This document shows positions 1 through 64,000 of a stretch of DNA of 64,000 bases, one piece after another. Positions within the stretch are counted from its first letter, which is position 1. Each line of letters opens with the position of its first letter. The position numbers were made by a program, and so were the translations under genes. The DNA comes from a virus (taxonomy: Duplodnaviria > Caudoviricetes), in the IMG/VR virus record IMGVR_UViG_2974674860_000001, positions 26,491 to 90,490 of that record. One strand, 5' to 3'. Below the pieces are notes generated by a model, which made no database searches, was not told the origin of the DNA, and was given only the letters and a program-made list of their open reading frames with translations.

Positions 1-1
1 C

Positions 2-862
2 CTCGACGTCGAGGACCACACGGGCGTCACCGGGCCCACCGGCACTGTCATCGACGGAATGCTCTGGTGGTCCACCGAACTCCTCGGCGACATGGTCACC
101 GAGGTGCTCGGCCAAAGCTCCAAGGAGAAGGGTGACCTGGTCTCCGACGACGACCTCAACGAGGTGTCGAAGTGGCTCGGCCTACGCAAGGCCCGCCCCG
201 ATGTCGTCTGGCTCGACGGCCAGTACTCGGGCATCATCTCGGGACAGGTCACCATCCACAAGCCGATGGCCCGCGACATCATCGTCGGCGGCCGCAGCCC
301 CGGCTGGGTGAACTCGCTCATCGACGTCGGAATGTCGCTGCTGCTCAACTACATCGGCATCCTTGCCGCAGCACCCGGCCTGTCCTCGATCTACACCGGA
401 CAGTTCGACGACATCCTGCTCGCATACCAGCGATTCACCGACGCCGGCCGGGCCATGCGCGCCGGGCCCTACCTCTACCACGAGCACGTCGTCGCCGACG
501 CCTCGTCCGCCTACACCATCGACGGCACCATGTCCGGCCGCGGGGGAGTGTGGGACACCCGCGGCTACACCTCGAAGACGGTCAAGGTCCGCGACGCCAA
601 CCCGTACATCTTCGGCGTCGACTACGGCATCGGACACCTGGTCGGCTACGAGCTGGACGGTGTGATCTGGACCGACTACGTCACCGAGGCCACCTTCTCC
701 GACAACCGTGAAGAGCGGGCATTCTGGGACATCACCATCGGCGACGGCTCCGACGAAGAGTCCGACGGCGTTCGCGCACACCGCAAGATCTCCGGCCTGT
801 TCTCCATCGCGAAGGATCTGGCCACCGACGTCGGCGCCGACCTTGGTCTCGGGGTGATCTGA
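2..862 (+). CDS. minor tail protein, 5' end outside window
   Basis: Frame is open from position 2 to the stop at 862. The C-terminus (YGIGHLVGYELDG...WDITIGD) resembles actinophage minor tail proteins and the position precedes lysis/tail genes. Confidence 0.7.
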   Translation, partial: LDVEDHTGVTGPTGTVIDGMLWWSTELLGDMVTEVLGQSSKEKGDLVSDDDLNEVSKWLGLRKARPDVVWLDGQYSGIISGQVTIHKPMARDIIVGGRSPGWVNSLIDVGMSLLLNYIGILAAAPGLSSIYTGQFDDILLAYQRFTDAGRAMRAGPYLYHEHVVADASSAYTIDGTMSGRGGVWDTRGYTSKTVKVRDANPYIFGVDYGIGHLVGYELDGVIWTDYVTEATFSDNREERAFWDITIGDGSDEESDGVRAHRKISGLFSIAKDLATDVGADLGLGVI

Positions 863-868
863 TTCGAC

Positions 869-902
869 GGCAATTCCCCGTTCTCCCGGAATTGCCACTT
901 TT
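869..902 (+). terminator. intrinsic terminator
   Basis: GGCAATTCC (869-877) pairs with GGAATTGCC (888-896) and is followed by ACTTTT, just after the stop at 862. Confidence 0.6.
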
Positions 903-1042
903 GCTCAAGAGGCCTGTTTCACCCGGCCGGGCGGCGTTACGATCGAGATGAACGATCTGGCCGCTCGGCCATTTTCTTGCGCTCACTCGACATCCGAGTT
1001 TGATTGCGCCTCTTCATCTCTAACCTTGATAGGTGGCGCCTT

Positions 1043-1678
1043 ATGGCCGACGAAACCGTGATCATCCTCCGTCACACCTACCACGTCCAGCGCACCGGAT
1101 ACACCTGCGGACCTTCGGCTCTGCTCATGGTCCTATCCACGTTCGGCATCAACGTCGACGAGGCCACGCTCGCACGGCTCTGTGGCACCACGTCCGACGG
1201 CACCGGAGACGTGAACAACATCATCCCAGTTGCCAAGCGGTACACCAAGGTTGACTGGCGTCGCACCGGCGGCATGTTCGACCCGCCGAGCAAGGCGCAG
1301 AAGGAGCTGCTCTGGCAGCGGCTGGTCGAGACGGTCGCGAACTCCCGCCGCGGAGTCGTGGTCAACATCTGGGCGCCGGCCGACAACCACCCGCCCGGCT
1401 ACCCGAACTACATGATCATGCACTACATCGCGGCGGTCGGAATCGACCTCGTGAACCGGCGGATCTACATCGCCGACAGTGCACGATTCGGCGGCATCGA
1501 GCACTACTGGCTCAGCCTCGACAAGCTCGCGAGCCTGATCCCGCCCAAGGCGATCATGTCGCTGCTCAATCCCGTCGTCCCGCCCAGCGCAGACCCCTTC
1601 TCGGTGTTCACCGCCGACCAGCTGCGGCTCATCGTCGCGGCCGCACATCAGGTCGCAGCACCCCAGGAGAGCGTATGA
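1043..1678 (+). CDS. lysA: lysin A, C39-like cysteine peptidase domain
   Basis: Motifs Q...YTCGPSA and MHYIAAVG...IYIADS (Cys/His/Asp). ATG 1043 with AGGTGG RBS is preferred over TTG 1004. Confidence 0.8.
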   Translation: MADETVIILRHTYHVQRTGYTCGPSALLMVLSTFGINVDEATLARLCGTTSDGTGDVNNIIPVAKRYTKVDWRRTGGMFDPPSKAQKELLWQRLVETVANSRRGVVVNIWAPADNHPPGYPNYMIMHYIAAVGIDLVNRRIYIADSARFGGIEHYWLSLDKLASLIPPKAIMSLLNPVVPPSADPFSVFTADQLRLIVAAAHQVAAPQESV

Positions 1679-2595
1679 CCTTCCGCCGCGTCTACGGCTA
1701 CGACTGGTCTGAAAATGGCTGGCGCATGTGCAATTCCGACGAAACCGTCGTCGTTACGGTCGCCGGGATGGGCCTGCGTGTCCGCTCGGGCTACGCGGCC
1801 ATCGTGCTCGAAGCCTGGCTGCGCTGGTACCACGAGAACGCCGACCGGATCGATGAGTACAAGCCACTCGACGACTGGGGCTGGTCGGCCACCAACGACG
1901 TCTATACCTCGAATCACCTGTCCGGCACCGCCGTCGACATCAACGCCACCGAGTATCCGTGGGGCACACGCACCATGTCGGCCGCCCGCAAGGCGAAGAT
2001 CCGCGAGGGGCTCAAGCTCTTCGAGGGAACGATCTTCTGGGGCGCCGACTGGGACCGCGCCGACGAGATGCACTTCCAGCTCAACAGCGGAACAAACTCC
2101 GGCACAGGCGCTTCCGCCAAGCTCATCGACTTCTGCAAACGACGAATCCGCAATGGACGTCTCATCACCGACACCGAGGAGGACGGTCTCATGGCCGCAA
2201 TCTCAGACAAGGATGCCGTCACCGTAGTCGGTGCCGCGATCCAGACCGCGAACGCCCAGGAGGACAACGGCGCCAAGAACGCCGACGACCGCACCTATGG
2301 ACCGCGTGCGCTGCGTCACCCCGATCTGTACAACGTCGCCGGCAACGAGCGACTCCGCAAGGCCCGCAAGAAGCTGGGCTACCTGCGCGCCATGGTCACC
2401 GACGTCTGGAACGAGGTCGTCTTCGACGGCTACGTCGCCGAGGTCACCGATCCGCGCCTGGAGGAGGGCAAGTTCGGCAGCCTCGTCGGCTTCGTCCTGG
2501 CCTCCCACGCAAACGCCCGCGAGGCAAACCTCGTGGCTCAGCGCGTCGCCGACAAGCTCGGCGTCGACATCTCGGACATCGTGAAGGAGTCCTGA
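1675..2595 (+). CDS. lysA: lysin A, M15-type (L-Ala-D-Glu) peptidase domain
   Basis: SNHLSGTAVDIN and DEMHFQ zinc-peptidase motifs; ATGA overlap with the preceding gene. Confidence 0.85.
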   Translation: MTFRRVYGYDWSENGWRMCNSDETVVVTVAGMGLRVRSGYAAIVLEAWLRWYHENADRIDEYKPLDDWGWSATNDVYTSNHLSGTAVDINATEYPWGTRTMSAARKAKIREGLKLFEGTIFWGADWDRADEMHFQLNSGTNSGTGASAKLIDFCKRRIRNGRLITDTEEDGLMAAISDKDAVTVVGAAIQTANAQEDNGAKNADDRTYGPRALRHPDLYNVAGNERLRKARKKLGYLRAMVTDVWNEVVFDGYVAEVTDPRLEEGKFGSLVGFVLASHANAREANLVAQRVADKLGVDISDIVKES

Positions 2596-2596
2596 C

Positions 2597-3007
2597 ATGG
2601 CAGAAATCAGCGCCCTCGACATTCGATCCTGGTCTGACGTACGAGCTTTCGTCCACGTCGCCGCACCGGGCATCGGTGCCACCCTCGTCGGCACCTCCGC
2701 GTTCGCAGGCAGCGGCCAGGCTGTGCTCGCCATCGTCGGCCTCATCGTCGCACTGACGAGCCCCGCCCTGTCGGCAGTCAACACCGCCGACGGCTTCCGC
2801 AAGTACTTCTACCCGGCCGTCGGTGCGCTCGGCGGCCTGCTCGGCACCTTCGGCATCGTGACCGACACCCAGTGGGCCCTGTACACCTCGATCGCGGTCG
2901 TACTACTCGGTGCCGGTACCGCCGGCGCGAACACCCCCACGACATCGGCATGGTCGGTGAAGGCAGATCCACACGCCGTCGCCGCCAAGGCTCCGATCTA
3001 CGAATGA
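2597..3007 (+). CDS. holin
   Basis: Small multi-TM protein directly after lysin A. Confidence 0.7.
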   Translation: MAEISALDIRSWSDVRAFVHVAAPGIGATLVGTSAFAGSGQAVLAIVGLIVALTSPALSAVNTADGFRKYFYPAVGALGGLLGTFGIVTDTQWALYTSIAVVLLGAGTAGANTPTTSAWSVKADPHAVAAKAPIYE

Positions 3008-3022
3008 TCGGCGCCACGCCAC

Positions 3023-3478
3023 ATGATGATCTCCAAGTTCCTCAAGTGGGTCGATAGCGAGAGCCTCCGGCTGCCACAGGCGATTCTCTACAGCGCCTTC
3101 TGGCTCGCCGGGGTCTACATGCTGGCCCTCAATCGGACCCCATCCGTCGTTCAGGACGCGATGGGGTCCGTGTGGCACTTCGCTTGGGCCGCAACCCTAG
3201 TCGCATGCCCCATGCTGGTACTGATCGGGTACCGCATGAAGAACCAGTACACCGGTCTCTCAATCCAGCTTGGCTGTAACGCCGCAATCACATTGAGCCT
3301 CATCGCATACGGAGGGTCACTCCTCGACCAGGGGCTCCTCGCAAAGGGCACGTTCGCCCTGTTCTCCACGGCCGCCCTGGCTGCGGTCACGGCCGTCATC
3401 ACCCTGCGCGACTGGCGCCGAATCAAGCTGATCGAGGACGTCGCAAAGGAATTGGACCGCGTCGACAATGAGTCCTGA
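3023..3478 (+). CDS. membrane protein (lysis cassette)
   Basis: About four hydrophobic segments; follows the holin. Confidence 0.65.
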   Translation: MMISKFLKWVDSESLRLPQAILYSAFWLAGVYMLALNRTPSVVQDAMGSVWHFAWAATLVACPMLVLIGYRMKNQYTGLSIQLGCNAAITLSLIAYGGSLLDQGLLAKGTFALFSTAALAAVTAVITLRDWRRIKLIEDVAKELDRVDNES

Positions 3479-3848
3479 CTTCATCAACCTACTCATCGGC
3501 CTCGGTGCTGGGTCGGTCATCGTCGCGGTCATCAACGGATTCTTCAACCGCGGCGGGAACAAGGCCACCGCAGCCAAGCTCGTCGCCGACACCACCAAGG
3601 TCGCCCACGACATGGTCATGGAGATCGCCGACGACCTGCGCGAGGACAACGCACACCTACGCAACGCCCTCGCCGACATGAACGCCAAGTTCGAGGGCCA
3701 TGAGCGCCGCCTGGAACTCGCGCTGAGCCGCCTCGACCGCACTGTCGGTGAGCTGCAGAGCGTCATCCCCCTCATCGAGCAGGCCGGCCACCTGAGCCGC
3801 GCAGACCACCTTCGCCGCGTCGTCGCCGACGCCACCGCCGAGACATAG
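3468..3848 (+). CDS. membrane-anchored coiled-coil protein (lysis cassette)
   Basis: N-terminal TM followed by a heptad-rich region. Confidence 0.6.
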   Translation: MSPDFINLLIGLGAGSVIVAVINGFFNRGGNKATAAKLVADTTKVAHDMVMEIADDLREDNAHLRNALADMNAKFEGHERRLELALSRLDRTVGELQSVIPLIEQAGHLSRADHLRRVVADATAET

Positions 3849-3856
3849 AAGGACCA

Positions 3857-4930
3857 ATGACCACCTACGACGAACTCTATGGCCCGCCCGTCGATGTCCT
3901 GCACCCGACCGTCAAGGTCTACGCGGTCGACGACAACGAGGGCGTGCCGATTCGTCACCTCGCCGTCCACCTCACCCCAGGCGAGGGCCGCATGCTCCTG
4001 CCGCGAGGACTCAAGGGGGACAAGGGCGACGATGGCGCGCCGGCCACCGCATGGCAGATCAAGGGCGAGCGCACCACCGCCCAGCTCGCGGCGCTGACCC
4101 TCGGCGCATCCGAGAAGGGCTGGGCCTACAAGAACTCCCAGACCAACGCCCTGCACTACTGGGACGGCACCGGATGGATCGTCCTGACCGACGCCTTCGG
4201 CACCGACGGGCCGGTCGGCCCCGCAGGCTCCCTCAGCGGCGTCAATATCCAGATGAAGGCCGCCGGCACCGAGCCCGAGGCCTACCTGACCGGACCAGTC
4301 GGCAACCAGTCCCTGATCCTCATGCTGCCCGAGAAGCCCGGCCCCAAGGGCGACGCTGGCCCGGCTGCGGCCATCGCGTCGGCGAGCGACTTCGACACGA
4401 CCACGTCACCCGCAGCTGGCGACTTTCTCACCCGGCTGCCGAATGGCAAATGGGGCCCCGGGTCGAGCCCCCGCACGCGCTACTACAGCATCCCCGAGGG
4501 CAACTTCACCGACACCGGCGACCTCTGGAGCGGGCAGCGCGCCACCCTGGTCAGCCTGTCACTCGACCAGCTCACCTACTCCACGTTCCTCGAAGTGACC
4601 GGCCACATGCGCGTCGGCACCGGCATCCCGGCATCCAGCATCTCCATCGAGGTCCGCATCGGCGACGCGGCCACCGGCGAGCTGATCGCTCGCGGCTACA
4701 CCTCCTCGCGCACCGGCGAGGACGTTGTCGCCATCCACCCGCACTTCTCAACCAACGCGCAACCCAGTCGCAACGCAGCACCGGGAGGCACCGTCGGGAT
4801 CGTCCCCGCCTCGCACACCGGCACCGCAGGCACTCTCTACGTCACCGCGGTGCGCACCAGCGGTCTCGGCTCGGTCCGTGCGTTCTCCGACGACGCCCAG
4901 CTGCTCATCAAGCGACTGCCGGCGGTCTAA
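3857..4930 (+). CDS. minor tail protein
   Basis: Short collagen-like G-x-x runs (GLKGDKGDDG, GPKGDAGPA); AAGGA RBS. Confidence 0.75.
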   Translation: MTTYDELYGPPVDVLHPTVKVYAVDDNEGVPIRHLAVHLTPGEGRMLLPRGLKGDKGDDGAPATAWQIKGERTTAQLAALTLGASEKGWAYKNSQTNALHYWDGTGWIVLTDAFGTDGPVGPAGSLSGVNIQMKAAGTEPEAYLTGPVGNQSLILMLPEKPGPKGDAGPAAAIASASDFDTTTSPAAGDFLTRLPNGKWGPGSSPRTRYYSIPEGNFTDTGDLWSGQRATLVSLSLDQLTYSTFLEVTGHMRVGTGIPASSISIEVRIGDAATGELIARGYTSSRTGEDVVAIHPHFSTNAQPSRNAAPGGTVGIVPASHTGTAGTLYVTAVRTSGLGSVRAFSDDAQLLIKRLPAV

Positions 4931-4939
4931 GGGGCCCCG

Positions 4940-7900
4940 TTGAACGACAACAGCAAGAAGGCCGCCGAGGCTCTCGTCCAGCACTTCCAGGGCATGGTCG
5001 ACGGGCAGGCCGGCAACATCCAGGACCTGTTCGACTCCCTGCTCCCGGTCCAGGACTTCGTCAACGCGATCCTGGAAACACTCGGCGGCAACCCCACCGC
5101 GATGGCGACCTTCTTCGCCACGTGGGCCGAAAACCTGCCCTGGCTCAAGGACTTCGAGAACTGGGTGCCCAACATCGGTGCCGACCTCGCAGGCCTGCGC
5201 GACGCGGTCGAGGGAACCTACGTCGGCAATGACGTGGTGCTCAACGCCATCCAGCGCGCAGTCGGCGCGATCCGCTCGCTGGCCGGCGGCCTCATCGACC
5301 CGTCGCGCATCCCGCAGATCTTCCTCGGGCAGCTGTCCAACCAGCCAAGCCCCAACCTACTCAGCGGCTTTGGCGACTTCTCGGCGGCCGGCACCATCGA
5401 CGGCGGCGACGTCTGGGTCTGGGACGAATCCGAAGGCCACACCACCCCCGGCTCCGTTCGTGGCACCGCCGACGGTGAACGTCACGTCCTGACCTCCGAG
5501 CTGGTCTCGGTCAGCGAGGGGCAGAAGCTCGACCTCTCGGGCTGGGCGAAGTGGGCCCAGCCGAAGTGGCCGAACATGCTCACCTATTCGCAGGCGACGC
5601 TGGAAACCGATGAGTCCGTACTCGTTGCGACCCCCATCGCCCGGCGCCTGAACTCGAACAACGCCGTGCTCACCCGCGACAACTCGTGGTCCGACGGCGG
5701 CAACTACTCGGTCAAGCTCACCGCAGACAACAAGGCCGACACCAACTTCAACTGGGGCGGCGATGGCGTCTTCGCGCCGCCCTACAACGCCCCCGGGTCA
5801 TTCCGCATGGGCACCCAGCCGGGCCGGACATACCGCATGTGCGCGACGTTCCGGCTCACCGAGGCCATGACGTCGGCAACGACAGGGAACCGAAGCCTCG
5901 GCCTGACCGCCTGGTACACCCGCGGCCAGGGCTCCCACACCAAGGTCAACATCGGCGAGGCGGCGCCCAACGCAGCAGGCGAGTACCGCCTGGAGGGCGA
6001 CTTCACTATCCCCGCCGACGCCACGGGCGCATTCTTCCGCATCTACTTCGGCTACACCACCGGCACCATCTGGATCGACCGGATGGGCCTCTTCGACATC
6101 ACCGATTCGGTCCCGCCGGCTGGCTACTATGTCCAGCCGCACAACGGCATCGGTGACACCTACACCCTGTCGGTCATTCCGCAGTCGGGCGACATCGCCG
6201 GCGCAGAGTCCGTCATCAAGGCCATCGCCAACCCCTCAGCTTCGGGCGGATGGTCGGAGCTGAATGGCACCTACACTGTGCCCGCCGGTGTCGACGGCGT
6301 TCGCGTGCGTCTCGGGATCGAGGCGCCGGCATCGGCCGGCGTTGCATGGTTCGACGACGTCTCCCTCCGCAAGACCGCCACATCACTCCCGCAGCAGTGG
6401 GTGTCAGGTCTCGCCGAGACCCTCGGCGACCTCTGGGATGGGCTCGGCAACCTCATCGACAACCTGCTTGCCTCCCTGGGCATTCCGCCCACCGGCACCA
6501 TCGTCGATCGCATCCTCGATCTCTCCGACGAGTTCGGGGATTGGCTCGACGACACCCAGACCCAGGCCGCCAAGTTTGCCGATCTCGTCGGCGATCTCCT
6601 CGCCGACCCTGGCAAGGTGCTCGGAACACTGCCTCAGACTCTCGTCTCGGGGCTGTCGACCTCGCTGAACAGCCTGCAGTCGTTCATCCAGAACCTCCTC
6701 AACGCGATCCTCCAGGGCATCCGTGGCGTCCCCGTTGTCGGCGGCTCCATCGCCAACGTCATCGAGGACCTGACCGGGATGAACAAGGATGTCGCGGCCG
6801 CGGCAGAGTCTGCGGACGTCGCCCAGGCGCAGATCGTCACCATCCAGCAGGTGTTCGCCGTGCGCTCGAACCGCCCACTCTGGGAGGGCCTCGATCCGAC
6901 CGGGGAATCGACCTTTCCCTATACCCAGCTCGCCCAGCCTGCCGCGCATGGACACACGGGGTCCACGAACTCAACCGGCAACCACACTGGCCACGAGGGC
7001 ACCGCGAACAGCAGGGGCGCACACTCCCACGACGTCACTGTAACCAACTGGGGCACATCGGAGATTCCGGTCGCGGGATCGATGACGCCGGGCGGCTGTA
7101 TCCGCATCGAATCCCCGGTCGAGAAGCGCCAGATCACATTCCAGGCCCGGCGCAGCGGTGCTGTGTCGTCGTTCTACATCGACGTCTACCACATGGAGGA
7201 CGACGGCTCCTTCACGCTACTGCACTCCTCGGCGAACATCGCCGCCGACATCCTCACCGTCATGACCTGGCAGCAGGTCGAGATCCCGCCCACCCTCGTC
7301 GAGCTGGGCGACGTCATCATGATCCAGTTCCGCGCCAACGCAAACTGCTTCGTCGCCGGCATCCAGCTACCAGCCCCGGCGAACGCGCTCGGATTCCGGC
7401 CGTTGCAGATCGGCATGCTGCGCAACTCATCTGACGCACCCGCTGTTCTGTCACAGACCGCCGCCGACTCGGCCTACTCGGGCTACACCCCCTACATCCA
7501 GCTCGGGTCCGACGTCGGCCAGCTCAACGCAGCGCGCAACTTCTACGACAACTTCAACCGCACCATCCTGGGCTCCAACTGGGCGGCGAACTGGAGGTCG
7601 AACAGCGGGGGCGAGTACCTCACCGTCAGCGGGAACCGGCTGGTCAACCCGACCTCTGGCATGCTGCTGTACCAGCGTTCACTCGCTCTCTACACGCTGC
7701 CACTGTCCTCCGACGACGTGAGTGTCGAGTTCGACCTGACGTCCGTGAACGGCGTGGCTTCCGGTGTGATCATCTGCGCCGACAACAACGCGCAGAACTA
7801 CGTCGGCGCATTCGTTACCACCAGCGGCGGCGGCATCTGGACCAACGTCGGCGGCGTCAACGGAACCATGACCGAACGATCGACCGTCGCGGCATCCAAC

Positions 7901-8116
7901 AACAACGCCCGCTGGAAGATCACCTACACCTCAGCCGACAACACCTACCGGCTGTACAAGAACGGGGCCCTGCACACCTCCTGGACCGACTCGACCAACA
8001 TCATCGGCCACGGCAAGGGGCGCCGATTCTGCGGCGCGCAGATCGACAATCAGAGCTTTACAACCGGGTCGCCGATCGACAACTGGAACGCCTACGACAA
8101 CGAGGCGGGGACATGA
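4940..8116 (+). CDS. large minor tail protein / receptor-binding protein with carbohydrate-binding-like modules
   Basis: 1058 aa; beta-rich CBM-like segments (WFDDVSL, WIDRMGL); FYDNFNR C-terminal module typical of actinophage tails. Confidence 0.75.
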   Translation: MNDNSKKAAEALVQHFQGMVDGQAGNIQDLFDSLLPVQDFVNAILETLGGNPTAMATFFATWAENLPWLKDFENWVPNIGADLAGLRDAVEGTYVGNDVVLNAIQRAVGAIRSLAGGLIDPSRIPQIFLGQLSNQPSPNLLSGFGDFSAAGTIDGGDVWVWDESEGHTTPGSVRGTADGERHVLTSELVSVSEGQKLDLSGWAKWAQPKWPNMLTYSQATLETDESVLVATPIARRLNSNNAVLTRDNSWSDGGNYSVKLTADNKADTNFNWGGDGVFAPPYNAPGSFRMGTQPGRTYRMCATFRLTEAMTSATTGNRSLGLTAWYTRGQGSHTKVNIGEAAPNAAGEYRLEGDFTIPADATGAFFRIYFGYTTGTIWIDRMGLFDITDSVPPAGYYVQPHNGIGDTYTLSVIPQSGDIAGAESVIKAIANPSASGGWSELNGTYTVPAGVDGVRVRLGIEAPASAGVAWFDDVSLRKTATSLPQQWVSGLAETLGDLWDGLGNLIDNLLASLGIPPTGTIVDRILDLSDEFGDWLDDTQTQAAKFADLVGDLLADPGKVLGTLPQTLVSGLSTSLNSLQSFIQNLLNAILQGIRGVPVVGGSIANVIEDLTGMNKDVAAAAESADVAQAQIVTIQQVFAVRSNRPLWEGLDPTGESTFPYTQLAQPAAHGHTGSTNSTGNHTGHEGTANSRGAHSHDVTVTNWGTSEIPVAGSMTPGGCIRIESPVEKRQITFQARRSGAVSSFYIDVYHMEDDGSFTLLHSSANIAADILTVMTWQQVEIPPTLVELGDVIMIQFRANANCFVAGIQLPAPANALGFRPLQIGMLRNSSDAPAVLSQTAADSAYSGYTPYIQLGSDVGQLNAARNFYDNFNRTILGSNWAANWRSNSGGEYLTVSGNRLVNPTSGMLLYQRSLALYTLPLSSDDVSVEFDLTSVNGVASGVIICADNNAQNYVGAFVTTSGGGIWTNVGGVNGTMTERSTVAASNNNARWKITYTSADNTYRLYKNGALHTSWTDSTNIIGHGKGRRFCGAQIDNQSFTTGSPIDNWNAYDNEAGT

Positions 8117-9180
8117 GCTGGTCCCCCGGTGGGCCACCCGCCGCGGGACCAGTAGTCATCCCAGGCTGGTCGACCGACGGGCCGGAGCCCACGGAGGCGC
8201 CGATCACCACGGGCTGGCGGGTCGTTCAGCAACGCCGCGGTGAAGGTTCCGGCGTCGGCGACGACGCGGCAATCGCCAAGGCGCGCATACTAACCAGCGG
8301 CGCTGCGGCTGGACAAGACCGCCCCGCGGCGAAGCCGAAGCTGCCCGGCACCGGCCAGGCCGCCGGCCGCGATCTGGCGACACAGCGGCCGCGGGTCGCG
8401 GCGGCTGGGTCTGGCGCCGGGAAAGGCGATGCGCGGTTCCGGCTGAACGGGCAGGGCGTGGCCTCTGGCGATGACCTCGCCATCCCCAAGCCGAAGCTGA
8501 TCGTGCCCTCCAGTGGCGCCGGCAGCGACAGAGTGCTCGTACCGCGAGCTGCGACCGCAGGCGCTGGCCAGGGAGCGGGCGGCGGAACGGCCAGCGCGAG
8601 CTTCAAGAACGAGGGCCCCTGGGACGTCACCTGGACGAGCGGGTCCAACGCCTACACGTTCACCTTCCCGGTCTGGTGTCGATACATCGACGTCATCCTC
8701 CTGGGCGGCGGCGCCTCGGGCCAGACGGGATCTGGCGCGATCAACCAGCCCGGCCGAGGTGGTGCGGCCGGGTCGTGGGCCGCGATCCGACTCGAACGCG
8801 GCGTCGACATCCCGTGGTCGCTCTTGAGCATGCAGGTCGTCACCGGAGTGGGCGGGGCGCAGGCAGCCAACTCCGACTACGCCAGCCCCAACGCTGGGGC
8901 GGCCAGTCTTCTCGTGGTGTCCGGCTCGACGGTATTGACCGCGGCCGGCGGCCAGGGAACCAAGCCCGAGGACGGCCAGGCGATGCGCGACGGACAGGCC
9001 GCCGGCACCTACTCCTTCGGTGGTCGGACCTACACGGGCGGCGGGCTTAACGGGTCCAGCGGCGGAACTGGAAACCCGCCCGGCGGCGGCGGATCTGGTG
9101 GCAATGGAGGCATTTTCGGCAACCGCACACGCGGCGGGGCCGGAGCATACGGCGGGGCGTGGCTGTGGGTGTACCAGTGA
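8113..9180 (+). CDS. glycine-rich minor tail protein
   Basis: DVILLGGGASG and GGGG-rich C-terminus. Confidence 0.75.
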   Translation: MSWSPGGPPAAGPVVIPGWSTDGPEPTEAPITTGWRVVQQRRGEGSGVGDDAAIAKARILTSGAAAGQDRPAAKPKLPGTGQAAGRDLATQRPRVAAAGSGAGKGDARFRLNGQGVASGDDLAIPKPKLIVPSSGAGSDRVLVPRAATAGAGQGAGGGTASASFKNEGPWDVTWTSGSNAYTFTFPVWCRYIDVILLGGGASGQTGSGAINQPGRGGAAGSWAAIRLERGVDIPWSLLSMQVVTGVGGAQAANSDYASPNAGAASLLVVSGSTVLTAAGGQGTKPEDGQAMRDGQAAGTYSFGGRTYTGGGLNGSSGGTGNPPGGGGSGGNGGIFGNRTRGGAGAYGGAWLWVYQ

Positions 9181-9455
9181 TCGTAAACGCAGACATCATC
9201 GTCGAGTGCCCCCTTGGCGGCATGGTCATCCTGCCCAGGGGCTTCACGGTTTTACTCACCTCGCCTGGCGACACCGCGGTCGTCGTCACAGTCCACGCGA
9301 GCTACGACTACGACAGCTTCGACGATCCGTCGGCACCGGCATTCGAGTTCCAGGCCGACACCCTCACCGTCTCCACGTCAGGGGACATCTCCATCACTCG
9401 CGACGTGACGTGCATCAGCCTGCCGGGTCGCATCACCCAACAGAAGGGCATCTAA
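9177..9455 (+). CDS. hypothetical virion-associated protein
   Basis: GTGA overlap with the preceding gene; lies in the tail operon. Confidence 0.55.
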   Translation: MIVNADIIVECPLGGMVILPRGFTVLLTSPGDTAVVVTVHASYDYDSFDDPSAPAFEFQADTLTVSTSGDISITRDVTCISLPGRITQQKGI

Positions 9456-9458
9456 CCC

Positions 9459-9824
9459 ATGGCATCGACCTACTCCGACGCCCACCGAAACGCATGCGCG
9501 AACGCCATCTGCGCACTCGGCAACCGCATCGGCCTCTACGTCGGCAGCACCCGCGTCGGCACCGTCTACGCCGACACCACGTGGGCCGCGGCCGTGAAGG
9601 TCACCGAGTCGTCCGTCGATAAGGCGCAGAGCACCGGATCGACCGTCACGATCACCGTGCCGGCGGGCACCGTGGCCAATGGAACCGTGATCAACAAGTT
9701 CGGCGTGCACAACGGCTCGACCCTTCTACGCACCGAAGACCTGCCGCTGTCGCTGACTGTCAACGACGGCGGGCAGGCCTTTAGTGTGGACATCACCCCG
9801 ATCTTCAAGTACCGGGGCGAGTAG
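9459..9824 (+). CDS. minor tail protein
   Basis: Last rightward gene of the tail operon; beta-rich. Confidence 0.6.
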   Translation: MASTYSDAHRNACANAICALGNRIGLYVGSTRVGTVYADTTWAAAVKVTESSVDKAQSTGSTVTITVPAGTVANGTVINKFGVHNGSTLLRTEDLPLSLTVNDGGQAFSVDITPIFKYRGE

Positions 9825-10184
9825 CTATTCGGTGGCGGCTTCGTATTGCTCGATGATGTCGTTCGGGATGCGGCCCTTCGGATTCACTTCGATGCCGTTG
9901 GCCACGGCCCAGTCGCGCACATCCTTCATGGTGTAGGCGGCATGGGCTGACCCGTTCGAGCCGTTCGCCGGTGCGCCCGTGGACGGCTGACGTTTGCGGC
10001 CGCCGATCTTCGTGGCGGTCTCGACCAGCTTGACCATCTGCTTCTCGAGTTTCTTGTAGTTCGCGGCGCTGGTCTGCACCTCGTAGTCCACCCCGAGCCA
10101 GCTGACCTGGGCGCGCATCATCGTCTTCTCGTCGAGCAGTTTTCCGTCGATGTCGTCGTAGTACTCGATCTTGTCCCGACGCAT
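9825..10184 (-). CDS. lsr2: Lsr2-like DNA-bridging protein
   Basis: N-terminal DDIDG...GVDYEV dimerisation domain; C-terminal VRDWAVANGIEVNPKGRIP AT-hook-like domain. Confidence 0.9.
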   Translation of the reverse strand: MRRDKIEYYDDIDGKLLDEKTMMRAQVSWLGVDYEVQTSAANYKKLEKQMVKLVETATKIGGRKRQPSTGAPANGSNGSAHAAYTMKDVRDWAVANGIEVNPKGRIPNDIIEQYEAATE

Positions 10185-10230
10185 TTACTCCCTCTCTCTG
10201 TACTACTGCTTGCGGTTCTACTTCATCACA

Positions 10231-10279
10231 CACATGAGCCCCGGCTGGAATCTTCGTTGATCCGGCCGGGGCTCATGTG
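10231..10279 (-). terminator. 15-bp inverted repeat in the lsr2 leader (terminator or attenuator)
   Basis: CACATGAGCCCCGGC (10231-10245) pairs with GCCGGGGCTCATGTG (10265-10279). No strong U tract. Confidence 0.6.
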
Positions 10280-10431
10280 GATGGTGGATGCTTCACTCTG
10301 GTGCTGCCTACTCTGTTCGCGTCCTGCAGATGTTGATCGCGGACGGCCATGGTGGGCCTCGTGTGCGCATCGTCCTCCTTTCGTGTTTGCGAATGTCGGC
10401 GCGGGGTTGATGGTGGGCTTCTGGCGTTCAC
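10273..10431 (-). CDS. mini-ORF 3, MNARSPPSTPRR...KHPPST (52 aa)
   Basis: AAAGGAGAAGCC before GTG 10431. The stop lies inside the 5' arm of the leader hairpin. Confidence 0.5.
   Translation of the reverse strand: MNARSPPSTPRRHSQTRKEDDAHTRPTMAVRDQHLQDANRVGSTRVKHPPST
10308..10370 (-). CDS. mini-ORF 4, MRTRGPPWPSAINICRTRTE
   Basis: AAGGAGGACG directly before ATG 10370; TAG 10308-10310. Confidence 0.55.
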   Translation of the reverse strand: MRTRGPPWPSAINICRTRTE

Positions 10432-10452
10432 GGCTTCTCCTTTCGATCGATG

Positions 10453-10491
10453 TCAAGTTCGGGGCGTGTCTGGTGGGCCTCGGGTGTTCAT
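10453..10491 (-). CDS. mini-ORF 2, MNTRGPPDTPRT
   Basis: AAGGAGAGC directly before ATG 10491; TGA 10453-10455. Confidence 0.6.
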   Translation of the reverse strand: MNTRGPPDTPRT

Positions 10492-10508
10492 GCTCTCCTT
10501 TCTCCTGA

Positions 10509-10550
10509 TCACAATCTGATTGGTGATGGTGGGCCTCTGCTGGAGGTCAT
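10509..10550 (-). CDS. mini-ORF 1, MTSSRGPPSPIRL
   Basis: AAAGGAGAAG directly before ATG 10550; TGA 10509-10511. Confidence 0.6.
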   Translation of the reverse strand: MTSSRGPPSPIRL

Positions 10551-10592
10551 CTTCTCCTTTGTTAGTTTCTGTGTTGCGCGGCTTGTGAGACA

Positions 10593-10621
10593 ACAATAAG
10601 TCACCAATTCGAGACGCGCAA
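10593..10621 (-). promoter_or_regulatory. SigA-like promoter for the mini-ORF/lsr2 transcript
   Basis: TTGCGC (10621-10616), 17-bp spacer, TATTGT (10598-10593). The -35 lies within a copy of the operator-like repeat. Confidence 0.6.
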
Positions 10622-10769
10622 CAGTTGAGTGCACATTTGTCCTCCGTTCATTGGACGTCAACGTGAGAGTTGCCACCCGAATAGCGCCCCTAGCTGCACT
10701 GTTGCGTGTCTCGTACGTGTTAGTGTTACCGTCATCACCGCCCAAAGTTCACCGACGAGAGGAGCCCAC

Positions 10770-11063
10770 TTGAGCAAGAAGCGTGCGATTGAAAACCTCA
10801 GCGACACCGAGGTATACGCAGGATTCGAGGCCGTCCTGACCTGGATGGGGGCCGCCGAGAACGCGGTGCGCATGCTCGACGCATTCGGCGAGAACGCTGC
10901 AGCCGAGCGGGTCGAAGCGGTCCTCGACAAGCTCGACACCGTCATCAACAACGCGATCGACGGAGTACCCAACAGCACCCCGATCAAGGACGACCCGAAT
11001 CAGATCACCCTGATTCAGCCAGCCGACATCGTTCATCTCGCGTCACGGAAGGGCAATCGCTGA
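10770..11063 (+). CDS. hypothetical protein
   Basis: TTG with GAGGAG RBS, downstream of the motif at 10700. Confidence 0.6.
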   Translation: MSKKRAIENLSDTEVYAGFEAVLTWMGAAENAVRMLDAFGENAAAERVEAVLDKLDTVINNAIDGVPNSTPIKDDPNQITLIQPADIVHLASRKGNR

Positions 11064-11208
11064 GACCCCTGTCGATAGGGCCGATCACCAACATCTTCAC
11101 GCCCGACGAGAAGACCCGACTCGGCCGGTGCCAGATCTGCGAATGGCACCTCAAGAAGCAGGGGCACCACCCCGACTGTCCATCCCAGAAACGAAAGCGA
11201 GGTCGACG

Positions 11209-11409
11209 ATGAAGCACATCCCCCTGCGACCACCCACGCCCGGCGAGGCCATGTCCGCGGCGATCACGCTCATCCGCCTCGCTGAGTACGAGGGCAGCTA
11301 CCAGAACGAGTCTCGCGAGTTCAGCGCGAAATACCTCGGCGAATGGGCTGACAACCGCCGGGCCGAGCTTCGAGACGAGGAGGCCGCCGGTGTCGACAAC
11401 CACGCTTGA
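11209..11409 (+). CDS. hypothetical protein
   Basis: ATG 11209 with GAGG RBS; overlaps the xseA start. Confidence 0.5.
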   Translation: MKHIPLRPPTPGEAMSAAITLIRLAEYEGSYQNESREFSAKYLGEWADNRRAELRDEEAAGVDNHA

Positions 11410-12709
11410 TACCCCGATCCGCGTCAAGGAACTCAACACCAAGATCGGTGCCTGGATCTCCCGCCTCGGCCACATCCATGTCGAAGGCCAGGTCACCCAG
11501 ATCAACCGGCGACCAGGCGCGCACACCGCATTCCTGACGCTCCGCGACCCCCAGGCGGCGGCCTCCGTGTCCGTCACTGCGTCGCCAGGGAAGATCCCGG
11601 CCGAACTCACCGACGGCGACAGCGTCGTCGTCTTCGGCAAGCCATCGTTCTGGCAGGGCCGCGGCAACCTTTCCCTGCGTGCGAGCGAGATCCACCAGGT
11701 CGGCGAGGGTGACCTCCTGCGCCGCATCGCACTCTTCCGCCAATCGCTGGCCGGCGAGGGCGCACTGCGACCCGAGTTGAAGAAGCGCCTGCCGATGCTC
11801 CCACGCCGGATCGGCCTCATCACCGGCGCAGAGTCCGCCGCCGAGCGTGACGTCCTGAGTGTCGCCAAGCAGCGATGGGCCGCCGCCGACTTCTGCGTCA
11901 TCAACACCCCTGTCCAGGGCCCGTCGACGTCCCGCGAGGTTGCCCGAGCGATCAAGGCGCTCGACGACCAGGACGACATCGACGTCATCATCATCGCCCG
12001 CGGCGGTGGCAGCGTCGAAGACCTCCTGCCCTTCTCCAGTGAGCAGATCATCCGCGCAGTGATGATGTGCGAAACCCCGGTCATCTCTGCAATCGGCCAC
12101 GAGCCCGACAATCCGGTGCTCGACGACGTCGCCGACTTCCGTGCAGCCACCCCGACCGACGCCGCGAAGAACGTCGTCCCCGACGCCATGGTCGAGGTCG
12201 CCGGCCTACTCACCGTCGGCGAGTCCCTCGCCTCGGCATTCGCTCGCAACGTCGAGCGCGAGGTCACGGGACTGCATTCCATGGAAGCCCGAGTGAACGG
12301 GCTCGGCGGTCAGATCCTCGCCCGCGAACGATCCACCTTCAACGGCTGGCGCAGTCAGTTCGACCTGACCATGGCCCACTCACTCCAGTCGGAGCGGAAC
12401 TCGCTCCTGTCGTTCTCCAATGCCATCCGCTACGCCAATCCCGGCTCGCGGATCGAGAACGAGTATGTGGCCATCGCAGCCCTTGGAGACCACCTCGAAG
12501 CAGTCTCTCCGAAGGCCGTCATGGAGCGCGGATTCGCGATCGTCACCAACGCACGAACGGGTGACGTGATCACCACTGGCAGTCAGATCTCCGGCGGCAC
12601 AAGCCTGACCATCACCTTCGCCGACGGCAGCACCAGGGACGTCATGGCACTCGCACTGCCCCACTCATCGGTGGGGATCAAACAACCCGAAGGGACCGAA
12701 GCACAGTGA
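11390..12709 (+). CDS. xseA: exodeoxyribonuclease VII large subunit
   Basis: OB fold (HVEGQVTQ...FLTLRD), RRIGLIT, DVIIIARGGGSVEDL, ISAIGHEPD, DFRAATPTDAA. Confidence 0.95.
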   Translation: MSTTTLDTPIRVKELNTKIGAWISRLGHIHVEGQVTQINRRPGAHTAFLTLRDPQAAASVSVTASPGKIPAELTDGDSVVVFGKPSFWQGRGNLSLRASEIHQVGEGDLLRRIALFRQSLAGEGALRPELKKRLPMLPRRIGLITGAESAAERDVLSVAKQRWAAADFCVINTPVQGPSTSREVARAIKALDDQDDIDVIIIARGGGSVEDLLPFSSEQIIRAVMMCETPVISAIGHEPDNPVLDDVADFRAATPTDAAKNVVPDAMVEVAGLLTVGESLASAFARNVEREVTGLHSMEARVNGLGGQILARERSTFNGWRSQFDLTMAHSLQSERNSLLSFSNAIRYANPGSRIENEYVAIAALGDHLEAVSPKAVMERGFAIVTNARTGDVITTGSQISGGTSLTITFADGSTRDVMALALPHSSVGIKQPEGTEAQ

Positions 12710-12882
12710 CCTACGAAGAGAAGAAGGCCGAGCTGAACGGCCTCGTCCAGAAGATCGAGAAAGGCGGGCTCACCCTCGACGAGCAGCTCGAACTCTGGAA
12801 CCGCGGCAAGGAACTCATCGACGAGCTGGAGAAGATGCTCGGCACCTACGAGGACCGGATCAAGGAAGGGCACGCCGCGTGA
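12706..12882 (+). CDS. xseB: exodeoxyribonuclease VII small subunit (58 aa, not in ORF track)
   Basis: MTYEEKKAELNGLVQKIEKGGLTLDEQLELWNRGKELIDELEKML matches the XseB pattern; GTGA overlap with xseA. Confidence 0.9.
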   Translation: MTYEEKKAELNGLVQKIEKGGLTLDEQLELWNRGKELIDELEKMLGTYEDRIKEGHAA

Positions 12883-13181
12883 CGGCCGCCCCAACCGGCC
12901 TGAACGTCGAAGAGGCTCGTCAGCGTCTCAACGACCTGGTCTTCAACCAGCTCGACATGCACACCGTCCTCGATGTCATTGTCGAGCACAAGCGGGCACT
13001 CGACGAGATCGAGCAACTGCGACTCAGCTCCAGGTCCCGAGCCCTCGACTATGAGGACACCGTCCAGCATCTGACCCGCAAGCTCGATGAGATTGCCGAC
13101 ATCAGCCGAAGTGCACGTGGGATGGACTCGTATGGCCGTGGCGTGCAGCTCAGTCGAATCGCAGAGCTGGCGACCGTATGA
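12879..13181 (+). CDS. hypothetical coiled-coil protein
   Basis: Four-base start/stop overlaps on both sides. Confidence 0.6.
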   Translation: MTAAPTGLNVEEARQRLNDLVFNQLDMHTVLDVIVEHKRALDEIEQLRLSSRSRALDYEDTVQHLTRKLDEIADISRSARGMDSYGRGVQLSRIAELATV

Positions 13182-13573
13182 AGCGCATCCTGATCACCGG
13201 CGGCCGCGACTGGACCGACGTCACCCGAATCGGCTGGGCCCTCCGCGACCTCTGGATCGACTGGGGCGAGCCGACAGACGCAATCCTCGTTGAAGGCGAG
13301 TGTCCCCACGGCGGTGCAGACATCATCGCCCGCGACGTCTGGCTCAGCAGGGGGTACCCGGTAGAGCGTGTGCCCGCCAACTGGAAAGAACTCGGCAAGG
13401 CTGCGGGCCCGTACCGCAATCAGCTGATGGTGGACCGCGGCGCCGACATGTGCCTCGCCTTCCCGACCGCCAAGTCCCGCGGCACCTGGGACTGCGTTCG
13501 CCGAGCACGCGATGCCGGCATCCCCATTCGGATCTATCACGCCGACGGCACCTATGAAGAGGAGTACCCATGA
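13178..13573 (+). CDS. SLOG-family (YspA/DUF2493-like) protein
   Basis: ILITGGRDW, HGGAD, ANW...GKAAGPYRNQLMV, SRGTWDCV. Confidence 0.85.
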   Translation: MKRILITGGRDWTDVTRIGWALRDLWIDWGEPTDAILVEGECPHGGADIIARDVWLSRGYPVERVPANWKELGKAAGPYRNQLMVDRGADMCLAFPTAKSRGTWDCVRRARDAGIPIRIYHADGTYEEEYP

Positions 13574-14441
13574 TCAACCCCGAGGACCTCAAGAGCGGCA
13601 CCATCCACGAACTCTCGTCCGCGCTGGCCGACATTGACAGTCTCGCCCAGCTGGCGGTCGAAAGCCTCGACGGCGAGATCGAGCACCTCGCCGAGATCGC
13701 CTACGCCGCGGTGGACGAGCTACAGGATGCAATCCAGGCTCGGCGGTCATGAGCGGCCACGTGAGGAGCGGGAAGGGCCGACCATGCCCCACCCCGAGCA
13801 AGACCGTCTACGGCAGCGGCTACGAGGCAGAGCGGGCCATGTACAAGATGTGGCGGGCCGGACGGGCTCGGCGCGGGAACAAACTCCCGAGCCGAACCTA
13901 CCGATGCCCCTGTGGGAAGTGGCATCTCACGTCCAAGCCGAAGCGCGATCGAGTCCAGGTCAACGAGGGGAACTATGTCCGTCAGTAGAGATCACCTGGT
14001 CGACATGATCGGCTCGACCGCCCCGGGTGAGATGATCGATCTGAACATCGCAATCAGCGGCTGTGACGACACCACTGAGTTCACATTCGCCTGCCACCTC
14101 GGCGCGGCGGTGTGGATCGCCGAGATGGCCGAACGCAGTCAAGCGGAGTCCGAGTACAACTGTCAGCCACGCATCATCGTCAGAAGCGCGAAGCTGCAGT
14201 GACCAGCGACAAGGAGAGGCGACCCCACCAGCCCGTCGTGGCGACCTGGGAGAACCCCTGCTTCCCGCCGGCGGACCGCCCGGTAGAGATCCCCTACATC
14301 TACCGGGCGCCCGACACGGGCTGGCTGGATGACCAGATCGCCGAGCTGCGCCGCCTGATGCCCGACCGAGGTGCGCTCGCCGACGCAGTCAGGGCGGCGA
14401 AGGAGGCCTGGGCGCGTGCCGGTGGATTCACCTCCTTCTGA
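13570..14441 (+). other. four small hypothetical genes (13570-13752, 13749-13988, 13975-14202, 14199-14441)
   Basis: Consecutive overlapping start/stop codons. The second has a CP...YRCPCGKWHLT zinc-ribbon-like motif. Confidence 0.6.
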
Positions 14442-14460
14442 CCCTGCGACGTCGCAGGCC

Positions 14461-14880
14461 GTGAAGCGGTGTGGCCGGTGCAAGATCGACCGACCGGTGA
14501 CCGCGTTCCACAAGAACAGGTCGACCAAGGATGGACTCCAGAAGTCGTGCAAATCGTGCGTCAAGGAGATCAACCGGACGTACTACCTCAGCTCGCCCCA
14601 GAAGAGCGGTGATCGACTCCGTAGCCGCAACAGGGCTAGATGGGCAGCGCGACTCGTCGTGCGTGCATTCAAGGCGTCCCACTCGTGCGTCGACTGCGGA
14701 CTCAGGGATCGGGTCGTCATGGAGTTCGACCATGTCCGCGGTGAAAAGCTCGGCGACCTTTCCAGAATGGCAAATGACGGATTCGGCGTCGAAAAGATTC
14801 TCGCGGAAATAGCGAAATGCGACCTGGTTTGTGCGAATTGCCACCGGCGCAGAACGGCCAGTCGGGCGGGCTGGAGATAG
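14461..14880 (+). CDS. HNH endonuclease
   Basis: CGRC...CKSC zinc finger, then CVDC...EFDHVRG...CANCHRRR. Confidence 0.85.
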   Translation: MKRCGRCKIDRPVTAFHKNRSTKDGLQKSCKSCVKEINRTYYLSSPQKSGDRLRSRNRARWAARLVVRAFKASHSCVDCGLRDRVVMEFDHVRGEKLGDLSRMANDGFGVEKILAEIAKCDLVCANCHRRRTASRAGWR

Positions 14881-14894
14881 GGGATAGGAATCGA

Positions 14895-15277
14895 ATGCCG
14901 GGAATGATGCACCACAATTGCAGCCGCGGTTGTTGCCTGCGCGGATCTCGGCGGATCGACTACGAGGAGGTTCGCCGCCAGATCGAGGACGAGCTGCACG
15001 GACTGCCCGAGGTCGACCTGACCCTCTGCCCGATCCTCAATATCAGATGTCCCGACGACTGTGCGGGCGACTACTGCTAGGAGATGCGTTGAAAGACAGC
15101 ACAATCGGGGAGTACACCTACAACCAGGTCCCCATCAGTGCACGGGAGATTGTTTCCGAGCGGCTGTACCACCAGGTGGGCATGCAGCGCGGGTACGCCA
15201 TCGAGGTGGCCGGCAAAATCGTCGAGGACCTGGGCCGATGGTTCGACCTGCAGCCCGACCCGCCATTCCGCCGATAG
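14895..15277 (+). other. two small hypothetical genes (14895-15080, 15089-15277)
   Basis: ATG 14895 and TTG 15089, each with an RBS-like GGA(G). Confidence 0.5.
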
Positions 15278-15293
15278 CCCCCCCGGGCGCCAC

Positions 15294-15326
15294 GAAGGCC
15301 CCCCGTCATTGCGACGGGGGGCCTTC
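15294..15326. terminator. bidirectional hairpin between the rightward operon and the tRNA 3' end
   Basis: GAAGGCCCCCCGTC-ATTGC-GACGGGGGGCCTTC, a 14-bp perfect stem. Confidence 0.8.
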
Positions 15327-15330
15327 TGCG

Positions 15331-15641
15331 TGCCCCCTCGGAGTTTCGATCTCCGCACCCGCGGATTAACTGTCCCACTTCGACTTTCGCCGCCGCAGTG
15401 CTCTGCGTTCGTGGTCTGGACTATCCCTTGACCGTAGGCTCGCGCCCGTAGGTCCGACCCGTCTAGTCTCTACACCTTCCGCCAGGCTGGCTGCCTGGCG
15501 ACTTGGCTCGGGATTGCCAGCTGGCCGGGGCGGGCCAGGGGAGGGTTCCCCGAGTTTGAGTCGTGCCATCCGGTCGGTTTCCCGGCCGGCGCTCCTATTT
15601 GGTTGTGAAGTCCGCTGCTCTTCCGAATGAGCTAAGGGGGC
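15331..15641 (-). tRNA. tRNA-Lys(UUU) interrupted by a group I intron (exon 1 15641-15608, exon 2 15369-15331)
   Basis: Exon 1 GCCCCCT-TA-GCTC-ATTCGGAA-GAGC-A-GCGGA-CTT. Exon 2 TTAA-TCCGC-GGGTG-CGGAG-ATCGAAA-CTCCG-AGGGGGC-A. Joined, they give a 73-nt cloverleaf with loop CU-UUU-AA, a perfect 7-bp acceptor stem and A73. CCA is not encoded. Confidence 0.9.
15370..15607 (-). ncRNA. group I self-splicing intron, 238 nt, IC3/Azoarcus-like, no endonuclease ORF
   Basis: Conserved elements P (AAACTCGGGGAA), Q (GGCAATCCCGAGCCAAG), R (GAAGGTGTAGAGACTAGACGG) and S (AAGGGATAGTCCAG). P7 GACTA/TAGTC, P3 CGACTC/GGGTCG, P2 and P9 GAAA tetraloops, P5 CTGGCC/GGCCAG, P6a CGCCAGGC/GCCTGGCG. Terminal G at 15370; P1 exon CUU pairs with IGS GAG via U.G. 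Confidence 0.92.
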
Positions 15642-15648
15642 GGGTCAG

Positions 15649-15657
15649 AGACTAGCA
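15649..15657 (-). promoter_or_regulatory. extended -10 promoter for the tRNA
   Basis: TGc-TAGTCT ends 7 nt before tRNA G1. Confidence 0.45.
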
Positions 15658-15727
15658 GGTGGGCGGCGGTGCGACCCAGCCGCGGCCCTCCTGCTCTAGC
15701 CCTCAGTTCACGCACACCCACTTCGCG

Positions 15728-15925
15728 TATGCGGACTGTAAACGGACTCGGTTTCCGAAACCTGCGCTGAGCTGGGGTTTTATGGGGTGGCTCTGCGGAT
15801 TAAAAGTCCGTAGAATGGACCATGCACACGCTGCATCTTTGAGTCAAATGCGCAGGTCAGAGGCCATCATGTAGACTCAAGGTAGTCCAAGATCCCCCTT
15901 GGATAAACGGACAGATAAACGGACT
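15728..15925. mobile_element. attP: attP: core about 15793-15813 flanked by arm-type sites
   Basis: The core on the minus strand reads CTACGGACTTTTAATCCGCAG (tRNA-Lys(UUU) anticodon arm). Direct repeats TATGCGGACT 15728, TAAACGGACT 15739, TAAACGGACA 15904 and TAAACGGACT 15916 flank it. It lies just upstream of the integrase. Confidence 0.85.
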
Positions 15926-16207
15926 CGACGGACGGAGCCCCGCGATGCAGGTTCAGACCCACCTCAACCCCTCCACTCGTCGATGCCGGGCGACGGCGCT
16001 CGCCGCCGACCGCGAGCCTGTGCTCGCTGGTGCCGATCGGCCCGACCTTCCGTCCTGGATTGCGCAGCCGGCGATTGTGCGTCAATGCGGAGGGCCCGCT
16101 GGACACTCGGGGGATCACGAATCTCACTGGAATGGGAAGCCGTTTCTCTGGCCCAATTCGAGCTACTGATTCCACTCACCTCAAGATTGCATTCAGGAGA
16201 CTTAACA

Positions 16208-17566
16208 ATGGATGAAACGGGCACACGAGCGAAGCGCGGCAGCGGCGGTATTCGATACCGGGCCGACAAGGACATCTGGATCGCCAGTGAAACCGTCACG
16301 CTCAACGGGAAGAGGACGCGACTCGAAGCCACGGGCAAGACCGAGACGAAGGCCCGCGCTGCCATCGCGAAGAAGCGCAACGAGTTCATCCGCGGGAAGA
16401 AGAAGAAGGCGAGCCGAGGAACCGTCACGGAGTGGCTGAACAAGTTCACCGACGAGATCGCGATCCATGACATCCGGCCGGGCACGATGCGCTCGTACAA
16501 GAGCGTCATCAACAACCACATCATTCCGACGATCGGAGACAAGAAGCTGGCCACCCTGGAGCCCGCCGACGTGCGCACGATGCGCGACGAGATCATGCGT
16601 CGCTGTGAGGCCGCGGACAAGGCGGGAACATCCAAGCGCAAGGGTGCCGGGCCGAGCCGCGCTCGATACGCACAGACGGTCCTGTCGGTTGCGCTCGCGA
16701 GAGCCGTCCAGGATGAAGTGATTGATCGCAACGTGGCGAACAAGGAGTACGTGAAGAAGCTGCCCGCTCCCGACAAGGCAGTGGCCGCGCTCGATGCCGA
16801 TCAGGCGAAGCGGTTCCTGCGCGATGTAGCCCGCAGCGAGGGCACCAACGCATCGCGGTGGGCGTTCGCGTTCCTGACGGGCGCACGGCAGGGCGAGATC
16901 CTCGGACTGGAGATCAACCGGCTCGACTTCACCTTCGACTCGTTGAAGCTCACCAAGCAGCTCCAGATCCTGCCGAACCGCCACGGCTGTGGTGAGCAGA
17001 ATGAAGACGGGACATGGCCGTGCGGGAAGACCGCTCCCCGTGCGTGCAAAGACCGTGAGTTCGACATCTCGCCGACGTACGCCGAGCAGGTGAAGGTGCT
17101 CCACGGAAGCCTCGCCCTGGTCCCCACCAAGACGAAGATGTCGAAGCGCGACCTGCCGATGGTGGGGCCGTTGAAGAAGATCCTCCAGGCGCACCTGGAG
17201 GCCACGGCGCATATGCCCAACCCGCACGGCCTGGTGTGGCGAAACGAGGACGGTTCGCCGCTGCAGCCGCGCAGTGACTTCGATACGTGGTCGGACGCTC
17301 TGACGAAGAGCGGCTTTGATCACATCAAGCTGCACTCGTCGAGGTCGAGCACGGCCAGCATCATGAGCGACATGGGAATCGATCGCGAGGTGATCGCGGA
17401 GATCCTTGGACATACCAATCTGGAGACCACGGCTGGCTACGTTGCGGTGGGTGACAAGTTCCGGCGGGATGCGCTCGGAAAGGTCGGCGGTGCGCTGATG
17501 CTGGAGCTGTTCGGAGATGACGATGGTGACGACAACGCCCCGACGACAGAAGCCATCGGGGCGTGA
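16208..17566 (+). CDS. int: tyrosine integrase
   Basis: N-terminal arm-binding domain (RGSGGIRYR). Catalytic R (GARQGE), HSSR, LGH and TAGY. ATG 16208 with AGGAG RBS. Confidence 0.95.
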   Translation: MDETGTRAKRGSGGIRYRADKDIWIASETVTLNGKRTRLEATGKTETKARAAIAKKRNEFIRGKKKKASRGTVTEWLNKFTDEIAIHDIRPGTMRSYKSVINNHIIPTIGDKKLATLEPADVRTMRDEIMRRCEAADKAGTSKRKGAGPSRARYAQTVLSVALARAVQDEVIDRNVANKEYVKKLPAPDKAVAALDADQAKRFLRDVARSEGTNASRWAFAFLTGARQGEILGLEINRLDFTFDSLKLTKQLQILPNRHGCGEQNEDGTWPCGKTAPRACKDREFDISPTYAEQVKVLHGSLALVPTKTKMSKRDLPMVGPLKKILQAHLEATAHMPNPHGLVWRNEDGSPLQPRSDFDTWSDALTKSGFDHIKLHSSRSSTASIMSDMGIDREVIAEILGHTNLETTAGYVAVGDKFRRDALGKVGGALMLELFGDDDGDDNAPTTEAIGA

Positions 17567-17589
17567 CGGTGATCAGGTCAGGCGCGGTC

Positions 17590-18363
17590 CTACGGGAACT
17601 CGGCGAGGTGTCGCTGCCGGCGCGGGCATTCCCCCGAGGTCTCGCGGAGTGCGACGGTCATCGCGAGCCCGGCAATGATCGAGGAGGCGAACACTACCGA
17701 GGTGATGCTGAGTGTGTTGAAGAAGGTCTCGGCCGGTACCGAGTTGTTGAACACGAAGCCAAGCGTGACAACCTGGCTGCCCCAGGCGAAGGCTGCGCCG
17801 GCGCCGAAGAGGTAGACGGCGATGATGTGCTTCTCCACGAAGCTCTGGGCGCGAACAACAATCGATGCGTATCCGAAGCACATGCCAGTAATGATGGCCA
17901 GCATGCCGAGCAGGATTGTGTAGGCGTTCATCCAGACGCCCTCGAAGCCCTTGAACTGCACGCCGTCGGGGAACTGGGTCGAGTCGGCGTAGGGGGAGCG
18001 GATGTAGGAGAGGATCATCCCGCCGGCGACAAGGACGCAACAGAGGATGACGGCCAGATGCAGGTCTGGTCGCCCGAGCGAATGGACGACGTGAAGCAGG
18101 AGGAGGGCGCACAGTATGACCGAGAGCATGTCGCTGAGAAGCTCACCAGTATTCGCCGCGCCGACCAGGTCGTAGACAGGCCTGCCGATCAGTGGGTCCT
18201 GAATCCTCGGGGTTTTGGCAACAAGGGCGACCGCAAGAACGCCGGACGCCGCCGTCATGTATCGAGAGCTTGGGTCGATACGCCAGTACAGGACCACGCG
18301 GATCAAAAAGATGGTGGCGAGCAGCAGGGCTGCTACTCCAAGGACGATGGTTGGGTGGTGCAT
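17590..18363 (-). CDS. polytopic membrane protein (about 7 TM)
   Basis: Alternating hydrophobic segments; TGATG-coupled to the upstream HTH gene. Confidence 0.75.
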   Translation of the reverse strand: MHHPTIVLGVAALLLATIFLIRVVLYWRIDPSSRYMTAASGVLAVALVAKTPRIQDPLIGRPVYDLVGAANTGELLSDMLSVILCALLLLHVVHSLGRPDLHLAVILCCVLVAGGMILSYIRSPYADSTQFPDGVQFKGFEGVWMNAYTILLGMLAIITGMCFGYASIVVRAQSFVEKHIIAVYLFGAGAAFAWGSQVVTLGFVFNNSVPAETFFNTLSITSVVFASSIIAGLAMTVALRETSGECPRRQRHLAEFP

Positions 18364-18746
18364 CAGCTCAAGAAACCTCTTCCCCGACGCCGCGGTTTGG
18401 TGGTGCGTACGCCGGCGTGCTCACCGCGGGCAAGAGCACGCGACGCCAGCTCGTCGAGCAGCTCTATCTCGGGGATAGCTGCCAATGGTTGTATCGCCGA
18501 ACCCGCGACTTTCGCTACATCGGCGAGGTCAAGATGCCCGAGTTCTACAAGCATCTGGGACCGCGACACCTGGAAGAAGTCGCACATCTGCATGACCTCT
18601 TCGAGTCGGAATCCCTCGTTGCCCGACATGCGTCGCGAGATCGTCGACACGTGGACGTTGAGGGCTTCGGCGATCTCGGACCGAGTGACATCTCGGCCGA
18701 GCATTTTGCCGAAGATCGCAATCGACTGCACTGTATCTCCGTTCAT
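18363..18746 (-). CDS. HTH DNA-binding protein (repressor-like)
   Basis: TRSEIAEALNVHVSTISRR HTH; lies next to the integrase. Confidence 0.75.
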   Translation of the reverse strand: MNGDTVQSIAIFGKMLGRDVTRSEIAEALNVHVSTISRRMSGNEGFRLEEVMQMCDFFQVSRSQMLVELGHLDLADVAKVAGSAIQPLAAIPEIELLDELASRALARGEHAGVRTTKPRRRGRGFLS

Positions 18747-18955
18747 TAAGCGCCCCCTGAGTGGAGCCTGTGCTGGAGATGTCTAGTTGCAGGTCTGCAC
18801 ATCGCCGTTCCGGGGTAGAAGGTACAGGTCAGAGCGGGTAGTTGACAATCCAAGTTCACTCAGGGTTAACTCGGTCGTGCAACAGCGCACACCGGGGGTC
18901 GGCGGTGCGACGTGCAACACCCATCTCCAGCCCTGCGTGATCGTGAAGGATCTCA

Positions 18956-19180
18956 ATGTCATCCTGTGAGCCACCTGCCGTGGTAGCCATCGTCCCCGTC
19001 ACAACCCTCGGCGAGCCCGTCGAGTTGAGTACCGAGACCGTTGACGGTGAACGCCTCTTTGTGATCGAGATCGGCGAGATGCTGATCGACCTCGATCGGG
19101 ATCAGGCCGTGCTGATGCACAGGATGTTCGGTGCGCTTTTGCACGCAGATGATGACGCCCCTCTCACGGTTGCTTCCTGA
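18956..19180 (+). CDS. hypothetical protein
   Basis: GAAGGA RBS; followed by a terminator. Confidence 0.55.
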   Translation: MSSCEPPAVVAIVPVTTLGEPVELSTETVDGERLFVIEIGEMLIDLDRDQAVLMHRMFGALLHADDDAPLTVAS

Positions 19181-19192
19181 ATAGAGCAAAAC

Positions 19193-19229
19193 AGCCCGGC
19201 AGTGATTTTCTCACTGCCGGGCTTATTTC
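19193..19229 (+). terminator. intrinsic terminator
   Basis: AGCCCGGCAGTGA-TTTTC-TCACTGCCGGGCT followed by TATTTC. Confidence 0.8.
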
Positions 19230-19297
19230 TGCGGTTAAGACGGGGCCGCACGTGATAGCGGTCACAATGGCATAGTCTGGGCCGAGATCGACGAAAG

Positions 19298-19618
19298 GTG
19301 ACGATGAAAGGTAGAGACAAGGTCTTACGGCAAGCGGATCGACTCGGATGGAGAGCGATTCAAGCCGACTGGAGACACGCCTCGTTTATCAACGACAGCA
19401 ATGTCGTGGTCAATGTCGACTTCACGCCCAGTAGCGGCGTGCGGTGGGGATCAGTAACTCAGTTCCCGACCGGCAACCTCGACAACTACCGCCAGGCTTC
19501 TGAGCTGAGCCGGCGGTTGCGCCCAAAGGTCCTCAGGCAGACAGGGACCGAACGCAAGGCAGATGATGTCGCCGAGTGGCTTCGGATGTATCGCCCCGTC
19601 TATCGAATGAGCACCTAG
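19298..19618 (+). CDS. hypothetical protein
   Basis: Standalone rightward ORF that converges with the leftward operon. Confidence 0.55.
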   Translation: MTMKGRDKVLRQADRLGWRAIQADWRHASFINDSNVVVNVDFTPSSGVRWGSVTQFPTGNLDNYRQASELSRRLRPKVLRQTGTERKADDVAEWLRMYRPVYRMST

Positions 19619-20987
19619 CCCTCGCTCGCGTTGGCGGCGTCCTCGACCTCTTCCAGCTCCTCCAGGAGCGCCTTCTGCGCCTTCAACCGAGACTTGCCCA
19701 GCGCGGATCGACCGGACGGCGTGTGGGTCGCACGGAACTTCGTGGAGTCGGCCTCATCGCGCACGAGCACAATGTCATCGGGATCGATGTAGTCCAGCGC
19801 ATCCAGTGATGGCCAGGTGCCGTCATCGTTGCGTCGGACATACACGCCCTGGTCGTATTCGGAGATCCGGCCGCCCATGCCGGCCGACGGAATCCACCGC
19901 ACGATTTCCAGCTCGGGATGGCGGCGGTATCCGGCGTCGTGGAATGAGTCGGCGAGACGGATCGCGCCGCCGTCGGCGAGGAACACCTCAATGCTCGGCA
20001 TCCGGCCCAGCGCGGGCGCTCGCATGTTGTTGAACCGCTCGTAGAAGTACTCGCGGCCCTCGGTCGGCTTCACGAACGACGACATGTCGAGACCCTCGGC
20101 CTTGGCCTTGGCGATCTTCTCGGCGGCGTTGAAGTCGACTCGCTGGATCACCTTGCGGTTCGGGTGGTTCTCGATCGGGCCACTCATCGCGTGGTTCGCG
20201 TTCCGAGCTTGGTCTGTCGCTCACGCATGCGGGCGAAGGCCTCTTCCGCGGCCGGCGTCTCGGGTGCGGTGCCGTTGTTCACGATGGTGACCTCGCCGCG
20301 GACGAACCGCTGCTTCGGGTACGCCACGGCATCGCGAAGGGTGGTGAGCTTGTCGTTGACTTCGCGCAGGAGTGCGAGCACTTCGCGCTGGAACTCCACG
20401 TCAGCGCCCATCAGTAGACCTCCAGCACATTGATCGAGACCGCGGTTTTGTGCATGTCCGACAACAGGTTCGCCCTGCGCAATGCAGCCTTGCTGTCAGT
20501 GAAGACCTCGGTTGGCGTGCTGTGGATCGAGAGGATGTGCACCTTCGGCGAGTCGTAGGTCGCTCGCGCTTCCGCCTCGTCGACCTTTGCGCTCATCCGT
20601 GCCGAATACTCCTCCAGCTCGGCGATGACGTCGGCCGACGGGCGCTTCACGAGGCGCAGGGGTCCGTAGAGCGCGTCGAGTTCATCGAGCGAGAGCTGCG
20701 AGGAGATCTCGCGGTCTTCGCGATGCCAGAAGTCATCGACGGCCCGGCGCTCCCAGACGTCGTCGAAGCGGTCGGTTACCAGGGTCATCCGATCAGCCAC
20801 TTTCCATATTCGGTGAAGGTCATGCCGAGGTAGTCGGCGAGGGTGTAGTCGGCGCCCTCGTAGCGCGCCAGTGTCTCGGTCGCGCCGGGCGGCAGGGAGT
20901 GCCACTCGTGCACCAGGTCATCGATCTCGTCCGCGGTCAGCTCTTTCCAGGCGCCGGCGGGTGCGGGGCCGATCAGCGGGATCACAC
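19615..20987 (-). other. four hypothetical genes at the distal end of the leftward operon (19615-20187, 20184-20411, 20411-~20788, 20785-~20987)
   Basis: Overlapping start/stop codons and phage-like codon usage. Confidence 0.55.
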
Positions 20988-21605
20988 GAACCTCCTGGCG
21001 AAGGCGCCCTTGCCGACGACGTTCTTGGCGAGCTGGAGGAACGGGGGGCGGCCGCCGAGGTCGCACGAGGACACGGACATGCAGGCGGCCTCGACCGCGT
21101 CGGCGAGGACGTCCTTCATCGACGGCGAGATGCAGTCTTCGAGGCGGCCTGCGATGTAGCCGAGGGTGAAGTCACCGCCGGTGCCGATGGCGTCGAACGC
21201 GGCGGCGGGCTCCATCGCGGCGTTGTCGAGCAGGCGGTAGATCTTGTGGCCGATGACCATGAGGAAATCGCCGTTGATTCCCTGCTGGCCGTCCTCGTAG
21301 GTGAGCATCGGCGGCAGGGGAGATTCCATGATCCGCTTCGTGACTGCGCGAGCTACCGAGTCGGCCCAGATGATGTCGGGGCCGTCCTTGGGCAGCGGTG
21401 GCAGTATCAGCCCGTGCAGCAGGGATGGGATCGCGCTGTCGCCGGCCATGCCGATCAGTGCCGGCGTGTTGCTGCCTTCGATCGGGAACTCGCGCACCTT
21501 CGGCGAGTTGTCGATGAAGAGGACGTCGGTGTCGTCGTACGAGCACGCCCAGTCGGCGGCGATGTATGCGCTGTTGCCGTCAATGACGGCGGCGATGATG
21601 GTCAA
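20982..21605 (-). CDS. Ntn-hydrolase, proteasome-beta/HslV-like peptidase
   Basis: TTG 21605 gives M-T-I-I-A-A (Thr1 nucleophile), AYIAAD, a Lys about 33 residues in (SPKV), IGMAGD and AIGTGG. Confidence 0.7.
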   Translation of the reverse strand: MTIIAAVIDGNSAYIAADWACSYDDTDVLFIDNSPKVREFPIEGSNTPALIGMAGDSAIPSLLHGLILPPLPKDGPDIIWADSVARAVTKRIMESPLPPMLTYEDGQQGINGDFLMVIGHKIYRLLDNAAMEPAAAFDAIGTGGDFTLGYIAGRLEDCISPSMKDVLADAVEAACMSVSSCDLGGRPPFLQLAKNVVGKGAFARRFV

Positions 21606-21991
21606 TGCCTGTCCTCTTCGAGCGCGGAGAATCGGTAGATCAATCGGAGGTATTCGTCGAGCGACATGACGGCGAGATGCACGGGCGGGCGCCCGCCGGA
21701 GCCGCGGCGCTTGACCACGAGCGCGGCCGTATCGGCGGCGGCTCGCTCGCTTTGCAGCTCCAGCTGGTCGAGCCATTCACGCCACTGGGGTGTTGCGACA
21801 TCCTTCGTCTGGAGGATGTGCTGGCCGCCGAGGGCACCCAGGTGGCCCGTTTCGCGGAAGAGGTGAATGTCGCCCTGGTCTTCCATGCGGCCGGGCCGGG
21901 TTCGCTTGGCTCCAGCGAACCCGGCCTCGATGGCAGCGGCTAGGACATCACGCTCGTACTTGTCGCCCTTGGCCTTGTTGCGATTGGCCAC
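21602..21991 (-). CDS. Holliday junction resolvase (PD-(D/E)xK)
   Basis: NKAKGDKYERDV...DQGDI...LQTKD. Confidence 0.8.
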   Translation of the reverse strand: MANRNKAKGDKYERDVLAAAIEAGFAGAKRTRPGRMEDQGDIHLFRETGHLGALGGQHILQTKDVATPQWREWLDQLELQSERAAADTAALVVKRRGSGGRPPVHLAVMSLDEYLRLIYRFSALEEDRH

Positions 21992-21993
21992 GG

Positions 21994-22314
21994 TCAGATG
22001 TGTGAGCCGATGGAGTACGGCCGGACATGGTTCTCGGGGCGCCAGTCCTCGATCGGTCCGATCCAGGTTGCACCGTCGGTGCCATCGACCGTGGCGAACT
22101 CGCGGCCGCGGGTGCCCGGGGCGATGATGTCCAGGACGGGGATCAGTGCGTCGAGGTCGTCCAGCTCAGCCGGTACGCGGGTGTAGCGGAAAGGTCCGCC
22201 CGTGGCGAGGTCCTCGTCGCGCACCTGGAGCAGATGCCGGGCCAGTCGCCGGTAGCCGAGGATGGCGGGGTCGAGGACATCCTCGGCCTGTCCGGTCACC
22301 AGTGGCGCGCTCAT
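21994..22314 (-). CDS. hypothetical protein
   Basis: Coupled to the neighbouring genes. Confidence 0.5.
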   Translation of the reverse strand: MSAPLVTGQAEDVLDPAILGYRRLARHLLQVRDEDLATGGPFRYTRVPAELDDLDALIPVLDIIAPGTRGREFATVDGTDGATWIGPIEDWRPENHVRPYSIGSHI

Positions 22315-22763
22315 CGCTTCAACTCGGCGATCTGGTCGGCGACCGCGCACCAGTCACCGCCGGGCTTCGCGTCGGCGAATGCGGGGATCTGCTTGGGGTA
22401 CCCGCTCGGGCCGACGACCTTGGCCTCGAAGAGGTTGGCCTGGCGGCGGTTGTAGTCAGTGCGGATGTTGCGGTAGGTCGCGGCGTAGGCCTGCGCGGGG
22501 TCTTCGATCAGCAGCGGGTTGCCGTCAGCCTTGGCCACGGTGCTCGCGGTGCAGGCGTTGTTCGCGGCGTCCTGGAGGGCCTCGAACTTCTCGATCACCT
22601 GGGTGTACTGGATCTCGACGTTCTCGGGGCTGACGACCTCGGCGGCCTTGTCGCCCCAGGAGACTGCGTAATTGCAGCCGGCGACACCGATCAGCAGGAC
22701 GATCAACACTCCCACGGTGCCGAAGACGAGGCGGCCGATGGATGGCTCTTTGGCGTTGCTCAC
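22311..22763 (-). CDS. membrane-anchored protein
   Basis: GTG 22763; N-terminal TM. Confidence 0.65.
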   Translation of the reverse strand: MSNAKEPSIGRLVFGTVGVLIVLLIGVAGCNYAVSWGDKAAEVVSPENVEIQYTQVIEKFEALQDAANNACTASTVAKADGNPLLIEDPAQAYAATYRNIRTDYNRRQANLFEAKVVGPSGYPKQIPAFADAKPGGDWCAVADQIAELKR

Positions 22764-23041
22764 TTGGCGGCCTCGTCCTTCTGCCGGGCGATGGCCGCGT
22801 TGGCGAACATCATCGCTTCTTCGATCTTGGTGAGGGCGAGGGAAAGCTCGCGGCCCTCGGGGCAGTACGTCGACACCACGGTCGCGAACTGCTTGGCGCC
22901 GAGTCGAACCATGTCGTGGTCGTTGCGGCGCTCGATGGTGGTGGCCGGGTGGTAGTCGAATCGGCCGGCGAGCGCGGGGAACTCTTCGGCGGCGGCGTCG
23001 ACGATGGGCCGGATGAGGCCGATCATGTCGGTGGAGTTCAC
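22760..23041 (-). CDS. Acb2/Tad1-hairpin-like (DUF7681-like) protein
   Basis: RFDYHP...VR..AK.FA....CPEGRELSLALTKIEEAMMFANAAIAR. Confidence 0.65.
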   Translation of the reverse strand: MNSTDMIGLIRPIVDAAAEEFPALAGRFDYHPATTIERRNDHDMVRLGAKQFATVVSTYCPEGRELSLALTKIEEAMMFANAAIARQKDEAAK

Positions 23042-23256
23042 TGTTCTGCTGCGTCCTTCTTTGCGAGGAGGGGGGCGAGGTGGGGGTGCTCGACGATGAA
23101 GGTGAGTAGCCCCATGACGACGTCATCGGGGAGGTCGGAGGCCTTCGGGCTGCCTTCGCCGTAGCCGGGGTTGCGCTTGATGGTCAGCGTCCACGCCGCC
23201 TCGTCCGAGAGGCCGTAGCCCGAGTCCGAGGCGACGTGAGTGACGACTGAGATCAT
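23038..23256 (-). CDS. hypothetical protein
   Basis: Four-base overlaps on both sides. Confidence 0.5.
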   Translation of the reverse strand: MISVVTHVASDSGYGLSDEAAWTLTIKRNPGYGEGSPKASDLPDDVVMGLLTFIVEHPHLAPLLAKKDAAEQ

Positions 23257-23870
23257 CGGGGGAGCGCGCCTTCGAGGATCTTCTGTGCGCCGGCCTGGTC
23301 ACCCTTGGCTAGGGCGTCCTGGGCGCGCTTCTGTGCGTCGGCGAGGCCCGGGTCGACGGCGAGTGCGATCTCGGTCTTCTCGCGCTGGAACTGGGTCGGC
23401 TGCGTGGTGCAGAAGGTCTCCAGGCCGAAGAAGTCGACGTACTGGCCCGAGGGGGTGAATCCGTAGCGGTAGCCGGGCGGGTTGCCGTGGTACATGCCGT
23501 CCACGGATCGGGCCTCGGCGGTCCAGTTCTCACCGTTGTCGTAGGCGAGTTCCTGACCGCGGAAGTAGCTGACCGAGCTGGAGGTGAGCTTGCCGCGGAT
23601 CGGCACGGTGAACAGCGGCGCGCTGTCATTCGGGAAGGTGGCGGTGCACCAGATGATCGTGTTGGGCGAGTCGTAGAGCTTCTGCGCCTCGTTGTAGTTG
23701 TTGAACTCGACGTTGTTCTTGGGGATGTAGGCCCCGCCGCGGTTGTTGACCTGCGCGTTGACCTTGTCCTTGTCGGACTGCACGGCTGGGTCCGACTGAC
23801 CACATGCGGTCAGTCCGGCGGCGAGCCCCAGGGCTGCGACGCCGGCGAATACCTTGTGCTTCAACTTCAT
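23253..23870 (-). CDS. lipoprotein
   Basis: MKLKHK...LAAGLTAC lipobox signal peptide. Confidence 0.8.
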   Translation of the reverse strand: MKLKHKVFAGVAALGLAAGLTACGQSDPAVQSDKDKVNAQVNNRGGAYIPKNNVEFNNYNEAQKLYDSPNTIIWCTATFPNDSAPLFTVPIRGKLTSSSVSYFRGQELAYDNGENWTAEARSVDGMYHGNPPGYRYGFTPSGQYVDFFGLETFCTTQPTQFQREKTEIALAVDPGLADAQKRAQDALAKGDQAGAQKILEGALPR

Positions 23871-23881
23871 TCCGATTCTCC

Positions 23882-24415
23882 TTATCGAATGACCACGGGT
23901 GTGGTCGGGGTGAGCACGAGGGACTTCATGCCGCGCTCGGTGTTGATGCGTACGTGAATATCGATCGCCTTCGCGCACGTTTGCGATGGCCGAATCCGCG
24001 CTCGGACTTCGTGAATGACCCCGCCGAGGCTGCCGACTTGGAGCATCTTGCCGGCGTGCTCGGGGCGTAGCGATGCGGCGATCATGCGATCACTCGGGTC
24101 CGGTGGCGGTGAGGGTGTATCTTCATCTGGCTCTTCTCCGTTCGCGATGGCCTGCAGTCGTGCGTAGGCCTGCTTGTACGAGTCCGTCGAGGTGTCTTCG
24201 CTGAGGGCAACCCCAGCGACGATCACCCCGATCGGCGCGTCGGAGACACTCAATGCGTATGCGGCGCAGGGCTGGTGCATCCCGCAGGGGGCGCAGAGGC
24301 TGCGTGCGTAGTTCTGCATCGGTCCGCGGCGGGAGTCGGTGAACCAGCGGTTGCGGTCCTCAGCCGTGCGGCAGAATGCGGTGGTCATCCAGTCGCGGTC
24401 ATTTGGCTTCGGCAT
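23882..24415 (-). CDS. whiB: WhiB-family transcription factor with C-terminal extension
   Basis: W...AFC...WF...ARSLCAPCGMHQPCAAYAL...GVIVAG, four Cys. Confidence 0.8.
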   Translation of the reverse strand: MPKPNDRDWMTTAFCRTAEDRNRWFTDSRRGPMQNYARSLCAPCGMHQPCAAYALSVSDAPIGVIVAGVALSEDTSTDSYKQAYARLQAIANGEEPDEDTPSPPPDPSDRMIAASLRPEHAGKMLQVGSLGGVIHEVRARIRPSQTCAKAIDIHVRINTERGMKSLVLTPTTPVVIR

Positions 24416-24446
24416 CGTGTGCTCCACTCTATCTCACGAGACACGC

Positions 24447-24483
24447 AACAGCCCCAATCCAGGGGCGCCGGATTGGGGCTGTT
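24447..24483 (-). terminator. hairpin overlapping the operator-like motif upstream of whiB
   Basis: AACAGCCCCAATCC pairs with GGATTGGGGCTGTT. Confidence 0.6.
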
Positions 24484-24507
24484 GGCGGCAAGTCTCGACG
24501 GAAGGCG

Positions 24508-25620
24508 TTACGCCCAGGGGTCTTCGCTGGCGTCGGCCCAGGGGTCGGCCGGGTCGGTGTCGACCGGGGACTCCTTGGCGGCCTGCACTGCGGACTCGAC
24601 GACCTTCGAGTTGATCCAGAGTGAGATCCGGCTTCCCTTGCGGGACTTCTGCGACGAGCGCAGATCGCCGATGCGGGTGATCCGACCATCGGCCGCCAGC
24701 TCGGCGAACTTGCGGCCGATGGTGTTGCGATTGCCGGTGGTGACCATGTCGTGCACGTCGTCAGCGGAGAAGGGGTAGCCGTAGCCGATCAGCGACTCGA
24801 TCGCGGCGTCGACCGTCTTGGGTCGCAGCCGCAGCGTCGGATCGACGAAGACGCTCTTGTTCTCGGGCTGGTAGGTGATGGTGCCGGTCATTCGGCGTCC
24901 TTTCGCGGTTGGTCATCACGGGGGAGTTCGAGCGTGGAGAAGATCTCGCGCAAGGCCCGCTCGATCCGCGGCTTGAAGGCCGCGGGCAGACGCTCGGCGA
25001 TGTAGGCCGGCGCGGTGCGATAGACGATCTCGGTCGAGACGTCATCGGCCATGGCGATGAGTGCCGTGCGGATCTCGGCACGTTCGGCGGGGGTCACGGC
25101 TTCTCCATCACTGCCCAGGCTTCGGGCTCGTGGATGATGCGGGCCTGCTCGGTCTGAACGGCGACCAGGGCCTCGTAGACAACCGGCCCGGTCGGAACTC
25201 CACTCTGGGTGTACTGAACGGCCAGTCCCATCATCTTGTTGAAGGCAATGGCGACCGCGAGGTAGCGCGACCGAAGGCTGGCCTCGTCGAGGGCATCGGT
25301 CCGCTCGCGGATGCGGGCTTCGATGTCGTCGCGCAGCTCGACGTGAGCGAGGGTGCTCATGACTGAGTCCCGTAGACGGTGGCGAGGTGCGCCTCAGAGT
25401 AGCTGAGAATCGTCCTGATCACCCGGGCCTGCGCGTCACGCTCGGGCCCGGCCGGCATGGCGCGGATGGCGGCGAGGGTGGTCTGGATGTAGAGCATCAG
25501 GAGGTAGAGCTTGGCGTTCCTGATGTCCTGGTGGAGCGTGTCGATCGACTGGCCGACCCTGATCGCCTCGGCGGTCGGGAGGGCGAAGTCGCTGAGGTCG
25601 AGAATGTCTGGCTCAGGCAC
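24508..25620 (-). other. four hypothetical genes (24508-24891, 24888-25097, 25094-25360, 25357-25620)
   Basis: Four-base overlaps; the first may be HTH-like. Confidence 0.6.
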
Positions 25621-25700
25621 GTGGACTCCTTGAGTGGGGGAAGATCGGGCGAGCGGGGCGGGGTGAAAGGAGGAAAGTCCCCACCCCGCTCAAGCCCTGG

Positions 25701-26201
25701 TCAGAACGGCGGTTCGTCGTCGCCGTAGTTCGCGAAGTTGCCCTGCCCCTGCGGCGTGCCGCCCCACGGATCGTCGCCGCGCTGCTGCTGCTGGCGGCCC
25801 TGGTTGCGCTGCTGGCCCTGGATGGCGCCGCCGACCGACTGCTGGCCGCGTCCGCCGCCGTTGCCGTTGCCGTCCTTCTTCCAGACCTTGAAGAACTTGA
25901 TGTTGATGACGTCCTTCGACCGCTTCTGGCCGGTGTCGCGGTCTTCCCATTCCTGGGTCTCGGGCTCACCGACGATCTCGATGCGGTCGCCCTTGACGGC
26001 CTGCTCGGTGATCGCCTCAGCCTCGGGGCCCCAGGCTTGGATGTTGGCCCAGTGGGTGGCGAGGGTCTCGTAGCTGCCGTCTTGCAGCCGCTTGTTCTTG
26101 TTCGCTGCGGCGCGGAGCGACACGACAGCAGTGCCGCTCTGGGTGAACCGCAGTTCTGGGTCTGCGGCGAGGGTGAAGGTGCCGAAGATGCGTGCGAGCA
26201 T
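25701..26201 (-). CDS. ssb: single-stranded DNA-binding protein
   Basis: DPELRFTQSGTAV OB fold; G/Q-rich linker; DDEPPF tail. Confidence 0.95.
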   Translation of the reverse strand: MLARIFGTFTLAADPELRFTQSGTAVVSLRAAANKNKRLQDGSYETLATHWANIQAWGPEAEAITEQAVKGDRIEIVGEPETQEWEDRDTGQKRSKDVINIKFFKVWKKDGNGNGGGRGQQSVGGAIQGQQRNQGRQQQQRGDDPWGGTPQGQGNFANYGDDEPPF

Positions 26202-26216
26202 ATGGGTTGTCTCCCT

Positions 26217-26474
26217 TTACTTCTTGAAGTGCTGTTCGAGCTTGGTGGCCTTGTGGCCAGACCAGACGTCCAGTTGGGCGCCGGTCTCGTCTGCGATGAC
26301 CACGACAGGGGCCTGGAGGTAGCCGAGGGCCTTGAGCTTGTCGAGGGCCGCCTCGTCTTCGGTGATGTCGATGACGTCGAATGCGATCTCGCGCTTGATG
26401 AGCCACGACTTCGTGGCCTTGCACTGGACGCAGAGACGGTCGGGCTTGCTGTAGACGGTGACGGACGTTGGCAC
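26217..26474 (-). CDS. nrdH: NrdH-like glutaredoxin
   Basis: TVYSKP..CVQC...GYLQAPVV. Confidence 0.9.
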   Translation of the reverse strand: MPTSVTVYSKPDRLCVQCKATKSWLIKREIAFDVIDITEDEAALDKLKALGYLQAPVVVIADETGAQLDVWSGHKATKLEQHFKK

Positions 26475-26550
26475 GTGGCTCCTTGGGTATCTGGGCACCA
26501 ACGGTAACACGCACGAGACACGCAACAGCGGAGCTAGGGGCGCTGGCTGA

Positions 26551-28167
26551 TCAGGCGATACGGGCCTGGTAGGGCTTCCAGTCGAGCGAGTGTCGGCTCA
26601 TGCTGCCGGTGCGGTTCTTGCCGAGGATGAACTCGACTTCGCCGGTGGGCTGGCCCTCGTACTTCTGGTGGTGGATCAGGAAGATCACGTCGGCGTCCTG
26701 CTCGATCGCGCCCGACCCGCGAAGATCCGAGATCTGTGGCGGTCGATCCTCGTTCGCGGTGTTGCGGTTGAGCTGGACCGCCGAGATCGACGCCGCGTTG
26801 CACTCCTTGGCGACCTGGCGGATGCCCTGGCCGATGTCTTCGAGCACCTCGTGTTGCTTCTTCTCGCGCATGGTCTTGATGAGCTGCATGTAGTCGAACA
26901 AGAACAGGTCGATGTCATGCTCGGCGTTGAGCTTTCGGCACTCAGCCATCATCTTCTCGATCGTCAGGCCGACGCGATCGGAGATGAACAGGTCCGACCC
27001 GGCGCTCTCGTCCATGTAGCTCGCGACGCGCTCGGTGTTGAACTGGTCGATGTCGCGGCGGGTGATCTGGCCGTACTCGGCCCGGGCGCCGGCAGCCACG
27101 ACGCGGGAGACGATCTCGTTGCGCTCCATCTCTAGCGAGTAGATCGCGACCTTGAAGCCGTTACGCATTGCGTGGTCGGCGATATTGGTAAGCGACAGAG
27201 ACTTTCCTTCACCTGGTCGCCCGGCGAACAGGTAGCTTCGCTTGCGGTGGAACCCGCCGGCGATCGTGTGGTTGATGAAGTCCCACGGTGACGGGATGAC
27301 GTCCATCTCGCCCGGGTTGGTCTGCCACTCCCACCAGTCGGCCAGGGCGTCATCCCAGTGGGTGAATGCCTTGTCGGAGGCCTCGCCGAGGACCTTGACC
27401 GCGGCACGGTCGAGGGTGCGCTGCAGGTGCGCGACAGCGTCGGCCGCCGACATCTCGGCAGCGGCCTTGGTCTCGCGCCAGACCTCGGTGAGCATGGCCC
27501 GCTTGGCCAGCTCGACGTCGGGGACCAACTCCTCGACGGTGCGCCCCGCCGCGACATGGTCGGCGGCGTCCTTGCCGATCGCCGAGCGCATGACACCGAC
27601 CTGGCAGTGAGGGGAGAGCAGGTCGAGCAGGTCCTTGGCGTGGGCCTCGCCCTTGTCGTCGTTGTCGCGGATGATGACCACGCGGCGGCCGTAGAGCGGC
27701 GAGAGGTCGAACATCTTCGCCTTGCCGGCGCCCATCGCCGTGGACACTGCGGTGAGCCCCTGCGCTTCCAGTGCGTGGACATCCTTCTCGCCCTCGACCA
27801 CGTAGACCGTGTCGGCGTCACCGAGGCGCTCGACGCGGTAGAGCTGGTCGCCCTTGGTGTTGCCGGACTGGCGGAAGGACTTGTCGACGCCGCGGTGGAC
27901 CCGGCGGCCGTCGGAGTACTTGTACTCGATCCCCCGGTCGGAGTCGAAGAGATCCTTCATCTCCAGACCGAGGGATTCGAGCACCAGCGAGGTCTCGTCG
28001 GAGTGCGAGAAGACCAGGCACTGGCCGTCGATGTCGGTGATGGTCACCGAGCGATCGTTGTGCGAGTGGCCGGGCGCCTGCGCTGCAGCCTTGCCCCGAC
28101 CCTTTTCCTCGACGATGAGTCCCTCGTCTCGGAATCGCTCGAGAACGCGGTTGTATGCGACGCCCAA
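26551..28167 (-). CDS. DNA primase (TOPRIM) - DnaB-like helicase fusion
   Basis: VVEGEKD and DNDDKG (TOPRIM); AGRPGEGKS, SLEM, DYMQL, DLRGSGAIEQDAD (DnaB). Confidence 0.9.
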   Translation of the reverse strand: MGVAYNRVLERFRDEGLIVEEKGRGKAAAQAPGHSHNDRSVTITDIDGQCLVFSHSDETSLVLESLGLEMKDLFDSDRGIEYKYSDGRRVHRGVDKSFRQSGNTKGDQLYRVERLGDADTVYVVEGEKDVHALEAQGLTAVSTAMGAGKAKMFDLSPLYGRRVVIIRDNDDKGEAHAKDLLDLLSPHCQVGVMRSAIGKDAADHVAAGRTVEELVPDVELAKRAMLTEVWRETKAAAEMSAADAVAHLQRTLDRAAVKVLGEASDKAFTHWDDALADWWEWQTNPGEMDVIPSPWDFINHTIAGGFHRKRSYLFAGRPGEGKSLSLTNIADHAMRNGFKVAIYSLEMERNEIVSRVVAAGARAEYGQITRRDIDQFNTERVASYMDESAGSDLFISDRVGLTIEKMMAECRKLNAEHDIDLFLFDYMQLIKTMREKKQHEVLEDIGQGIRQVAKECNAASISAVQLNRNTANEDRPPQISDLRGSGAIEQDADVIFLIHHQKYEGQPTGEVEFILGKNRTGSMSRHSLDWKPYQARIA

Positions 28168-28172
28168 AGTGG

Positions 28173-28721
28173 TTACCCCTCAAGTTCTTTCAGGTTAATC
28201 GTGCCGATCGAATGTGGGCTGTCGGTGCCAGCGAAAACCCGCGACTCGATCTCGGTGAGGTTGGAGCCGATCCATTCCATGAACGCTCTGCGATGGAACT
28301 GACGGACGGCGGATGAACCCTGGGCGGCGATCTCGGCCGGCGGCTCAGGGGGAGCCCATTGTAGCCCACACCTCTCCTGAATCACCGTGGAGTAGGGGAA
28401 GTAGCTCCACTTCCGCAGCCAGTGACGCAGGCGCTCAGGCGAACTCGTGACGGGCATCTTCGCGGCGTGGCCGATGAGGTCGCCCGGCATGATCGGCCAC
28501 GCGCCCGCCTTGCCGTAGTGAGCCTTGATCCCAGCCATGGCCTCGACGGTGAACACGTCGCTCTCGGAGAGCTGCTCGGCCCACGCGGCGACGGCCTCGT
28601 CGAGCGTCTCGGCTTCGAGCTTCATCCGGCGATCCAGGAGCGAGACCTTGGCGAGGATTGCACGAGCGAGAGGCTCGACTTCCTCGAAACGTCGCGGCGG
28701 GATCGATGTGGATGCCGTCAT
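28173..28721 (-). CDS. hypothetical replication-associated protein (possible helicase loader/inhibitor)
   Basis: Lies between Rep and the helicase; W.IMPGDLI motif. Confidence 0.5.
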   Translation of the reverse strand: MTASTSIPPRRFEEVEPLARAILAKVSLLDRRMKLEAETLDEAVAAWAEQLSESDVFTVEAMAGIKAHYGKAGAWPIMPGDLIGHAAKMPVTSSPERLRHWLRKWSYFPYSTVIQERCGLQWAPPEPPAEIAAQGSSAVRQFHRRAFMEWIGSNLTEIESRVFAGTDSPHSIGTINLKELEG

Positions 28722-29710
28722 GCGACCCCCTCATCCAACTCTGCAGCGACAAACTCGCCTTGTTGGTACACCGGTGGCCGAGAGGCACCTTGGAGCAGTG
28801 CACGGGCAAGCTCCCCGCCCTGCAATGTCCCGGTGCGAGCCGGGCCGGCGGGCGCCTGTGGTTCGTCGAGGTAGCAATCCTGATTGAGCCAAGTCGCGGG
28901 CTGCTTGGTGTACTTCGGCGTGCGGGTCGGACTGTCGCGGTAGCGCGCCGCCCCGGCGAGGAGATCCCCCACCGTGGCGCCACGCTCGATGGCGAGTTCG
29001 TACTTCGCCCGTGCGGCCCGCTTGCCCTCCCGCCGCGGGTAGACCGACCACCACTCATCGAATGCGCTGTCGAGCTTCGGGTTGGCCCGCGCCGCCTTGC
29101 GCTTCGGCTTCGTCGACGCCTCGGCCTTCGCCACGTCCAGCTCCAGCTCCAGTTCGGCCGCCTCGCGTGAACCGGCGCCGGACGGCGCCGGAGCATCCGA
29201 CGTAGGAGGATGCAGAGTGTCCGACGTAGGAGGACACTCAGGAGTAGATACGTCAGTATCTACTAGGGGTCGGGTCGGGTCGGGTCGGGTCGGGTCGGGT
29301 CGGGGCGCTGCAACACTCTCACCCTGTTGCGCCGCAACAGTTCCGGCATTGAGGCTTTGGCCTGCAGATTCTGCCCGACGACGGGCTCGACTGCGCTCCA
29401 TTCGCTCCGCAGACGCAGCTCTCTTGGCTTCCGAATCGGCCTTACTCGGGTTGTAGTCAAGCCATGAACAGAAGGCGAATCCATCGCGAGTGCGCTCCCA
29501 AAGCCCCGCGTTCACGAGAGATTCGACCGTTTTTGTTGTCGCGCCCCATGCCTTAATCATGTAGTCGGGGACCTCTCCATCGGTCTCCTGCTGGGACGCC
29601 CAGGACCCCGCGATGACCCACAATCCGGCCGCCTGGAACCGCTGCCGGGCGGGGATTGCGTTCAGTTTGTGCGACGAGTGAAAGCGGTCGTCGACCTTCA
29701 TCCAGCCCAC
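28718..29710 (-). CDS. replication initiator-like protein
   Basis: MGWMKVDDRF...GLW...wHTH N-terminus; PDPTRP linker; FDEWWSVYPRR...ATWLNQ C-terminal domain. Confidence 0.8.
   Translation of the reverse strand: MGWMKVDDRFHSSHKLNAIPARQRFQAAGLWVIAGSWASQQETDGEVPDYMIKAWGATTKTVESLVNAGLWERTRDGFAFCSWLDYNPSKADSEAKRAASAERMERSRARRRAESAGQSLNAGTVAAQQGESVAAPRPDPTRPDPTRPLVDTDVSTPECPPTSDTLHPPTSDAPAPSGAGSREAAELELELDVAKAEASTKPKRKAARANPKLDSAFDEWWSVYPRREGKRAARAKYELAIERGATVGDLLAGAARYRDSPTRTPKYTKQPATWLNQDCYLDEPQAPAGPARTGTLQGGELARALLQGASRPPVYQQGEFVAAELDEGVA
29266..29305 (+). repeat. (GGGTC)7 tandem repeat
   Basis: Seen directly; encodes RPDPTRPDPTRP on the minus strand. Confidence 0.9.
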
Positions 29711-29713
29711 GGT

Positions 29714-30532
29714 TCAGGCCTGAGCCAGCGCGTCGATGAGCTGATTGATCTCGCGTTGCCACGTCTCCAACTGCCGCTCGGGATCGACCTCTTCGATCTC
29801 CTCGTTGGCTGGTCGAGCGCCGTTGCAGGAGGTCCGTTTGCGGTCGATGGTGTACTCGTCGTACTGGAACGGCACCGGCCAGCCCTCCTCGATGCCACGT
29901 GCCCGAGCCTCGTCGCTGGGCCCGGCGACCTGCTCCAGCCGGTTGAAGACCTGGGGGATTGAGCGGAGCATGTCCAGGTCCAGGTTGTCTTCGCCGGCCA
30001 GGATGTTCTCGATCTCGTCCTCGCTGGCGACCAGCTCGTCGGCGAGGATCTCGACTGGGTATCCCCAGCGGACGAGCGCCTGTAGCCGGCGGGTCGCACC
30101 GATGGGTGAGGCAACACGCTCGCGAATGTCGGCCGGCAACGCCTCTAGGGCCTCGGCGGTCGAGTTGCGCAGGGCGCGCTTGGCTTTGCCGGTGCGAATG
30201 TCGCTGATCAGGTGCGCGTCGACGCCGACGATGTGGGCGAGGTGCGGGCCGTCGTAGCCGGTCTCGAACAGCGCGCTGATGTGCTCGGCGAGCGCGGTGC
30301 GGCGCTCGTCGGAGACCTTGATGCCACTGGGGCCGTCGGGATGGAACTCGGCCCAGATCATGGCGGCTTCGATAATGCTGTCCGCGGCGTCCTCGGGGAT
30401 GTCGTCGACCTCGCGCAGCCGAACGCGGTCGAGCAGGCCTCGATTCAGGCCAGAGAGCCCGCCGAGATCTTGGAGCGTTGCGCCGTGTCGAATGGCGCGG
30501 TGGATGGCGTTCTCGGCCTGGATGCTGGTCAT
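29714..30532 (-). CDS. multi-HTH DNA-binding protein
   Basis: Several short HTH-like segments; RRLQALVRWGY. Confidence 0.65.
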   Translation of the reverse strand: MTSIQAENAIHRAIRHGATLQDLGGLSGLNRGLLDRVRLREVDDIPEDAADSIIEAAMIWAEFHPDGPSGIKVSDERRTALAEHISALFETGYDGPHLAHIVGVDAHLISDIRTGKAKRALRNSTAEALEALPADIRERVASPIGATRRLQALVRWGYPVEILADELVASEDEIENILAGEDNLDLDMLRSIPQVFNRLEQVAGPSDEARARGIEEGWPVPFQYDEYTIDRKRTSCNGARPANEEIEEVDPERQLETWQREINQLIDALAQA

Positions 30533-30537
30533 GGTCT

Positions 30538-31191
30538 TCAAGCTGCGGGCTCCTTGCTGATGTGTCGTTGCAGTTCTCTGGTGTGGGTGGGACAGAGCCA
30601 TTGCTCACCGCCCCAACGCATTTCGTGTCTAACAAGCTCCGACGCCTCTTCGGCACATTCACCGAAGAGGTCGCGGAACTCGCAGGAGTGGGGCTCAGGC
30701 ATCGAGGTCGTCGCGGAGATCGGGCGCGTACTCCTCGATGTAGTCCGAGCCCTCCCAGTCGTCGTCCTCATAGCCGCTGTTGTCGCCGAAGTCGACGGAG
30801 CTGTCGTAGATGGTCGCCACGGTCAGACCTCCTCCGCTGCGCTGTACGAGATACGCAACACTCGGCGGACGAGCTTGGCGTCGTAGCCGCGCACGCCGAT
30901 ACCCGCGGCGATCTCGATGAGCTGCTCCAGGACGTCTTCGGCCTCGGCTGGGTCTCCGGTCCAGAACCGATCCGCCGGCGTGGTCGCCGCCCGCAGCCTG
31001 GTGCTGGAGACAAGCTCGCCATCGGGCAGCTGGACCGAGTACTCGTATCGGACCTCGGCGGTCGGGTCGGCGATCTTCTCCCGCAGCGATGGGTGCTCGG
31101 CGAGTAGTTCGGCGAGCTTGGCGTTCGGTCCGAGCACGATGTCCTCCGATGTGGGGTGGGTGGTGAAGATGACTGCGTGTTCCACGGGCAC
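30538..31191 (-). other. two hypothetical genes (30538-30771, 30823-31191)
   Basis: Plausible RBS and codon usage; boundaries are uncertain. Confidence 0.45.
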
Positions 31192-31199
31192 TAGGGCTC

Positions 31200-31382
31200 C
31201 TATGCGTCTTCGAGTGCGGAGGGGAGGGCGTCGAACCAGGCCTTGAGTTCCTCGTCGGGGATCACGACTCGGGTGCCGATCCGCTTGGCCATGAGATCGC
31301 CGGCCTTGATGGCACGCTCGATGGTCGGCTCACTGACTCCGACGATGCTGGCGGCCTCGGACTTGCTGTATGCGAGCTTCAC
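31200..31382 (-). CDS. xis: excisionase-like HTH_17 protein
   Basis: AYSKSEAASIVGVSEPTIERAIKAGDL.AKRIGTRVVIP. Confidence 0.75.
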   Translation of the reverse strand: MKLAYSKSEAASIVGVSEPTIERAIKAGDLMAKRIGTRVVIPDEELKAWFDALPSALEDA

Positions 31383-32209
31383 TGCACGACCTCGCCCTCG
31401 ATGACGGTCGACTCGGCGTCGACGGCCGCCTGGTTGGGCACGACATTCGGGTCGCTGGGCGGCGGGGTGGTGGCGCTGGAGAAGGCGTCCGTGGCCGCGG
31501 CGACGCCGACACTGCGGCGGTCCTCACTGGAGGTGTCGACGAAGTCGATGAGCATGCGGATCGCCGTCTTGAGGACCATGATCTCGTCCCACTGCTCCCA
31601 GACCTTGCCGCGAGACTGGGCGCGGACCTTGGCGAGGTAGCGGGGATCGGCGAGCTTGACCTCGCTGGTGGTGCCGTCGGCGCGCACGGCGTAGGCGTAG
31701 GACATGATCGGCTTGGAGCTGCCGTCGCGGGCGGCCCAGTCGATCTCGTGGCGCGGGCGCTCGTCGACGTTGCGGTCGTACTGGAACTTGCCGGCGCGGT
31801 ACTCGCTGTCGTAGACGACCTCGGCGACGACGCGGACGTACTGGCCCGAACGCAGGATGCGCTGGATCATGCCCTTGTAGGACTCGGCGCCCTGGATCTT
31901 GCCGCTGCGCACGGTGAGGTAGTAGTCGTCGGTGCCCGGGATGTGGCCCAGGCGTGCGCACTCCAGAAGTGCGCGCATGAGTGCGGCGCGGTCATTGAGT
32001 GCGGCGCGCTCGATCTCGGGGGTGGCCTTGGTGGCGGCCTCGGCCATGCGCAGCCATGCGCGCTGCTCGACCTGGCCGGGCAGGACCTTGAAGAAGTCCT
32101 CCGAGCGGCTGCGGACCATGGCGGCCGGGCTGGCTGGCTTCTGCTGTTGTGGGAGGTTTCCCGATGGCTCGCCGTTCTGTTCGGCGATTGCGTTTCCGAT
32201 GAGGCTCAA
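31379..32209 (-). CDS. recT: RecT-like ssDNA annealing protein
   Basis: ECARLGHIPG...YYL...SYKGMIQ...EIMVLKTAIR. Confidence 0.9.
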   Translation of the reverse strand: MSLIGNAIAEQNGEPSGNLPQQQKPASPAAMVRSRSEDFFKVLPGQVEQRAWLRMAEAATKATPEIERAALNDRAALMRALLECARLGHIPGTDDYYLTVRSGKIQGAESYKGMIQRILRSGQYVRVVAEVVYDSEYRAGKFQYDRNVDERPRHEIDWAARDGSSKPIMSYAYAVRADGTTSEVKLADPRYLAKVRAQSRGKVWEQWDEIMVLKTAIRMLIDFVDTSSEDRRSVGVAAATDAFSSATTPPPSDPNVVPNQAAVDAESTVIEGEVVQ

Positions 32210-32295
32210 GGGGTTTCAGTTCCTTTTCTGGTGGGTGGAGCGAGATTGAACTCTAGGTGACGTGGCTCGCAGATGTCAACACGAGACACGCAACA

Positions 32296-33321
32296 CTAGG
32301 CCGCGACTTTGTCGAGGGCCTCGCGGATCGACTCGGGGTAGGGCTCTTCGAGTCCGAGGTAGCGCAGATACGGCGGCTTGTTGCCGCGTCCGGCCTTCTG
32401 CCGGCGGGCGACCTTCTCGACCTGGATGTCGAACTCGTCCTCGCCTGGTCGCTCGACGTAGACGTACTGAGCGCGACCGGCCAGCTGGAGAACCTGAGAC
32501 TCCATGTACAGGCGCTCGGCCTTCGCTGCCTCGTCGGCCTTCACCGCGGCGAGGTAGCGCGCCGCGACGTCGGGTTCGAGCGTGATGCCTTCTCCCATGT
32601 CGATCTCGGGGTGCATCTGGCGCACGATCTCGTAGGTCGCGCCATGCTTGTCGAGGGAGGGCTCGACGCCGGCGGCCAGGTTGTCCATGAACTCTTGGCC
32701 GGCGTCGATCAGGATCTGCGCATCCTCGGCCGAGAACTCCAGCTCGTAGGTCCGATAGTCCCAGCCACTGATCAGCACGGCCACGATCATCTTCTCGACC
32801 TTCATCACCGCGGCGTAGTAGAGCACCTGGCATAGGTAGTAGATCGGGATCTGCTTGGAGCCTTGTGGTCCCCAGCCGTCGCCTCGGGCGCTGGTCTTGA
32901 TCTCCAGGAGCGCGACGCAATTGCCTTGTTCGTCCCAGATCAAGCCGTCGGGGTTGACGTTCATCCACGCCCGATTGATGTCGCGGAAGGTGTCTCCGGT
33001 GGTCATCGTGCACCCGGGCGCAAGCTGCTGCAGCCCGTCACCGAAGGTGCCGTCGGTGGTCTTGAAGAACTCGTAGATGGTGGGCTCGTGATTGGTGCCC
33101 CAGCGCATGATCGCGGTCTCTTCGGCCAGTCCGATCCCGTCGCGCTTGTTGTAGTACAGCGAGAAGTGACTCGTCCATGGGTTGAGTCCGACGACCGCTG
33201 AGATCTCCGAGCCGCCGATGGCGTGTGCGCGAGCGGCGTGCCATTCAGGAGATCCCGGTGGCCAGTTGCCGATCTTCACGGCATTGCCGTTGATCAGCTC
33301 GTTCACTTCGAGGTCACGCAA
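32296..33321 (-). CDS. recE: RecE/YqaJ-like exonuclease
   Basis: EWHAARAHAIGGSE...NPDGL...LLEIKT...YLCQV. Confidence 0.9.
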   Translation of the reverse strand: MRDLEVNELINGNAVKIGNWPPGSPEWHAARAHAIGGSEISAVVGLNPWTSHFSLYYNKRDGIGLAEETAIMRWGTNHEPTIYEFFKTTDGTFGDGLQQLAPGCTMTTGDTFRDINRAWMNVNPDGLIWDEQGNCVALLEIKTSARGDGWGPQGSKQIPIYYLCQVLYYAAVMKVEKMIVAVLISGWDYRTYELEFSAEDAQILIDAGQEFMDNLAAGVEPSLDKHGATYEIVRQMHPEIDMGEGITLEPDVAARYLAAVKADEAAKAERLYMESQVLQLAGRAQYVYVERPGEDEFDIQVEKVARRQKAGRGNKPPYLRYLGLEEPYPESIREALDKVAA

Positions 33322-33547
33322 TGGTGTACTCCCGAACCTGAGATTCGAGCACTTCGGTGCGAATCGTAGCCCAGCCCGCGTTGCGCACGAGGGTCACTAC
33401 TCGCCCGCTGCGCGGTGGTCGCGTGCGGGATCGCCTGGTGCCCACCGAGATGCGCATCCGCATGCCCTCCACGATCCAGATGAACGGCTGACCGATGATG
33501 GTGACCGTGTCTCCCGGCTTGAAACGACCGGGCAAGGTGATGTCCAT
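33314..33547 (-). CDS. hypothetical protein, first gene of the leftward operon
   Basis: GGAG RBS, directly downstream of the divergent control region. Confidence 0.55.
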   Translation of the reverse strand: MDITLPGRFKPGDTVTIIGQPFIWIVEGMRMRISVGTRRSRTRPPRSGRVVTLVRNAGWATIRTEVLESQVREYTIA

Positions 33548-33687
33548 AGAGGCTCCCTGATGTGTGTTGCGTGTCTCGTACGTTATACGCTAACACGGTG
33601 CGACGACAGGGCTCCTGAGCTGCGGGGCTATGTAGCTGGCGCTACTTACAGTTGACTGTTGCGCCTCTCGTGAGACATGATGTAGCA

Positions 33688-34161
33688 ATGCCGAATGCAA
33701 ACGAGCTACCCGAGCCCTGGTACACCGCGCTCACTGACGCGGGGTACGTCGGGCCATACGGCGAACCCTCGTTGTGCAAACTCGCCGAGGGGATCGACGC
33801 GCACCCGTCGACCGTCTCGCGGCTGATCCGTGGCGCCAACGCGAAGGGGGCCCGCCCTGAACTCGTCGCCAAGATCGCCGATGCCCTGGGGCGCAAGCCT
33901 GAGGATGTCGCGTCATGGGCGGGGGAGCAGTGGCAGGCGGGGCTGGGTCCGTACTCTGTGCCCTCCGGCGCCGAGAGTCTGACACTGCGCCAGCGGGAGT
34001 CGGTCGACCGCGTGATTCGAGCGTTCATCGAAGTCAATCGCCGCGAGCGTAGCCGCCGGGCCCTCGACACCAAGATGGTCCGCCAGCTCGCGAAGGCCAC
34101 CGGCAAGACTCGCGTCGAGATCGCCGACATCCTGGAGGAGATCGAAGGCCGCGAGGAGTAG
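33688..34161 (+). CDS. XRE-family HTH, probable immunity repressor (possibly leaderless)
   Basis: SLCKLAEGIDAHPSTVSRLIRG. Divergent from the lytic operon. TTGACT-18bp-CATGAT places +1 near ATG 33688, with an operator copy between -35 and -10. Confidence 0.75.
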   Translation: MPNANELPEPWYTALTDAGYVGPYGEPSLCKLAEGIDAHPSTVSRLIRGANAKGARPELVAKIADALGRKPEDVASWAGEQWQAGLGPYSVPSGAESLTLRQRESVDRVIRAFIEVNRRERSRRALDTKMVRQLAKATGKTRVEIADILEEIEGREE

Positions 34162-34186
34162 CCCTTCCGCCACAACAGAATACGAG

Positions 34187-34230
34187 AAAAGAGAACCCCG
34201 AGGGCCGCAGCGCCCCGGGGTTTTTCTTTT
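34187..34230 (+). terminator. bidirectional intrinsic terminator
   Basis: AAAAGAGAACCCCG...CGGGGTTTTTCTTTT. Confidence 0.85.
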
Positions 34231-34301
34231 GCCTCGGATGTATGTGTATAGTGACTAACGCATCGCACGAGACACGCAACAGTGACGGAGGATGAGACAC
34301 C

Positions 34302-34517
34302 TTGGCCAACACGAAGACCTGCCCAGCCACGCTCAATCGCGAGGTCGGCGATCACACGTTCAAGCTCGACTGCGCGATTGACCCCGACGATCACTACGAG
34401 ATGGCACACACCCTCGCCAATGGCATCACCTGGCACGCCGGCGAGGAGCGCACCGCGGCAATGCAGGTCGAAGCCCTACCCAAGCCGGACCCCAACCGCC
34501 GCGGCGGACGCCAGTGA
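34302..34517 (+). CDS. hypothetical protein
   Basis: TTG with GGAGG RBS after the motif at 34269. Confidence 0.55.
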   Translation: MANTKTCPATLNREVGDHTFKLDCAIDPDDHYEMAHTLANGITWHAGEERTAAMQVEALPKPDPNRRGGRQ

Positions 34518-35194
34518 GTAGTCCGAGCATCCTCCTCGACGGAACCGTCGGCAGCCAGGCCTACGGTCTCGCCACCAAGAGCTCCGATGTCGACACCATG
34601 TCTGTCCACGTGCAGCCGACCGTGGTCCTCACCGGGCTCGACAAGCCGCCGGCCGAGACCATCGAGACCAAAGCGCCCGACAGTGTCTCGCACGAGATCG
34701 GCAAGTTCCTCCGACTCTCCCTCGGCGGCAACCCGAACATCCTGGAGTTCCTGTGGCTGCCGGTGCACACCGTCTACTACCAGGCCGGTAACGACCTCAT
34801 CAACATCCGCGAGGACTTCCTGTCGCAGGAGATCCGCCACCGATACCTCGGATACGCCGACCAGCAGTTCAAGCGCCTCGAACGCGACCATCGATTCCCG
34901 GACGTCCCCATCGCCCGCAAGGAGAAGCACGCACGCCATCTGCTGCGCCTCCTCCAGCAGGGCATGTACATCTGGCGCACCGGCGAGCTGAAAGTCGAAG
35001 TCGACAACCCAGACGAGCTGCACGACGCAGCCAAACGAGTGATCGACCCCGACGTCGGAAACCTCCTCGCCGGCGAGCTGTGCAGGCAGGCCTCCGACTA
35101 CTTCGACAGCGTCGCCACGCCCCTCCCGCTCGAACCCGCCCGCACCCGCGCCCGCGACCTTCTCGCCGACATTCGCGCCGGCTGGATCAGATGA
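34514..35194 (+). CDS. DNA pol beta-like nucleotidyltransferase (RlaP/YcgL-like)
   Basis: GSQAYGLAT..SDVD...GNPNILEFLW...KHARHLLRLL. Confidence 0.85.
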   Translation: MSSPSILLDGTVGSQAYGLATKSSDVDTMSVHVQPTVVLTGLDKPPAETIETKAPDSVSHEIGKFLRLSLGGNPNILEFLWLPVHTVYYQAGNDLINIREDFLSQEIRHRYLGYADQQFKRLERDHRFPDVPIARKEKHARHLLRLLQQGMYIWRTGELKVEVDNPDELHDAAKRVIDPDVGNLLAGELCRQASDYFDSVATPLPLEPARTRARDLLADIRAGWIR

Positions 35195-35211
35195 AAGGCC
35201 TACACCACCAC

Positions 35212-36582
35212 ATGACCCTCACCCTCGAACCGCCCCTCAACCCGAACTACGTCGCCACCGTCGTCAAGCTCGGCGCGCCGCACACCCTCGACGGCCTCGA
35301 CAACCTCGTCGGCGTGCCCGTCTTCGGCCTCCAGGCACTGACCACCAACGACCACGAGGTCGGCGAACTGATGGTCGCGTTCACCGCGGAGACCCAGCTC
35401 TCCGAGGAGTTCACGAAGATGAACAACCTCTACCGCGATACCGACCTGAACGTCAGCTCGTCGGCGCCCCGTGGCTACCTCGAAGCCAACCGCCGGGTGC
35501 GAGCCATCCGACTCAAGGGCCATCAGTCCAGCGCGCTACTGTTGCCTGTCTCGTGCATCGAGTACACCGGCATCAACCCGGCCGAACTCGAGGCCGGAAT
35601 GTCGTTTGACCAGCTCAACGGGCATGAAATCTGCCGCAAGTACGTCGTGCCGGTCAAGAGCAACCCGGGCCGCACCGCCAAGCAGGCCGAGAAGGCCTTC
35701 CGCAAGGTCGACGAGAAGGTCTTCCCGCTCCACATCGACACCGCCAACTTCTGGCGCGCACTGCCCGAACTCAAGGGCCTCGGCGGCGAGCTGATCATCA
35801 CCCAGAAGCTCCACGGCACCTCGGTCCGCGCCGGCAACGTCCCGGTCCTCAACCCGCCCATCGAGCCCGCCTTCAACGGCCTGCGCCGCAAGCTCGGCCT
35901 CACCCCCAAGCCAGCCCGACCAGCCACGACCGTCTGGGCCGAAGACACCGAGTTCGTCGTCGGCTCCAAGCGCGTCATCAAGGACGAGGCCAACGCCAGC
36001 CAGGGCTTCTACGGCGGCGTCGACGTCTTCACCGCCGTCGCCACCGAGCAGCTCGACGGCAAGATCCCCGAGAACTTCATGGTCTACGGCGAGATCATCG
36101 GCTGGGTGCCCGGCACCGACAAGCCGATCCAGAAGGGCTACACCTACAACCTGCCCCAGGGCCGCGCTGACCTCTACATCTACCGCGTCGCCATGATCAA
36201 CCGCAGCGGCCAGATCGCCGACCTGTCCTGGGACGCCGTGAAGACCTTCTGCTCCGAGCGCGGACTCAAGTGGGTGCCCGAGTATGCCCGCATCCCCGCC
36301 ATCCGACTCAAGCGCGCATTCGGCGACCTCAACATGACGAAACTCGTCGAGGAGTACCTCGACGTTCGCCACGAAGACGTGTGGCTCGACGGCGGGCCCG
36401 TGTACCGCGAGAAGCCCGTCCCGCTCTCCAACAAGAAGACCGTCGACGAGGGCGTCTGCATCCGCCAGGACAACACCGTCCCGACCATCCTCAAGGCCAA
36501 GAGCCCCAAGTTCTTCGAGCACGAGACCAAGCTGCTCGACAAGGGCGAGGTCGACATCGAGAGCGCGGAGTCGGCGGCATGA
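35212..36582 (+). CDS. rnl: ATP-dependent RNA ligase (Rnl2/DRB0094-like)
   Basis: Motif I TQKLHGTS, YGEIIG, motif IV EGVCIR, motif V LKAKS. Confidence 0.85.
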   Translation: MTLTLEPPLNPNYVATVVKLGAPHTLDGLDNLVGVPVFGLQALTTNDHEVGELMVAFTAETQLSEEFTKMNNLYRDTDLNVSSSAPRGYLEANRRVRAIRLKGHQSSALLLPVSCIEYTGINPAELEAGMSFDQLNGHEICRKYVVPVKSNPGRTAKQAEKAFRKVDEKVFPLHIDTANFWRALPELKGLGGELIITQKLHGTSVRAGNVPVLNPPIEPAFNGLRRKLGLTPKPARPATTVWAEDTEFVVGSKRVIKDEANASQGFYGGVDVFTAVATEQLDGKIPENFMVYGEIIGWVPGTDKPIQKGYTYNLPQGRADLYIYRVAMINRSGQIADLSWDAVKTFCSERGLKWVPEYARIPAIRLKRAFGDLNMTKLVEEYLDVRHEDVWLDGGPVYREKPVPLSNKKTVDEGVCIRQDNTVPTILKAKSPKFFEHETKLLDKGEVDIESAESAA

Positions 36583-37148
36583 CCGAGGAGTACCGACCAG
36601 TCCCGGGCTTCGAGACGCACTATCAGGTCTCGAACCTCGGCAACGTCCGGTCGATCGATCGCACGATCACCGACACCCGCGGCGTTCTACGCAGCATGCG
36701 CGGCAAGCAGCTCTCCGCTGCCTCGCACGCCGACGGATACCGGTACGTGAACCTCCGCATCGGCAGCGACGTCCAGAACGTCGTCAACATCCGCCAGCTC
36801 GTGGCCGCCGCATTCCTCGGCCACCCGCTGCACGACCGATCCAAGGTGATCGTCAACCGCAACGAGGACCGGGCCGATGACCGCGCCGAGAACCTCACGC
36901 TCGTCGACGGCCGATCCTTCCGCGCCGACCTGGTCGCCCGGGCCCGCGAGTCGATCACCGCCCGTGAGGTCTGCGGCCGCGGTCACAAGATGGTCGAGGA
37001 GAACATCTACGAGCCCGGCCGGCGTTGCCGGGCGTGCCACCTCGGCCGCTCCTACGTGTACCGCAAGGGCCTGACCCGCGCTGACATCGCCCCGGCGTCG
37101 GACAAGGCCTACGCCAAGCTCCTCGGCATCGAAGGGGTCGCGGCGTGA
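36579..37148 (+). CDS. NUMOD4-HNH family endonuclease, possibly degenerate
   Basis: YRPVPGFETHYQVSNLGNVRS; NRNEDRADDRAENL; CGRGH zinc motif. Confidence 0.8.
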   Translation: MTEEYRPVPGFETHYQVSNLGNVRSIDRTITDTRGVLRSMRGKQLSAASHADGYRYVNLRIGSDVQNVVNIRQLVAAAFLGHPLHDRSKVIVNRNEDRADDRAENLTLVDGRSFRADLVARARESITAREVCGRGHKMVEENIYEPGRRCRACHLGRSYVYRKGLTRADIAPASDKAYAKLLGIEGVAA

Positions 37149-39720
37149 GGTTCGTCAAGATCACCGTCGACCACTCCCGCACGATCAGCCGCGTGAAAGT
37201 CACCGCCGACGAGGTCCGCGTGAAGGTCCGCCGGCAGGAGTTCGACGGCCCAACCGCGTGCCAGATCGCGCACGAGGTCGACCGCATCGTCCCCGCCCTC
37301 GACCGCAAGCTCAAGGGCAACCTCTACCTGACCCAGCGATGCGACACGGGAGCCTGGGGCGAAGTCCCCATGCTCTCGCTCCACGACGACCACGGCGAGC
37401 GGTTGCGCATCGAGTTCGATCCCGCCGGCAACGCGGTGGAGGTCGTCGACCGAGATGCAACCAGCTGATCTCGGAATCTACGTCGACGACGGCGAGCACC
37501 AGGCATGGCTCGCCTTCGTCGACGTGATGACCGACGACCTCATCGAGCACCGGGACTGGGAATGGTACTGGCCACAGTTCCGTGATGACTACCTCGAAGA
37601 CGAACGAAACAACCTGCACTGAAAGGGGATTGGCGTGCGAAGTTTCAAGGTCCACGTGTCCACGAACGTCTCGTGCTCCATCGTGGTCGACGCCGAGGAT
37701 CAGGCCGAAGCCGAGGAGCTGGCAATCCAGCTCCTCCCGCAGCCCAACGACTGGAACTGGGACAACAGCGACTACTACGAGGTCGCCGACGTTGAGGAGC
37801 TGACGTGACCGGCTGGATCGCCTTCGCCATCCTCGCGCCCCTCTCGGCCACCCTTCTCCTGCTCCTCGTGGTGACCATCGCCGATCGTGATCGCATCGAC
37901 GATGACCTGCGCACCGAGATCCACTCGCGCATGAACTACGAGCAGAGGTCCAACATCGCCGAGGGCAAGCTCGCCAGCGTCGACAAGGTGCTCAAGACCG
38001 CCCACGGCGATCTGATTCACCGCAGCGCACTACAGATGGCCCTCGGACGAAAGGAGCTTCGGTGACCGAATGGCATGTTGGACAGAAGGTCTGGTTCAGC
38101 CCCGGCCACCGCCGACGGGGCGCCAGCCAGGACCGCGAGGTTGAGATCACCAAGCTCGGCCGAAAGTACGCATACGTCAACGTCATCGAGCACGGCAAGG
38201 ACGTCGGCTTCGACATGCGCACCGGCCGACAAAAGGGCGACCCGAACAGCTCATGGCTGGGGCACTTCATCACGATGGAGCGCCACCTGAACCAGGAGCG
38301 CGAGCGCGCCGTGCTCGGCGCACTCAGCTCCCGGCACGACTTGGTCTACAAGACCGCCCGCTTCCGGCATGAGCCCACCAGGCACTCGCTCGACACCCTC
38401 GAACTGGTCCTCGAAGTCCTCGACCGAGGGGTTGCCAGTGCAGACGATCTGTGACGAGTGGCCGGTCGCCCGCAAGCCGCACTTGTGCATGCACTGCAGC
38501 CGGGCGATCAACAAGGGCGAGAAGTACAACCGCCAGTTCAATGTCGTCGCCGGGGATGCGTGGACCTACAAGACCTGCCGGCACTGTCGGGCGCTCGTCA
38601 GCCTGATCGACATCAACCCCTGGGGCGAGGGCATCACGGACTGGGACATCGCCGACTACGAGCCCCGCACCGCCGACGAGGAATGGCTCCTCGAATGCTG
38701 GCGCAACCGATGGACATACCCAAGTGGCCGGCTCATGCCGGTGCCAAGTGAGAAGGAGAATCAGCATGTCTGACAACGTGATCCGAATCGGCCTGGAAGT
38801 CACCCTCAAGGCTCAGACCTACATCACGATGGACGCCGGCCGCGTCGCCGAGATGGAATCCGCCGGCATCGACACCGACGACCCGGAGACCGTCGCCCTG
38901 TACCTGGAGCGCGAGTTCGATCGGCACAACGAGATCGACGCCATCTGCGACTTCTCCCAGCTCGAAGGCGTCCTCGCCGTCGACGACCTGGAGATCTTCG
39001 ACATCCAGGTGAACGGGAGCCGCTCGTGAAGGACTTCGAGATCATCATCACCGGCGACGCGGACCTCCGCGGAGTCGACCCGGCAACAGCCGAGGAGATC
39101 GCCGCGGAGCTGAACGAGAAGATCCGAGAACTGCTCGGGCGAAAGAAGTATCGGACCCTCAAGGTCGAGTCGCTCTACGTCGACGTCCATCCGATCGGGG
39201 GCCGGTCGTGAGCATGCACGTCGGCCGGTCGTTCTACGGCCACCCCCTCGAAGATGAGTGCCCCTGCCCGCAGGCGCCGTGTGGTCTCGTCGACACGGCG
39301 CTGGTCCACCCCGACTGTGACCAGCACCCGTTCGACCGGGCCAAGACCCTGCGTCAGGCACACCCGGCCGAGTCCTGCGAGCTGCTGCATGGGTGACCCC
39401 GTCCGGCCCAACCCGCCGCTGCCGAGCTACCGGGAGGCTATCCAGGCCAGGCGTTGGGTCGGGGTCGACCTCGAAGGCGACCGGGAGACGGCCGACCAGC
39501 TCATCGGCAGCGACACCTGGGTGTCGACCGAGCCCGACGGCGGCCTGTACCTCACCACGATCTACCTCGAAGAGTGCCTGCGTCGCCTGCAGGGCATCGA
39601 GGTCATGGTCGACACCCTGACGACCTTGGGTCGGCCACCGATCCAGCTCGAAGCAGACATCCTCAGCATGATCCGCCGAGGTGCGTGGGCACCACCGGTG
39701 GCCTGACGAAAGGAATCGCA
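37145..39720 (+). other. run of small hypothetical genes (37145-37468, 37635-37808, 37805-38065, 38062-38454, ~38441-38773, ~38766-39029, 39026-39211, 39208-39396, ~39389-39706)
   Basis: Overlapping start/stop codons and phage-like codon usage; no family recognised. Confidence 0.55.
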
Positions 39721-40352
39721 TGTACATCGACATCGACCGGCTCGATATGGAGTCCGTGATCGCGAACTCCTACAAGAACTTTCACACCAAGGGGTTCGAC
39801 TACATCTGCATCGGCCGCACGCCCGCGCTGACCGAGAAGCTGTACTTCTTCAACGGGGACGTCAGCCTGCTGCCCGACGTGGTCAACCCCCACGACCACC
39901 GGTACCACTTCTGGACCACCTGCCTGGCCGGCGGTGTCGGCAACAGCGTCTATGAGGAGGTCGGCAACACGTCCGATCCGCTCGACGTCTTCCGCTCGGT
40001 GGCCGTCGACGTGTTCGACTACCTCACCCCGCTCAACGGTGGCGACGGATTCACCCACCGCGGGCGCACGCACCTGATGGAGATCGGCCGCTGGGACTAC
40101 GCCCCCGGCGAGCGGTACTCGATGATGGCCGACGAGATCCACACCATCCACATCAACCAGCCGGGCACTGTGCTCTACCTGCGCCAATACCAGGATGTCG
40201 TCCCCGTCGGCACGCCCACGCGGACCTACTCGCCGGACGCCTCGCCGACGCCCACGACGGCCGATGACGGGCTCTACGACAAGTACACCGCCGACGAGAT
40301 CGTCGCGCAGCTGCGGATCTACAACGACAAAGTCTCAGGAGGAATGGCGTGA
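39720..40352 (+). CDS. cupin-fold (cysteine-dioxygenase-like) protein
   Basis: HDHRYHF...CLAG and a distal EIHTI are metal-ligand-like motifs. Confidence 0.55.
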   Translation: MYIDIDRLDMESVIANSYKNFHTKGFDYICIGRTPALTEKLYFFNGDVSLLPDVVNPHDHRYHFWTTCLAGGVGNSVYEEVGNTSDPLDVFRSVAVDVFDYLTPLNGGDGFTHRGRTHLMEIGRWDYAPGERYSMMADEIHTIHINQPGTVLYLRQYQDVVPVGTPTRTYSPDASPTPTTADDGLYDKYTADEIVAQLRIYNDKVSGGMA

Positions 40353-40699
40353 GCACAATTCGGGAACTCTGGCTCAATCCCGCCACTGGCGAGTTCTACT
40401 GGCAGCTCGACAACTGGGGCGGGTTCTGGAATGGCGAGGGGGGCTGGGGCGACCAGAAGCGCGACTCCATCCCCGAGGGCTGCCTCCTGTTGATCAAGGA
40501 CGGCCAGGCCGCTCCCGGGATCGAGAGCGTGGCCTACCCCGAGTCGGCCGAACTCATCGAGCGCCACGGCAAGGACGCCCGACGGCGGCAGCTGGAGCGC
40601 GAGTATCGCGAGTCCTACCGGCCGCCGGCGTACTGGCAGTCCGACGGGTACCGCGAACTCCAGGCGCGCATGCGCGAAGAAGGTCTCCTCGATGAGTGA
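40349..40699 (+). CDS. hypothetical protein
   Basis: GGAGG RBS and four-base overlap. Confidence 0.55.
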   Translation: MSTIRELWLNPATGEFYWQLDNWGGFWNGEGGWGDQKRDSIPEGCLLLIKDGQAAPGIESVAYPESAELIERHGKDARRRQLEREYRESYRPPAYWQSDGYRELQARMREEGLLDE

Positions 40700-41048
40700 G
40701 GCCGAATGGCGGTCGGTGCCGGATTACGAGGGGTACTACGAAGCGTCCTCGGCCGGCGAGATCCGCCGGCTGACCCGCCAAGTCGCCCGGCGCGCCGGCA
40801 GCGAGGCCACTCACACGGGCAAGACCCTCAGGCCATCAGTGAACGCCCGAGGCTACCCGCAAGTTCGCCTCTCCCGCGAGGGCAAGTCGAAGCTCCATAT
40901 GGCCGCCCGGGTCATCCTCAGCGCCTTCGAGGGCCCCGGCGACTGGGACGACGTCGCAGTACCCATCGACGACGACTGGACCAACCTGGCCGTCGACAAC
41001 CTCACCTGGATGAGCCGCCTGCAGCTCGCCGACCGAAACAGGAGATAG
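40692..41048 (+). CDS. NUMOD4 domain protein (degenerate HNH)
   Basis: EWRSVPDYEGYYEASSAGEIR...DWTNLAVDNLTW. Confidence 0.75.
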   Translation: MSEAEWRSVPDYEGYYEASSAGEIRRLTRQVARRAGSEATHTGKTLRPSVNARGYPQVRLSREGKSKLHMAARVILSAFEGPGDWDDVAVPIDDDWTNLAVDNLTWMSRLQLADRNRR

Positions 41049-41312
41049 CACCCATGCACCCAGCCGACCTCAAGCCGACCGACGTCGGATCGACCCTGGA
41101 GATTGCCACCAAGGTCAAGTCCAAGCCGGTCCGCGGCACCATCGTCGAGATCCAGCCGCCGCGTGGCGGGGTCATCCGAGTGCTGCTGCGCCAGGCCTTC
41201 GGAAACCGTTGGTACACACTGACGAACGCCGACACAGTGGAACTCCCCGCGTAGTAGTGTTGCGTGTCTCATACGTGCTAGAGTTGCACCCGATCTAGTG
41301 AAAGGAGATCAA

Positions 41313-41810
41313 GTGAGCGTTTTCACCGACGTCGCCGCGTTCCATGCGGCGGCCGACCTGGAGCGACCATCCGTCCCGACCGTGCCCGGTCCGCGCTTTG
41401 GCTCCGTCGCCCTCAGTCAGGTCCAGGCGATGGTCAAGAGCCTCGGCCTGGCCCGGCGCTTGAGCAAGGAGCTGTCGCTGGTCAACGGTGACGACGTGGC
41501 ATTGCGCCGCATTCGCCTCATGGTCGAAGAGCTGACCGAGACCGTCGTCGCCATCCTCGAAGGCGACGTCGTCGGCACCACCGACGGGCTGACCGACCTG
41601 CAGTACGTCACCGCGGGCTCGGCCGTCGACTTCGGCATCGACCTCGACTGGGCGCACCGCATCGTCCACGACGCCAACATGGCCAAGCGCAACCCGGCCA
41701 CCGGCAAGTTCGACAAGGACCCGGCCAACAAGATCATCAAGCCCGAAGGCTGGGTCGGCCCCGAGGACAAGCTGATCGACATGCTCATCAGCAGCGGCTG
41801 GGAGGTCTGA
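41313..41810 (+). CDS. MazG-like / PRA-PH-like nucleotide pyrophosphohydrolase
   Basis: VAAFH...EELTE...DGLTDLQYVTAG...VHDANMAK...KIIKPEGW. Confidence 0.85.
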   Translation: MSVFTDVAAFHAAADLERPSVPTVPGPRFGSVALSQVQAMVKSLGLARRLSKELSLVNGDDVALRRIRLMVEELTETVVAILEGDVVGTTDGLTDLQYVTAGSAVDFGIDLDWAHRIVHDANMAKRNPATGKFDKDPANKIIKPEGWVGPEDKLIDMLISSGWEV

Positions 41811-42226
41811 TGTTCATTCGCAACCTCATCGCCCGCGGGGCTGCCATCGCTGCCGGCGCTGCGCTCGGCGGCAAGCTCTTCGGCACCGTCGACGCGCCCT
41901 GGAGCGCCGTGATCACTGTCATAGCCTCGGCTGTCGCCCTCTCCTTCGTCATGTTCTGGATCAACGAGGCGAAAGCTGGGGGGAGCGCGATGACCAGCAG
42001 CAGCAGCGGATCTCAATCCGGCGGACTCGGGCTCGCCAGTGTCCTGACCGTCATCTTCGTGGTGCTCAAGCTCACCGACAACATCGACTGGTCATGGATC
42101 TGGGTCCTCTCCCCGATATGGATCAGTGTCGCCATCCTCCTGCTGATCCTGATCGTCGGCGGCGTCATCGTCGTCGGGATCGCCGCCGCCGGTGCGCTCA
42201 AGTCCAGCCGAAAGGGTCGCCGATGA
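41810..42226 (+). CDS. membrane protein(s)
   Basis: FVVLKLTDNIDWSWIWVLSPIW; a second start is possible at 41990. Confidence 0.6.
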   Translation: MFIRNLIARGAAIAAGAALGGKLFGTVDAPWSAVITVIASAVALSFVMFWINEAKAGGSAMTSSSSGSQSGGLGLASVLTVIFVVLKLTDNIDWSWIWVLSPIWISVAILLLILIVGGVIVVGIAAAGALKSSRKGRR

Positions 42227-43149
42227 CGACCCTGACCTGCATGCGCGGATACCCAGGGTCGGGCAAGTCGACCGAGGCCCGGGCCATCGCCAAGAGCGCC
42301 AAGGCCGCCACAGTCATCATCGGTCGGGACTATATCCGCGAGATGCTGTTCGGCCCCGACTACCAGCAGAACTCGTCGGCCGAGGACACCGTCACCGTCG
42401 CCCAGCGGTCGCAGATCACTGCGCTCCTCAAGGCGGACACCGATGTGATCGTCGACGACTGCAACGTCAATGCTCAATACCTCAAGTCGTTCCGCGATCT
42501 CGCCCGTCGAGCTGGCGCCCATTTCCAGGTCGTCGATGTGCCGACCGATGTGGAAACGTGCATCGTTCGCGACTTCGCACGGTACGAGCAGGGGGGTCGG
42601 CACGTCGGAGAGGCGGTCATCCGCAAGATGGCCAAGCGTCACCCGATCTCGAAGTGGTCGACCGTGAAGCCGCGTCAGCCGATCGTAGTCCGGCCCCTCC
42701 AGGAGGGTGAGAACAGCGAGATGCTGATGCCGGTGTACATCGTCGACATCGATGGCACCCTGGCCAATCACGACGGCATCCGCAGCCCGTACGACTACAC
42801 CAAGGTCGCCGAGGACACGCTGCACGAAGATGTTGCGTATCTCGTGAACAAGCTGGCCGAGAACAACGGGATCATCATCATGTCCGGCCGTGACGACACC
42901 TGCCGTCACGACACCGCGATGTGGCTCGCGATGAACGACATCACGTTCGACAACCTCTACATGCGGCCAACAGCAGGGGTCGACGAGCGAGCCAAAGACC
43001 CCGACTGGATCGTCAAGCTCGGACTCTTCAACAAGCACATTCGCAACCAGTACCACGTCCGAGGCGTGATCGATGACCGCCAGCAGGTCGTCGACCTCTG
43101 GCGCCAGCTCGGCCTGCGCTGCTACCAGGTCGCACCCGGCGACTTCTGA
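42223..43149 (+). CDS. pnk: polynucleotide kinase/3'-phosphatase (T4 Pnk-like)
   Basis: MRGYPGSGKST and RD...F kinase motifs; IVDIDGTLA HAD, SGR, DDRQQV. Confidence 0.93.
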   Translation: MTTLTCMRGYPGSGKSTEARAIAKSAKAATVIIGRDYIREMLFGPDYQQNSSAEDTVTVAQRSQITALLKADTDVIVDDCNVNAQYLKSFRDLARRAGAHFQVVDVPTDVETCIVRDFARYEQGGRHVGEAVIRKMAKRHPISKWSTVKPRQPIVVRPLQEGENSEMLMPVYIVDIDGTLANHDGIRSPYDYTKVAEDTLHEDVAYLVNKLAENNGIIIMSGRDDTCRHDTAMWLAMNDITFDNLYMRPTAGVDERAKDPDWIVKLGLFNKHIRNQYHVRGVIDDRQQVVDLWRQLGLRCYQVAPGDF

Positions 43150-43270
43150 TGGTCGACGCCCTGCTGCGCGCCCTCTGTCGCCTCTCTCACCACAAGTGGG
43201 TCGAGATGGCAGAGGGCGCGCCGCGGCACGAATGCCAGTACTGCAACAGCATCAAGGAGGAACAACCCTG

Positions 43271-43733
43271 ATGGGCCCCAAGCCATCACCCATTCGCGAC
43301 CTCGTCGCCGCGGCGATCGGTGCCACCGACGCCATCGACGTCGAGATGCTCATCTCCGAGTTCGAGATGACCCACGTCGTCGAGACCCGATCGGACCGCA
43401 ACTTCGACATGGGCCTCATCGCAGCCCGACAGCACGAAGACGCCGCCGAGATCCAGCGCCTCGAAGAGCTGCTCATCGGATTGGGGGTCGACCCGCATGC
43501 GAAAGTCTGACCGCAAGAAGGTGATCGGCTGGTCCCTCGCCGTCGCAGCCGTCGGGGCGCTGACCCTGACCGGATGTGGTGCCGGCAGTAGCCACTTCTC
43601 GGGTGACGGGGACTTTGGCCAAGAGCCCAAGCTCATGCAAATCGAGCTACCCGACGGCCGGACGATTCCGTGCCTGTTCCTGGGCAAGAGCCAGCACCGC
43701 GTGATGTCCTGCGACTGGGATGAGGCCCACTGA
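43271..43733 (+). other. two small genes (43271-43510, 43497-43733; the second is a lipoprotein)
   Basis: The second has an LTLTGC lipobox. Confidence 0.55.
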
Positions 43734-44299
43734 TGGCGCGGGTGGGAATCGATCTCGACGGCGTGCTCTACCAGTTCCACTGCGCCCTGCGGGAGTTCAT
43801 GTGCGACCTCGGCTTCTCGATGGACGACATGCCCGACCCGGCCGAGTGGTCCTTCGGCGAAACCTGGGGCCTGAATGGCAAGGGCTTCAAGATGGTCTGC
43901 GACCTGGCGGCCGACCAGGGCCGCCTGTGGAACTACCACAAAGCCTCGGATGCTGACGTGAGTGCGCTCCACCGCCTGGTTGCCAACGGACACACGATCC
44001 ACATCGTCACCGCCCGCGACTTCGGCACTCGCGCAGGCGTCACCCAGGCGGCCACACTCGCCTGGCTCAAGGGGAACGACATCCCGTTCGACTCGATCAC
44101 CTTCTCGACGGACAAGACCGTCGTGAAGCTCGACTACATGATCGAGGACAACGTCGAGAATCACCTGGCCCTGCACCGCGTCGGCGTTGAGTCCGTGTTG
44201 CTCACCCAGCCATGGAACCGGCACCTGCCCGCCACCCGGGTCGCGACCGTGAGCGAGTTCGTCGACTTCGTCCTCCACCCCGACCCCATGCCGTTCTGA
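43733..44299 (+). CDS. 5'(3')-deoxyribonucleotidase-like HAD phosphatase
   Basis: GIDLDGVL, IVTAR, MIEDN, QPWNR. Confidence 0.85.
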   Translation: MARVGIDLDGVLYQFHCALREFMCDLGFSMDDMPDPAEWSFGETWGLNGKGFKMVCDLAADQGRLWNYHKASDADVSALHRLVANGHTIHIVTARDFGTRAGVTQAATLAWLKGNDIPFDSITFSTDKTVVKLDYMIEDNVENHLALHRVGVESVLLTQPWNRHLPATRVATVSEFVDFVLHPDPMPF

Positions 44300-44307
44300 G
44301 GAGAGCA

Positions 44308-45048
44308 ATGAGCACACTCACCACCGAAGAGATCCGCCAGACCTCGTCCACTGGCGCCGAGAAGGGTCAGAAGATCCAGCGCGTCGACCTCCTCCCCGTC
44401 CGGCCGCTACTCAAGGTCGCCGAGCACTATGGCGTCGGAGCAAAAAAATATGCCGAAAGGAACTGGGAGGCAGGATATTCCTGGTCACTCAGTTACCAGT
44501 CGCTCATGCGCCACGCGCTGCAGTTCTGGGCCGGCGAGGACATCGACGAAGAAACCGGCACGCCCCACATGGCCGCCGTCGTCTTCCACGCCCTCGCGCT
44601 CATGGAGTTCATGGAGACCCACCGCGAGTTCGACAACCGACCATCGACGACCGAGGCCCAGCGCCAGGCCGCCGAGCTGGCCCAGGCGATCGAGCACGCA
44701 GGCATGCTCTGGTCGCTGCCGGACGAGCCCACGAAGATCGAGTTCGACACGTACACGCCCGAGCCGGTCGACCCTGATCCGACCTGGACCGACCTCGACG
44801 ACGTGCCCACGAGCGTCGGCTATGTCATCGACCAGGACGGCGACTACTGGCGACGCGACGAAGACGACATCTGGACGGCCAACACGACCACCACGCCTCT
44901 GCAGCCGAGCTTCTGGCATCCATGGTCGTGGAGCATCCCGAAGCGCCCGCCGATCATCGAGAGCCTGCGCGCCGCGGACATGTCCGACCAGCGATTCCAG
45001 GTCGCCGAGCAACTCGCCCGCACATCCGCGGGCCGGATGCGGCCGTGA
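44308..45048 (+). CDS. DUF5664-like dATP/dGTP diphosphohydrolase domain protein
   Basis: GAKKYAERNWEAG...SLMRH...EDIDEETGTPHMAAVVFHAL. Confidence 0.75.
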   Translation: MSTLTTEEIRQTSSTGAEKGQKIQRVDLLPVRPLLKVAEHYGVGAKKYAERNWEAGYSWSLSYQSLMRHALQFWAGEDIDEETGTPHMAAVVFHALALMEFMETHREFDNRPSTTEAQRQAAELAQAIEHAGMLWSLPDEPTKIEFDTYTPEPVDPDPTWTDLDDVPTSVGYVIDQDGDYWRRDEDDIWTANTTTTPLQPSFWHPWSWSIPKRPPIIESLRAADMSDQRFQVAEQLARTSAGRMRP

Positions 45049-45232
45049 GCGCGCCGCTCGCGCCACTGGCCGGGGTCACAACGACCTCAGCCCTGGCTAT
45101 CACGCTACTGATGAGACTCGAGCCACTAGGGGTGATCCTCTCCCGTGCGGAGGCTGAAATGCTTGCTCACGCAATCGAGTTCGACTTCGACGTCGACTTC
45201 AAGCACCCCGACTACCGACAAGGAGCAAGCGG

Positions 45233-46211
45233 TGACGTCCCCGACATTCTCGCCTAAGCAGCGGGCCTACCTCGCCCAGGTGGTGCGCGGCGAGCTGGAT
45301 CGCTGGCAGGTGGAGATACAGACCCTCCGGTCGGGCTGTGCGTCGAACTTCGTGAGCTTCAACGAGAGCGCCGGCGAGAAGGTTGTCGACGCACTGATTC
45401 GACATGGCGGGATAGCGCCCGCGCACACCACCCATGACCGCGCCGTGGAGGTCACAAAGGCGTCGATCCGCGGGTCGTCGGAGTGGCTTGCCGCCGAGAA
45501 CGCGGCTGCTGTCGTCAAGGCGCTCGACGATGCTGGCCTGCTCGTGAAGGACCCGTCTTGATGCCGGGCCTGACCGAGCGGCGCCTCGGCAACCGGTTCT
45601 ATCGCGACTGGACCAACAGCATGGCCGACCTGTTCGAGGACTGGGTCCGCGAACTCGAAGCCGCAGACATCCCGCCGGCCGACTGGGTTCCGATCGTCGC
45701 CGACAGCGTGTTCCCGGTCGTCGCCGACGAGTTCGCGGAGTGGCTGGGTGACTGCTACTGACTGCGGCGGCTGCCGGGGCCTGGGTGGGCACTCGCCGCG
45801 GTGCCACACCCAGCCCGGCGCCCACTGGCGTCGCCTCGAAGACCTCGCCGAGCGCCTCGGCGACAGCATCGGGCCGAACGACATGGCCGCGGCGAACATG
45901 GCCTACGCCGTCGCCGGGCGGATGCGGGCCCGACACAGGGAGGAGGTGGAGCGTGCCCGAGCTGCCACCTGACCTACCGAGGGACCAGGCCCGCTGCATC
46001 AAGTGCTTCGCCCCCATCAACCGCTGGCACGGCATCTGCGCCAACTGCACACACGGAAGACCGGAGGACCTCCCATGCCTGACTACCAGGTGACGCTCTA
46101 CGCGACCGAGACCATCGAGGTCTGCGCCGACGACGAGCACGACGCCTACGCCCAGGCCGAGTCGTACGCGAACATGGAGACCTGGGACTACCACACAGTG
46201 GACCCGCTCTG
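45233..46211 (+). other. several small hypothetical genes
   Basis: Short coupled ORFs, some with Cys-rich zinc motifs; boundaries are uncertain. Confidence 0.4.
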
Positions 46212-46610
46212 ATGGCGCCGTCGTGGACCCACGCCGAAGCATCAGCACGACACTTCGGCGGCGAGCCGGACGACTACATCGCCATCCATGAGTGGATCGA
46301 CCAATTCAAGGGCATGGTCGGCGACGTCACTCACCGGCAGTACCTGCACAACACCGCAGGCCCCTGGATGGCCCAGGAGGTGTTCGGCCGGACGATCGAG
46401 AACTCGGCCGGCAAGAAGGTCGTGGTGCGCGAGATCGCCGAGCACCACATCATCCAAGACCTCGGCTGGCTCCCGTCGCCGGCCGACTGGTCCGCCTGCC
46501 TCACCTGCAAGGTGTGGATGGGTGGCCGTCGCAACAAGTTCATCGGCCGCGAGGAGCTACTCGAATCCTCACTGCCACACCCAAACAAGTCTCGAAAGGG
46601 GACAGAGTGA
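46212..46610 (+). CDS. DUF6915-like protein
   Basis: HAEASARHFGG...YIAIHEWID...HRQYLHN...IAEHHIIQDLG. Confidence 0.7.
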   Translation: MAPSWTHAEASARHFGGEPDDYIAIHEWIDQFKGMVGDVTHRQYLHNTAGPWMAQEVFGRTIENSAGKKVVVREIAEHHIIQDLGWLPSPADWSACLTCKVWMGGRRNKFIGREELLESSLPHPNKSRKGTE

Positions 46611-47188
46611 CCACCACTCAGAACACCATCGAAGGCCGTCCGATCCGCGGGCAGATCTCGCGCTACGGCGACACCCCGAGCGAGCAGAAGCCGCTGAGCG
46701 AGCTTCTCGACAAGCTCGACGCGCTCCTGGCCTTCCCTGAGGTCGAGGCGATCCGCTGGCGCCAGTGGACCCCGTACTTCAACGACGGCGACGTCTGCAC
46801 CTTCTCGGCGTACGGCGTCGAGGTCAAGTTCGTCGACGGCGACGATGAGGCCGGCGACAGCGAGGATGGGTTCGTCGACGAGAGCGGCGAGTTCCCGGCC
46901 GGGTACTTCGATACCCACGCCCATCGCACCTACAAGGGCTACGACAGCGAACTCCGTCGACCGGTCTACGAGATCCCCGAGGGATTCATCGAGGTCGACT
47001 ATGACGACCGGGAGTACTTCGCGGGCGGCACCGTTCACCGCGCCGACATCCAGTCCGCCCACGCGGCCCTGCGAAAGGCCATCGAGTGCGGCGAGCATGA
47101 CACCAAGCTGACCGAGCACTTCGGTGACCCGGCCGAGGTTGTCGCCACCCGGGACGGCTTCGACGTCGAGTACTACGAGCACGACTAG
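46607..47188 (+). CDS. conserved phage protein coupled to the DUF6915-like gene
   Basis: WRQWTPYFNDGDVCTF motif; GTGA overlap. Confidence 0.65.
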   Translation: MTTTQNTIEGRPIRGQISRYGDTPSEQKPLSELLDKLDALLAFPEVEAIRWRQWTPYFNDGDVCTFSAYGVEVKFVDGDDEAGDSEDGFVDESGEFPAGYFDTHAHRTYKGYDSELRRPVYEIPEGFIEVDYDDREYFAGGTVHRADIQSAHAALRKAIECGEHDTKLTEHFGDPAEVVATRDGFDVEYYEHD

Positions 47189-47356
47189 TCGTCCGATTGG
47201 ACGATAGCGCCGCCGGCAGCCCTGTGCTCGCCGGCGGCGTTCGCGCATCGTGTTGCGCCGCTTGATTTTTCCAGAAAAATTGTGTGTTGCGTGTCTCGCG
47301 AAAGTCGCATATGCTCCATTCGACTTAGAAAAACCTGAATGGAGGATCTGAAACAC

Positions 47357-47761
47357 ATGAGCACCACCCGCCGCCGTTTCGCCCGCACCGCCGCCCTCAT
47401 GGGAGCCACCCTCGGCCTCGCTCTCGGGGCCGCCATCCCGGCGCAGGCCGTCACCACCGACCAGTATGACCGCGTGAAGACCGTGTTCTGCAGCAGCGAG
47501 CGATACGGCAACGAGGTCGAGTACTACGCCGGGGACGTCAAGAAGGACCACACCGTCCAGCTCCGCGAGAACAACAAGGGCCTCTGGTGCGGCTCGTCGA
47601 GCTTCACCGAAGGCGACGAGTACGGTGACTTCATCGCCGCCTCCATCACCAACCCGAAGGCCAACTACGTCTACTGCGCGATCTGGATCAACGGCCGGAT
47701 CGACGTCGCCTCCGAGGATCGTGCCAGCGAGTACAGCGCGCCGTACACCTACTGCATCTGA
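47357..47761 (+). CDS. secreted protein
   Basis: MSTTRRRF...LALGAAIPAQA signal peptide; four Cys. Has its own promoter (TTGCGT-17bp-TATGCT from 47287) and terminator. Confidence 0.75.
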   Translation: MSTTRRRFARTAALMGATLGLALGAAIPAQAVTTDQYDRVKTVFCSSERYGNEVEYYAGDVKKDHTVQLRENNKGLWCGSSSFTEGDEYGDFIAASITNPKANYVYCAIWINGRIDVASEDRASEYSAPYTYCI

Positions 47762-47776
47762 CAGCCACCTGACCGA

Positions 47777-47813
47777 CAAGACCCCCGGGCGCCCTCTCAC
47801 CCCGGGGGTCTTG
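47777..47813 (+). terminator. hairpin terminator
   Basis: CAAGACCCCCGGG pairs with CCCGGGGGTCTTG. Confidence 0.7.
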
Positions 47814-47893
47814 CGCATCCCCAGCCAAGAAGCCTCGACCACGTTGCATGTCTCGAATAGCGTCATTCGTGAGACACGCAACGGAAGGCCGAA

Positions 47894-48619
47894 ATGGCAC
47901 AGAAGAAGAGAATCGTCCGAGTCCGCGGCATCAGCGAGCCGCTGCCAGGACGCACCCTGCTGCACGGGGTCACCGACCTGCTCGACCCGAACGCCTACGA
48001 GTTCGTCGACCTGGAGTGGAGCGCCCAGTACGGCCCCGCCGGCGCCAAAGGCATCATCGGCGAGGACTACGAGACCGCACTTCGCGAGGGTGTCGCGAAA
48101 CTGCGCGCACTCCTCGACGAAGCCCCGGCCATTGTCATCGGATACTCCGGCGGCGCACACCTGCTGCACATCGTGGCCTGGGCTGGACATCACAACCTCC
48201 TCGCTGCTGGATTCATCGCCGACCCAGCAATGCCCGCGGACATCACCAAGGTCGGCTGGGGGATCACCGGCGAGATCCGCCCGATCAGCCGGTCGCTGCC
48301 GACGCGATGGATCTACAACACCGGCGACATCATCTGCTGCGCGCCGGCCGACTCGCCACTGCGGACCATCAGTGATGCGACCGGCAAGTTCGGCGTGCTC
48401 AACTTCGGCAACTGGGGCTGGGACCTCATCGACCGCCTGGTCACCATGCGCTGGCAGGTGCTGTTCAAGTACATCTTCCAGGGCCCGCTCGCAATGCGGG
48501 ACCGGGTCAACCTCGCGATCGACGGCGCCATCGGCTACCTCGACGGCAGTGACCACGTGGCCGCCTACGTCGGGGCCCGTCAGCACGAGCTGGCCCGCTG
48601 GATCGAGACCGTCGCGTGA
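47894..48619 (+). CDS. lysB: cutinase-like alpha/beta hydrolase (lysin B-like)
   Basis: IVIGYSGGA nucleophile elbow, FIADP, GDIIC, distal DH...Y. Confidence 0.7.
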   Translation: MAQKKRIVRVRGISEPLPGRTLLHGVTDLLDPNAYEFVDLEWSAQYGPAGAKGIIGEDYETALREGVAKLRALLDEAPAIVIGYSGGAHLLHIVAWAGHHNLLAAGFIADPAMPADITKVGWGITGEIRPISRSLPTRWIYNTGDIICCAPADSPLRTISDATGKFGVLNFGNWGWDLIDRLVTMRWQVLFKYIFQGPLAMRDRVNLAIDGAIGYLDGSDHVAAYVGARQHELARWIETVA

Positions 48620-48876
48620 AGGTCGAAGACATCAAGCAGTATCAGACCCTCGACGAGGCCGAGGCCGCGGTGAAGGAATCGCTCGTCGAGCTGAACGCCA
48701 AGGCTCGTCGCGCCGGGGAGATCGGGGCCGTCGACGCCTGGGCCATCCTCCACCGACTCATCGACGAGGACCTCGACGCGCTCCAGGTCATACAAGAAGG
48801 CCGGCGGGAGGAGTACCGGAAGCTGCATCGGCAGCTCACTCCGAGTTTCTCCCACCCGCCGGCCGGCGTGCAGTAG
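48616..48876 (+). CDS. hypothetical protein
   Basis: GTGA overlap; last rightward gene. Confidence 0.5.
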   Translation: MKVEDIKQYQTLDEAEAAVKESLVELNAKARRAGEIGAVDAWAILHRLIDEDLDALQVIQEGRREEYRKLHRQLTPSFSHPPAGVQ

Positions 48877-48881
48877 GGCGC

Positions 48882-49145
48882 TCAACGCGAGATCGCGGTG
48901 CTATTCGACCGCATCTCCCGGGCGTGGAGCAGGTCGTCCACCGCGGCGTTCAGCTCGTCGACGAGCGCGTAGAGCCGAACGTACGGGTCGGCGTCGTGCT
49001 GAGCCTCGCGCACCTTCGCCTCCAGCTCGGCCACTCGTTCAGCAGCCTCGACGTGCTGGACCTCGGTGAACTTGTCGATGTAGGCAAGCTCGGCCTTCTC
49101 CAAGCGTGCCTCGGGCGTCATGCCCAGCAGTGAGTAGAAGCTCAC
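48882..49145 (-). CDS. hypothetical protein
   Basis: Coupled to higA. Confidence 0.5.
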   Translation of the reverse strand: MSFYSLLGMTPEARLEKAELAYIDKFTEVQHVEAAERVAELEAKVREAQHDADPYVRLYALVDELNAAVDDLLHAREMRSNSTAISR

Positions 49146-49447
49146 GACGGCACCTCCTCGGTGAGACTGTGGATCTTGAGCACTGATCGCATCAGCTCCA
49201 GGTTGCGCCTGGCTGAGCGGATGTCGTACTCGGCCTGCAGGTTCGACCAGAACGAGTCCGACTGGCTGAATAGACGCCCCAGGCGCAGCGACATCGCCGC
49301 ACTCACCCCACGCTGCCCACGGATGATCTCGTTGATCGTGCGCGGGCTCACGTCGAGCAGGTCGGCCAGCCGCCGCTGCGACAGGTCGTAGTCCTCCATG
49401 AAGTCCTGCAGCTGCTCGCCCGGGTGGATGGGCATCTCCGTTGCCAT
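49142..49447 (-). CDS. higA: HigA/VapI-family antitoxin
   Basis: PIHPGEQL...SQRRLA..L.VS.RTINEII.GQRGVS..MSLRL...FWSNLQ..YD. Confidence 0.92.
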   Translation of the reverse strand: MATEMPIHPGEQLQDFMEDYDLSQRRLADLLDVSPRTINEIIRGQRGVSAAMSLRLGRLFSQSDSFWSNLQAEYDIRSARRNLELMRSVLKIHSLTEEVPS

Positions 49448-49457
49448 GCTGGCCTCC

Positions 49458-49745
49458 TCAGTGATAGTCGACAATCTGCACCTCCTCCGGTCCCGCGTCG
49501 GTCCATCGGAACACGATGCGGTACTGGTCGTTGATGCGGATGCTGTGCATCCCGTCGAGGTTGCCCGACAGCGCCTCCAGTCGATGCCCCGGCGGCACCT
49601 TCAAGTCGCTGAGTATCACCGCGGCGTGGACCCGCAGTAGCCGCTTGAGCCCCTGCTTGGCCAGGTCTCGGCCGTACCTCGCCATCGCCCCGGTCTCGCT
49701 GTTGAACAGCATCTCGGTGTCCGAGTCCCCGAACGACTGGATCAC
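49458..49745 (-). CDS. higB: HigB-family (RelE/ParE-like) toxin
   Basis: IQSF.D...DLKVPPGHRLEALSGNLDG.HSIRINDQYRIVFRW...IVDYH. Confidence 0.92.
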   Translation of the reverse strand: MIQSFGDSDTEMLFNSETGAMARYGRDLAKQGLKRLLRVHAAVILSDLKVPPGHRLEALSGNLDGMHSIRINDQYRIVFRWTDAGPEEVQIVDYH

Positions 49746-49787
49746 GCCCGCATCACCCCCGAAGTGTATCCCATTGCGCAACGGGCA

Positions 49788-50138
49788 TCAATCATCCGCG
49801 GCATCCTCCTCGACCTCGGAAGTCGACTGCTCGTCGGTATCGTCGGCGCCCCACTTCGGCTTCTTGCCGGACCAGTAGGCGCGCTGCTGCTTGGTCAGCG
49901 ACTGCCCGACCTCTCGCGGGGTGACATGCCCGCAGTACAGCAAGGCCGTGATCGGGTTGAGCCCGTAGGACCGAGCCAGCTCGATCACGTCCTCGGCGAC
50001 CGGCATCCCCTCGTTGCGGGCCAGCCTGTTGGCCCAGGTCTGCCTGGCCACGCCGAGACGGGAGGCCAGCTCGGCGGCCGGCACATCGCGACCCACCGCC
50101 TGGCCGATCAGTTCCTCCAGGCGCTTCTGCTTCTTCAC
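49788..50138 (-). CDS. HTH DNA-binding protein, similar to 18363-18746
   Basis: GRDVPAAELASRLGVARQTWANR...NEG...LLYCGHV. GTG 50138 with GAGGAG RBS. Confidence 0.7.
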   Translation of the reverse strand: MKKQKRLEELIGQAVGRDVPAAELASRLGVARQTWANRLARNEGMPVAEDVIELARSYGLNPITALLYCGHVTPREVGQSLTKQQRAYWSGKKPKWGADDTDEQSTSEVEEDAADD

Positions 50139-50350
50139 CTCAGCACTCCTCTCACTCGTGTCTGACCATGCCCTATTGCGGTGTGGCCGGCACTCATATT
50201 GCTCTGTGCCGGCAAGAAGGCCGCATACGCCTGATCGCTCAGTCGGTGCATCCTCTCCCGCCGACGTGCGGCAGCGAAGGACCCGCCGGCCCATTTGGCT
50301 TGGCGGGTCCTCCTCTTGTTGCGGTTCCCGGTTGCTATGTCGGCCACCCC

Positions 50351-53300
50351 CTACCCGAAGACGATCTCGCCGAAGAGCCCGACCTGGACCACGGCGTCGG
50401 CATCGAGCGCGTCGTAGTCGCCGAGCCGGTCGTCGGTGCCGTTGGTGCGGTTGAGCACGAGCATGCGGGTGTTGCTGTCACCCTCGTAGCCCATGTTGTA
50501 GAAGCCGACCTCGCCCGATGCGATCTTGTTGATGCCGCGGGCGATGACGTCGAGGTCGACCAAGAGGCGCTCGGGCTCATCCTCCTCGGCCTCCTCGCAG
50601 TCGACGAGGACGGCGTACGGCTCGTCGCAGTCCCACTTGTACTCGACCACCTGGGCCCAGTAGTTGACGCCGCCCTCGATGGCGGTGGTCAGCAGGGCTC
50701 CCAGGAACTCCTTGCGCTCGGCGCTGCGCTCGCGGGCCTTGATGTCGGTCATTTGATGCGAACCTCCTCGATGATGATGTCTGTCTTGCGGGTGATCTCG
50801 TACTCCTCGCTCAGTCCGCGGCGGAACTTCGCGATGGCCGACTCGGCGTTGGACGAGGTGATGTGGTCGACGATCGTCCGCCCGCCCCAGTCCTGCGGAT
50901 GCCGGCCGCGCCAGGTGATGACGTACTCGTGCCGCTTGGCGCTCACTGGACAACTCCAACGACGTTGCGGTCCATAGGATCGCAGCACTCGCACAGGCAC
51001 TCGTCGCCATGCCATTCGCACTCGCGCCGCGACTCCTGGTACCAGGTGGTCTCGTGGACCATCTCGCCGTCGTCGACCCGGTAGACACCCTCGGTCAGGG
51101 TGCCTTCGAGGGCGATGAGGCTCCCGTCCTCCTCGCATGCCTTGAGGTAGGGGATCTTCGACTCCAGCCACAGGCGCTCCCAGTCGCCCGTCATTCGGCT
51201 GGTCTCGCCCCAGCCGTTGTTCTCGATCACGCGAGACTCGTTGTCACAGTTGCACGTCACGGAATGCCTCCTTGATCGCGATGGTTGCGTACTCCGACAG
51301 CTCGACCAGGTTCTGACCGATGGCCTCGATGTCGCCGTCCTCGGACCACTCGCCCTCCTCGCGGAGGTAGCGGAACCGTCCGCGGATGTACAGCCACACG
51401 TCGCCGTCCTCGTCGACGTATGCCCGCAGCGCGCTGTAGGCCTCCTCCTTGGGATCGAGCCCGTTGTTCATGGTCACGCTCATGGGTTCCTCCTTGCGGA
51501 ATCAGGAAGAGCCCCAGCCGATTTGACCGGGGCCCGCAGGTTGCTGGTTGGGGTCAGGTGCTCTGGAGCAGCGTGACTGAGACGTCGGCGTCACCGAGCC
51601 CGAACAGCACGGCGTCGAGAGCGCGGCCCTTGACTGCCTCACGGATGTCGCGGTTGGTGTCCTCCTCGACAGCGAGTTCACTCTCGCGGTACTCGTCCTC
51701 GTCGAACTCGACGGTGAAATTGACGTTGACCTTCACTTCTTCGCCCCCGCCGACTTCTTCTGCTCGACCATGAACGTGACCGGCTCGTCGTGTTCGAGCG
51801 TGGCCTCGAACAGGTCGCCAGCATCGCGCATGGAGAGATTGATCGTCGTGTCGTTGCCGTGGTGGTAGATCTGCCGCAGCTCGCCGGTGAGCCGCATGTC
51901 CACCCACTCGGCCCGCCCGTGATCAGGGTGGTAGTTGAATCGGACGTGGCTGTCGATGTGGGTGGCGTTGAGTTCGCCGGCCGCGATCGACTCGCCCTCG
52001 ATGTGGTTCGCGTATGCCTGCTTGATCATGGTTCAGTGCTCCTTCATCCATGCGTTCAGTCGGTCGATACGGAGGACGGGATTCCATCCACCGCCTGGGG
52101 TTGAGTTGGTGATGATTCCTCGCGGGAGCGAGGGCATGTCGTCCTCCAGGACGAACTCGTCGTCGAAGTACGCATGCCCGGGCCGGTTGCTGTCGTCCTG
52201 GACGTACAGCTCGTCGGCGCTGTGGGACACCATGAAGTCGATGACGCGCTGCACGACGTTGCGAGGGGAGTACCACTCACGCTCGTGCTCGCGGCGGTCC
52301 AGCTCGATCAGCAACTCATTCAGCTCCGCGAACGGAATCTCGAAGCAGTGCGGTGCGTTGCGGATCAGCGAGTTGGCCACCTTGCGGGTGTGGCTCTCGA
52401 ATGTTGTGTTGTCCATGTGCTGCTCCTCAGTCCTCGATGTATTCGTTGTCGGAGTAGGACTCGTAGCCCTGGAGTAGTTCGTCGCGGAAGGCGGACGGCG
52501 GCAGGACTTCGGCGGCCGTGATCAGCTCGTCCCAGTCCTCACGGCTCCAGCCGTGGCCCGGGTCGATCCCGCGCTCGACGAACTCATCCCACGACAGTCG
52601 GCGACCATCGAGGAACACCGACAACTCGGTGCTCGCGTCAGGGTCGCGATAGGTGATGATTTGGATCGTCGGCGGGGCGGTGGACAGTGACCGCAAGCTG
52701 GCAGCCGGTCGACCCTCGTACCAATCGGCCATGTTGGCTTCGATCTCCTTGATCGCGTCGTCCCAGGAGTCGGCAACGAGGGGGATCGTCCAGCCGTCGG
52801 TGAATGTCGCTGTGAAGTTAGTCATTTCAGTCCTCCTCGTCATCGGTGATGCACCCATCGAGTTCGTCGTCGCAGTCCTCGCAGCCGTCGTCGACGGTCG
52901 TTTCCGCGCCCCGGCACTGGCCACACACTTCACCGACGTGCACGTACGGCTCCTCGGCGTACTCGCGATCCATGACGGCCTCGGCGTCGTGGTAGTCCCA
53001 GAAGTCCTGCTCCAGCAAGCCTTCGTCGGTGAAGATTCCGTACTCGGTGGACGACATCAGAAGTCCACCCCCTGCCAGAACGCGAGGGCGGCGTCATCCT
53101 GGTCGGTGTAGTCCGCCACCCCGTCCGGTGCTGCGGGCAGCGCCATTGCGATGTACTCCAGCTGGTCGGCGCTCCAGTCGTAGACCGAGCCCAGGGAGTG
53201 CATGATCTTGGCGACAGCGAGCTGCGCCTCGGTCGGGTCGATCTGTGCTGCGATTTCGCGGATGTTCATCGGATCTCCTTGTGTCGGTTCAGTTCATCGG

Positions 53301-56300
53301 TCAGGACTTTGACTCGGTCGGCGACCGTGCCATCACCGGTCGAGGTGGAGGTGCGGCGGATACCGGCAACGCTGTCGAGGGCGATGGCCGCGGTGCCAAC
53401 GCCGTCGCCCTGCGGGAAGACGAAGACGACTCGGCCACCCTCCTCGTCGACGAGAATGGCGGGCTGGTCGAAGTTTGCCTCGGCCCGGCGGATCAACTCC
53501 GCGGCCGCCGCATCCTTCGCCGCGCCGAGTGTCTCCCCGGTGCCCGAGACCCAGCAGCCATCGATCGAAACCGTGTGGCCGTACTTGTGTTTCGAGGTCG
53601 TGGCCTCGATGTTGACTGTCGTCGGCCGGTCGCTCACTGAATCCACACCCTCTCGATGTCGGCGATGTCGTAGAGCTGGGTGAGCAGCTCGTCGACCAGG
53701 TCTGCGTCGAGGTCCGCGGGTGGCAGTGCCTGGCACTCCATCTCCTCGACCAGGTCGGTCAGGTCGTACAGCTGGTTGTCCCCGGCGTCCTCGCCCTCGT
53801 GCGCCCACCACCGCGAGCCCTTGATCAGGCCCAGCAGGCGTTCGAGGAAGTACGCGCACTCGATTCCGCTCGGCTCGTCCGGCATCTGGTCGACCAGGTC
53901 GCGGTAGCCGTCGATGCGGAAGCGCCAGGAGTCGAGCCCGCGTGCCCGGCGGTCTGCGGCGATCTGATGTGTGGTGACGATGTGGTCGATGCTGCGTGTC
54001 ATGCCAGTTCTCCTTGATCCTTTGTGCGCGACCATCGCGAACAACGCTGGGCACGAAACGATCTCGCCTCGTGCCCAACGCAACCCGTGCGGTCAGCTGG
54101 TGGGGGTGTCGCCCCCGTCGTCGTCACCCTCGCCGTCGCCGTCGCCGGGTTCGGTCGGCTCGGTCGGTTCGGTCGGCTCGGTGGGCTCCTCGGCCTCCGG
54201 CTTCTCCTTCTTCGGCATCTCCCACTTCGGCGAGGTCTTGACCTCGGGCTGCTCGGGCTGCCAGGCCGCACCGCCTCCACCGCCGGATGAGCCACCGGGG
54301 CCGGTGGATGTCACCTCCGGCGGACACGGGGCGAACTGGCCGTTGCCCAGCGGGAGCCTGCACTCCTCGGCCGGCGTCGCTGCGTGTGCCACCCCGCCGA
54401 ACAGTGCCAGCGTCGCGGCGGCGGACAAAGCGATCAGCAGTCGCTTGAACATGTGAATCTCCGATCTATCGTTGTGTGCTCACGACCATCGCGAACAACA
54501 AAGGCACCGGACATCGCCCGGTGCCAATGCAATTCGTGCGTCGTCAGAAGCTGTTGAGCTGGACCGTGATTGCCCGACTGATCGAGGTGAACCTTCGCCG
54601 CTGCCAATCGATCTCCGAGATTGCATCCGACAGCCGGTCGGCCAGCATGTCGATCAGCTCGGCCATCGCCGTCGCGTCCTCGTCGTTGGTGTCCAGGTCG
54701 GCCCAGCTCCGCGCCGCCTCGAACAGTTCCTCGTCGGTCATCACTGCCACCTCCGACGAATCACCTGGATCGCCTCCTCGTGCTTGCGGCTCAGCCATCG
54801 ACCGTCGGGCGACTTGCGCATCACCTCGAACTCATAGCCATTGGCCCGCTCCATCTGGTAGCCGAAGCCGTACGCCTCGTCCTGCGACCCGTAGACCGTG
54901 TCGCACATGAGATCCGCGTAGATCATGTGCGACGCGCAGGAGAGCAGGACCCGATACTCACTCGGCCAGCCAGGCTCACCGCCCCACTTCGATTGCGGCA
55001 CAGCCATTTCATCCCTCCCAGATCTCGTCGTTGTAGTGGCAGTCGATCTCCGACTCGAAGTCCATTCCGAGCAGATCGGCGAGGTGGTGAAGATCCGAGA
55101 TCAGGTCGCCGACCTTGGAGGTGATGGTGTCGCCGGACGGGTAGTTCTCGGCGGCGCGGAATGCGCGGAATGCCCGACGCATGTTGTCCCGGCCATCGCC
55201 GCGGGTGTCTGTCTCCGTGATGCCCTGCTTGGCGAAGTGGAGCAGCGCGTCGTCGGGCCAGATGTCGAGCAGGTGGTCCGCGCCGGGCATGGGTTCGAGG
55301 ACGAACTCGGGCTCGCCGTTCTTGGTGTCGATGATTCGATCGGTCATGTCAGTTACCTCCAAGTGAGTCGAGCAGGATGTTGGCGCGGGCCATTGCGGGC
55401 TCGCACTCGATTTCACGGTCCGTGACGTCGGTCTGGACCCCTTCGTGCTGGTCTTCGATGGCATCGAGCAGCAGGTCGCGATGGTCGAGATCGTGGTCAT
55501 CGAAACCGTCTGGCACGGCGACGTAGCAGGTGGTCTCGACCTGCTCGTAGATGGTGACCTTGATCGTCTTCATGGTTCAGCTCCAGGGTGTGTAGTCGAT
55601 AGAGAGTATGAGACACGCAACGGTCGTGACGCAAACCAGCTTGACGTCGGCGATGAACGGTGAGGCGAGGAACGAGCGCAGGGTCACGACTGGGCCGCCT
55701 TGCGGTCGCGAGTCATGATGCGCTCGTCCTCGGCATACCTGCGCAGCACTGAGAGTGCAGTGCGGGCACCCTCGACCGCGAAGTGGGACGTCGTCGGCGG
55801 CACCAGCTCGTCGAGCAGGTCGATCAGACCGTCGACGTCGGCGAGGATCTTCTCGTTGTCGGTCACAACCCCTCCGCTCCCATGACCCGCGAGTCCAGGA
55901 ACTCGATCGGAGCCTCGCCGTAGTAGACGCTGGAGAGCCCGACCTTCGCGAGAGCCCGATCCTTGGCGATCTCGTGGACCTTCTCGAAGTGGGCCATGTC
56001 CTTGGGGTAGTGGTGGAAGATGTCCTCCAGGTCCTCATCGGTGACCTTCACGTAGACGTCGACCTCCAGGGTCACCTTCACGGGGTAGTGGTTGCCGTAG
56101 CTCATGTCAGATCACGCCTTTCCGCGCAGCGAGTCCGCCGCGTAACGGTTCTCTTCGGCGAGGCATTCGTAGCCGTGCTCGCCCAGTTCGTCGGCCACAG
56201 ATTCGATCAGATCGCACAACTCGGATGTGCTCATGCTCATGGTCACGCCACCTTCACGCGGTTGTAGCGCACGGGGATGTACTCGCCGTACTTCGATTGC

Positions 56301-58609
56301 CGGATCTGCTTGCGTCGCAGCGTCTCAGCGCGGGATTCCTGTCGTGTGCGTCGTGCCATGATCAATTCCTCCTGTGAGTAGTTCGTGGACCATCCGCGAA
56401 CAGCAAAGCCACCGACACCTGTTCGGTAGCAATGCAATACGTGTTGGTCAGTTGGTGATGTCGTGCGCGATGCTGATCATGCTGCGACCTCGACCTCAGT
56501 GCGGAAGCATGACTTGACCAGGCCGCAGATCTTGTCGATGCCGTATCCGCCACCGGCGTTGTCGAGGGTGACCCGTCCGGCCGGTACCGAGATCTCGGTG
56601 TCGAAGGTGTCGCCGTACGCAGCGCCGTTCCAGCCGTCCCAGATCCACACCTCGGGCCGAGTGAGCGTGCCGCCATGCTCGGCCAGCTTTCGGGCTGTTG
56701 TGATGTCCAGGTAGACGAGAGCGACCAACGCGCCGCCGTAGTAGTACTGCTCAGCGCACAGGTCCCGAAGCCGAGCCATGTTCGCTGCCGTGACCGGAAT
56801 GCCGCCGTCCTCCAGGACATCACTCGCGACCTCCAGCCACGCCGTCGGGTCGTCGTCGGTGAGAAGGTCGATGATCTCCTTAGTCCGAGCGTCGTCGGCG
56901 AGATGGATGCGGAACAACTGGTCGGGCGTGTTCGAGATCAGCTGCCGCTCCACGTCGGATTGATCGTGCTCCTCGATCGCGAACCGAAGCTCGTCGAACA
57001 GGTCGTTATCGATGTCGCGCAGCTCGGCACCGGTGAGACGCACGTCGTCGTCGACCGTGATGTCGTTGACGCGGAACAGGTCGTCCATCTCGCTCATCGC
57101 GCCGTCATATCGGCAGTCGAAGTACCACTCCGACTCATGGATCGAGTCGACGTAGCCCTCATCCATGTATTCGGCGATCTGCTCGTCCGACAGCTCGTCG
57201 CGGTAGTCGACGTAGACCAGGTGGAACTTGTGCGCACCGCTCTGCACCTCGGACAGGATGCGCTCGACCTCGTGACGCACTGCATTGTGATCAGTCATGA
57301 TTGCCTCTCTCGCTGCGACCATCGCAGACAACAAAGGGCACGAGATCCACTCGTGCCCAATGCAATCGGTGTGGTCAGTGCTTGACGTAGTCGATCTTCG
57401 CGCCGACTCGCTTGGTGTAGTCGATCTTCGGGCGGCGCTTGGTCAGATTGACGCGCTTGGCCAGGGTCACTTTGCTCACTGGGTCACCTCCTCTGCGGTG
57501 AAGTTGTCGAGGTAGTCCAGCTCGTCGATGCGAGCGTTGACGTCCTCCAGGTCCCACGTGACCTGCTCGATGTCCTCGGTGCGGAACACTCGTGCCAGCT
57601 CGTCCTGTAGATGGCTGCGCCACTCGATTGCCTCGTCGCGAGACATGTCCTTGACGTACATCAGGCGGGCCGGATCTGTGTGATGTCGCCGATCACGTCG
57701 ACCAGGCTCGACGTCACCGGATGGATGTAGTAGGTCAGCTGTGCCGACGCGCTTGTGCACTGTGCGACCCACTTGGACGTGCCCGGCAGATACGCCGTGT
57801 CGCCCTTCTCCAGGCGCACAACAGCCGCCCGTCCGCCGTCCTCGTCCTTGTCTGCGGGGATCTCCAGGATCGATCCCCAGTCGAAGTGAGTCATGTCAGT
57901 CCTCGTCCCACTCGTCGGTGAGCGCATCTCGCTTGCGCTCCAGTTCCCTGATCTGGTCGTTGATCTCCGCGATCTCTCGGCGTTTCTTGATCTGCTCGGA
58001 GTTGGCGCACTGGTAGCAGACCTGCGAGTTGGGACCGTGCTCGATCTCGTCCTCCTTGAAGACCTCGCACTCGGCGCAGACGTGCTGGTTGTAGGAGTCG
58101 GCGATGACTCGGCAGGCCTCAGCGAGTGCGTCGTCGCCCGCCATCGTGATCTCAGAGGTCGGTATCGCGGCCTCCAGTCGGTAGTACAGATCCTCGGCAT
58201 CGAGTGTTGACATGGTGGATTCCTCCAGGTGAGTGGGTGGTCAGAGAAGTGCGAGGATCTCGTCGACCTTCGCGTCGCGGTGGCTGATTGCGAGGTCGAT
58301 GAGTTGGGCATCGTTGGTGCGGCGACCCTCGCCGTACTCGAAGGTCCGCGAGAGCGCGACCCAGTAGCCGACGACTCGCTTGTCGTCGGTGCGTGCCTGC
58401 CAGACCGACCAGTTGCCGAGATCGGACGACAGGATGTCCAGCTCGACCGATCCGGCCCAAGCCTTGCCCATGCCCTCGATGACGGTGTGGGAGTTGGCCA
58501 TGCACTCGGCATTGGCGCGGAGCGGGCCCGTGTCGGCGTTCGGATCGGCGACCACATAGCCGGTGGCCGACCAGTCGCAAGCGGTGTTGTGAGCGATGAC
58601 GTGGTGCAT
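50351..58609 (-). other. run of about 25 small leftward hypothetical genes
   Basis: Tightly packed, acidic ORFs with GGAG(G) RBSs, e.g. 50351-50754, 50943-51260, 51733-52029, 52033-52416, 52427-52823, 53634-54002, 55349-55573, 55863-56105, 56477-57298, 57896-58213, 58241-58609. Confidence 0.6.
54093..54452 (-). CDS. secreted protein with Glu-Pro-Thr repeats
   Basis: MFKRLLIAL...VAHA signal peptide; EEPTEPTEPTEPTEP. Confidence 0.75.
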   Translation of the reverse strand: MFKRLLIALSAAATLALFGGVAHAATPAEECRLPLGNGQFAPCPPEVTSTGPGGSSGGGGGAAWQPEQPEVKTSPKWEMPKKEKPEAEEPTEPTEPTEPTEPGDGDGEGDDDGGDTPTS

Positions 58610-58729
58610 TGGGATACCTCCAGGTGATGGAATGTCCAGTGATTACGGGACAACCAAGCGTCCGACACATGTTCGGGCGCAAGGCAATCAGGTAATAACC
58701 AGGCGAGCCAGACCGACAGCAGGTGCATG

Positions 58730-59272
58730 TCAGTCGCCGGTGATCTCGTAGAACTGGCCGTCGTACTCGGTGAAGTTGCCCTCGATGCGCAGATCGCGAG
58801 CGAAGGCCTCATAGTCGAAGTACCGGGCGACATGCTCGGGCACGCCTTCGAGGTAGCCGTAGTCATCGACCAGCGCGTAGGCGACTTCGAGCATCGTCTC
58901 GCCGAGCGGCCCGATCACACTGTCCTGTGTGTAACCGTCGGCGTACATCGAGCCGTGATGCTCGACGTAGGCGAAGTACTTGTCGGGATCGTCGCCCATG
59001 CGCTCGACATGGGCCAGGATCTCCGAGATCTGTTCGTACTCACCGATCTTGATCGGACCGAAGCAGTCGGTATCGGCGATCAGCCATTCCTCATGCGGTC
59101 CCGACCATTCGCCCTGCGCTTTGAGCTTGGCCGTGCCCAGCTCCAGGATCTCGGCGATGGCATCCTCGATGTCGCCCTCGGTGGTTGTGCTGTCCAGCTC
59201 GATCCACTGGCCGACAAGCTCACCGGCGTTGTATGCCGCGAGATCGCCGATCCAGATACGCGGGTTGTCCAT
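58730..59272 (-). CDS. ardA: ArdA-like antirestriction protein
   Basis: RIWIGDLAAYNAG.L.G.WI.L...EEWLIAD...FDYEAFARDL; highly acidic. Confidence 0.88.
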   Translation of the reverse strand: MDNPRIWIGDLAAYNAGELVGQWIELDSTTTEGDIEDAIAEILELGTAKLKAQGEWSGPHEEWLIADTDCFGPIKIGEYEQISEILAHVERMGDDPDKYFAYVEHHGSMYADGYTQDSVIGPLGETMLEVAYALVDDYGYLEGVPEHVARYFDYEAFARDLRIEGNFTEYDGQFYEITGD

Positions 59273-59510
59273 GATGTTCCTCCAGTTGGGTTGATACCTG
59301 CGGACAATGCGCGGCACTGTTACCTGTACGAGACAGGCAACAGTGCCGACACAATCGGCAGAGATCAGTCGACGTTGCCCGACTTGGTCCAGGCGTTCGG
59401 TGTGTAGACCGCCTGGCCATCGCGGGAGTTGTCCTTGAGTTGGTCGACGTCGACCTGGACCAGCTTGAGCAGCAGTGTGTCGTCCATGTCCATTGTGTTT
59501 CTCCTATCAA

Positions 59511-60788
59511 TCAGGCAGCGCGGATCGCTGCCACAGATTCCTGTGTGGGGACGGTATTGCGAACGATCAGATGCCAGGCCTTGCCATCGCCGATCTTGCG
59601 CCGAGCATGGTCAGCATCGCGCCAACGCTCGCCGACGATCCAGGGCTGGTGATACATCGACCCGCGGGCCAGCATCGTGCCATCAGGCAGGACAGCGACC
59701 TCGGTCGCGGTGTGAGCGGTTCCGTAGAGCGAGATCCCGGTGGACTTCGACGTCTCGACACGATGCTTCGGCTTCGAGATCGCCGTCATCGGCATTGCAC
59801 TGTAGCGCGGCATCTTCGCCCACCAGTCGCCACGCTCGCCCTGCTCGACCCAGTAGGACCAGTCACCGGCGAAGTCGACAACCTCGGTCGCGGGGATGAA
59901 ACCGTAGTCACGCGGCGACTCCCAATTGCTGTCATTCTCGATCCACTCGCGGACCGGGCCCTGACGCTTGGTCAGCGTGCCGCCCATCTGCTTGATCTTC
60001 CGAGTCGTGATCGCCGTCGGAACAGCGAACATGTCGCCCTGTCGGGTGACCTCGCGGCCCATTTCCTCGGCAGTGACGACAGCCTCAGGCTTGAGAGCCT
60101 GCAGGGCATCCTCGAAGCTGGAGACCTCACGCGGCAGCTCGGACAGGAAGTAGAGCGGGCGAGATTCCTGCCGATCGAATGAGGAGATGAAATAGGTGGT
60201 GCGGCTGGTGAAGTCATCCCAGCGGCTGGCACGGACATCGGCCTTGAAGACCGAGTCGCCGAGCCAGTGCCGGACCGAGTACCACTGATACTGGCCATCG
60301 TGGAGCGCGACCAGCTGCCCGCCGACCTTGCCGACATACTCGGTCAGCTCGTCATCCTTGTAGATGTACCGCCCGCCGAAGCTGCCATGACCGTCGATCG
60401 GCCCCATGCTGGCCGGTGGGGTGTCCGAAGCCTGGAAGTTGTATTCGTAGCCGTCGGCCTTGGTGGCGATGATCTCGATGGACTTGTGATCGATCCGAGC
60501 AGCATCGAGCGAGGAGAACGGGACGATCAGGTAGGGGATCTCGGCGCGCTGGACACCGGCGCGGACCTCCGACTGATGGCGCGTCGTCGACACCGAGAAC
60601 GTGTCACCGTTCAGGATGGCCAGGGTCGGTTTACCCTCGGCATCCCGACGCAGGTGACCCATCGCGAAGTGTGTCCCGTAGGAGTAGATCGTGTCCCCGT
60701 GGGAGAACACGTTGCAACGGGCAAGCTCGGTCTTGAGATTCTTGGGGTTGTCGATCCACCGGCGGACCATCGTGTAAGCGTCGGACAT
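59511..60788 (-). CDS. hypothetical protein (about 425 aa)
   Basis: ATG 60788 with GGAGG RBS; IYSYGTHF motif. Confidence 0.7.
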   Translation of the reverse strand: MSDAYTMVRRWIDNPKNLKTELARCNVFSHGDTIYSYGTHFAMGHLRRDAEGKPTLAILNGDTFSVSTTRHQSEVRAGVQRAEIPYLIVPFSSLDAARIDHKSIEIIATKADGYEYNFQASDTPPASMGPIDGHGSFGGRYIYKDDELTEYVGKVGGQLVALHDGQYQWYSVRHWLGDSVFKADVRASRWDDFTSRTTYFISSFDRQESRPLYFLSELPREVSSFEDALQALKPEAVVTAEEMGREVTRQGDMFAVPTAITTRKIKQMGGTLTKRQGPVREWIENDSNWESPRDYGFIPATEVVDFAGDWSYWVEQGERGDWWAKMPRYSAMPMTAISKPKHRVETSKSTGISLYGTAHTATEVAVLPDGTMLARGSMYHQPWIVGERWRDADHARRKIGDGKAWHLIVRNTVPTQESVAAIRAA

Positions 60789-60866
60789 GATTCCTCCAAA
60801 TTGGTTGTGACATATGCGGACAACGCGCACCACCGAGAGACTCGATGGCGACGCAATCGGCACAGA

Positions 60867-62449
60867 TCAGTTCGTGAGGGCAGCTCGGATGACTCGCCGC
60901 TGGAGATCCGAGAATCCGTAGAAGTGGACCGAGATCCGTTCCTGTCGATTCAGGTACGGATGCTCGTAGATCGACTCGACCCACTCGGTCAGGTCGTCGT
61001 AGCTATCCCAGTACGCGCCGATGTCCTCGGCGATGGCCACCGCAGCCATCGGTGTCGCGCCGATGTAGTACTCGGCGTCCCGTTCGATCTCGACATCAGT
61101 CGACCCGCCGTGCCCGTCGTCGACGATCTCGCAGACCGTGCGGTAGACAGCGATGCCGCGACCCTCGGGACCGGGCAGATCAGGCGTGTCCACCCGCCAC
61201 TGTCGCGGGAAGTCGAAGGCGCAGGTGATGTAGTCACCGGCGGTGATCAGGTTGACGATGGACATGATTCCTCCAGGTAGGTCGGTGTGTACGGGACAGG
61301 CAACAGATCAGGACTGCGGGACGAAAGTGAACGAGGTCAGCGCAGGCTCGCCATCCGAACCGGTGTCGAAGATCAGGGTCGCGTCGTACTTTCGATCCAG
61401 GTCGCCCCATTGGTCCGGTGTGTAGGCGATCGAGACCCGTTCCGGCTGGTCGCGGTACAACAGGACCATGAACAGGACCATGCTGAGATCCGATTCGACG
61501 TCACTGTCCACGGTGCGGGCGGTATCGCAGTCCCATGCGGTGCGGTACTCCAGGATCAGACACCGGTCGGTATCCACATTCATCAGGGCATTGAACGCCT
61601 CGTCGCCGACGACGGTCTTGATCTCTTGAGCGATGGACATGATTCCTCCAGTTGTGTTGTGGACGGTCAGTGACGGGCCCGACACTTGTTCGGGCCCATG
61701 ACTGACCGCACGTCCGAAGACGTACGGGACAGGCAACAGTTCAGACGCGGACGTATCCGTTCGCGAAGTCGAGAGCAGTGTCGAGGTAGTCCGACGAGAA
61801 GATCCGCGAGTCGCCATCGTAGACATAGCTGATGCCATGCCGACCGGTCTTCTCGACCCGAACGGACGTGGTGCGACCCTTAGCGTCGCAGACGTTCAGT
61901 GTGCTGGTCATGCTTGTTCCACCCCGCAGACGTCGTACAGGTAGCTGCCACCATCGGCAGTGTCGAAGCCACCGAAGTCCCAAGACACCGGCGAGAACTT
62001 GCGCTCGATCCAGTCCTGGGCAGCGGCGAGACTGGTCACCGCGACGACATGGGCAGGGCAGTCGACGAAAGCCTCGCGGACCACGAGAATCTGTTGCATT
62101 GGATACCTCCGAGAGTTGTGGTGATCGTACGGGACAGGCAACAGTCTCAGTAATCGGCCGCGATGGCAGCCGACAGAGCGCGTCGCGAGGTGAAAGTGGA
62201 CTTGGACAGAATCCGGCCGCCCTTGGTGCGAGTGATCACGGTACCGGCGGCATCGACACTACCCTTGCCGTGGAAGTCCGCCGAGATCTCGACAATCCGG
62301 CCGCCCTTGGTCTTGACCGAGCGTGAGGCGTGGAACTTTTGGACGTCCAGGTGACCGCCCCGGCCGACACTGGTCGCAATGTGAGTTGTCCATCCGAGCT
62401 TGACCGACTTGTCGCGCTCGATCTCGATAGCTTGCCTACGTTTCGCCAT
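60867..62449 (-). other. five small leftward genes (60867-61265, 61308-61640, 61741-61910, 61908-62099, 62147-62449)
   Basis: Four of the five have a GGAGG RBS. Three intergenic gaps carry the GTACGGGACAGGCAACA motif (61289, 61722, 62127). Confidence 0.65.
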
Positions 62450-62714
62450 GATTACCTCCGAGTTGTGTTGTGGGGCTTGACATCTTAGGGAAAGCGACCG
62501 AGTGGCACAGATGACCTATCGGTCGCCAACCTAAGTCTGTCAATCAGGTAGTTGTTACGCGCTTTCGCGGTGTGACCAGGAGATTCCTGGCAGTCGCGTG
62601 GCGGATTGCGCCGCCCGTCCGAAGTATTTGGTTCGCACATGACCCATTACTGGCCCATGCACTTGTCGCCGTTTCATGCTGTCAGCTGACCCTAGACCTA
62701 TCAGTTAGTAGCAG

Positions 62715-63874
62715 TGACCTGCGCTTATGGTGCGCAGGCACCTTATCCCAACGGTCTCGTACCCTCGCATAGACTCACGTCCGGATACTGGCCCAACCTG
62801 GCAAGTTGTGGCGACGCTACTCGCAACCGTGGGCACTAAGTGCCCAACGTCTGCGCTCACACGTCGCCCCGATTATTCGCGACCGATTCACTATGGAGTT
62901 CTCAATGTTCACGTAGGCATGACTCACAAGCGTCTGGGAGTGGCGCCATGCCATGCGTCACCAGACGGTAGTGTTTCGTCCCCCGCGTGGTCGCTACTCA
63001 CGTCGCATCGGGTGGTGCTTTGGCCACTACTGGCCGTGCACTGTCGCCGTCCCCCGCTAGGTCTCTGACCTGCGGTTCTAGGCGTCTGGCCTAGGCGGTC
63101 CGCGTGTCGTGCTGGTCATTTTCTCACCTCCCGTCTGGCCCCGGTGGGCCGCTGCTTTCGATGTCACAAAGCTAGCCTACCGTCCGAGACGTGCAAAAAC
63201 GTCCTGACCTGCACGTTCACCACATCGTCGCAGGTCAGCACGTGCAAGAAATTTTCCCTGTGACGTACGTCACACTGCTCTGACCTGCGGTTTTGCCGCC
63301 CAACTGTGGCGCAGGTCACACGTCGCGGGCTCTCGAACGGCGTTCGGTCGGCCATTTTCGGCGTTCTTAGGCCACCCTCATAAGTGCTGCTCAGAGCGTT
63401 TTTAGGGTGCCCTCACTTGCGCCCTGGTCGCCCGACGTGCGTTGCGCGTGCCGAATCGGGCCCATCACCGCAGGTCACGGGCGGTTTTTGGCGCGCCAAC
63501 TAAGCCAAGCCTAACTCGCATCGTCGCAGGTCAGAGCGTTGCGACCCGCTAAGCGGACCGCGACCTCGGCCGGCCGGGGCATCGCCGCAGGTCAGAGCGT
63601 TTTCTAAACGGACCGCGCAGGTCAGAGCGTTGCGCGGCGCTCGCTAGGGCTCTGACCTGCGGTTATGCGCCATCGTCGCAGGTCAGCGCGCCGAGTGTGA
63701 CGTCGGTCACAGCGCCCTCGCGCACCCTGTCTGACCTGCGCAAACGTCGCATCGTCGCACGTCAGAGCGTTGGGGGAGGGCTGCTATATGTCAAAGGGCC
63801 GCCCGACCGAACGCTCGCTCGGTTACCGGCCAGTAGCACCCTACCGAACGCTCGTTCGGTGAGCCTGACCTGCC
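62715..63874. repeat. about 15 copies of CGCAGGTCA[G/C] in both orientations
   Basis: Copies at 62715, 63065, 63204, 63229, 63280, 63310, 63469, 63525, 63586, 63616, 63652, 63677, 63731, 63756 and 63865. Confidence 0.85.
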
Positions 63875-63947
63875 CAACCGAACGCTCACTCGGTAAGGGC
63901 ACCCTCACCGACCGAGCGCACGTTCGGCTACCGAACACTCGCTCGGT
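63806..63947. repeat. five copies of an 18-bp quasi-palindrome ACCGAACGCTCG[C/T]TCGGT
   Basis: Copies at 63806, 63843, 63877, 63911 (inverted) and 63930. Confidence 0.85.
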
Positions 63948-64000
63948 AAGGGTGCCCTAAGACCCCTCCCCCCGTCCGCCGGCGCGGGCACGCAACGCTC

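Follow-up and report, generated by a model that had tools for sequence, protein, structure and literature searches.

A tandem array of R-x-P-P mini-ORFs upstream of a phage lsr2 gene looks like a minimal, repeated form of the RAPP-like translation-arrest switch

Upstream of the lsr2 gene in a 64-kb stretch of phage DNA, which we call the window, we found four tandem units on the minus strand (10273-10560), each consisting of an extended Shine-Dalgarno (SD) sequence, a start codon, two to three further codons and then the codons for R-[G/S]-P-P; a fifth, Arg-less Pro-Pro unit follows them. Judged by its sequence, the array looks like an apparently undescribed minimal, repeated form of the known bacterial RAPP-like translation-arrest switch, and a literature search found no published description of such an array. 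The explanation that we prefer, and to which we give about an even chance, is that the units are translated ribosome-arrest mini-ORFs forming the leader of lsr2, and that a hairpin at the end of this leader couples read-through to Pro-Pro translation.

The array had been pointed out in a sequence-only reading of the window, and every element described there was recovered at 10273-10560 (Table 1). This includes the fifth remnant in frame with unit 3, the alternation of Arg codons from unit 1 to unit 4 (AGA, CGA, AGA, CGA) and the 3-nt difference in length, which is one additional codon ahead of Arg in unit 1. The 52-aa peptide of unit 3 begins MNARSPPSTPRR (MNARSPP...) and ends ...VKHPPST at a TGA inside the hairpin arm; its frame overlaps all of unit 4, which uses a different frame and encodes a 20-aa peptide starting MRTRGPPW. 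The terminal unit has its final codons and its stop within the 5' arm of the hairpin. Spacings in the window are 56, 60, 61 and 68 nt, so the motif is held in frame solely by the local start codons. The SDs are unusually long, with 7-9 nt complementary to the 3' end of 16S rRNA.

Table 1. Features of the array, its surroundings and the second RGPP locus (window coordinates)
Feature	Position	Strand	Details
Operator-like copies of GAGACRCGCAACA(G), three	10572-10583, 10610-10625, 10698-10713		inverted and direct repeats
Promoter-like element	10593..10621	-	TTGCGC (10616-10621), 17 nt, TATTGT (10593-10598)
Unit 1	10509..10560	-	SD AAAGGAG 10554-10560; ATG ORF 10509-10550 = MTSSRGPPSPIRL, stop
Unit 2	10453..10501	-	SD GAAAGGAG 10495-10501; ATG ORF 10453-10491 = MNTRGPPDTPRT, stop
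Unit 3	10273..10443	-	SD GAAAGGAG 10437-10443; GTG ORF 10273-10431, 52 aa
Unit 4	10308..10381	-	SD GAAAGGAGG 10375-10381; ATG ORF 10308-10370 = MRTRGPPWPSAINICRTRTE, stop
Terminal unit, no Arg	10273..10296	-	GTG AAG CAT CCA CCA TCC ACA TGA; weak SD
Terminator-like hairpin	10224..10286	-	26-nt arms, GC-rich core
lsr2	9825..10184	-	119 aa; start 40 nt past hairpin
Second locus	63078..63196	-	promoter motif TTGCACGTCTCG (from 63196), SD GGGAGGTGA, ORF 63078-63119 = MTSTTRGPPRPDA, stop

The pattern AAAGGAG-N8-24-CCCACCA occurs four times in the 64-kb window, each time in the array, against a shuffle expectation of 0.01. Three of the six window copies of GAAAGGAG also fall in the array, and five of the 46 copies of CCACCA are clustered on one strand within about 250 nt. 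These counts place the array far from chance. A repeat search detected a periodicity of 56-61 nt, and Tandem Repeats Finder reported no repeat in the array because the units are about 60-70% alike and their spacers vary in length. A CRISPR-like array was rejected, since the units are about 64% identical in aligned columns, their lengths vary and the repeats are degenerate. Rfam returned only E-value-level noise near the array and no gathering-level match across the whole window. GGCCCACCA has the look of a tRNA 3' end, but this lead was dropped, as an ARAGORN scan of window and genome returned neither a tRNA nor a tmRNA.

On its upstream side, the array is preceded by the 17-bp-spaced promoter that the earlier reading had proposed, in so far as the TTGCGC and TATTGT elements are present and their -35/17-18 nt/-10 geometry is conserved in every relative (Bantam, Mollymur, ClubL and L206); a generic consensus promoter scan, however, did not flag them. 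The -35 sits within one copy of TGTTGCGYGTCTCG, a motif with 17 copies in the 90-kb genome, most of them immediately ahead of genes, and we consider that the element probably functions as a promoter. The operator-like copies occupy a divergent control region that separates the array from a plus-strand gene starting near 10772; they form invariant columns in the five-phage alignment, and local GC drops to 0.47. On its downstream side, the array runs into the hairpin (-42.2 kcal/mol, z = -7.6), whose 3' tail is U/G-rich and lacks a clean U-tract. The array RNA is A-rich and U-poor, with more C than G, and folds weakly except for this hairpin, which was the sole stable element when the whole leader was folded. 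No alternative antiterminator structure was found in that folding, nor any conserved alternative helix in the alignment of relatives.

The lsr2 product matches the Pfam Lsr2 dimerisation domain (E = 4e-11) and DNA-binding domain (E = 2e-13), and is 67-69% identical to the Lsr2 of the Bantam-group and Mollymur phages. Lsr2 itself is a xenogeneic DNA silencer with a link to the control of lysogeny. The gap between the hairpin and the next gene measures 37-45 nt in the window, in L206 and in the Bantam group; it contains no copy of the promoter motif and leaves no room that we could see for another promoter, which supports the earlier proposal of the array as a leader for the lsr2 operon.

We compared five lineages: this phage; Bantam, SpeedDemon and DatBoi; Mollymur; the Smoothievirus phages ClubL, Cucurbita and WilliamBoone; and the uncultivated L206. 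The array design is common to all of them despite intergenic DNA that is only about 64% identical, and a co-directional lsr2 operon lies downstream of the array in every case. The number of units ranges from 1 to 4. SD, start codon and frame are kept in all 14 RxPP units, with ATG, GTG and TTG interchanging as starts. Arg is present in 14 of 14, encoded by AGA (5), CGA (5), CGG (3) or CGC (1), and residue x is G in six units, D in four, S in two and E in two, with no other residue found. The Pro-Pro codons are CCA CCA in each of the 18 units of the five lineages. Orthologues of unit 1 begin MFNPRGPP in Bantam and MIQPRGPP in Mollymur; unit 2 aligns with Mollymur unit 2 and is absent from the Bantam group; and a Trp follows Pro-Pro in both unit 4 and Mollymur unit 4. 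Equivalents of the terminal unit end, just before the stop, in QEEPP in Bantam, in EEPPG in Mollymur and in TPAPPEKT in L206. Where a terminal Pro-Pro unit survives, as it does in four lineages, its Pro-Pro codons and its stop lie in the hairpin's 5' arm or directly beside it; the ClubL-type phages have lost the terminal CCA CCA. All five lineages have a hairpin after their last unit (-38 to -56 kcal/mol, z -3.5 to -9.6), its stems replaced or compensated between lineages and its position unchanged. This conservation of frame, SD and start, of Arg through four codons and of a restricted x supports the view that the units behave like translated stall units. The comparison thus shows the anatomy of the array, its conservation and a pattern of selection at the level of codons.

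What comes after Pro-Pro behaves differently. Tails, stop positions and unit spacing drift freely among the relatives; the tail runs from 1 to 45 residues, in Mollymur the frame stays open into the following unit, and the array ORFs of L206 have just 8 and 9 codons. These differences in sequence, length and stop count against the earlier suggestion that the array is a source of functional Pro/Arg-rich peptides. Such products, whether peptides like proline-rich antimicrobials or a 94-aa repeat protein as in Mollymur, would find some encouragement in the single open frame of 94 codons that spans all five Mollymur units, in the spacings of Bantam and Mollymur, which are all multiples of 3, and in the richness of the peptides in Pro, Arg, Ser and Thr. 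However, the window, L206 and the Bantam group have stops between their units, the tails are unrelated, unit 4 of the window is out of frame with unit 3, and the 52-aa frame of unit 3 matched no Pfam family and had no homologue in a set of 5.8 billion proteins. We therefore hold functional products to be very improbable. A reading as one long ORF fails as well, and an antisense gene (Bantam annotated gene 43) was rejected because the antisense ORF frames differ between Bantam and Mollymur.

An RGPP small ORF recurs near the right end of the genome, behind another copy of the promoter motif (Table 1), and this recurrence supports the preferred explanation. Its Pro codons are CCG CCT, unlike the CCA CCA of the array, and it opens the untranslated leader, about 630 nt long, of the leftward right-arm genes. 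At the equivalent place, Bantam and DatBoi have a 31-aa ORF ending S/Q-RGPPT before the stop, in which the Arg change is synonymous; the right-end ORFs encode Arg by CGC and CGG. The ORF is absent from SpeedDemon, the last 2.7 kb of Mollymur contains no RGPP-coding pattern, and a blast of the right-end DNA of the window against the relatives returned nothing.

Searches for further copies of the array recovered few relatives. The intergenic region had no blastn match among 50,697 phage records, a single array unit used as a DNA query recovered the Bantam group alone, and Lsr2 alone or the exonuclease alone found no relatives in IMG/VR. A search with an exonuclease alignment retrieved Bantam, Cucurbita and one new relative, L206. 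Among pattern searches, a triple CCCACCA matched more than 100 loci, all unrelated, and a single unit matched 26 loci, of which Bantam alone was real. The two-unit pattern found only Bantam among viral contigs; its four matches in 596 Gb of genomes were unrelated MAG contigs, put down to chance in view of their taxonomy and of the number of hits to be expected, and its three metagenome matches were chance as well. A match within Bantam gene 90 was a false positive in the wrong frame. Cluster K mycobacteriophages have start-associated sequences that precede ordinary genes scattered genome-wide. The array resembles these as a repeated conserved block with an SD beside start codons in an actinobacteriophage genome, and would differ from them as a set of tandem mini-ORFs with an arrest motif.

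The conservation could in principle have nothing to do with translation. The GGAG...GGCCCACCA blocks would then be DNA or RNA sites for a protein, such as iterons or an array for a regulator or nucleoid protein, or a small-RNA sponge, and the frames would be incidental. CCACCA is indeed invariant and GCCCACCA almost so as nucleotides, several units are spaced by about 60-63 nt, close to six helical turns, and the divergent control region carries other repeated motifs. Yet the variation falls on two positions of the Arg codon, its third base and its first (A or C), with A occurring only in AGA, which is the pattern expected for an Arg codon and argues against an untranslated array. An SD and a start are present in all 14 units with exchange of start codons, the overall spacings of 56-69 nt lack helical phasing, no Rfam family matches, and the right-end copy of RGPP is written with other Pro codons. 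We judge an untranslated array to be rather unlikely. The caveat raised in the sequence-only reading, that the motif is also conserved as nucleotides, nevertheless stands for CCA CCA. The tRNA-Pro that reads CCA has been reported to be limiting and CCA to tune Pro-Pro pausing, and CCA makes up 2% of the Pro codons in a high-GC actinomycete (PMC8129111). We offer this published effect as a translational explanation of the invariance, which could also reflect a constraint on the RNA or DNA.

If translated, the units would fall beside the RAPP-like class of arrest peptides, which comprises ApdA, ApdP, ApcA (RAPG), SecM (RAGP) and CruR and includes seven RAPP/RGPP upstream ORFs of Streptomyces lividans (PMC7897499, PMC10951233, PMC12992588). 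In systematic mutagenesis of ApdA and ApdP, G was fully permissive or enhancing, S, D, P, E and V were partly permissive and Arg was irreplaceable (PMC12992588); the x residues of the array (G, D, S and E) all lie within this arrest-retaining set. RGPP is published as the most depleted tetrapeptide of bacterial proteomes, with RDPP and RSPP depleted too. The array thus shares with the known peptides an R-x-P-P core with permissive x, an invariant Arg and hosts among the Actinomycetota, and it likewise places a small ORF upstream of a same-strand gene and beside an RNA hairpin. The right-end ORF of Bantam and DatBoi carries its RGPP two residues from the C-terminus, again as in the known class.

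The differences are also clear. The array has 1-4 tandem units and an Arg-less terminal unit, is phage-encoded and uses CCA CCA strictly, and its hairpin resembles a transcription terminator and not a mask over the SD of the next gene. Above all, its motif begins at residue 4-5, leaving a chain of about 6 residues at the presumed stall, whereas known members have tens; the earlier caveat about this short distance stands. Published work found that a RAPP-like core alone is insufficient for arrest and that 6-12 N-terminal residues contribute; the array units have 3-4 residues, including fMet, before Arg, and the right-end ORF of Bantam and DatBoi has 26. Another cited screen reportedly found a minimal RxPP to be sufficient. 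Known members are released by Sec or YidC pulling on a signal sequence. The array ORFs, at 8-20 codons, start with polar residues and encode neither a signal peptide nor any hydrophobic or transmembrane stretch, and a nascent chain of 6 residues is too short to be pulled; force-dependent release of the Sec/YidC type is therefore excluded for these units.

What follows is inferred at each step: that the units are translated and stall ribosomes, that transcription terminates at the hairpin, which way the regulation runs and what the upstream Arg units contribute. In a temperate Gordonia-type phage, the array would form the 5' end of the lsr2 transcript as a translated leader, and transcription would begin at the conserved phage promoter motif. 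Each unit would load one ribosome through its long SD and start codon. After 5-6 codons, R-x-P would occupy the P site and Pro the A site; the peptidyl-transferase center may then be blocked in the RAPP-like manner, and the rare CCA codons, read by the scarce tRNA-Pro(UGG), would be expected to prolong the stall. The stalled ribosome would hide its own start region, giving one parked ribosome per unit of about 60 nt. At the Arg-less last unit, a ribosome would pause only at Pro-Pro and then move on to the stop in the 5' arm of the hairpin, where its presence would block the hairpin and allow RNA polymerase to continue into lsr2; were the ribosome absent or held at Pro-Pro, the hairpin would form. 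Lsr2 output would thus report host initiation and Pro-Pro translation, that is, free ribosomes, EF-P and Pro-tRNA(UGG). The upstream Arg units may serve as roadblocks against Rho and RNases, or as a barrier keeping upstream ribosomes off the hairpin. Besides the short stretch before Arg, several observations speak against this explanation: the hairpin has neither a clean U-tract nor an antiterminator partner that we could find, the number of units varies from 1 to 4 and the ClubL-type phages lack the terminal CCA CCA unit. Nor does the explanation account for the presence of several Arg units ahead of the last one, or for the spacings in multiples of 3 in Bantam and Mollymur and the open 94-codon frame of the latter.

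The proposed coupling would resemble the leader-peptide attenuators (trpL, hisL and, in Salmonella, mgtP and mgtL of mgtCBR), in which a short ORF with difficult codons precedes a terminator-like hairpin and the position of the ribosome relative to a hairpin arm would set read-through. Pro-Pro stalling uncouples translation from transcription and raises termination both at intrinsic terminators and by Rho (PMC5021804); as in this EF-P-dependent coupling, Pro-Pro, EF-P and tRNA-Pro would be what the leader senses. The array differs from the attenuators in that we found no alternative antiterminator helix, and thus no mutually exclusive helices, and in that it consists of several independent mini-ORFs whose regulatory codons spell an arrest motif instead of repeating a single amino acid.

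Two other explanations accept the stall units and assign them a different role. In one, parked ribosomes would constitutively shield the unstructured, C-over-G leader from Rho and 5'-end-dependent RNases, much as the stalled ribosome of ermC or the STAB-SD of Bacillus cryIIIA stabilizes its RNA, and the hairpin would serve in RNA stability or processing. The composition and weak folding of the array RNA are in keeping with this, each of the two RGPP loci opens a long leader, and a ribosome every 60 nt or so would cover most of the leader. The SDs fit the extended STAB-SD-like consensus, GAAAGGAG(G), and would share with those of the ermC leader and cryIIIA a place close to the transcript 5' end. 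STAB-SD requires no ORF, however, and erm leaders require an antibiotic; a stabilizer that acts through its SD alone needs neither an ORF nor an arrest motif, and protection leaves unexplained the Arg-less last unit and the stop in the hairpin arm, found in four lineages. We consider a purely protective leader unlikely.

In the other, the array would act in trans as a sink: a stable, short, hairpin-ended RNA would trap ribosomes or shed peptidyl-tRNA-Pro(UGG) and, like the lambda bar minigenes, would deplete free ribosomes, tRNA-Pro(UGG) or the capacity of peptidyl-tRNA hydrolase (Pth). The great strength of the SDs would suit a sink, and so would the shortness of the ORFs, which have 8-9 codons in L206, and the strict use of CCA, a codon that high-GC actinomycetes use least of all for Pro and whose tRNA is limiting. 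The strong hairpin would give the RNA a stable, defined 3' end, and RAPP-type arrest has been reported to resist EF-P and is considered hazardous to the translation system. But the fall in unit number from 4 to 1 among the relatives is hard to square with dose dependence, the element always lies immediately upstream of the lsr2 operon, for which no separate promoter is visible, a general ribosome trap would harm translation of the phage as well, and the right-end ORF does not use CCA. The bar minigenes, which the units would resemble as very short ORFs with a rare codon able to hold the ribosome or release peptidyl-tRNA, have 2-3 codons and act by drop-off in Pth-limited cells, whereas the array ORFs have 8-52 codons and at least one sense codon after the rare ones. 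To our knowledge, neither the ermC leader, nor the cryIIIA STAB-SD, nor the bar minigenes contain RxPP, and none of them occur in arrays. A sink, too, seems to us an unlikely role.

In a bolder version, which we think improbable, the array would double as a leader and a trans-acting weapon. By draining the sole CCA-reading tRNA, with ribosomes parked on RxPP/CCA and short peptidyl-tRNA-Pro(UGG) shed, it would selectively choke AT-rich, horizontally acquired host genes such as defense islands and rival prophages, which belong to the kind of DNA whose transcription is silenced by the co-transcribed Lsr2. If that were true, a nascent chain of 6 residues would suffice for RAPP-type arrest.

Under the preferred explanation of an arrest-controlled lsr2 leader, units that do stall ribosomes would rank as the shortest RAPP-type arrest elements in nature, given a nascent chain of about 6 residues, and would bear on how much N-terminal context an RxPP core needs. 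As far as we searched the literature, no phage would have been credited with such elements before, and no tandem arrangement of them would have been described. This small, conserved system lends itself readily to tests in Gordonia terrae or M. smegmatis. If the explanation is true, a temperate actinophage would read the translation capacity of its host, in the form of free ribosomes, EF-P and tRNA-Pro(UGG), into the output of Lsr2.

Reading of the minus strand between 9700 and 11000, together with an ORF listing, showed four units in which a Shine-Dalgarno (SD) sequence and a start codon are followed by 2-3 codons and then by Arg-(Gly/Ser)-Pro-Pro, as the sequence-only reading had claimed. The remnant that it had placed in frame with unit 3, an Arg-less terminal unit, was found as well. 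Units 1 and 2 encode MTSSRGPPSPIRL and MNTRGPPDTPRT, each ended by a stop codon, whereas unit 3 opens a 52-aa frame with the N-terminus MNARSPP and unit 4 encodes 20 aa (MRTRGPPW...). In every unit the motif and the unit's own start share a frame, again as claimed, and successive CCACCA strings are spaced 56, 60, 61 and 68 nt apart, so that neither strand offers one long frame for all motifs of the window. All four occurrences of the pattern AAAGGAG-N8-24-CCCACCA in the window lie in the array (expected, 0.01), and the array stretch has 3 of the 6 copies of GAAAGGAG and 5 of the 46 copies of CCACCA in the window; these counts are far from chance. Tandem Repeats Finder did not report the array, since conservation is limited to about 30 nt per unit of about 60 nt. 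The array RNA is A-rich and U-poor, has more C than G and folds weakly.

Mini-ORF units and associated features in the window (positions of the window), with the units found 5' of lsr2 in related phages
Feature	Position	Strand	Content	Basis
Unit 1 SD	10554-10560	minus	(G)AAAGGAG, then ATG 3-5 nt on	sequence reading, ORF listing
Unit 2 SD	10495-10501	minus	(G)AAAGGAG, then ATG 3-5 nt on	sequence reading, ORF listing
Unit 3 SD	10437-10443	minus	(G)AAAGGAG, then GTG 3-5 nt on	sequence reading, ORF listing
Unit 4 SD	10375-10381	minus	(G)AAAGGAG, then ATG 3-5 nt on	sequence reading, ORF listing
Fifth (terminal) unit	10273-10296	minus	GTG AAG CAT CCA CCA TCC ACA TGA; Arg-less; frame of unit 3	
Second RGPP small ORF (right end)	63078-63119	minus	MTSTTRGPPRPDA and stop, 13 aa; promoter-motif copy and SD upstream, locus to 63196	genome-wide scan
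TGTTGCGTGTCTCG copies, examples	10702, 10621, 24448, 26525, 32293, 33567, 34279, 41260, 47287, 47844/47881, 55620, 63196			
Bantam group			MFNPRGPP, (TTG)MNARDPP, MNARDPP, terminal (GTG)MQEEPP and stop	
Mollymur			MIQPRGPP, MNARSPP, MGARGPP, (GTG)MNARDPP, terminal EEPPG and stop	
ClubL, Cucurbita, WilliamBoone			single intact unit MKAREPP and decayed second unit	
L206 (uncultivated relative)			MKAREPPA and stop (8 codons), MQARDPPSR and stop (9 codons), then Arg-less terminal unit	

The window makes up the right-hand 64 kb of its source record, a complete virus genome of 90,490 bp that encodes a tyrosine integrase, indicating that the phage is temperate. The gene 3' of the array is a genuine lsr2 with both Pfam domains, and on the opposite side lies a divergent gene starting near 10772, followed by a gene for the exonuclease VII large subunit. 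The control region between the array and the divergent gene bears three copies of GAGACRCGCAACA(G). This motif, also written TGTTGCGTGTCTCG, has 17 copies genome-wide, mostly directly 5' of genes and often with a TAGACT- or TAGAGT-like hexamer 8-14 nt further on; two copies face each other at 47844/47881. It probably serves as a promoter or operator specific to the phage. Ahead of the array, TTGCGC from one copy is followed after 17 nt by TATTGT. The hexamers of the 17-bp-spaced promoter proposed earlier are thus present, although a generic promoter consensus scan did not call them. Because the -35/17-18/-10 geometry is retained in every relative while the letters differ, we regard this pair as the likely promoter. 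Between the hairpin that follows the array and lsr2, the promoter motif does not occur again. The GC content dips to 0.47 at 10500-10650, in the promoter region 5' of lsr2, against about 0.64 for the genome; in other phage clusters, a dip of this kind has been read as pointing to autoregulation by Lsr2 (PMC8612146). A palindromic hairpin at 9727-9790, just past the lsr2 stop, lies within the 3' end of the final plus-strand ORF of the tail region; noticed as weak symmetric microRNA-model matches on both strands, it is probably a terminator for converging transcripts.

By Lsr2 and flanking DNA, the nearest records are the Gordonia phages Bantam, SpeedDemon, DatBoi and Mollymur, with the Smoothievirus phages further off. 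An uncultivated 91.5-kb relative (L206) was retrieved through an exonuclease alignment, and Smoothievirus-type phages including L206 carry a membrane-protein gene ahead of lsr2. In a five-phage alignment, conservation from promoter to hairpin falls on the SD, the start and an xGx-xxx-CCA-CCA block of each unit, with free spacers. Pattern scans of IMG/VR, 596 Gb of prokaryote genomes and JGI metagenomes gave no array beyond these Gordonia phages, and we found no description of it in the literature on RAPP peptides, actinophage Lsr2 surveys and Gordonia phages. In the unrelated Streptomyces phage Success (L188, about 1205-1250), GTG AAC ACA GCA CGA ... CGG TCC CCA CCG falls in the 320-nt region 5' of lsr2, and the GTG frame reads VNTARRTGRARSPP; this may be chance, since a second frame is open there too. 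No feature is annotated in the final 2.7 kb of Mollymur's record (L189, 88000-90669).

Frame conservation was checked in the related phages. Across 14 Arg-containing units the motif is in frame and the start-to-Arg distance varies by one codon only, so that the sole length change before the motif is indeed 3 nt. Arg is encoded by AGA (5), CGA (5), CGG (3) and CGC (1), the next residue by GGC, GAC, AGC, TCG or GAG, and the start is ATG, GTG or TTG. The tails after Pro-Pro have nothing in common (those of L206 are 1 and 2 residues). Antisense coding was rejected: the motif would read Val-Gly in Bantam and DatBoi vs. Gly-Gly in Mollymur, which leaves no conserved coding. Bantam gene 43 (YP_009287512.1, a 49-aa 'hypothetical protein', L003 2216-2365), antisense to the array, is probably a spurious call because its frame is lost in Mollymur. 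The codon variation, the framing by each unit's own start, the non-conserved antisense frames and the unrelated tails support selection acting at the codon level on the first seven codons. The same tails, and the stops that split the units, argue against a functional peptide product; the array as a peptide source is not supported, and functional peptides or a repeat protein are very improbable. Two observations are harder to accommodate. CCA CCA never varies (14 of 14 Arg units and 4 of 4 terminal units), and the spacings in Bantam (63, 57, 60) and Mollymur (63, 69, 63, 60), unlike those in the window, are all multiples of three; in Mollymur, all five units share one open, unannotated 94-codon frame (L006 2071-2355).

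A genome-wide scan found one unit beyond the array, the right-end ORF, which heads a leader of about 630 nt. At the equivalent place, Bantam (L184, about 1740-1835) and DatBoi (L198, about 1585-1675) have a 31-aa ORF ending in S/Q-RGPPT and a stop, with Arg codons that differ synonymously; SpeedDemon lacks the ORF. All three ORFs use GGA CCG CCT and not CCA, so in these phages the peptide motif recurs independently of the CCCACCA string. Untranslated binding sites would agree with the invariant CCACCA, but the Arg-codon pattern, the retained starts and this right-end locus are at odds with them, which makes them quite unlikely. Between the right-end ORF and the first leftward gene, about 630 nt (62450-63080) are noncoding, with blocks conserved in Bantam, for example around ...TACTTCGGACGGGCGGCG...; upstream, 63200-63500 holds many repeats of GACCTGCG / CGCAGGTCA. 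Neither region matched an Rfam family.

At position 2 of the published arrest core, Gly permits full or even stronger arrest, and arrest is partial with Ser, Asp, Pro, Glu or Val (PMC12992588); the array units have only G, D, S or E there. In many bacterial phyla no tetrapeptide is as under-represented as RGPP, and RDPP and RSPP are depleted as well; RAPP-type arrest is EF-P-resistant, and seven native RAPP/RGPP upstream ORFs arrest S. lividans ribosomes (RAPP literature). The ordered ApdP chain in stalled-ribosome structures, R-A-P plus three residues (PMC10951233), is as long as the chain that a phage unit would carry. However, the core alone is insufficient and 6-12 upstream residues contribute (RAPP papers including PMC10951233), so arrest by the phage mini-ORFs is plausible but unproven. 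We class the array as a putative variant form within the RAPP-like arrest peptides, differing from known members in missing their N-terminal context and localisation signal. For CCA, the cognate tRNA-Pro is limiting, Pro-Pro pausing is tuned through use of this codon, pairs of CCC or of CCU are prone to slippage, and only 2% of Pro codons in Streptomyces venezuelae are CCA (PMC8129111); scarcity, pausing and slippage offer an explanation at the level of translation for why CCA CCA is invariant. A sink acting in trans on ribosomes, tRNA-Pro(UGG) or Pth would agree with this codon choice and agrees poorly with the drifting unit number; we consider it unlikely. Pro-Pro stalling uncouples translation from transcription and increases both intrinsic and Rho-dependent termination (PMC5021804).

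In the window, the hairpin after the last unit has 26-nt arms (-42 kcal/mol, z = -7.6), and lsr2 starts 40 nt 3' of it. Every lineage has a hairpin after the array. The window, Bantam and Mollymur share its core, in which one pair is compensatory; those of ClubL and WilliamBoone are one compensated pair apart, and the L206 stem is unrelated to the others. Four lineages retain a terminal CCA CCA unit, and in all of them this unit lacks Arg (KHPP, EEPP, EEPP, PAPP) and its stop codon lies within the 5' hairpin arm or 2 nt before it; in L206 the unit reads SD-TTG ACG CCC GCG CCA CCA GAA AAG ACC TGA, with TGA within the arm. A constitutive protective leader would account for the RNA composition and the SDs; it leaves this terminal-unit design unexplained, and we give it a low probability. 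By the known footprint of a ribosome, one held at the terminal Pro-Pro would cover only the outer arm, and one at the stop would cover the GC core. From this geometry we propose that ribosomes control the hairpin: a last unit that is efficiently initiated and translated through Pro-Pro would hold it open, and RNA polymerase would then read through into lsr2. Each upstream Arg-containing unit would park one ribosome, and the parked ribosomes may keep upstream ribosomes off the hairpin, protect the leader against Rho and RNases, or set a free-ribosome threshold.

Follow-up and report, generated by a model that had tools for sequence, protein, structure and literature searches.

A tRNA-Lys(UUU) gene split by a group I intron in the integration module of a Gordonia-type phage, and a likely dependence of lysogeny on ribozyme splicing

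The locus examined here raises the question of whether two tRNA halves lying 238 nt apart form one gene interrupted by a self-splicing intron and, if so, what such a gene does for the phage that carries it. The stretch of DNA that was analysed, referred to below as the window, comprises 64,000 nucleotides and corresponds to bases 26491-90490 of a complete virus record of 90,490 bp with 64.8% G+C. The phage is Gordonia-type and temperate. The window is distant kin of the Gordonia terrae phages Bantam, DatBoi, Mollymur and SpeedDemon, to which 31-39% of an 8-kb stretch aligns at approximately 69-70% identity. In default mode, ARAGORN detected zero tRNAs in the window and in the whole 90,490-bp record, as the original prediction had anticipated for standard scans. 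When introns were allowed, exactly one tRNA gene was recovered from the whole record, a tRNA-Lys(ttt) gene on the minus strand (15641..15331) with exons of 34 nt and 39 nt and a 238-nt intron between tRNA positions 34 and 35. The 5' exon (15608..15641, minus), delimited by ARAGORN and in-silico splicing, supplies tRNA positions 1-34 and has the 3' end GGACUU; the 3' exon (15331..15369, minus) supplies positions 35-73, begins with UUAAUCC and carries A73, with CCA not encoded. Joining the two exons in silico yielded a 73-mer that ARAGORN called as tRNA-Lys(ttt) with a clean cloverleaf, an acceptor stem of GCCCCCT/AGGGGGC, the 7-nt anticodon loop CUUUUAA, a UUU anticodon and the discriminator A73. 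Its T-loop (AUCGA) has A54 instead of T54. The proposal made earlier from the letters alone, that the two halves constitute a tRNA-Lys(UUU) gene, was borne out with exact coordinates, and the junction that it placed after U34 agrees with the ARAGORN intron mode, with the spliced sequence and with the P1/P10 pairings described below. Directly past the tRNA lies a 14-bp GC-rich hairpin (15294..15326, minus), a probable terminator. This hairpin has a blastn match to DatBoi, Mollymur and Bantam, and a terminator-like hairpin is kept, with changed stem letters, in DatBoi, in BrutonGaster and in the near relative discussed below. A promoter scan returned no sigma-70 consensus. The hexamer TAGTCT is seen 7 nt upstream of the tRNA start, a match made by eye only.

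The insert itself (15370..15607, minus) contains no ORF and folds as a group I intron of the IC3 type and of a tRNA-borne family. Its internal guide sequence, UAGGAG (15592..15597, minus), provides GAG for pairing with the exon CUU in P1, with the U34.G pair, and UAG for pairing with UUA of the 3' exon in a 3-bp P10. The P2 hairpin (15567..15591, minus) is capped by a GAAA tetraloop and forms 9 of its 10 pairs, the exception being one C.A; this helix shows strong covariation in the family. The 5' strand of P3, CGACUC (15558..15563, minus), forms all six pairs with the 3' strand GGGUCG (15455..15460, minus), and four of the six co-vary in the family. P3 makes a pseudoknot with P7, whose 5' strand GACUA (15464..15468, minus) is preceded by J6/7 within the invariant GGUGUAGAGACUAGACGG and is itself invariant in 31 of 31 members, and whose 3' strand UAGUC (15419..15423, minus) is likewise invariant in the family and, by homology, would be the site of the guanosine-binding pocket. 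Between these elements lie P4 (7 bp), which encloses J4/5 AA, together with P5 (2 bp) and P5a (6 bp) at 15507..15554 (minus), the 9-bp P6 hairpin (15479..15501, minus) and P8 (15430..15454, minus), which consists of 4 + 4 bp and a GCGA loop. The P9 domain (15375..15414, minus) is closed by a CCAC/GUGG helix and contains two hairpins, one of 5 bp and one of 4 bp, the latter capped by a GAAA tetraloop, and the intron ends in the terminal (omega) G, G238 (15370..15370, minus). In P2, P3, P4, P5, P5a, P6, P7, P8 and the three helices of P9 taken together, 65 of the 66 pairs are formed. Each helix named in the original prediction is therefore present, including the P1, the P10, the GACUA/UAGUC P7, the GAAA loops of P2 and P9 and the terminal G. 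An automatic RNAalifold structure was set aside: unable to draw the pseudoknot, it mispaired the exon GACU with the P7 strand, and the structure was corrected by hand.

To place this fold in a family, we made use of an 18-nt core, GGTGTAGAGACTAGACGG, which is present in more than 119 IMG/VR contigs. The scan covered 120 regions around this core, one of which is the window's own locus; of the remaining 119 contig regions, 87 proved to be intron-split tRNA genes, which in many cases lie within tRNA arrays of phages. A family alignment was assembled from 31 non-redundant tRNA introns of viral and metagenome contigs with the window left out, and the group I structure P1-P10 was written on it with P3/P7 and P10 as pseudoknots. 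Standard pairs occupy 93.7% of the alignment cells, a share that drops to 31-44% if the partners are shifted by 1-3 columns. Both-side changes were detected in 36 of the 52 pairs of the 31-intron alignment, and the observed values were reached in 0 of 500 shuffles. From one tRNA class to another, P1 and P10 change together with the exon: P10 is AAA/UUU in the Leu introns, UUA/UAG in those of Lys(UUU) and GUA/UAC in those of Thr; this tracking of the exon sequence by P10 supports the splice sites. The covariance model built from the 31 introns (R1) gave a single match in the 64 kb, both strands included, at 15615..15366 (minus), with a score of 141.5 bits, an E-value of about 1e-32 and coverage of model positions 1-213 of 213. 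The window intron keeps all of the invariant core letters of the family, and its J3/4 AAA, J4/5 AA, J6/7 and J8/7 agree with the family consensus. Because R1 was blind to the window and nevertheless gives a full-length match of 141.5 bits, the insert is taken to be a real intron and not a chance arrangement.

The curated Rfam model gave a different result. A gathering scan of the window with Rfam returned no match, and in E-value mode the Intron_gpI model (RF00028) reported a partial match of 15.4 bits against a cut-off of 50, so that the Intron_gpI match expected in the original prediction fell below the curated threshold. Only 3 of 10 clear family members exceed this threshold (74.9, 63.1 and 57.3 bits), and since most clear members also fail, the miss reflects a weakness of the model and not a refutation of the intron. 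Williams 2020 likewise describes the Rfam model as weak for bacterial tRNA introns, its seed being without any bacterial intron. The three Rfam passes, together with the finding that R1 also matches the two group I introns annotated in psbA of Synechococcus phage S-CBWM1, tie the family to known group I introns. A single-sequence minimum free energy (MFE) fold of the intron gave z = -1.72, which is not unusual; this score is uninformative because the RNA is pseudoknotted and GC-rich. The absence of an Rfam gathering match and the MFE value are what could be cited for the view that the insert is no group I intron and that the arrangement of the tRNA halves is fortuitous or degenerate. Against the full-length R1 match, and with all helices formed and the splice-site rules followed (P1 CUU/GAG with U34.G, 3-bp P10 UUA/UAG, terminal G, GAAA in L2 and L9), we give that view practically no credence. 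By its model match and fold, the insert is classed as a full-length IC3-type group I intron of the bacterial tRNA anticodon-loop family.

Comparison with known tRNA introns places the window intron close to the classical tRNA-Leu(UAA) intron, with which it shares the insertion after U34 (loop CUU, then intron), the U-1/omega-G rule and the core. Many introns of the Leu.3Ug class are included in the 31-intron alignment behind R1. The two differ in P10, which is UUA/UAG here instead of AAA/UUU because the host gene is a tRNA-Lys(UUU) gene. Moreover, the window intron is GC-rich, includes P5a as well as one additional P9 hairpin and resides in a phage, whereas the Leu intron resides in a cell or plastid. 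A second point of comparison is the Azoarcus tRNA-Ile(CAU) intron ('Ile2.5Ug'), which likewise has a small IC3 core, P2 and P9 capped by GAAA loops and the same GGUGUAGAGACUAGACGG / AUAGUCC core sequence. The Met/Ile-CAU-type members of our alignment, L021 and L091, share these GAAA loops and the GGUGUAGAGACUAGACGG / AUAGUCC core. The Azoarcus intron is inserted after the anticodon (36/37), while the window intron lies inside the anticodon and is longer. Williams 2020 sorts tRNA introns into 21 classes; under that naming scheme the window intron would be called 'Lys.3Ug', its site being the one occupied by the classical tRNA-Leu(UAA) intron. A search with the Lys(UUU)-intron (Lys.3Ug) pattern found 0 matches in 185,579 species genomes and 0 in IMG/VR, and the exact 5'-exon pattern likewise had 0 matches in IMG/VR. 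Five further tRNA-Lys(UUU) introns at the same site were found in metagenome contigs (L125, L127, L128, L134 and L136), of which L134 comes closest (76% identity across 206 model columns).

Phages commonly carry group I introns. According to a 2014 review (PMC3984707), the phage introns known at that time all lay in protein-coding genes, and Devoto et al. 2019 (PMC6784885) present phage tRNA introns as unreported before that study and leave their own unclassified. Our search of the open literature turned up no account of a phage tRNA gene interrupted by a group I intron. Our own scans indicate that such introns are common in the tRNA genes of metagenomic viral contigs. The suggestion that an intron in tRNA-Lys(UUU) is unreported accordingly stands in part: the intron is not unique, as the five metagenome contigs demonstrate, while the searched literature is without a phage tRNA group I intron. 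What sets the present case apart is a ribozyme-type intron in the tRNA of a phage with cultured close kin, within the tractable Gordonia terrae / SEA-PHAGES system.

The integration setting of the split tRNA is what makes the case interesting. Approximately 155 nt upstream of the tRNA and on the same strand lies a probable attP core, the 16-nt CGGACTTTTAATCCGC (15795..15810, minus), which equals positions 28-43 of the spliced tRNA, that is, its anticodon arm. The intron divides the tRNA gene's own copy of this core into 7 + 9 nt (CGGACTT and TTAATCCGC). Around the core, an arm-type repeat, GTCCGTTTA, is located in the right arm of attP (15739..15747, minus) and two tandem copies are located in the left arm (15904..15924, minus); of the six copies of GTCCGTTTA in the whole genome, three lie around the attP core. 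Beyond these repeats is the gene of a 452-aa tyrosine integrase (16208..17566, plus) with the Pfam domains PF00589 and PF14659, which is also a called gene on the contig of the near relative. The integrase has 53-55% identity to the integrases of Bantam, BrutonGaster and OneUp, and by its domains and identity it is of the Fionnbharth/BrutonGaster kind. A search of IMG/VR with the integrase returned Bantam and OneUp only, and alignment against genome contigs gave 0 matches. Together, the core, the arm repeats and the integrase probably represent the anatomy of a lambda-type attP. The attP flanks do not resemble tRNA halves (10/30 and 6/27 identities), and proxy attL and attR junctions, assembled from phage-side sequence only, yield no tRNA. 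An ORF of 74 aa lies between attP and the integrase gene (15945..16169, plus) and is a called gene in the contig of a relative too. Relatives carry an excise gene at this place; the 74-aa ORF has no Pfam match and no similarity to the DatBoi excise, and the label xis was withheld. The original prediction had been silent on the integration module around the tRNA.

This arrangement resembles the scheme described as "tRNA-dependent lysogeny" in actinobacteriophages by Guerrero-Bustamante & Hatfull 2024, mBio (PMC10865867). In that scheme the integrase acts on a short core within a tRNA gene of the host, the gene is not rebuilt, and a phage-borne cognate tRNA is required for survival of the lysogen. 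BrutonGaster (tRNA-Lys-TTT, 11-bp core), OneUp and Mollymur, the last a cluster-mate of Bantam and DatBoi, are listed there as tRNA-dependent, with attP/attB cores of 9-10 bp for Mollymur and OneUp, and crossover is proposed to occur at the CTT of the anticodon loop for this integrase family. BrutonGaster has the same order as the window: an integrase gene (product 53% identical to that of the window), GTCCGCCTA repeats, the core GAACTTTTAATCCA, more repeats, a tRNA-Lys(UUU) gene and a hairpin. Its arm repeats GTCCGCCTA have the layout of GTCCGTTTA in the window, and its core is homologous in position to the 16-nt core of the window. The tRNA-Lys(UUU) of BrutonGaster is 82% identical to the window exons and shares the AUCGA (A54) T-loop. 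The two modules differ in that the BrutonGaster tRNA gene is intron-less, while the candidate rescue tRNA of the window is split by an intron and hidden from standard tools, and in that the match of the core to the phage tRNA extends over 16 nt in the window compared with 7 in BrutonGaster. The paper (PMC10865867) makes no mention of an intron-bearing rescue tRNA.

The window module shows the features expected of tRNA-dependent lysogeny on the phage side, with a probable attP among them, and by position and isotype its tRNA is the one that this type of lysogeny would need. We propose the following course of events. By homology, the pre-tRNA would fold so that the exon CUU pairs with the intron GAG in P1, with the U.G pair at the cleavage site; free guanosine held in P7 would then attack after U34; the terminal G would subsequently occupy the same P7 pocket while the UUA of the 3' exon pairs with UAG in P10; and the exons would be ligated to give the loop CUUUUAA. 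During integration, the integrase would recombine the short core, corresponding to the anticodon arm of tRNA-Lys(UUU), with a host tRNA-Lys gene that is not rebuilt, and the phage's own tRNA-Lys would replace the lost host tRNA-Lys. Splicing and aminoacylation, the host attB and the rescue role are what we infer here; that the core corresponds to a host tRNA and that the tRNA is not rebuilt are suggested from the phage side. If the phage tRNA-Lys is the replacement, then survival of the lysogen would depend on ribozyme splicing, given that this tRNA is intron-split, and a self-splicing RNA would become a required step of lysogeny. The type of ribozyme and the scheme of lysogeny are both known, and their combination is undescribed in the literature that was searched. 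The split tRNA-Lys(UUU) gene, the group I fold of its intron, the family to which the intron belongs and an attP-like core with arm repeats are established by the present analysis. Overall, we consider it likely that this gene belongs to an int-attP-tRNA module in which lysogeny would be ribozyme-dependent and the intron is a tolerated passenger. The selfish, tolerated nature of the intron is assumed by default.

Near relatives of the phage provide an informative comparison. In two public runs, sequences 95-99% identical to the window on both flanks were found in which window positions 15338-15684 are replaced by 116 other letters. In the one relative contig examined, the integrase, the attP core and the arm repeats are identical to those of the window, and the whole attP differs at three positions only. 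Identity with the relative ends 43 nt upstream of the window tRNA, and at the same spot the relative has an ordinary, intron-less tRNA-Lys(UUU) with 68% identity to that of the window. The retention of a tRNA-Lys(UUU) despite the swap of the cassette fits a rescue role. The intron-less alleles that the original prediction had suggested looking for among related phages thus exist both in this near-identical relative and in BrutonGaster, with its 82% identical exons. The flank pattern of the intron-less relative had 0 matches in IMG/VR, and a megablast search of GenBank phages with the locus was likewise negative, in a set that may lack near-identical records.

Two alternative accounts accept the intron and concern the work of the tRNA. 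The gene could be a non-working relic that is not spliced, charged or expressed in the host, so that no stable lysogens form. The A54 of the T-loop, in place of T54, could be read in this sense; the same A54 T-loop is found in the BrutonGaster tRNA, which PMC10865867 counts as a working rescue tRNA. Further reason to consider a relic comes from the cluster DL phage Daredevil, now in its own genus, which according to PMC10865867 integrates at tRNA-Lys-TTT, is without a phage tRNA and forms clear plaques. The window fits this description in being DL-like, in having a tRNA-Lys attP and in showing zero tRNAs by standard tools. Daredevil is also missing from the database matches of the window, where its cluster-mates do occur, in a set that may lack near-identical records. 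That the window is Daredevil is only inferred. If it is, the 'missing' tRNA is present and hidden by its intron, and the clear plaques, which would then count in favour of the relic, suggest that the lysogen is not rescued in G. terrae 3612 or that some other block operates. The published account of a phage in this group as lacking the tRNA may reflect tool blindness, since both default ARAGORN and Rfam miss the gene. The integrity of the locus argues against a relic: all invariant positions of the intron core are intact, 65 of the 66 pairs can be made, the spliced tRNA gives a clean cloverleaf in which A73 and U35 are present, and decay of the relic kind is visible in neither the intron nor the tRNA. 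We therefore regard a relic as unlikely. Still less probable is that the tRNA serves lytic growth, by decoding AAA/AAG or by replacing host tRNA-Lys cut by a nuclease, and that its adjacency to the integrase gene is incidental. A lytic role is a frequent explanation for phage tRNAs, and tRNA-Lys(UUU) is a classic target of PrrC-type anticodon nucleases (reference list of PMC10865867); yet this tRNA is the single one of a 90-kb genome, its isotype is that of the attP core, and it occupies the place at which relatives have the tRNA cognate to their own attB. The anticodon at that place is CAT in Bantam, DatBoi and OneUp and TTT in BrutonGaster and the near relative.

A final alternative accepts the rescue role and concerns the reason for which the intron is kept. 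An intact copy of the core approximately 170 bp from attP and in direct orientation could serve as an attB, and recombination with it would delete the tRNA promoter and the 5' half of the gene; an intron that splits the core copy in the rescue gene would bar the nearby tRNA from this use and could be retained on that account. If so, the splicing dependence of lysogeny would be a side effect. The position of the intron invites this reading: its junction falls inside the core, between CGGACTT and TTAATCCGC, and directly after the CTT at which PMC10865867 proposes crossover. We compared the longest uninterrupted run shared by the anticodon arm of each (spliced) tRNA and the nearby core. This match is 16 nt in the window and 14 nt in L134, the two intron-bearing modules, against 7-11 nt in five intron-less ones (11 nt in the near relative, 10 nt in OneUp, 9 nt each in Bantam and DatBoi, and 7 nt in BrutonGaster), and among the intron-less cases stem pairs are flipped at 29:41 in the near relative and at 31:39 in BrutonGaster. 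If only thinly, the pattern is as expected if a long core does harm inside the rescue gene and either an intron or altered stem pairs can eliminate it. The sample is two versus five, with kinship among several of the intron-less cases. The 9-10 nt matches of the Bantam, DatBoi and OneUp tRNAs are as long as the published Mollymur and OneUp cores, and a shared core is therefore tolerated in intron-less tRNAs. Group I introns of tRNA genes sit in the anticodon loop for reasons of their own (P1/P10) and integrases target the same loop, so that an overlap is expected by coincidence, and in 79 of 80 other intron-split tRNAs examined no such core is nearby. Weighing these points, we hold protection by the intron to be possible though doubtful, and prefer to regard the intron as a tolerated passenger in a rescue tRNA. 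The near-identical pair of intron-split and intron-less cassettes offers a natural test of whether the intron protects the gene from the phage's own integrase. L134 belongs to an unrelated integrative element and counts as independent: its P4-type integrase is 24% identical to that of the window, and the order of integrase gene, core and intron-split tRNA-Lys(UUU) is the same.

The IC3 core motif GGTGTAGAGACTAGACGG is present in more than 119 viral contigs of IMG/VR (L004-L122), and 87 of the 120 regions surrounding it contain intron-split tRNA genes, many of which sit within tRNA arrays. Leu-UAA is the main isotype among the split tRNAs of these contigs, while CAU, Lys-CUU, Thr, Ser and Arg-UCU are also represented, as are anticodons reading stop codons (UUA and UCA). 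Based on this distribution, group I introns in phage tRNAs look common, yet unannotated. When ten clear tRNA-borne group I introns were evaluated with Rfam Intron_gpI at its gathering score, seven were missed (those of contigs L011, L021, L134, L136, L128, L013 and L125). The introns evaluated score 141-210 bits with the subfamily covariance model built from tRNA introns. Most tRNA-borne group I introns will escape default annotation pipelines.

One group I intron that does pass the Rfam threshold (57.3 bits) splits a tRNA-Lys(UUU) gene on the metagenome contig L127, where positions 216-1311 also hold a tmRNA (128.9 bits) and seven tRNAs in a run; this region resembles the tRNA array of a phage. 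The intron most similar to ours, at 76% identity, lies in a second integrase-tRNA module on the 91-kb metagenome contig RCUI01000004.1 (L134:4780-6572). The integrase of this module is P4-type (Arm-DNA-bind_3 and Phage_integrase). At 5201-5214 the spliced anticodon arm recurs as an unbroken 14-nt copy, which is followed by the intron-split tRNA-Lys(UUU). This module is independent of that in the window.

The near-identical relative phage (L141, Logan contig from run SRR8946420) has the same probable attachment site (attP) and integrase as the window, together with a different tRNA-Lys(UUU) cassette that lacks the intron (L141:2290-2760). Because identity between the two phages stops sharply at window position 15684 and returns at 15337, the alignment suggests a swap of cassettes rather than a mere gain or loss of the intron.

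Two copies of a 21-nt direct repeat, 76% identical and with the core CTCTGACC, lie directly upstream of the tRNA start (15640-15660) and in the left arm of attP (15852-15872). The CTCTGACCTGCGC of this repeat also occurs in the attP arm of Gordonia phage BrutonGaster, and the repeat may serve as a promoter or protein-binding site. Elsewhere in the genome, the arm-type motif GTCCGYYTA is present at three more positions (window 505, 63550 and 63605), all far from attP; two of these are 55 nt apart and close to the right genome end.

In BrutonGaster (NC_048169.1), ARAGORN calls a tRNA-Lys(ttt) at L140:4100-4173, a stretch for which the feature table shows no tRNA. Gene 60 of this phage, annotated as 'tRNA splicing ligase', lies approximately 1.7 kb from this tRNA. 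On the plus strand of the window, the phage encodes an exonuclease VII large-subunit homologue with an OB fold (11390-12709; Pfam Exonuc_VII_L, 236 bits) and a small YAcAr/SLOG-family protein (13178-13573).

Follow-up and report, generated by a model that had tools for sequence, protein, structure and literature searches.

The tRNA-dependent lysogeny of actinobacteriophages was described by Guerrero-Bustamante and Hatfull (mBio 2024; PMC10865867). In this strategy, the attP/attB core is short (8 to 17 bp, with 8 to 11 bp for several functional cores), the host tRNA gene is not rebuilt, and lysogens are viable only with a same-isotype tRNA from the phage. Examples are Fionnbharth (K4), the cluster L phages, Cain and Gaia, together with the Gordonia phages BrutonGaster, OneUp and Mollymur. 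The tRNA requirement is experimental for Fionnbharth and cluster L, and it was predicted for BrutonGaster, OneUp and Mollymur on Gordonia terrae. The attB of both BrutonGaster and the cluster DL phage Daredevil is the G. terrae tRNA-Lys-TTT gene; Daredevil was described as having no phage tRNA and as forming clear plaques "as predicted" (PMC10865867).

Here we analyzed a stretch of 64,000 nucleotides (the window), which forms the final 64 kb of an IMG/VR virus record of 90,490 bp. In the window, a group I intron splits a tRNA-Lys(UUU) gene that lies beside a phage attachment site. The original prediction for this locus held that the intron hides an att-like core inside the rescue tRNA gene and thereby makes lysogeny dependent on splicing.

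Results

Default ARAGORN detected zero tRNAs in the window, and Rfam at its gathering threshold gave zero matches there. With introns allowed, ARAGORN called a tRNA-Lys(ttt) gene on the minus strand at 15330-15641 (genome c[41820,42131]), with a 238-nt intron at position 35; this intron-split tRNA-Lys(UUU) is the sole tRNA of the whole record. According to the ARAGORN call and the cloverleaf of the joined exons, the 5' exon (15608..15641, minus strand) comprises the acceptor strand, the D arm, the 5' strand of the anticodon stem and C32-U34, and it ends in GCGGACTT. The 3' exon (15330..15369, minus strand) starts with TTAATCCGC and supplies U35-A38, the 3' strand of the anticodon stem, the variable loop, the T arm, the acceptor strand and the discriminator A. 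The intron is thus inserted after U34, and the exon junction reads CGGACTT/TTAATCCGC.

When joined, the exons form a normal 74-nt cloverleaf tRNA-Lys(UUU) with discriminator A and the anticodon arm GCGGA-CTTTTAA-TCCGC. The 3' exon is 87.5% identical to the Fionnbharth-type tRNA-Lys, and the T arm that it contributes is CGGAG-ATCGAAA-CTCCG. Since the spliced tRNA agrees at 64/74 positions, the unusual T arm included, with the experimentally validated Fionnbharth rescue tRNA, the exons look functional. Immediately past the tRNA 3' end, a G+C-rich hairpin was found at 15285..15335 as an inverted repeat with a terminator-like partial Rfam match; it is likely a bidirectional terminator. Between the attP core and the tRNA, a sigma-70 consensus scan revealed no promoter. 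Weak TANNNT hexamers were seen by eye upstream of each tRNA cassette.

The 238-nt insert (15370..15607, minus strand) was assigned to the group I introns of the IC3 tRNA-intron type by several lines of evidence: its helices compared with those of 61 homologues, a partial alignment to RF00028, similarity to an annotated group I intron (that of a cyanophage psbA gene) and blastn matches to intron-split tRNAs. Helices P2 to P9 are present, with P7 formed by GACTA/TAGTC; the intron carries the 15-mer core motif GTAGAGACTAGACGG, and its 3' end is GACAG, the terminal base being G. For the comparison, the helices were defined on the window intron and then tested over 61 aligned homologous tRNA introns. 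P3, P4, P6, P7, P8, P9 and P9b, all of which are formed in the window intron, were canonical in 98 to 100% of these cases, with many compensatory changes in P3, P8 and P9b and with P7 invariant.

The partial RF00028 alignment reached 15.4 bits as compared with a gathering score of 50 bits, and a search of the intron's own genome with RF00028 gave no match. The Rfam seeds lack bacterial sequences, and the model misses many tRNA introns (Williams 2020, bioRxiv 10.1101/2020.01.27.920355).

Near the 5' end of the intron, a guide with the sequence UAGGAG pairs with CUU/UUA. In P1, this brings a U34.G pair to the 5' splice site; in P10, the guide pairs with the first three nucleotides of the 3' exon. 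The same guide is found in the Lys introns of four further loci, two in tRNA-Lys(CUU) genes (L028, L244) and two in tRNA-Lys(UUU) genes with the same insertion site (L125, L225). We conclude that the element is, as judged from its conserved pairing, a complete tRNA group I intron of the IC3 type whose catalytic core is intact. The original prediction had called it a ribozyme, and structurally this holds. Because the intron interrupts the tRNA gene, any rescue function must go through splicing; a functional tRNA would arise only via self-splicing, which is itself predicted. Among the sequencing runs listed for this region, none is an RNA run.

The 16-mer CGGACTTTTAATCCGC has a single copy in the window, which is also the only one in the entire record of 90,490 bp; it lies on the minus strand at 15795-15810 (in a search allowing up to 2 mismatches, for which 0.04 chance matches are expected). 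The same 16 nucleotides form the anticodon arm of the tRNA, but only once it is spliced: the DNA of the tRNA gene is without a copy, and the longest match between gene and attP is an unrelated 9-mer. Thus, as had been proposed, the intron sits in the middle of the 16-mer, and the core is absent from the tRNA DNA and would be whole only in the RNA. The original observation is correct in all its details, and the span given for it (15331-15813) takes in both features.

Together with the spliced anticodon arm, alignment with related attP regions delimited the attP core as CTACGGACTTTTAATCCGC (15795..15813, minus strand), a perfect anticodon arm of the Lys(UUU) type. The CTA extension of this core agrees with the LeBron core and therefore probably matches the host tRNA too. 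The P' arm, on the side facing the tRNA, contains an arm-type repeat of the GTCCGTTTA type at 15737..15750 (minus strand); relatives carry equivalent repeats there that differ from it. In the P arm, on the side facing the integrase, two tandem arm-type repeats of the GTCCGTTTA type are located at 15902..15927 (minus strand). All of these repeats fall into two families of direct repeats, D1 and D3. A block that reads TGACCTGCGC-ATTTGAC...GCAGCGTRTGCAT (15815..15870, minus strand) lies between the core and the P arm; it is conserved in 7/7 related attP regions and is a candidate promoter or accessory-protein site.

The adjacent gene (16208..17566, plus strand) encodes a tyrosine integrase of 452 aa (Pfam PF00589 and PF14659), whose nearest relatives, 51 to 54% identical, are those of the Gordonia terrae phages Bantam, SpeedDemon, BrutonGaster, Mollymur, DatBoi and OneUp. 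Neither a single-protein scan nor an alignment scan detected integrase relatives in bacterial genome contigs, and the two scans yielded no natural lysogen junctions. A second ACTCTTAA in the record G001 was considered as a prophage end and dismissed as a chance 8-mer. Upstream of the integrase gene, a 77-aa ORF (15946..16178, plus strand) occupies the position where DatBoi annotates an excise gene; it has no Pfam or PHROG family match. An immunity repressor gene (18363..18746, minus strand; PHROG transcriptional repressor) is full length, and its product is 55 to 56% identical over the full length to the repressors of Mollymur, SpeedDemon and DatBoi.

[quoted passage not shown] No D-arm, T-arm or acceptor sequence is present on either side of the 16- to 19-nt core, and therefore integration cannot rebuild the host tRNA gene. 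Among the matches listed for the 3' half of a Mycobacterium smegmatis tRNA, the attP sites of canonical phages did not appear. The phage tRNA shares isotype and orientation with the core and lies 153 nt downstream of it.

To place this arrangement, the tRNA-to-int intergenic regions of seven phages were aligned. All seven have one architecture: phage-specific direct repeats on both sides, the conserved block, and a short core that resembles an anticodon loop. The window and BrutonGaster have a Lys-type core (CTTTTAA), and a CAT-type core (CTCATAA) is found in the remaining five. In each of them, a complete tRNA of the isotype matching the core (Lys with Lys, CAT with CAT) is located 141 to 178 nt from the core in the same orientation.

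This regularity bears on the suggestion that the tRNA serves mainly lytic growth or counter-defence, for example by replacing a tRNA-Lys cut by an anticodon nuclease, and that its closeness to attP is incidental. Phage tRNA-Lys genes are indeed common in lytic phages, the unspliced precursor would be without a normal anticodon loop, and PrrC-type nucleases were raised as a possible selective force (PMC10865867). Against it, the match of isotype, the range of distances and the shared orientation recur in all seven phages, and the requirement for the tRNA in lysogeny is experimental in the Fionnbharth and cluster L systems. We consider this explanation very improbable.

The tRNA gene belongs to a swappable cassette. 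When reads and contigs from two public runs were placed on the window, positions 15338..15684 (minus strand, 347 bp) were replaced in close relatives: in run X1 a read joint connects 15337 to 15685, and in run X2 the matching loose ends were found. Comparison by blastn with a sister contig (L280; Logan SRR8946420, 56,365 bp) revealed the replacement, a cassette of 116 bp with an intronless tRNA-Lys(UUU). The flanks of this contig are about 98% identical to the window at the nucleotide level, and the integrase protein, the attP core and the arm repeats are identical. Its tRNA-Lys(UUU) is host-like or LeBron-like, with the anticodon arm CCCGA-CTTTTAA-TCGGA, which has 11 nt in common with the core. 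The loose ends in run X2 match the same 116-bp intronless cassette and so reveal a second sister isolate; a third run, X3, gave no reads on the window. It follows from the sister contig, which combines the same integrase and the same core with an intronless tRNA-Lys, that the intron is dispensable for this Int/attP pair, as far as can be read from these genomes.

The sister allele is pertinent to the central claim of the original prediction, namely that the intron was retained since it breaks up an attB-like site, with the core restored only in the RNA. On this hypothesis, an intronless, host-identical arm 153 nt from attP and in direct orientation would be recombined by Int, with deletion of part of attP and of the tRNA; the intron would allow the phage to keep a host-identical anticodon arm, at the price of tying lysogen survival to ribozyme activity. 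One observation hints that breaking up the 16-mer may matter. In nine intronless rescue tRNAs, which are a small and phylogenetically non-independent sample, the longest exact match to the phage's own attP is 7 to 11 nt, and only the intron-split gene would reach 16 nt. In the intronless Gordonia Lys genes, single flipped stem pairs separate the tRNA from the core (31:39 in BrutonGaster, 29:41 in the sister contig), and the anticodon stems of LeBron and Fionnbharth are wholly unlike the core, although the first 26 nt of the LeBron tRNA equal those of the sister tRNA. Such divergence could also stem from different tRNA origins or from evasion of tRNA-cleaving toxins.

Other observations speak against the claim. 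The sister phage, whose Int and core are identical, lacks the intron, and intronless relatives already share 9 to 11 nt with their own core, a length that several published functional cores do not exceed. Furthermore, CGGACTT is retained at the 5' exon-intron junction. Its CTT seems to be what a related Int requires above all, since the secondary sites of the Fionnbharth integrase have no other conserved element (PMC10865867).

The distribution of the intron family was informative in this respect. The core 15-mer GTAGAGACTAGACGG is present in at least 119 viral contigs, and 79 of its 121 viral-contig contexts are intron-split tRNA genes (65 Leu(UAA), 7 Met, and others as single cases). A copy of the spliced junction is absent from the fetched locus in 74/79 of these genes. 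The anticodon loop is the universal insertion place of this IC3 intron family, and the position of the intron in the tRNA-Lys gene follows this rule. Lys introns with the UAGGAG guide also occur in multi-tRNA arrays or regions (L125, L225 and L215); no integrase was detected in the fetched loci of these three, nor in the L125 record. Had the intron been kept for masking, it should be commoner in tRNAs linked to an att site than elsewhere, and the homologous Lys introns in tRNA arrays with no detected integrase come close to contradicting this.

A second setting is nearer to the window. Two IMG/VR viral contigs of about 60 to 62% G+C, L028 and L244, carry a tRNA-Lys(CUU) gene split by a homologous intron about 110 nt downstream of a short Lys-type core, which is flanked by arm repeats and adjoins a tyrosine integrase of the P4-like Arm-DNA-bind_3 type. 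That an unrelated integrase module also pairs such a core with an intron-split tRNA-Lys would favour retention for masking, but in L028 the spliced tRNA and the core have just 8 nt in common. Taken together, we regard masking as the cause of intron retention as doubtful.

The phage itself is probably Gordonia phage Daredevil or a near-identical phage. Cluster DL phages are about 78% identical to the record in the structural region, and the identity is suggested because the record is DL-like, has a Lys-type core, has no tRNA by default tools, and is without a near-identical database record, though every other DL member appears there. Daredevil is not mentioned in the supplement of PMC10865867. 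If the window is Daredevil, its tRNA was probably overlooked owing to the intron, and the clear plaques suggest that the tRNA fails to rescue lysogens under laboratory conditions.

These plaques speak for another explanation, according to which the cassette with the intron rescues poorly, conditionally or not at all, and the phage, although of a temperate lineage, behaves as a lytic variant with clear plaques. A cassette swap or an intron invasion would have left it effectively without viable lysogens. Clear plaques are expected in the absence of a working tRNA (PMC10865867), and the window fits the description of the phage with the tRNA-Lys-TTT attB. The repressor and the integrase appear intact, which makes a tRNA defect a reasonable cause, and two sister isolates carry the intronless cassette. 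On the other hand, the conserved helices, the guide and the terminal G of the intron are all intact, the exons resemble a proven functional tRNA, and the link to Daredevil is itself a probable one. IC3 introns normally splice efficiently, which also speaks against a failed gene. We consider this explanation unlikely. The plaques nevertheless touch the proposal that the ribozyme has been domesticated: the dependence of rescue on splicing is retained, as expected from the published system, whereas the clear plaques of the probable same phage argue against a smoothly working device.

Discussion

Our preferred reading, to which we assign a probability of roughly 60%, is that the locus serves the integration of a cluster-DL-type phage of Gordonia terrae by the published tRNA-dependent lysogeny strategy, and that the rescue tRNA arrived as a cassette with an ordinary selfish group I intron. 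In the proposed mechanism, the integrase would act on two sites, attP, with its arm-type repeats and its core of about 16 to 19 bp, and the anticodon arm within the host tRNA-Lys(UUU) gene, and recombine them. For the host side, we infer the tRNA-Lys sequence of G. terrae from the BrutonGaster and LeBron attP cores, taken together with the published core lengths. The host gene would be split and not rebuilt, and the phage would supply the complete tRNA-Lys(UUU) gene from its position downstream of the core. From the geometry of the site, the phage tRNA is expected to sit, after integration, just behind the truncated host gene at attL. The rescue tRNA would become functional only by self-splicing of the IC3 intron, whose guide fits the Lys anticodon loop.

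Under this preferred reading, the splitting of the attB-like 16-mer may be a by-product and need not be an evolved mask, because the intron family and the integrase family both target the anticodon loop. A broader proposal goes further: group I introns in replacement tRNAs would have been selected because, in phages and islands that split tRNA genes, they keep the element's own integrase off the replacement gene, lysogen survival would be ribozyme-dependent, and splicing conditions would decide between lysis and lysogeny. We hold this to be rather improbable. If it were true, clear plaques of the Daredevil type could reflect conditional lysogeny and not the absence of a tRNA.

An old question is whether the group I introns of bacterial tRNAs are only selfish or can be of use, and this locus offers a case in which it can be tested. 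The two natural alleles, intron-bearing and intronless, behind the same integrase and attP provide a clean experimental system, and phage-engineering and integration-plasmid assays already exist for Gordonia terrae 3612. The finding also probably corrects a published annotation: the natural no-tRNA control with clear plaques probably carries a cognate tRNA hidden by an intron, so that its phenotype needs another explanation. More generally, surveys for tRNA-dependent lysogeny, and phage tRNA annotation as a whole, will overlook intron-split genes.

Among the introns described previously, the closest are the IC3 introns of cyanobacterial tRNA-Leu(UAA), Azoarcus tRNA-Ile(CAU) and Agrobacterium tRNA-Arg(CCU). 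With these, the window intron shares the position in the anticodon loop, the U before the 5' splice site, the terminal G, the conserved P3-P9 core with GTAGAGACTAGACGG, a length of about 200 to 250 nt and the lack of an ORF. It differs from them in that the interrupted gene is a phage tRNA-Lys(UUU) gene within an integration module, with the insertion after loop position 3 (CUU/UUAA); Lys is not mentioned in the text of the Williams 2020 catalogue (bioRxiv 10.1101/2020.01.27.920355).

The module in L028 and L244 combines the same elements as the window, that is, an intron-split tRNA-Lys, a homologous intron with the UAGGAG guide, a short core of the same isotype, arm repeats and a tyrosine integrase. 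In contrast to the window, its anticodon is CUU, its integrase is only distantly related, and the match between spliced tRNA and core is limited to 8 nt. The Gordonia examples of tRNA-dependent lysogeny are closer in their integration functions, as reflected in the integrase identities of 51 to 54% and in attP layouts that align. In the window, however, the rescue tRNA is intron-split and missed by default tRNA finders, and the match between its spliced anticodon arm and the core spans 16 nt as compared with 7 to 11 nt in the intronless cases. The novelty of this locus is thus the intron in the rescue tRNA, which sets it apart from every published case.

Exchange of the tRNA-Lys cassette

The window carries an intron-split tRNA-Lys(UUU), and comparison with its sister phages revealed that this tRNA belongs to a cassette that can be exchanged. 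The counterpart of window positions 15338-15684 in the sister phage contig L280 (Logan SRR8946420) is an intronless tRNA-Lys (L280:3354-3427). In the sister phages, the exchanged segment comprises 116 bp with a host/LeBron-like intronless tRNA-Lys, versus 347 bp in the window, and one exchange point falls within the final 8 nt of the tRNA, the other 44 nt upstream of the gene.

Genes and conserved block near the module

An HNH endonuclease ORF (window 14371-14880, + strand) is located approximately 450 nt from the intron-split tRNA and could be a free-standing homing endonuclease. The tRNA of the related Gordonia phage SpeedDemon likewise has a neighboring HNH gene. The window also encodes the exonuclease VII large subunit XseA (11390-12709, + strand) and, judging from the gene table of L280, also the small subunit in the next ORF. 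The phage exonuclease VII shows 46-47% identity to Gordonia and Corynebacterium XseA, and its genes are common to the window phage, SpeedDemon, and Mollymur.

On the integrase side of the attP core, the block TGACCTGCGC-ATTTGAC...GCAGCGTRTGCAT (window 15815-15870, - strand; columns ~385-430 of alignment A1, which covers tRNA-to-int intergenic regions) was kept in all seven related attP regions, while the arm repeats differed among them. This block may be a promoter directed towards the core and the tRNA or an accessory-protein site.

tRNA-Lys genes in other phages

In the viral contig L144 (IMGVR_UViG_3300044608_001275; tRNA and integrase at 723-1874), the stop codon of a 354-aa integrase is followed, 16 nt further on, by the start of a Fionnbharth-type tRNA-Lys(UUU) that lacks an intron and whose anticodon arm is identical to that of the spliced window tRNA. 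No further Lys-type core besides the tRNA was found across the 44 kb of this record, and the attP may be the tRNA itself.

Some tRNA-Lys genes were missing or misnamed in annotations. The tRNA-Lys(UUU) of BrutonGaster (L005:1103-1176) is unannotated in RefSeq record NC_048169.1; it is the one on which PMC10865867 relies. Furthermore, ARAGORN mis-phased Lys(UUU) introns, resulting in "tRNA-Stop(tta)" calls in viral contigs (L125:9956-10227 and L225:10133-10436). L215 (7075-8054) harbors a single 10-tRNA array with two intron-split tRNAs, Lys-CUU and Leu-CAA.

Finally, a second integrase-linked case, an intron-split tRNA-Lys(CUU) adjoining a P4-like tyrosine integrase, was detected at L028:6025-7784 (IMGVR_UViG_3300022744_000027) and L244:822-2578, in a source phage with a G+C content of ~60-62%. 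Its core (..GACACTCTTAAACAC..), flanked by the repeats GGGCGCTA[AG]TAGGGCGC, lies ~110 nt upstream of the tRNA. The arrangement probably represents a further module for tRNA-dependent lysogeny in which the tRNA carries an intron.

Follow-up and report, generated by a model that had tools for sequence, protein, structure and literature searches.

A predicted tRNA-breaking attP and an adjoining intron-split tRNA-Lys(UUU) gene in a Gordonia-type temperate phage

The genome considered here, about 90 kb in size, is that of a Gordonia-type temperate phage, and the window, meaning the whole stretch of 64,000 nucleotides that was analysed and that spans bases 26491-90490 of the virus record, contains its integration locus. 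A tRNA gene interrupted by an intron lies on the minus strand, followed by the attachment site, a small open reading frame (ORF) and a tyrosine integrase gene on the plus strand, and then by another minus-strand ORF and a candidate immunity repressor. The coordinates of these features are collected in Table 1.

Table 1. Features of the integration locus, with coordinates in the window.
Feature	Position	Strand	Description and basis
G+C-rich hairpin	15294-15326		A short way downstream of both the tRNA 3' end and the plus-strand ORF 14918-15277; 14-bp stem
Phage tRNA-Lys(UUU), 3' exon	15331-15369	-	Nucleotides 35-73, no encoded CCA; ARAGORN
Group I intron, IC3 tRNA type	15370-15607	-	238 nt, between anticodon-loop nucleotides 34 and 35; no ORF; terminal G
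Phage tRNA-Lys(UUU), 5' exon	15608-15641	-	Nucleotides 1-34, ends in CUU; ARAGORN
Upstream of tRNA	15642-15727	-	TANNNT-type -10-like hexamer TAGTCT at 15649-15654, read from the sequence
P arm	15728-15747	+	Arm-type repeats TATGCGGAC and TAAACGGAC in direct orientation at a spacing of 11 bp; motif enrichment
attP core	15793-15813	-	21 bp, equal to host tRNA-Lys(UUU) positions 25-45; near-perfect dyad CTACGGA / CTTTTAA / TCCGCAG
GCGCAGGTCAGAG motif	15850-15862	+	Between core and P' arm, oriented as int; candidate operator or promoter element
P' arm	15904-15933	+	Two exact TAAACGGAC repeats and a degenerate third, TCGACGGAC (15925-15933)
74-aa ORF	15945-16169	+	Between attP and int, at the position of the annotated excise gene of DatBoi; ORF also called on the sister contig
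Tyrosine integrase (int)	16208-17566	+	452 aa; Pfam PF00589 and PF14659, PHROG 1
257-aa ORF	17590-18363	-	Between int and repressor; also called on the sister contig; annotated as membrane protein in relatives
HTH immunity-repressor candidate	18363-18746	-	127 aa; Pfam HTH_3 and HTH_31, PHROG transcriptional repressor families

In the integrase, all the catalytic residues (R, K, HxxR, H and Y) can be aligned. By tblastn, the integrases of Bantam, SpeedDemon, BrutonGaster, Mollymur and OneUp share 51-54% identity with this enzyme, with 96-98% of its length covered in the comparisons with Bantam, BrutonGaster, Mollymur and OneUp. Identity is 33-36% to the integrases of Cain and Boilgate, and 32-33% to those of Crossroads and MAckerman. 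Homology to the Fionnbharth/LeBron-type integrase family extends over the whole protein, and the integrases of Bantam, BrutonGaster, Mollymur, OneUp, Cain and Boilgate have been placed in one family (Guerrero-Bustamante & Hatfull, mBio 2024; PMC10865867). The 74-aa ORF has no match in Pfam or PHROG and no similarity to the DatBoi excise protein or to the Bantam gp63 ORF, and the 257-aa ORF likewise has no family match in Pfam or PHROG. The repressor candidate is located where Bantam, Mollymur and Cain have their repressors. Elsewhere in the window, the helicase is 72.6% identical to that of Mollymur.

The tRNA gene is the only one in the 90,490-bp genome. When introns are allowed, ARAGORN reports tRNA-Lys(ttt) at 15331-15641 on the minus strand, with a 238-nt intron after nucleotide 34. 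With default settings, in which introns are not considered, ARAGORN finds no tRNA in the window, and no tRNA match is listed at E <= 1 when 14800-16400 is scanned with Rfam. A rescue tRNA gene split by an intron is thus hidden from standard tRNA finders, which miss it. The spliced 73-mer folds into a regular cloverleaf with A73 and the anticodon UUU; its T loop has an unusual A54, a feature that it shares with the tRNA of BrutonGaster. The gene begins 151 nt from the attP core and has the same orientation, in agreement with the distance of about 150 bp given in an earlier reading of the sequence without database searches (the sequence-only reading). That reading had also judged, by inspection, that lysine codons here are mostly AAG, and the count bears this out. 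AAA accounts for only 45 of 512 lysine codons (8.8%), so that codon supply is a weak explanation for the presence of the phage tRNA. A scan with the sigma-70 consensus returned a promoter for neither the tRNA nor int. At the other end of the gene, the 14-bp stem of the hairpin is visible on both strands in Rfam local alignments, and the element looks like a two-way terminator.

The intron within this gene is of group I, IC3 tRNA type. As read from the sequence, the exon CUU can pair with an intron GAG through a U.G wobble to form P1, and the intron carries the blocks that are conserved in introns of the tRNA-Leu(UAA) type. At least 119 IMG/VR contigs contain a 21-mer of the intron, and 87 of those loci are called by ARAGORN as intron-split tRNAs; an integrase near such other intron-split viral tRNAs was seen at one locus only (L140). 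A covariance model was built from 36 other viral tRNA introns, drawn largely from tRNA-Leu(UAA), with the intron of the window left out. Applied to the window, the model matches 15362-15615 on the minus strand over its full length with few non-canonical pairs at 131.2 bits (E about 1e-39), a score that is somewhat inflated by the choice of the training introns through a shared 21-mer. The same model has no other match in the window and none in three related loci. The Rfam model RF00028 gives 15.4 bits on this intron, below its gathering score of 50, and gives 61 and 58.8 bits, above the gathering score, on two of its closest BLAST relatives (L149 and L157, respectively). A blastn match was also obtained to the psbA intron of phage S-CBWM1, which is annotated as group I. 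Any tRNA function of the split gene is predicted to depend on self-splicing of this ribozyme. According to a 2014 review, the phage group I introns known by then were all in protein genes, and no publication on such introns in the tRNA genes of phages, or on rescue tRNAs split by an intron, came up in our literature search.

Next to the tRNA gene, the region 15728-15933 is, judged by its sequence, the attP of the lambda-like tyrosine integrase encoded at 16208-17566. Its core is the 21-mer CTACGGACTTTTAATCCGCAG, read on the minus strand, within which the 15-mer CGGACTTTTAATCCG occupies 15796-15810. The two outer parts of the core are inverted repeats of each other, CTACGGA differing by one base from the reverse complement of TCCGCAG, and a 7-nt loop lies between them. 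In terms of the tRNA, the core holds the last base of the D stem, position 26, the complete anticodon stem-loop, and positions 44 and 45. It is likely that the stem halves act as the inverted core-type sites of the integrase, and that the 7-nt anticodon loop would be the overlap region. A stretch of 16 nt, CGGACTTTTAATCCGC, is common to the core and to the spliced phage tRNA, as the sequence-only reading had noticed for the splice junction. The same reading had placed an anticodon-arm core between arm-type repeats. This stands for the arrangement and for the sequence of the core, and the coordinate for CTACGGACTTTTAATCCGCAG is here refined to 15793-15813.

Repeats of the form TAWRCGGAC start at 15728, 15739, 15904 and 15916 on the plus strand, flanking the core on both sides next to the tyrosine integrase gene, an arrangement shared with phages of tRNA-dependent lysogeny. 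In the whole window, the motif has seven matches against 0.6 expected, a number reached in none of 100 shuffles, and four of the seven fall within one 200-bp stretch around the core. The P arm of BrutonGaster has the same two-site arrangement, with GCGGACT repeats. The element GCGCAGGTCAGAG has eight copies in the window against 0.25 expected, the remaining seven being grouped at 63063-63741, and BrutonGaster has a comparable motif at the corresponding position.

The target of this attP in the host is predicted from an exact-match scan that used one genome per species. At least 120 loci contain the core 21-mer without a mismatch; nearly all of them are tRNA-Lys(TTT) genes, in which it makes up positions 25-45. 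The loci are mostly in Mycobacteriales, including Mycobacterium, Mycolicibacterium, Gordonia, Rhodococcus, Nocardia, Williamsia, Dietzia, Corynebacterium and Prescottella, and Rothia and Leucobacter also appear among the matches listed. With Mycobacterium among them, the statement in the sequence-only reading that the 21-mer matches mycobacterial tRNA-Lys(TTT) genes holds. The 21-mer also occurs without tRNA flanks on a 23-kb Mycobacterium plasmid (L047), near parA and with no integrase nearby. It is again without tRNA flanks at L011, where there is no integrase among the ORFs checked.

In 118 of the 120 loci listed, identity between attP and host stops exactly at both edges of the core, and neither attP flank therefore supplies a D-arm or a T-arm half. 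The right flank of the core contains no T arm or acceptor of the kind found in a canonical attP that rebuilds its tRNA. Recombination between attP and attB was simulated for nine host genes. All nine attB sites were called as tRNA-Lys by ARAGORN, and none of the 18 resulting attL and attR junctions was called as a tRNA. Two earlier claims, that neither flank holds a tRNA half and that integration would not rebuild the host gene, are in this way upheld, the second in silico. After integration, one junction would retain nothing but the 5' half of the host tRNA gene and the other nothing but the 3' half. Since identity stops at positions 25 and 45, the junctions would hold half-genes, and host tRNA-Lys(UUU) would be destroyed.

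No integrated relative came to light in the genomes and contigs searched. Integrase homologues at E <= 1e-70 are absent from 92 Gordonia genomes, an attL-type 30-mer and an attP-left 29-mer have no match in metagenome contigs, and the only sequence to encode the integrase exactly is a Logan contig with an intact attP. A megablast with 15000-17600 gave no match in a phage collection from which the record of the window itself was probably excluded. The lack of an attL or attR in the genomes and contigs searched, together with the plasmid copy that has no tRNA flanks or integrase nearby, would fit a 21-mer that is not the crossover site, being instead a captured tRNA fragment or a mimic of the anticodon arm, with the true core elsewhere. 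We regard this as very improbable, because the 21-mer lies exactly between the arm repeats, like the anticodon-loop cores of BrutonGaster, OneUp, Mollymur and Cain, and because a chance match is negligible (4^-21 per position over about 1.8e5 positions).

Lysogeny by an attP that breaks a tRNA gene, with a phage-borne copy as its replacement, is already an established mechanism and is not new here. tRNA-dependent lysogeny was first published by Guerrero-Bustamante and Hatfull, and is defined by a tyrosine integrase, a core of ~8-17 bp in a host tRNA gene that is not rebuilt, and a cognate phage tRNA needed for viable lysogens (PMC10865867). Further marks of the mechanism are a single-copy, essential host tRNA gene as the one disrupted, clear plaques of tRNA mutants, and int-attP plasmids that depend on the tRNA. 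Its members include Fionnbharth (K4), Cain (K6), Cluster L, Gaia (X), and, from Gordonia, the phages BrutonGaster and OneUp (CQ2) and Mollymur (DL) (PMC10865867). The statement in the sequence-only reading that the mechanism had been described for some mycobacteriophages is accordingly correct, and holds also for Gordonia phages of CQ2 and DL. tRNA-dependent lysogeny has been shown or predicted for the integrase family to which the present enzyme belongs, with BrutonGaster, OneUp, Mollymur and Cain assigned to it (PMC10865867). BrutonGaster uses tRNA-Lys-TTT with an 11-bp core, a length that we also compute, and OneUp and Mollymur use tRNA-Ile2-CAT (PMC10865867). The layout is the same in BrutonGaster, Bantam, SpeedDemon, Mollymur, OneUp, DatBoi and the mycobacteriophage Cain: an anticodon-loop core has a cognate minus-strand tRNA at 125-190 nt on one side and int on the other.

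We put at about 0.9 the probability that the locus has the predicted architecture, that is, an attP that breaks host tRNA-Lys(UUU) and an adjoining cognate phage tRNA. The further steps would be as follows. After integration, the phage tRNA would lie 151 nt downstream of the truncated host gene and in the same orientation, which would make read-through from the host tRNA promoter possible. Self-splicing of the intron would then yield mature tRNA-Lys(UUU), and this would rescue the lysogen. The full functional claim, that the spliced phage tRNA replaces the destroyed host tRNA-Lys(UUU) in the natural setting, is one to which we would give slightly better than even odds.

The phage tRNA could also have a different purpose. 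It may act mainly in lytic growth or in counter-defence against anticodon nucleases that cut tRNA-Lys(UUU), an idea that has been raised for tRNA-Lys-TTT (PMC10865867), with the loss of the host gene tolerated through a second copy. The anticodon-arm motif GACTTTTAATC is indeed present in two copies in two of five candidate host genomes (genera), although one of these second copies is a tRNA-less fragment on a plasmid, and the motif is single-copy in the other three. AAA codons are rare, and the only tRNA in the genome is cognate to the very gene that attP targets. Furthermore, a tRNA adjoins attP in the same orientation in eight related phages, whichever isotype (Lys-UUU or CAU) is concerned. 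A role mainly in lytic growth or defence is therefore improbable, and rescue of the lysogen remains the preferred function.

Two sequencing runs of one study (X1 and X2) contain near-identical sister phages, which offer a natural comparison. A 56-kb sister contig encodes the identical integrase, and its core and arms are unchanged; in it, 15338-15684 of the window is replaced by 116 other bases, and this replacement cassette holds an intron-less tRNA-Lys(ttt) of host origin. With near-identical phages that carry two alternative cassettes at one locus, a direct test of splicing-dependent rescue is possible.

The window phage is probably Daredevil, a phage of Gordonia. Like Mollymur, Daredevil is placed in Cluster DL; it integrates at tRNA-Lys-TTT without rebuilding it, and was described as having no phage tRNA and as forming clear plaques "as predicted" (PMC10865867). 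The genome of the window is deposited at NCBI, and its proteins are present in UniRef and nr. Daredevil, which is listed in NCBI taxonomy and would be expected among the relatives, is absent from the integrase and helicase matches of searches that mask the record of the window. Both phages have tRNA-Lys-TTT as a target, predicted for the window, that is not rebuilt, both are related to Mollymur, and default tools see no tRNA in the window. The difference is that Daredevil was published as tRNA-less, whereas the window has a complete intron-split tRNA-Lys(UUU) 151 nt from the core. If the two are the same, the reading of attP has already been published for this phage, and the published "tRNA-less" phage has a tRNA after all, hidden by its intron. 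The clear plaques would then either speak against efficient rescue in G. terrae 3612 or have some other cause.

This phenotype is the reason for the restrained odds given to functional rescue, and for treating its failure as a serious possibility, which we hold to be below even odds yet well above the other alternatives. Too little mature tRNA might be made, whether through splicing, expression or the odd T loop; integration would then be lethal, and the phage would be effectively lytic, with clear plaques on the laboratory host. An intron invasion or a cassette swap would in that event have abolished lysogeny. The near-identical sisters, with a different and intron-less tRNA-Lys cassette at the same place, fit such a history, as does the clear-plaque, tRNA-less description of Daredevil. 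However, the identity with Daredevil stands only at probable, and clear plaques could arise otherwise. The intron retains every conserved element, aligns from end to end with its model and has few non-canonical pairs, while the exons form a perfect cloverleaf and show no sign of decay. The unusual A54 also weighs little against function, since the BrutonGaster tRNA shares it and is nevertheless counted as a cognate rescue tRNA (PMC10865867). We thus keep rescue by the spliced tRNA as the preferred reading. Should the phage be Daredevil and the gene fail to rescue, it would provide a case of an intron or a cassette swap that abolishes lysogeny.

The rescue tRNAs of these phages have a further property in common, which becomes apparent when they are compared with bacterial genes. 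In the X2 sister, the tRNA-Lys is identical at 52 of 52 positions outside the core to that of several Mycolicibacterium-type genomes, and 6 of the 21 core positions are changed with stem pairing kept (Fisher p = 3e-4); its anticodon arm is absent from a sample of 401 genomes of the host order. Rescue tRNA-Lys(UUU) genes were each compared with the closest of 119 bacterial genes, a set chosen for having the 21-mer, and the differences inside and outside the core were 6/21 and 0/52 for MAckerman, 7/21 and 2/52 for Crossroads, 7/21 and 5/52 for Cain (with the arm as in Crossroads), and 5/21 and 6/52 for BrutonGaster. In the X2 sister and the three mycobacteriophages MAckerman, Crossroads and Cain, four intron-less phages with three distinct recoded arms, the rescue tRNA-Lys genes agree with bacterial ones at every position, or at the majority of them, outside the attB core and are recoded within it. 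The arms of Crossroads and MAckerman are absent from a sample of 151 genomes of the host family. The spliced tRNA of the window, the only one compared that has an intron, has the reverse pattern, with differences at 3/21 positions inside the core (1/10 stem bases) and 14/52 outside. At the DNA level, its core-like sequence is cut by the intron into pieces of 7 nt and 9 nt.

This core-limited recoding suggests a selective pressure on rescue tRNA genes that is left undiscussed in the publication on the mechanism (PMC10865867). An exact host anticodon arm near attP could serve as a decoy attB and lead to deletion or faulty excision. Most phages would insulate their rescue tRNA by recoding the anticodon stem, and the window phage would keep a host-like arm (16 of 16 central nucleotides when spliced) that is split by the intron. 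We offer only tentatively, and consider somewhat unlikely, the idea that rescue tRNAs are shielded in this way from their own integrase, by recoded stems or, here, by an intron that splits the 7-bp overlap, in which case survival of the lysogen would be ribozyme-dependent. Few independent lineages are available, and possession of the 21-mer was the basis on which the bacterial genes were chosen. The CAT-type phages have 9-10 nt in common with their own cores, and no obvious problem arises. Recoded stems may alternatively reflect evasion of tRNA-cutting toxins. There is also a simpler reason for the position of the intron, as introns of this family always follow CUU at 34/35, and tRNA-Lys(UUU) shares this context with tRNA-Leu(UAA).

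What is new at this locus is the intron-split rescue tRNA, a likely correction to a published description, the natural pair of cassettes and the core-limited recoding. Compared with the phages of tRNA-dependent lysogeny, the window phage likewise has a tyrosine integrase with arm sites, an anticodon-loop core whose length does not suffice to restore the gene, and a cognate tRNA of its own. It also shares with BrutonGaster, Bantam, Mollymur and Cain the order tRNA, attP, int, membrane protein and repressor. It differs in its core, which is 21 bp against 8-17 bp and is a full dyad identical to attB, and in a rescue tRNA that is split by a group I intron; its lysogeny is predicted from the sequence. 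The tRNA-rebuilding phages Boilgate (K8) and Ximenita (K6) are similar in their integrase family, in their target tRNA-Lys-TTT and in a crossover in or near the anticodon loop. Their cores of 43-45 bp reach the acceptor end via the T arm and give a working tRNA at attL, whereas identity in the window stops at position 45. The intron itself resembles the bacterial IC3 introns of cyanobacterial tRNA-Leu(UAA) and Azoarcus tRNA-Ile in its CUU/GAG P1 with a U.G wobble, its conserved core blocks and its terminal G, and it resembles the tRNA-Leu(UAA) introns in its insertion after CUU, between nucleotides 34 and 35. Unlike these bacterial introns, it scores below the Rfam gathering threshold and resides in the tRNA-Lys(UUU) of a high-GC actinobacteriophage.

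The phage represented in the window, probably Gordonia phage Daredevil, is predicted to target tRNA-Lys-TTT, and its genome, deposited at NCBI, is tRNA-less by default finders. Its only tRNA gene (see table) is split by a group I intron of the IC3 type, 238 nt in length, and was detected neither by default ARAGORN nor by the tRNA model of Rfam. A 2014 review places every phage group I intron known at that time in a protein gene. Among 119 IMG/VR loci bearing a 21-mer of the window intron, ARAGORN called an intron-split tRNA in at least 87, with Leu-UAA as the predominant isotype.

A second intron-split tRNA adjoining an integrase was found in IMGVR_UViG_3300022744_000027. This is a tRNA-Lys(CUU) with a related group I intron of 211 nt, and 307 nt separate it from a divergent tyrosine integrase in which the domain Arm-DNA-bind_3 occurs. 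Between tRNA and integrase, CACTCTTAAAC is flanked by GCTA[GA]TAGGGCGC repeats, and this stretch looks like an attP.

Positions of the features compared (window coordinates unless a locus is named)
Feature	Position	Strand	Remark
Sole tRNA gene, split by group I intron	15331-15641	-	ARAGORN with introns allowed
T loop of this tRNA	15341-15355	-	ATCGA
Intron-less tRNA-Lys(ttt) cassette, sister phage	L127:9354-9427	-	in place of window 15338-15684
GCGCAGGTCAGAG copy inside attP	15850-15862	as int	
Seven GCGCAGGTCAGAG copies	63063-63741		clustered near genome right end
Arm-type copies TAAGCGGAC and TAAACGGAC	63550-63558, 63605-63613		amid right-end GCGCAGGTCAGAG repeats
Second intron-split tRNA with integrase	L140:6025-7784		
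Core 21-mer on plasmid	L047:6445-6465		Mycobacterium sp. M23085
29-bp match	L011:1206-1226		
Rescue tRNA-Lys(UUU), Crossroads	L253		
Rescue tRNA-Lys(UUU), MAckerman	L254		
Rescue tRNA-Lys(UUU), Cain	L257:5628-5701		
Rescue tRNA-Lys(UUU), BrutonGaster	L002:2103-2176		

The sister phage is near-identical to the window phage, sharing the integrase protein, core and arms, but its tRNA cassette is different. Compared with bacterial tRNA-Lys, its tRNA-Lys is equal at 52/52 positions outside the 21-bp core and changed at 6 of the 21 inside it. The rescue tRNA-Lys(UUU) genes of Crossroads, MAckerman, Cain and BrutonGaster, other phages with tRNA-dependent lysogeny, have recoded anticodon stems and are otherwise host-like. 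Three distinct recoded arms occur among them, and those of the sister phage (sequencing run X2), Crossroads and MAckerman were not found in the sampled genomes (401 of the host order or 151 of the host family). The recoding is not discussed in the 2024 paper on this form of lysogeny (Guerrero-Bustamante & Hatfull, PMC10865867).

The T loop of the window tRNA carries A, not T, at position 54, and the tRNA-Lys of the Gordonia phage BrutonGaster has the same loop with the same replacement. An A at this position is unusual in elongator tRNA.

The core 21-mer also exists without tRNA flanks, on a 23-kb mycobacterial plasmid with parA some 300 nt away, and the 29-bp match at L011 similarly lacks them. 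Neither locus yielded a tRNA, and the nearby ORFs checked included no integrase.

In attP (15728-15933), 7 of 9 bases are common to the T-A-W-R-CGGAC arm-type repeats and the two half-sites of the core, which are TCTGCGGAT and, on the opposite strand, TCTACGGAC. The two arm-type copies at the right end may be due to chance or may mark a second integrase-binding region. The motif GCGCAGGTCAGAG itself occurs eight times in the window against 0.25 expected, and could represent an operator or a promoter element.

Among known systems, the window phage is a relative of Gordonia phage Mollymur. The attP of BrutonGaster has a motif similar to GCGCAGGTCAGAG at the equivalent place, and its arm repeats (GCGGACT) resemble the 5' strand of the host anticodon stem.
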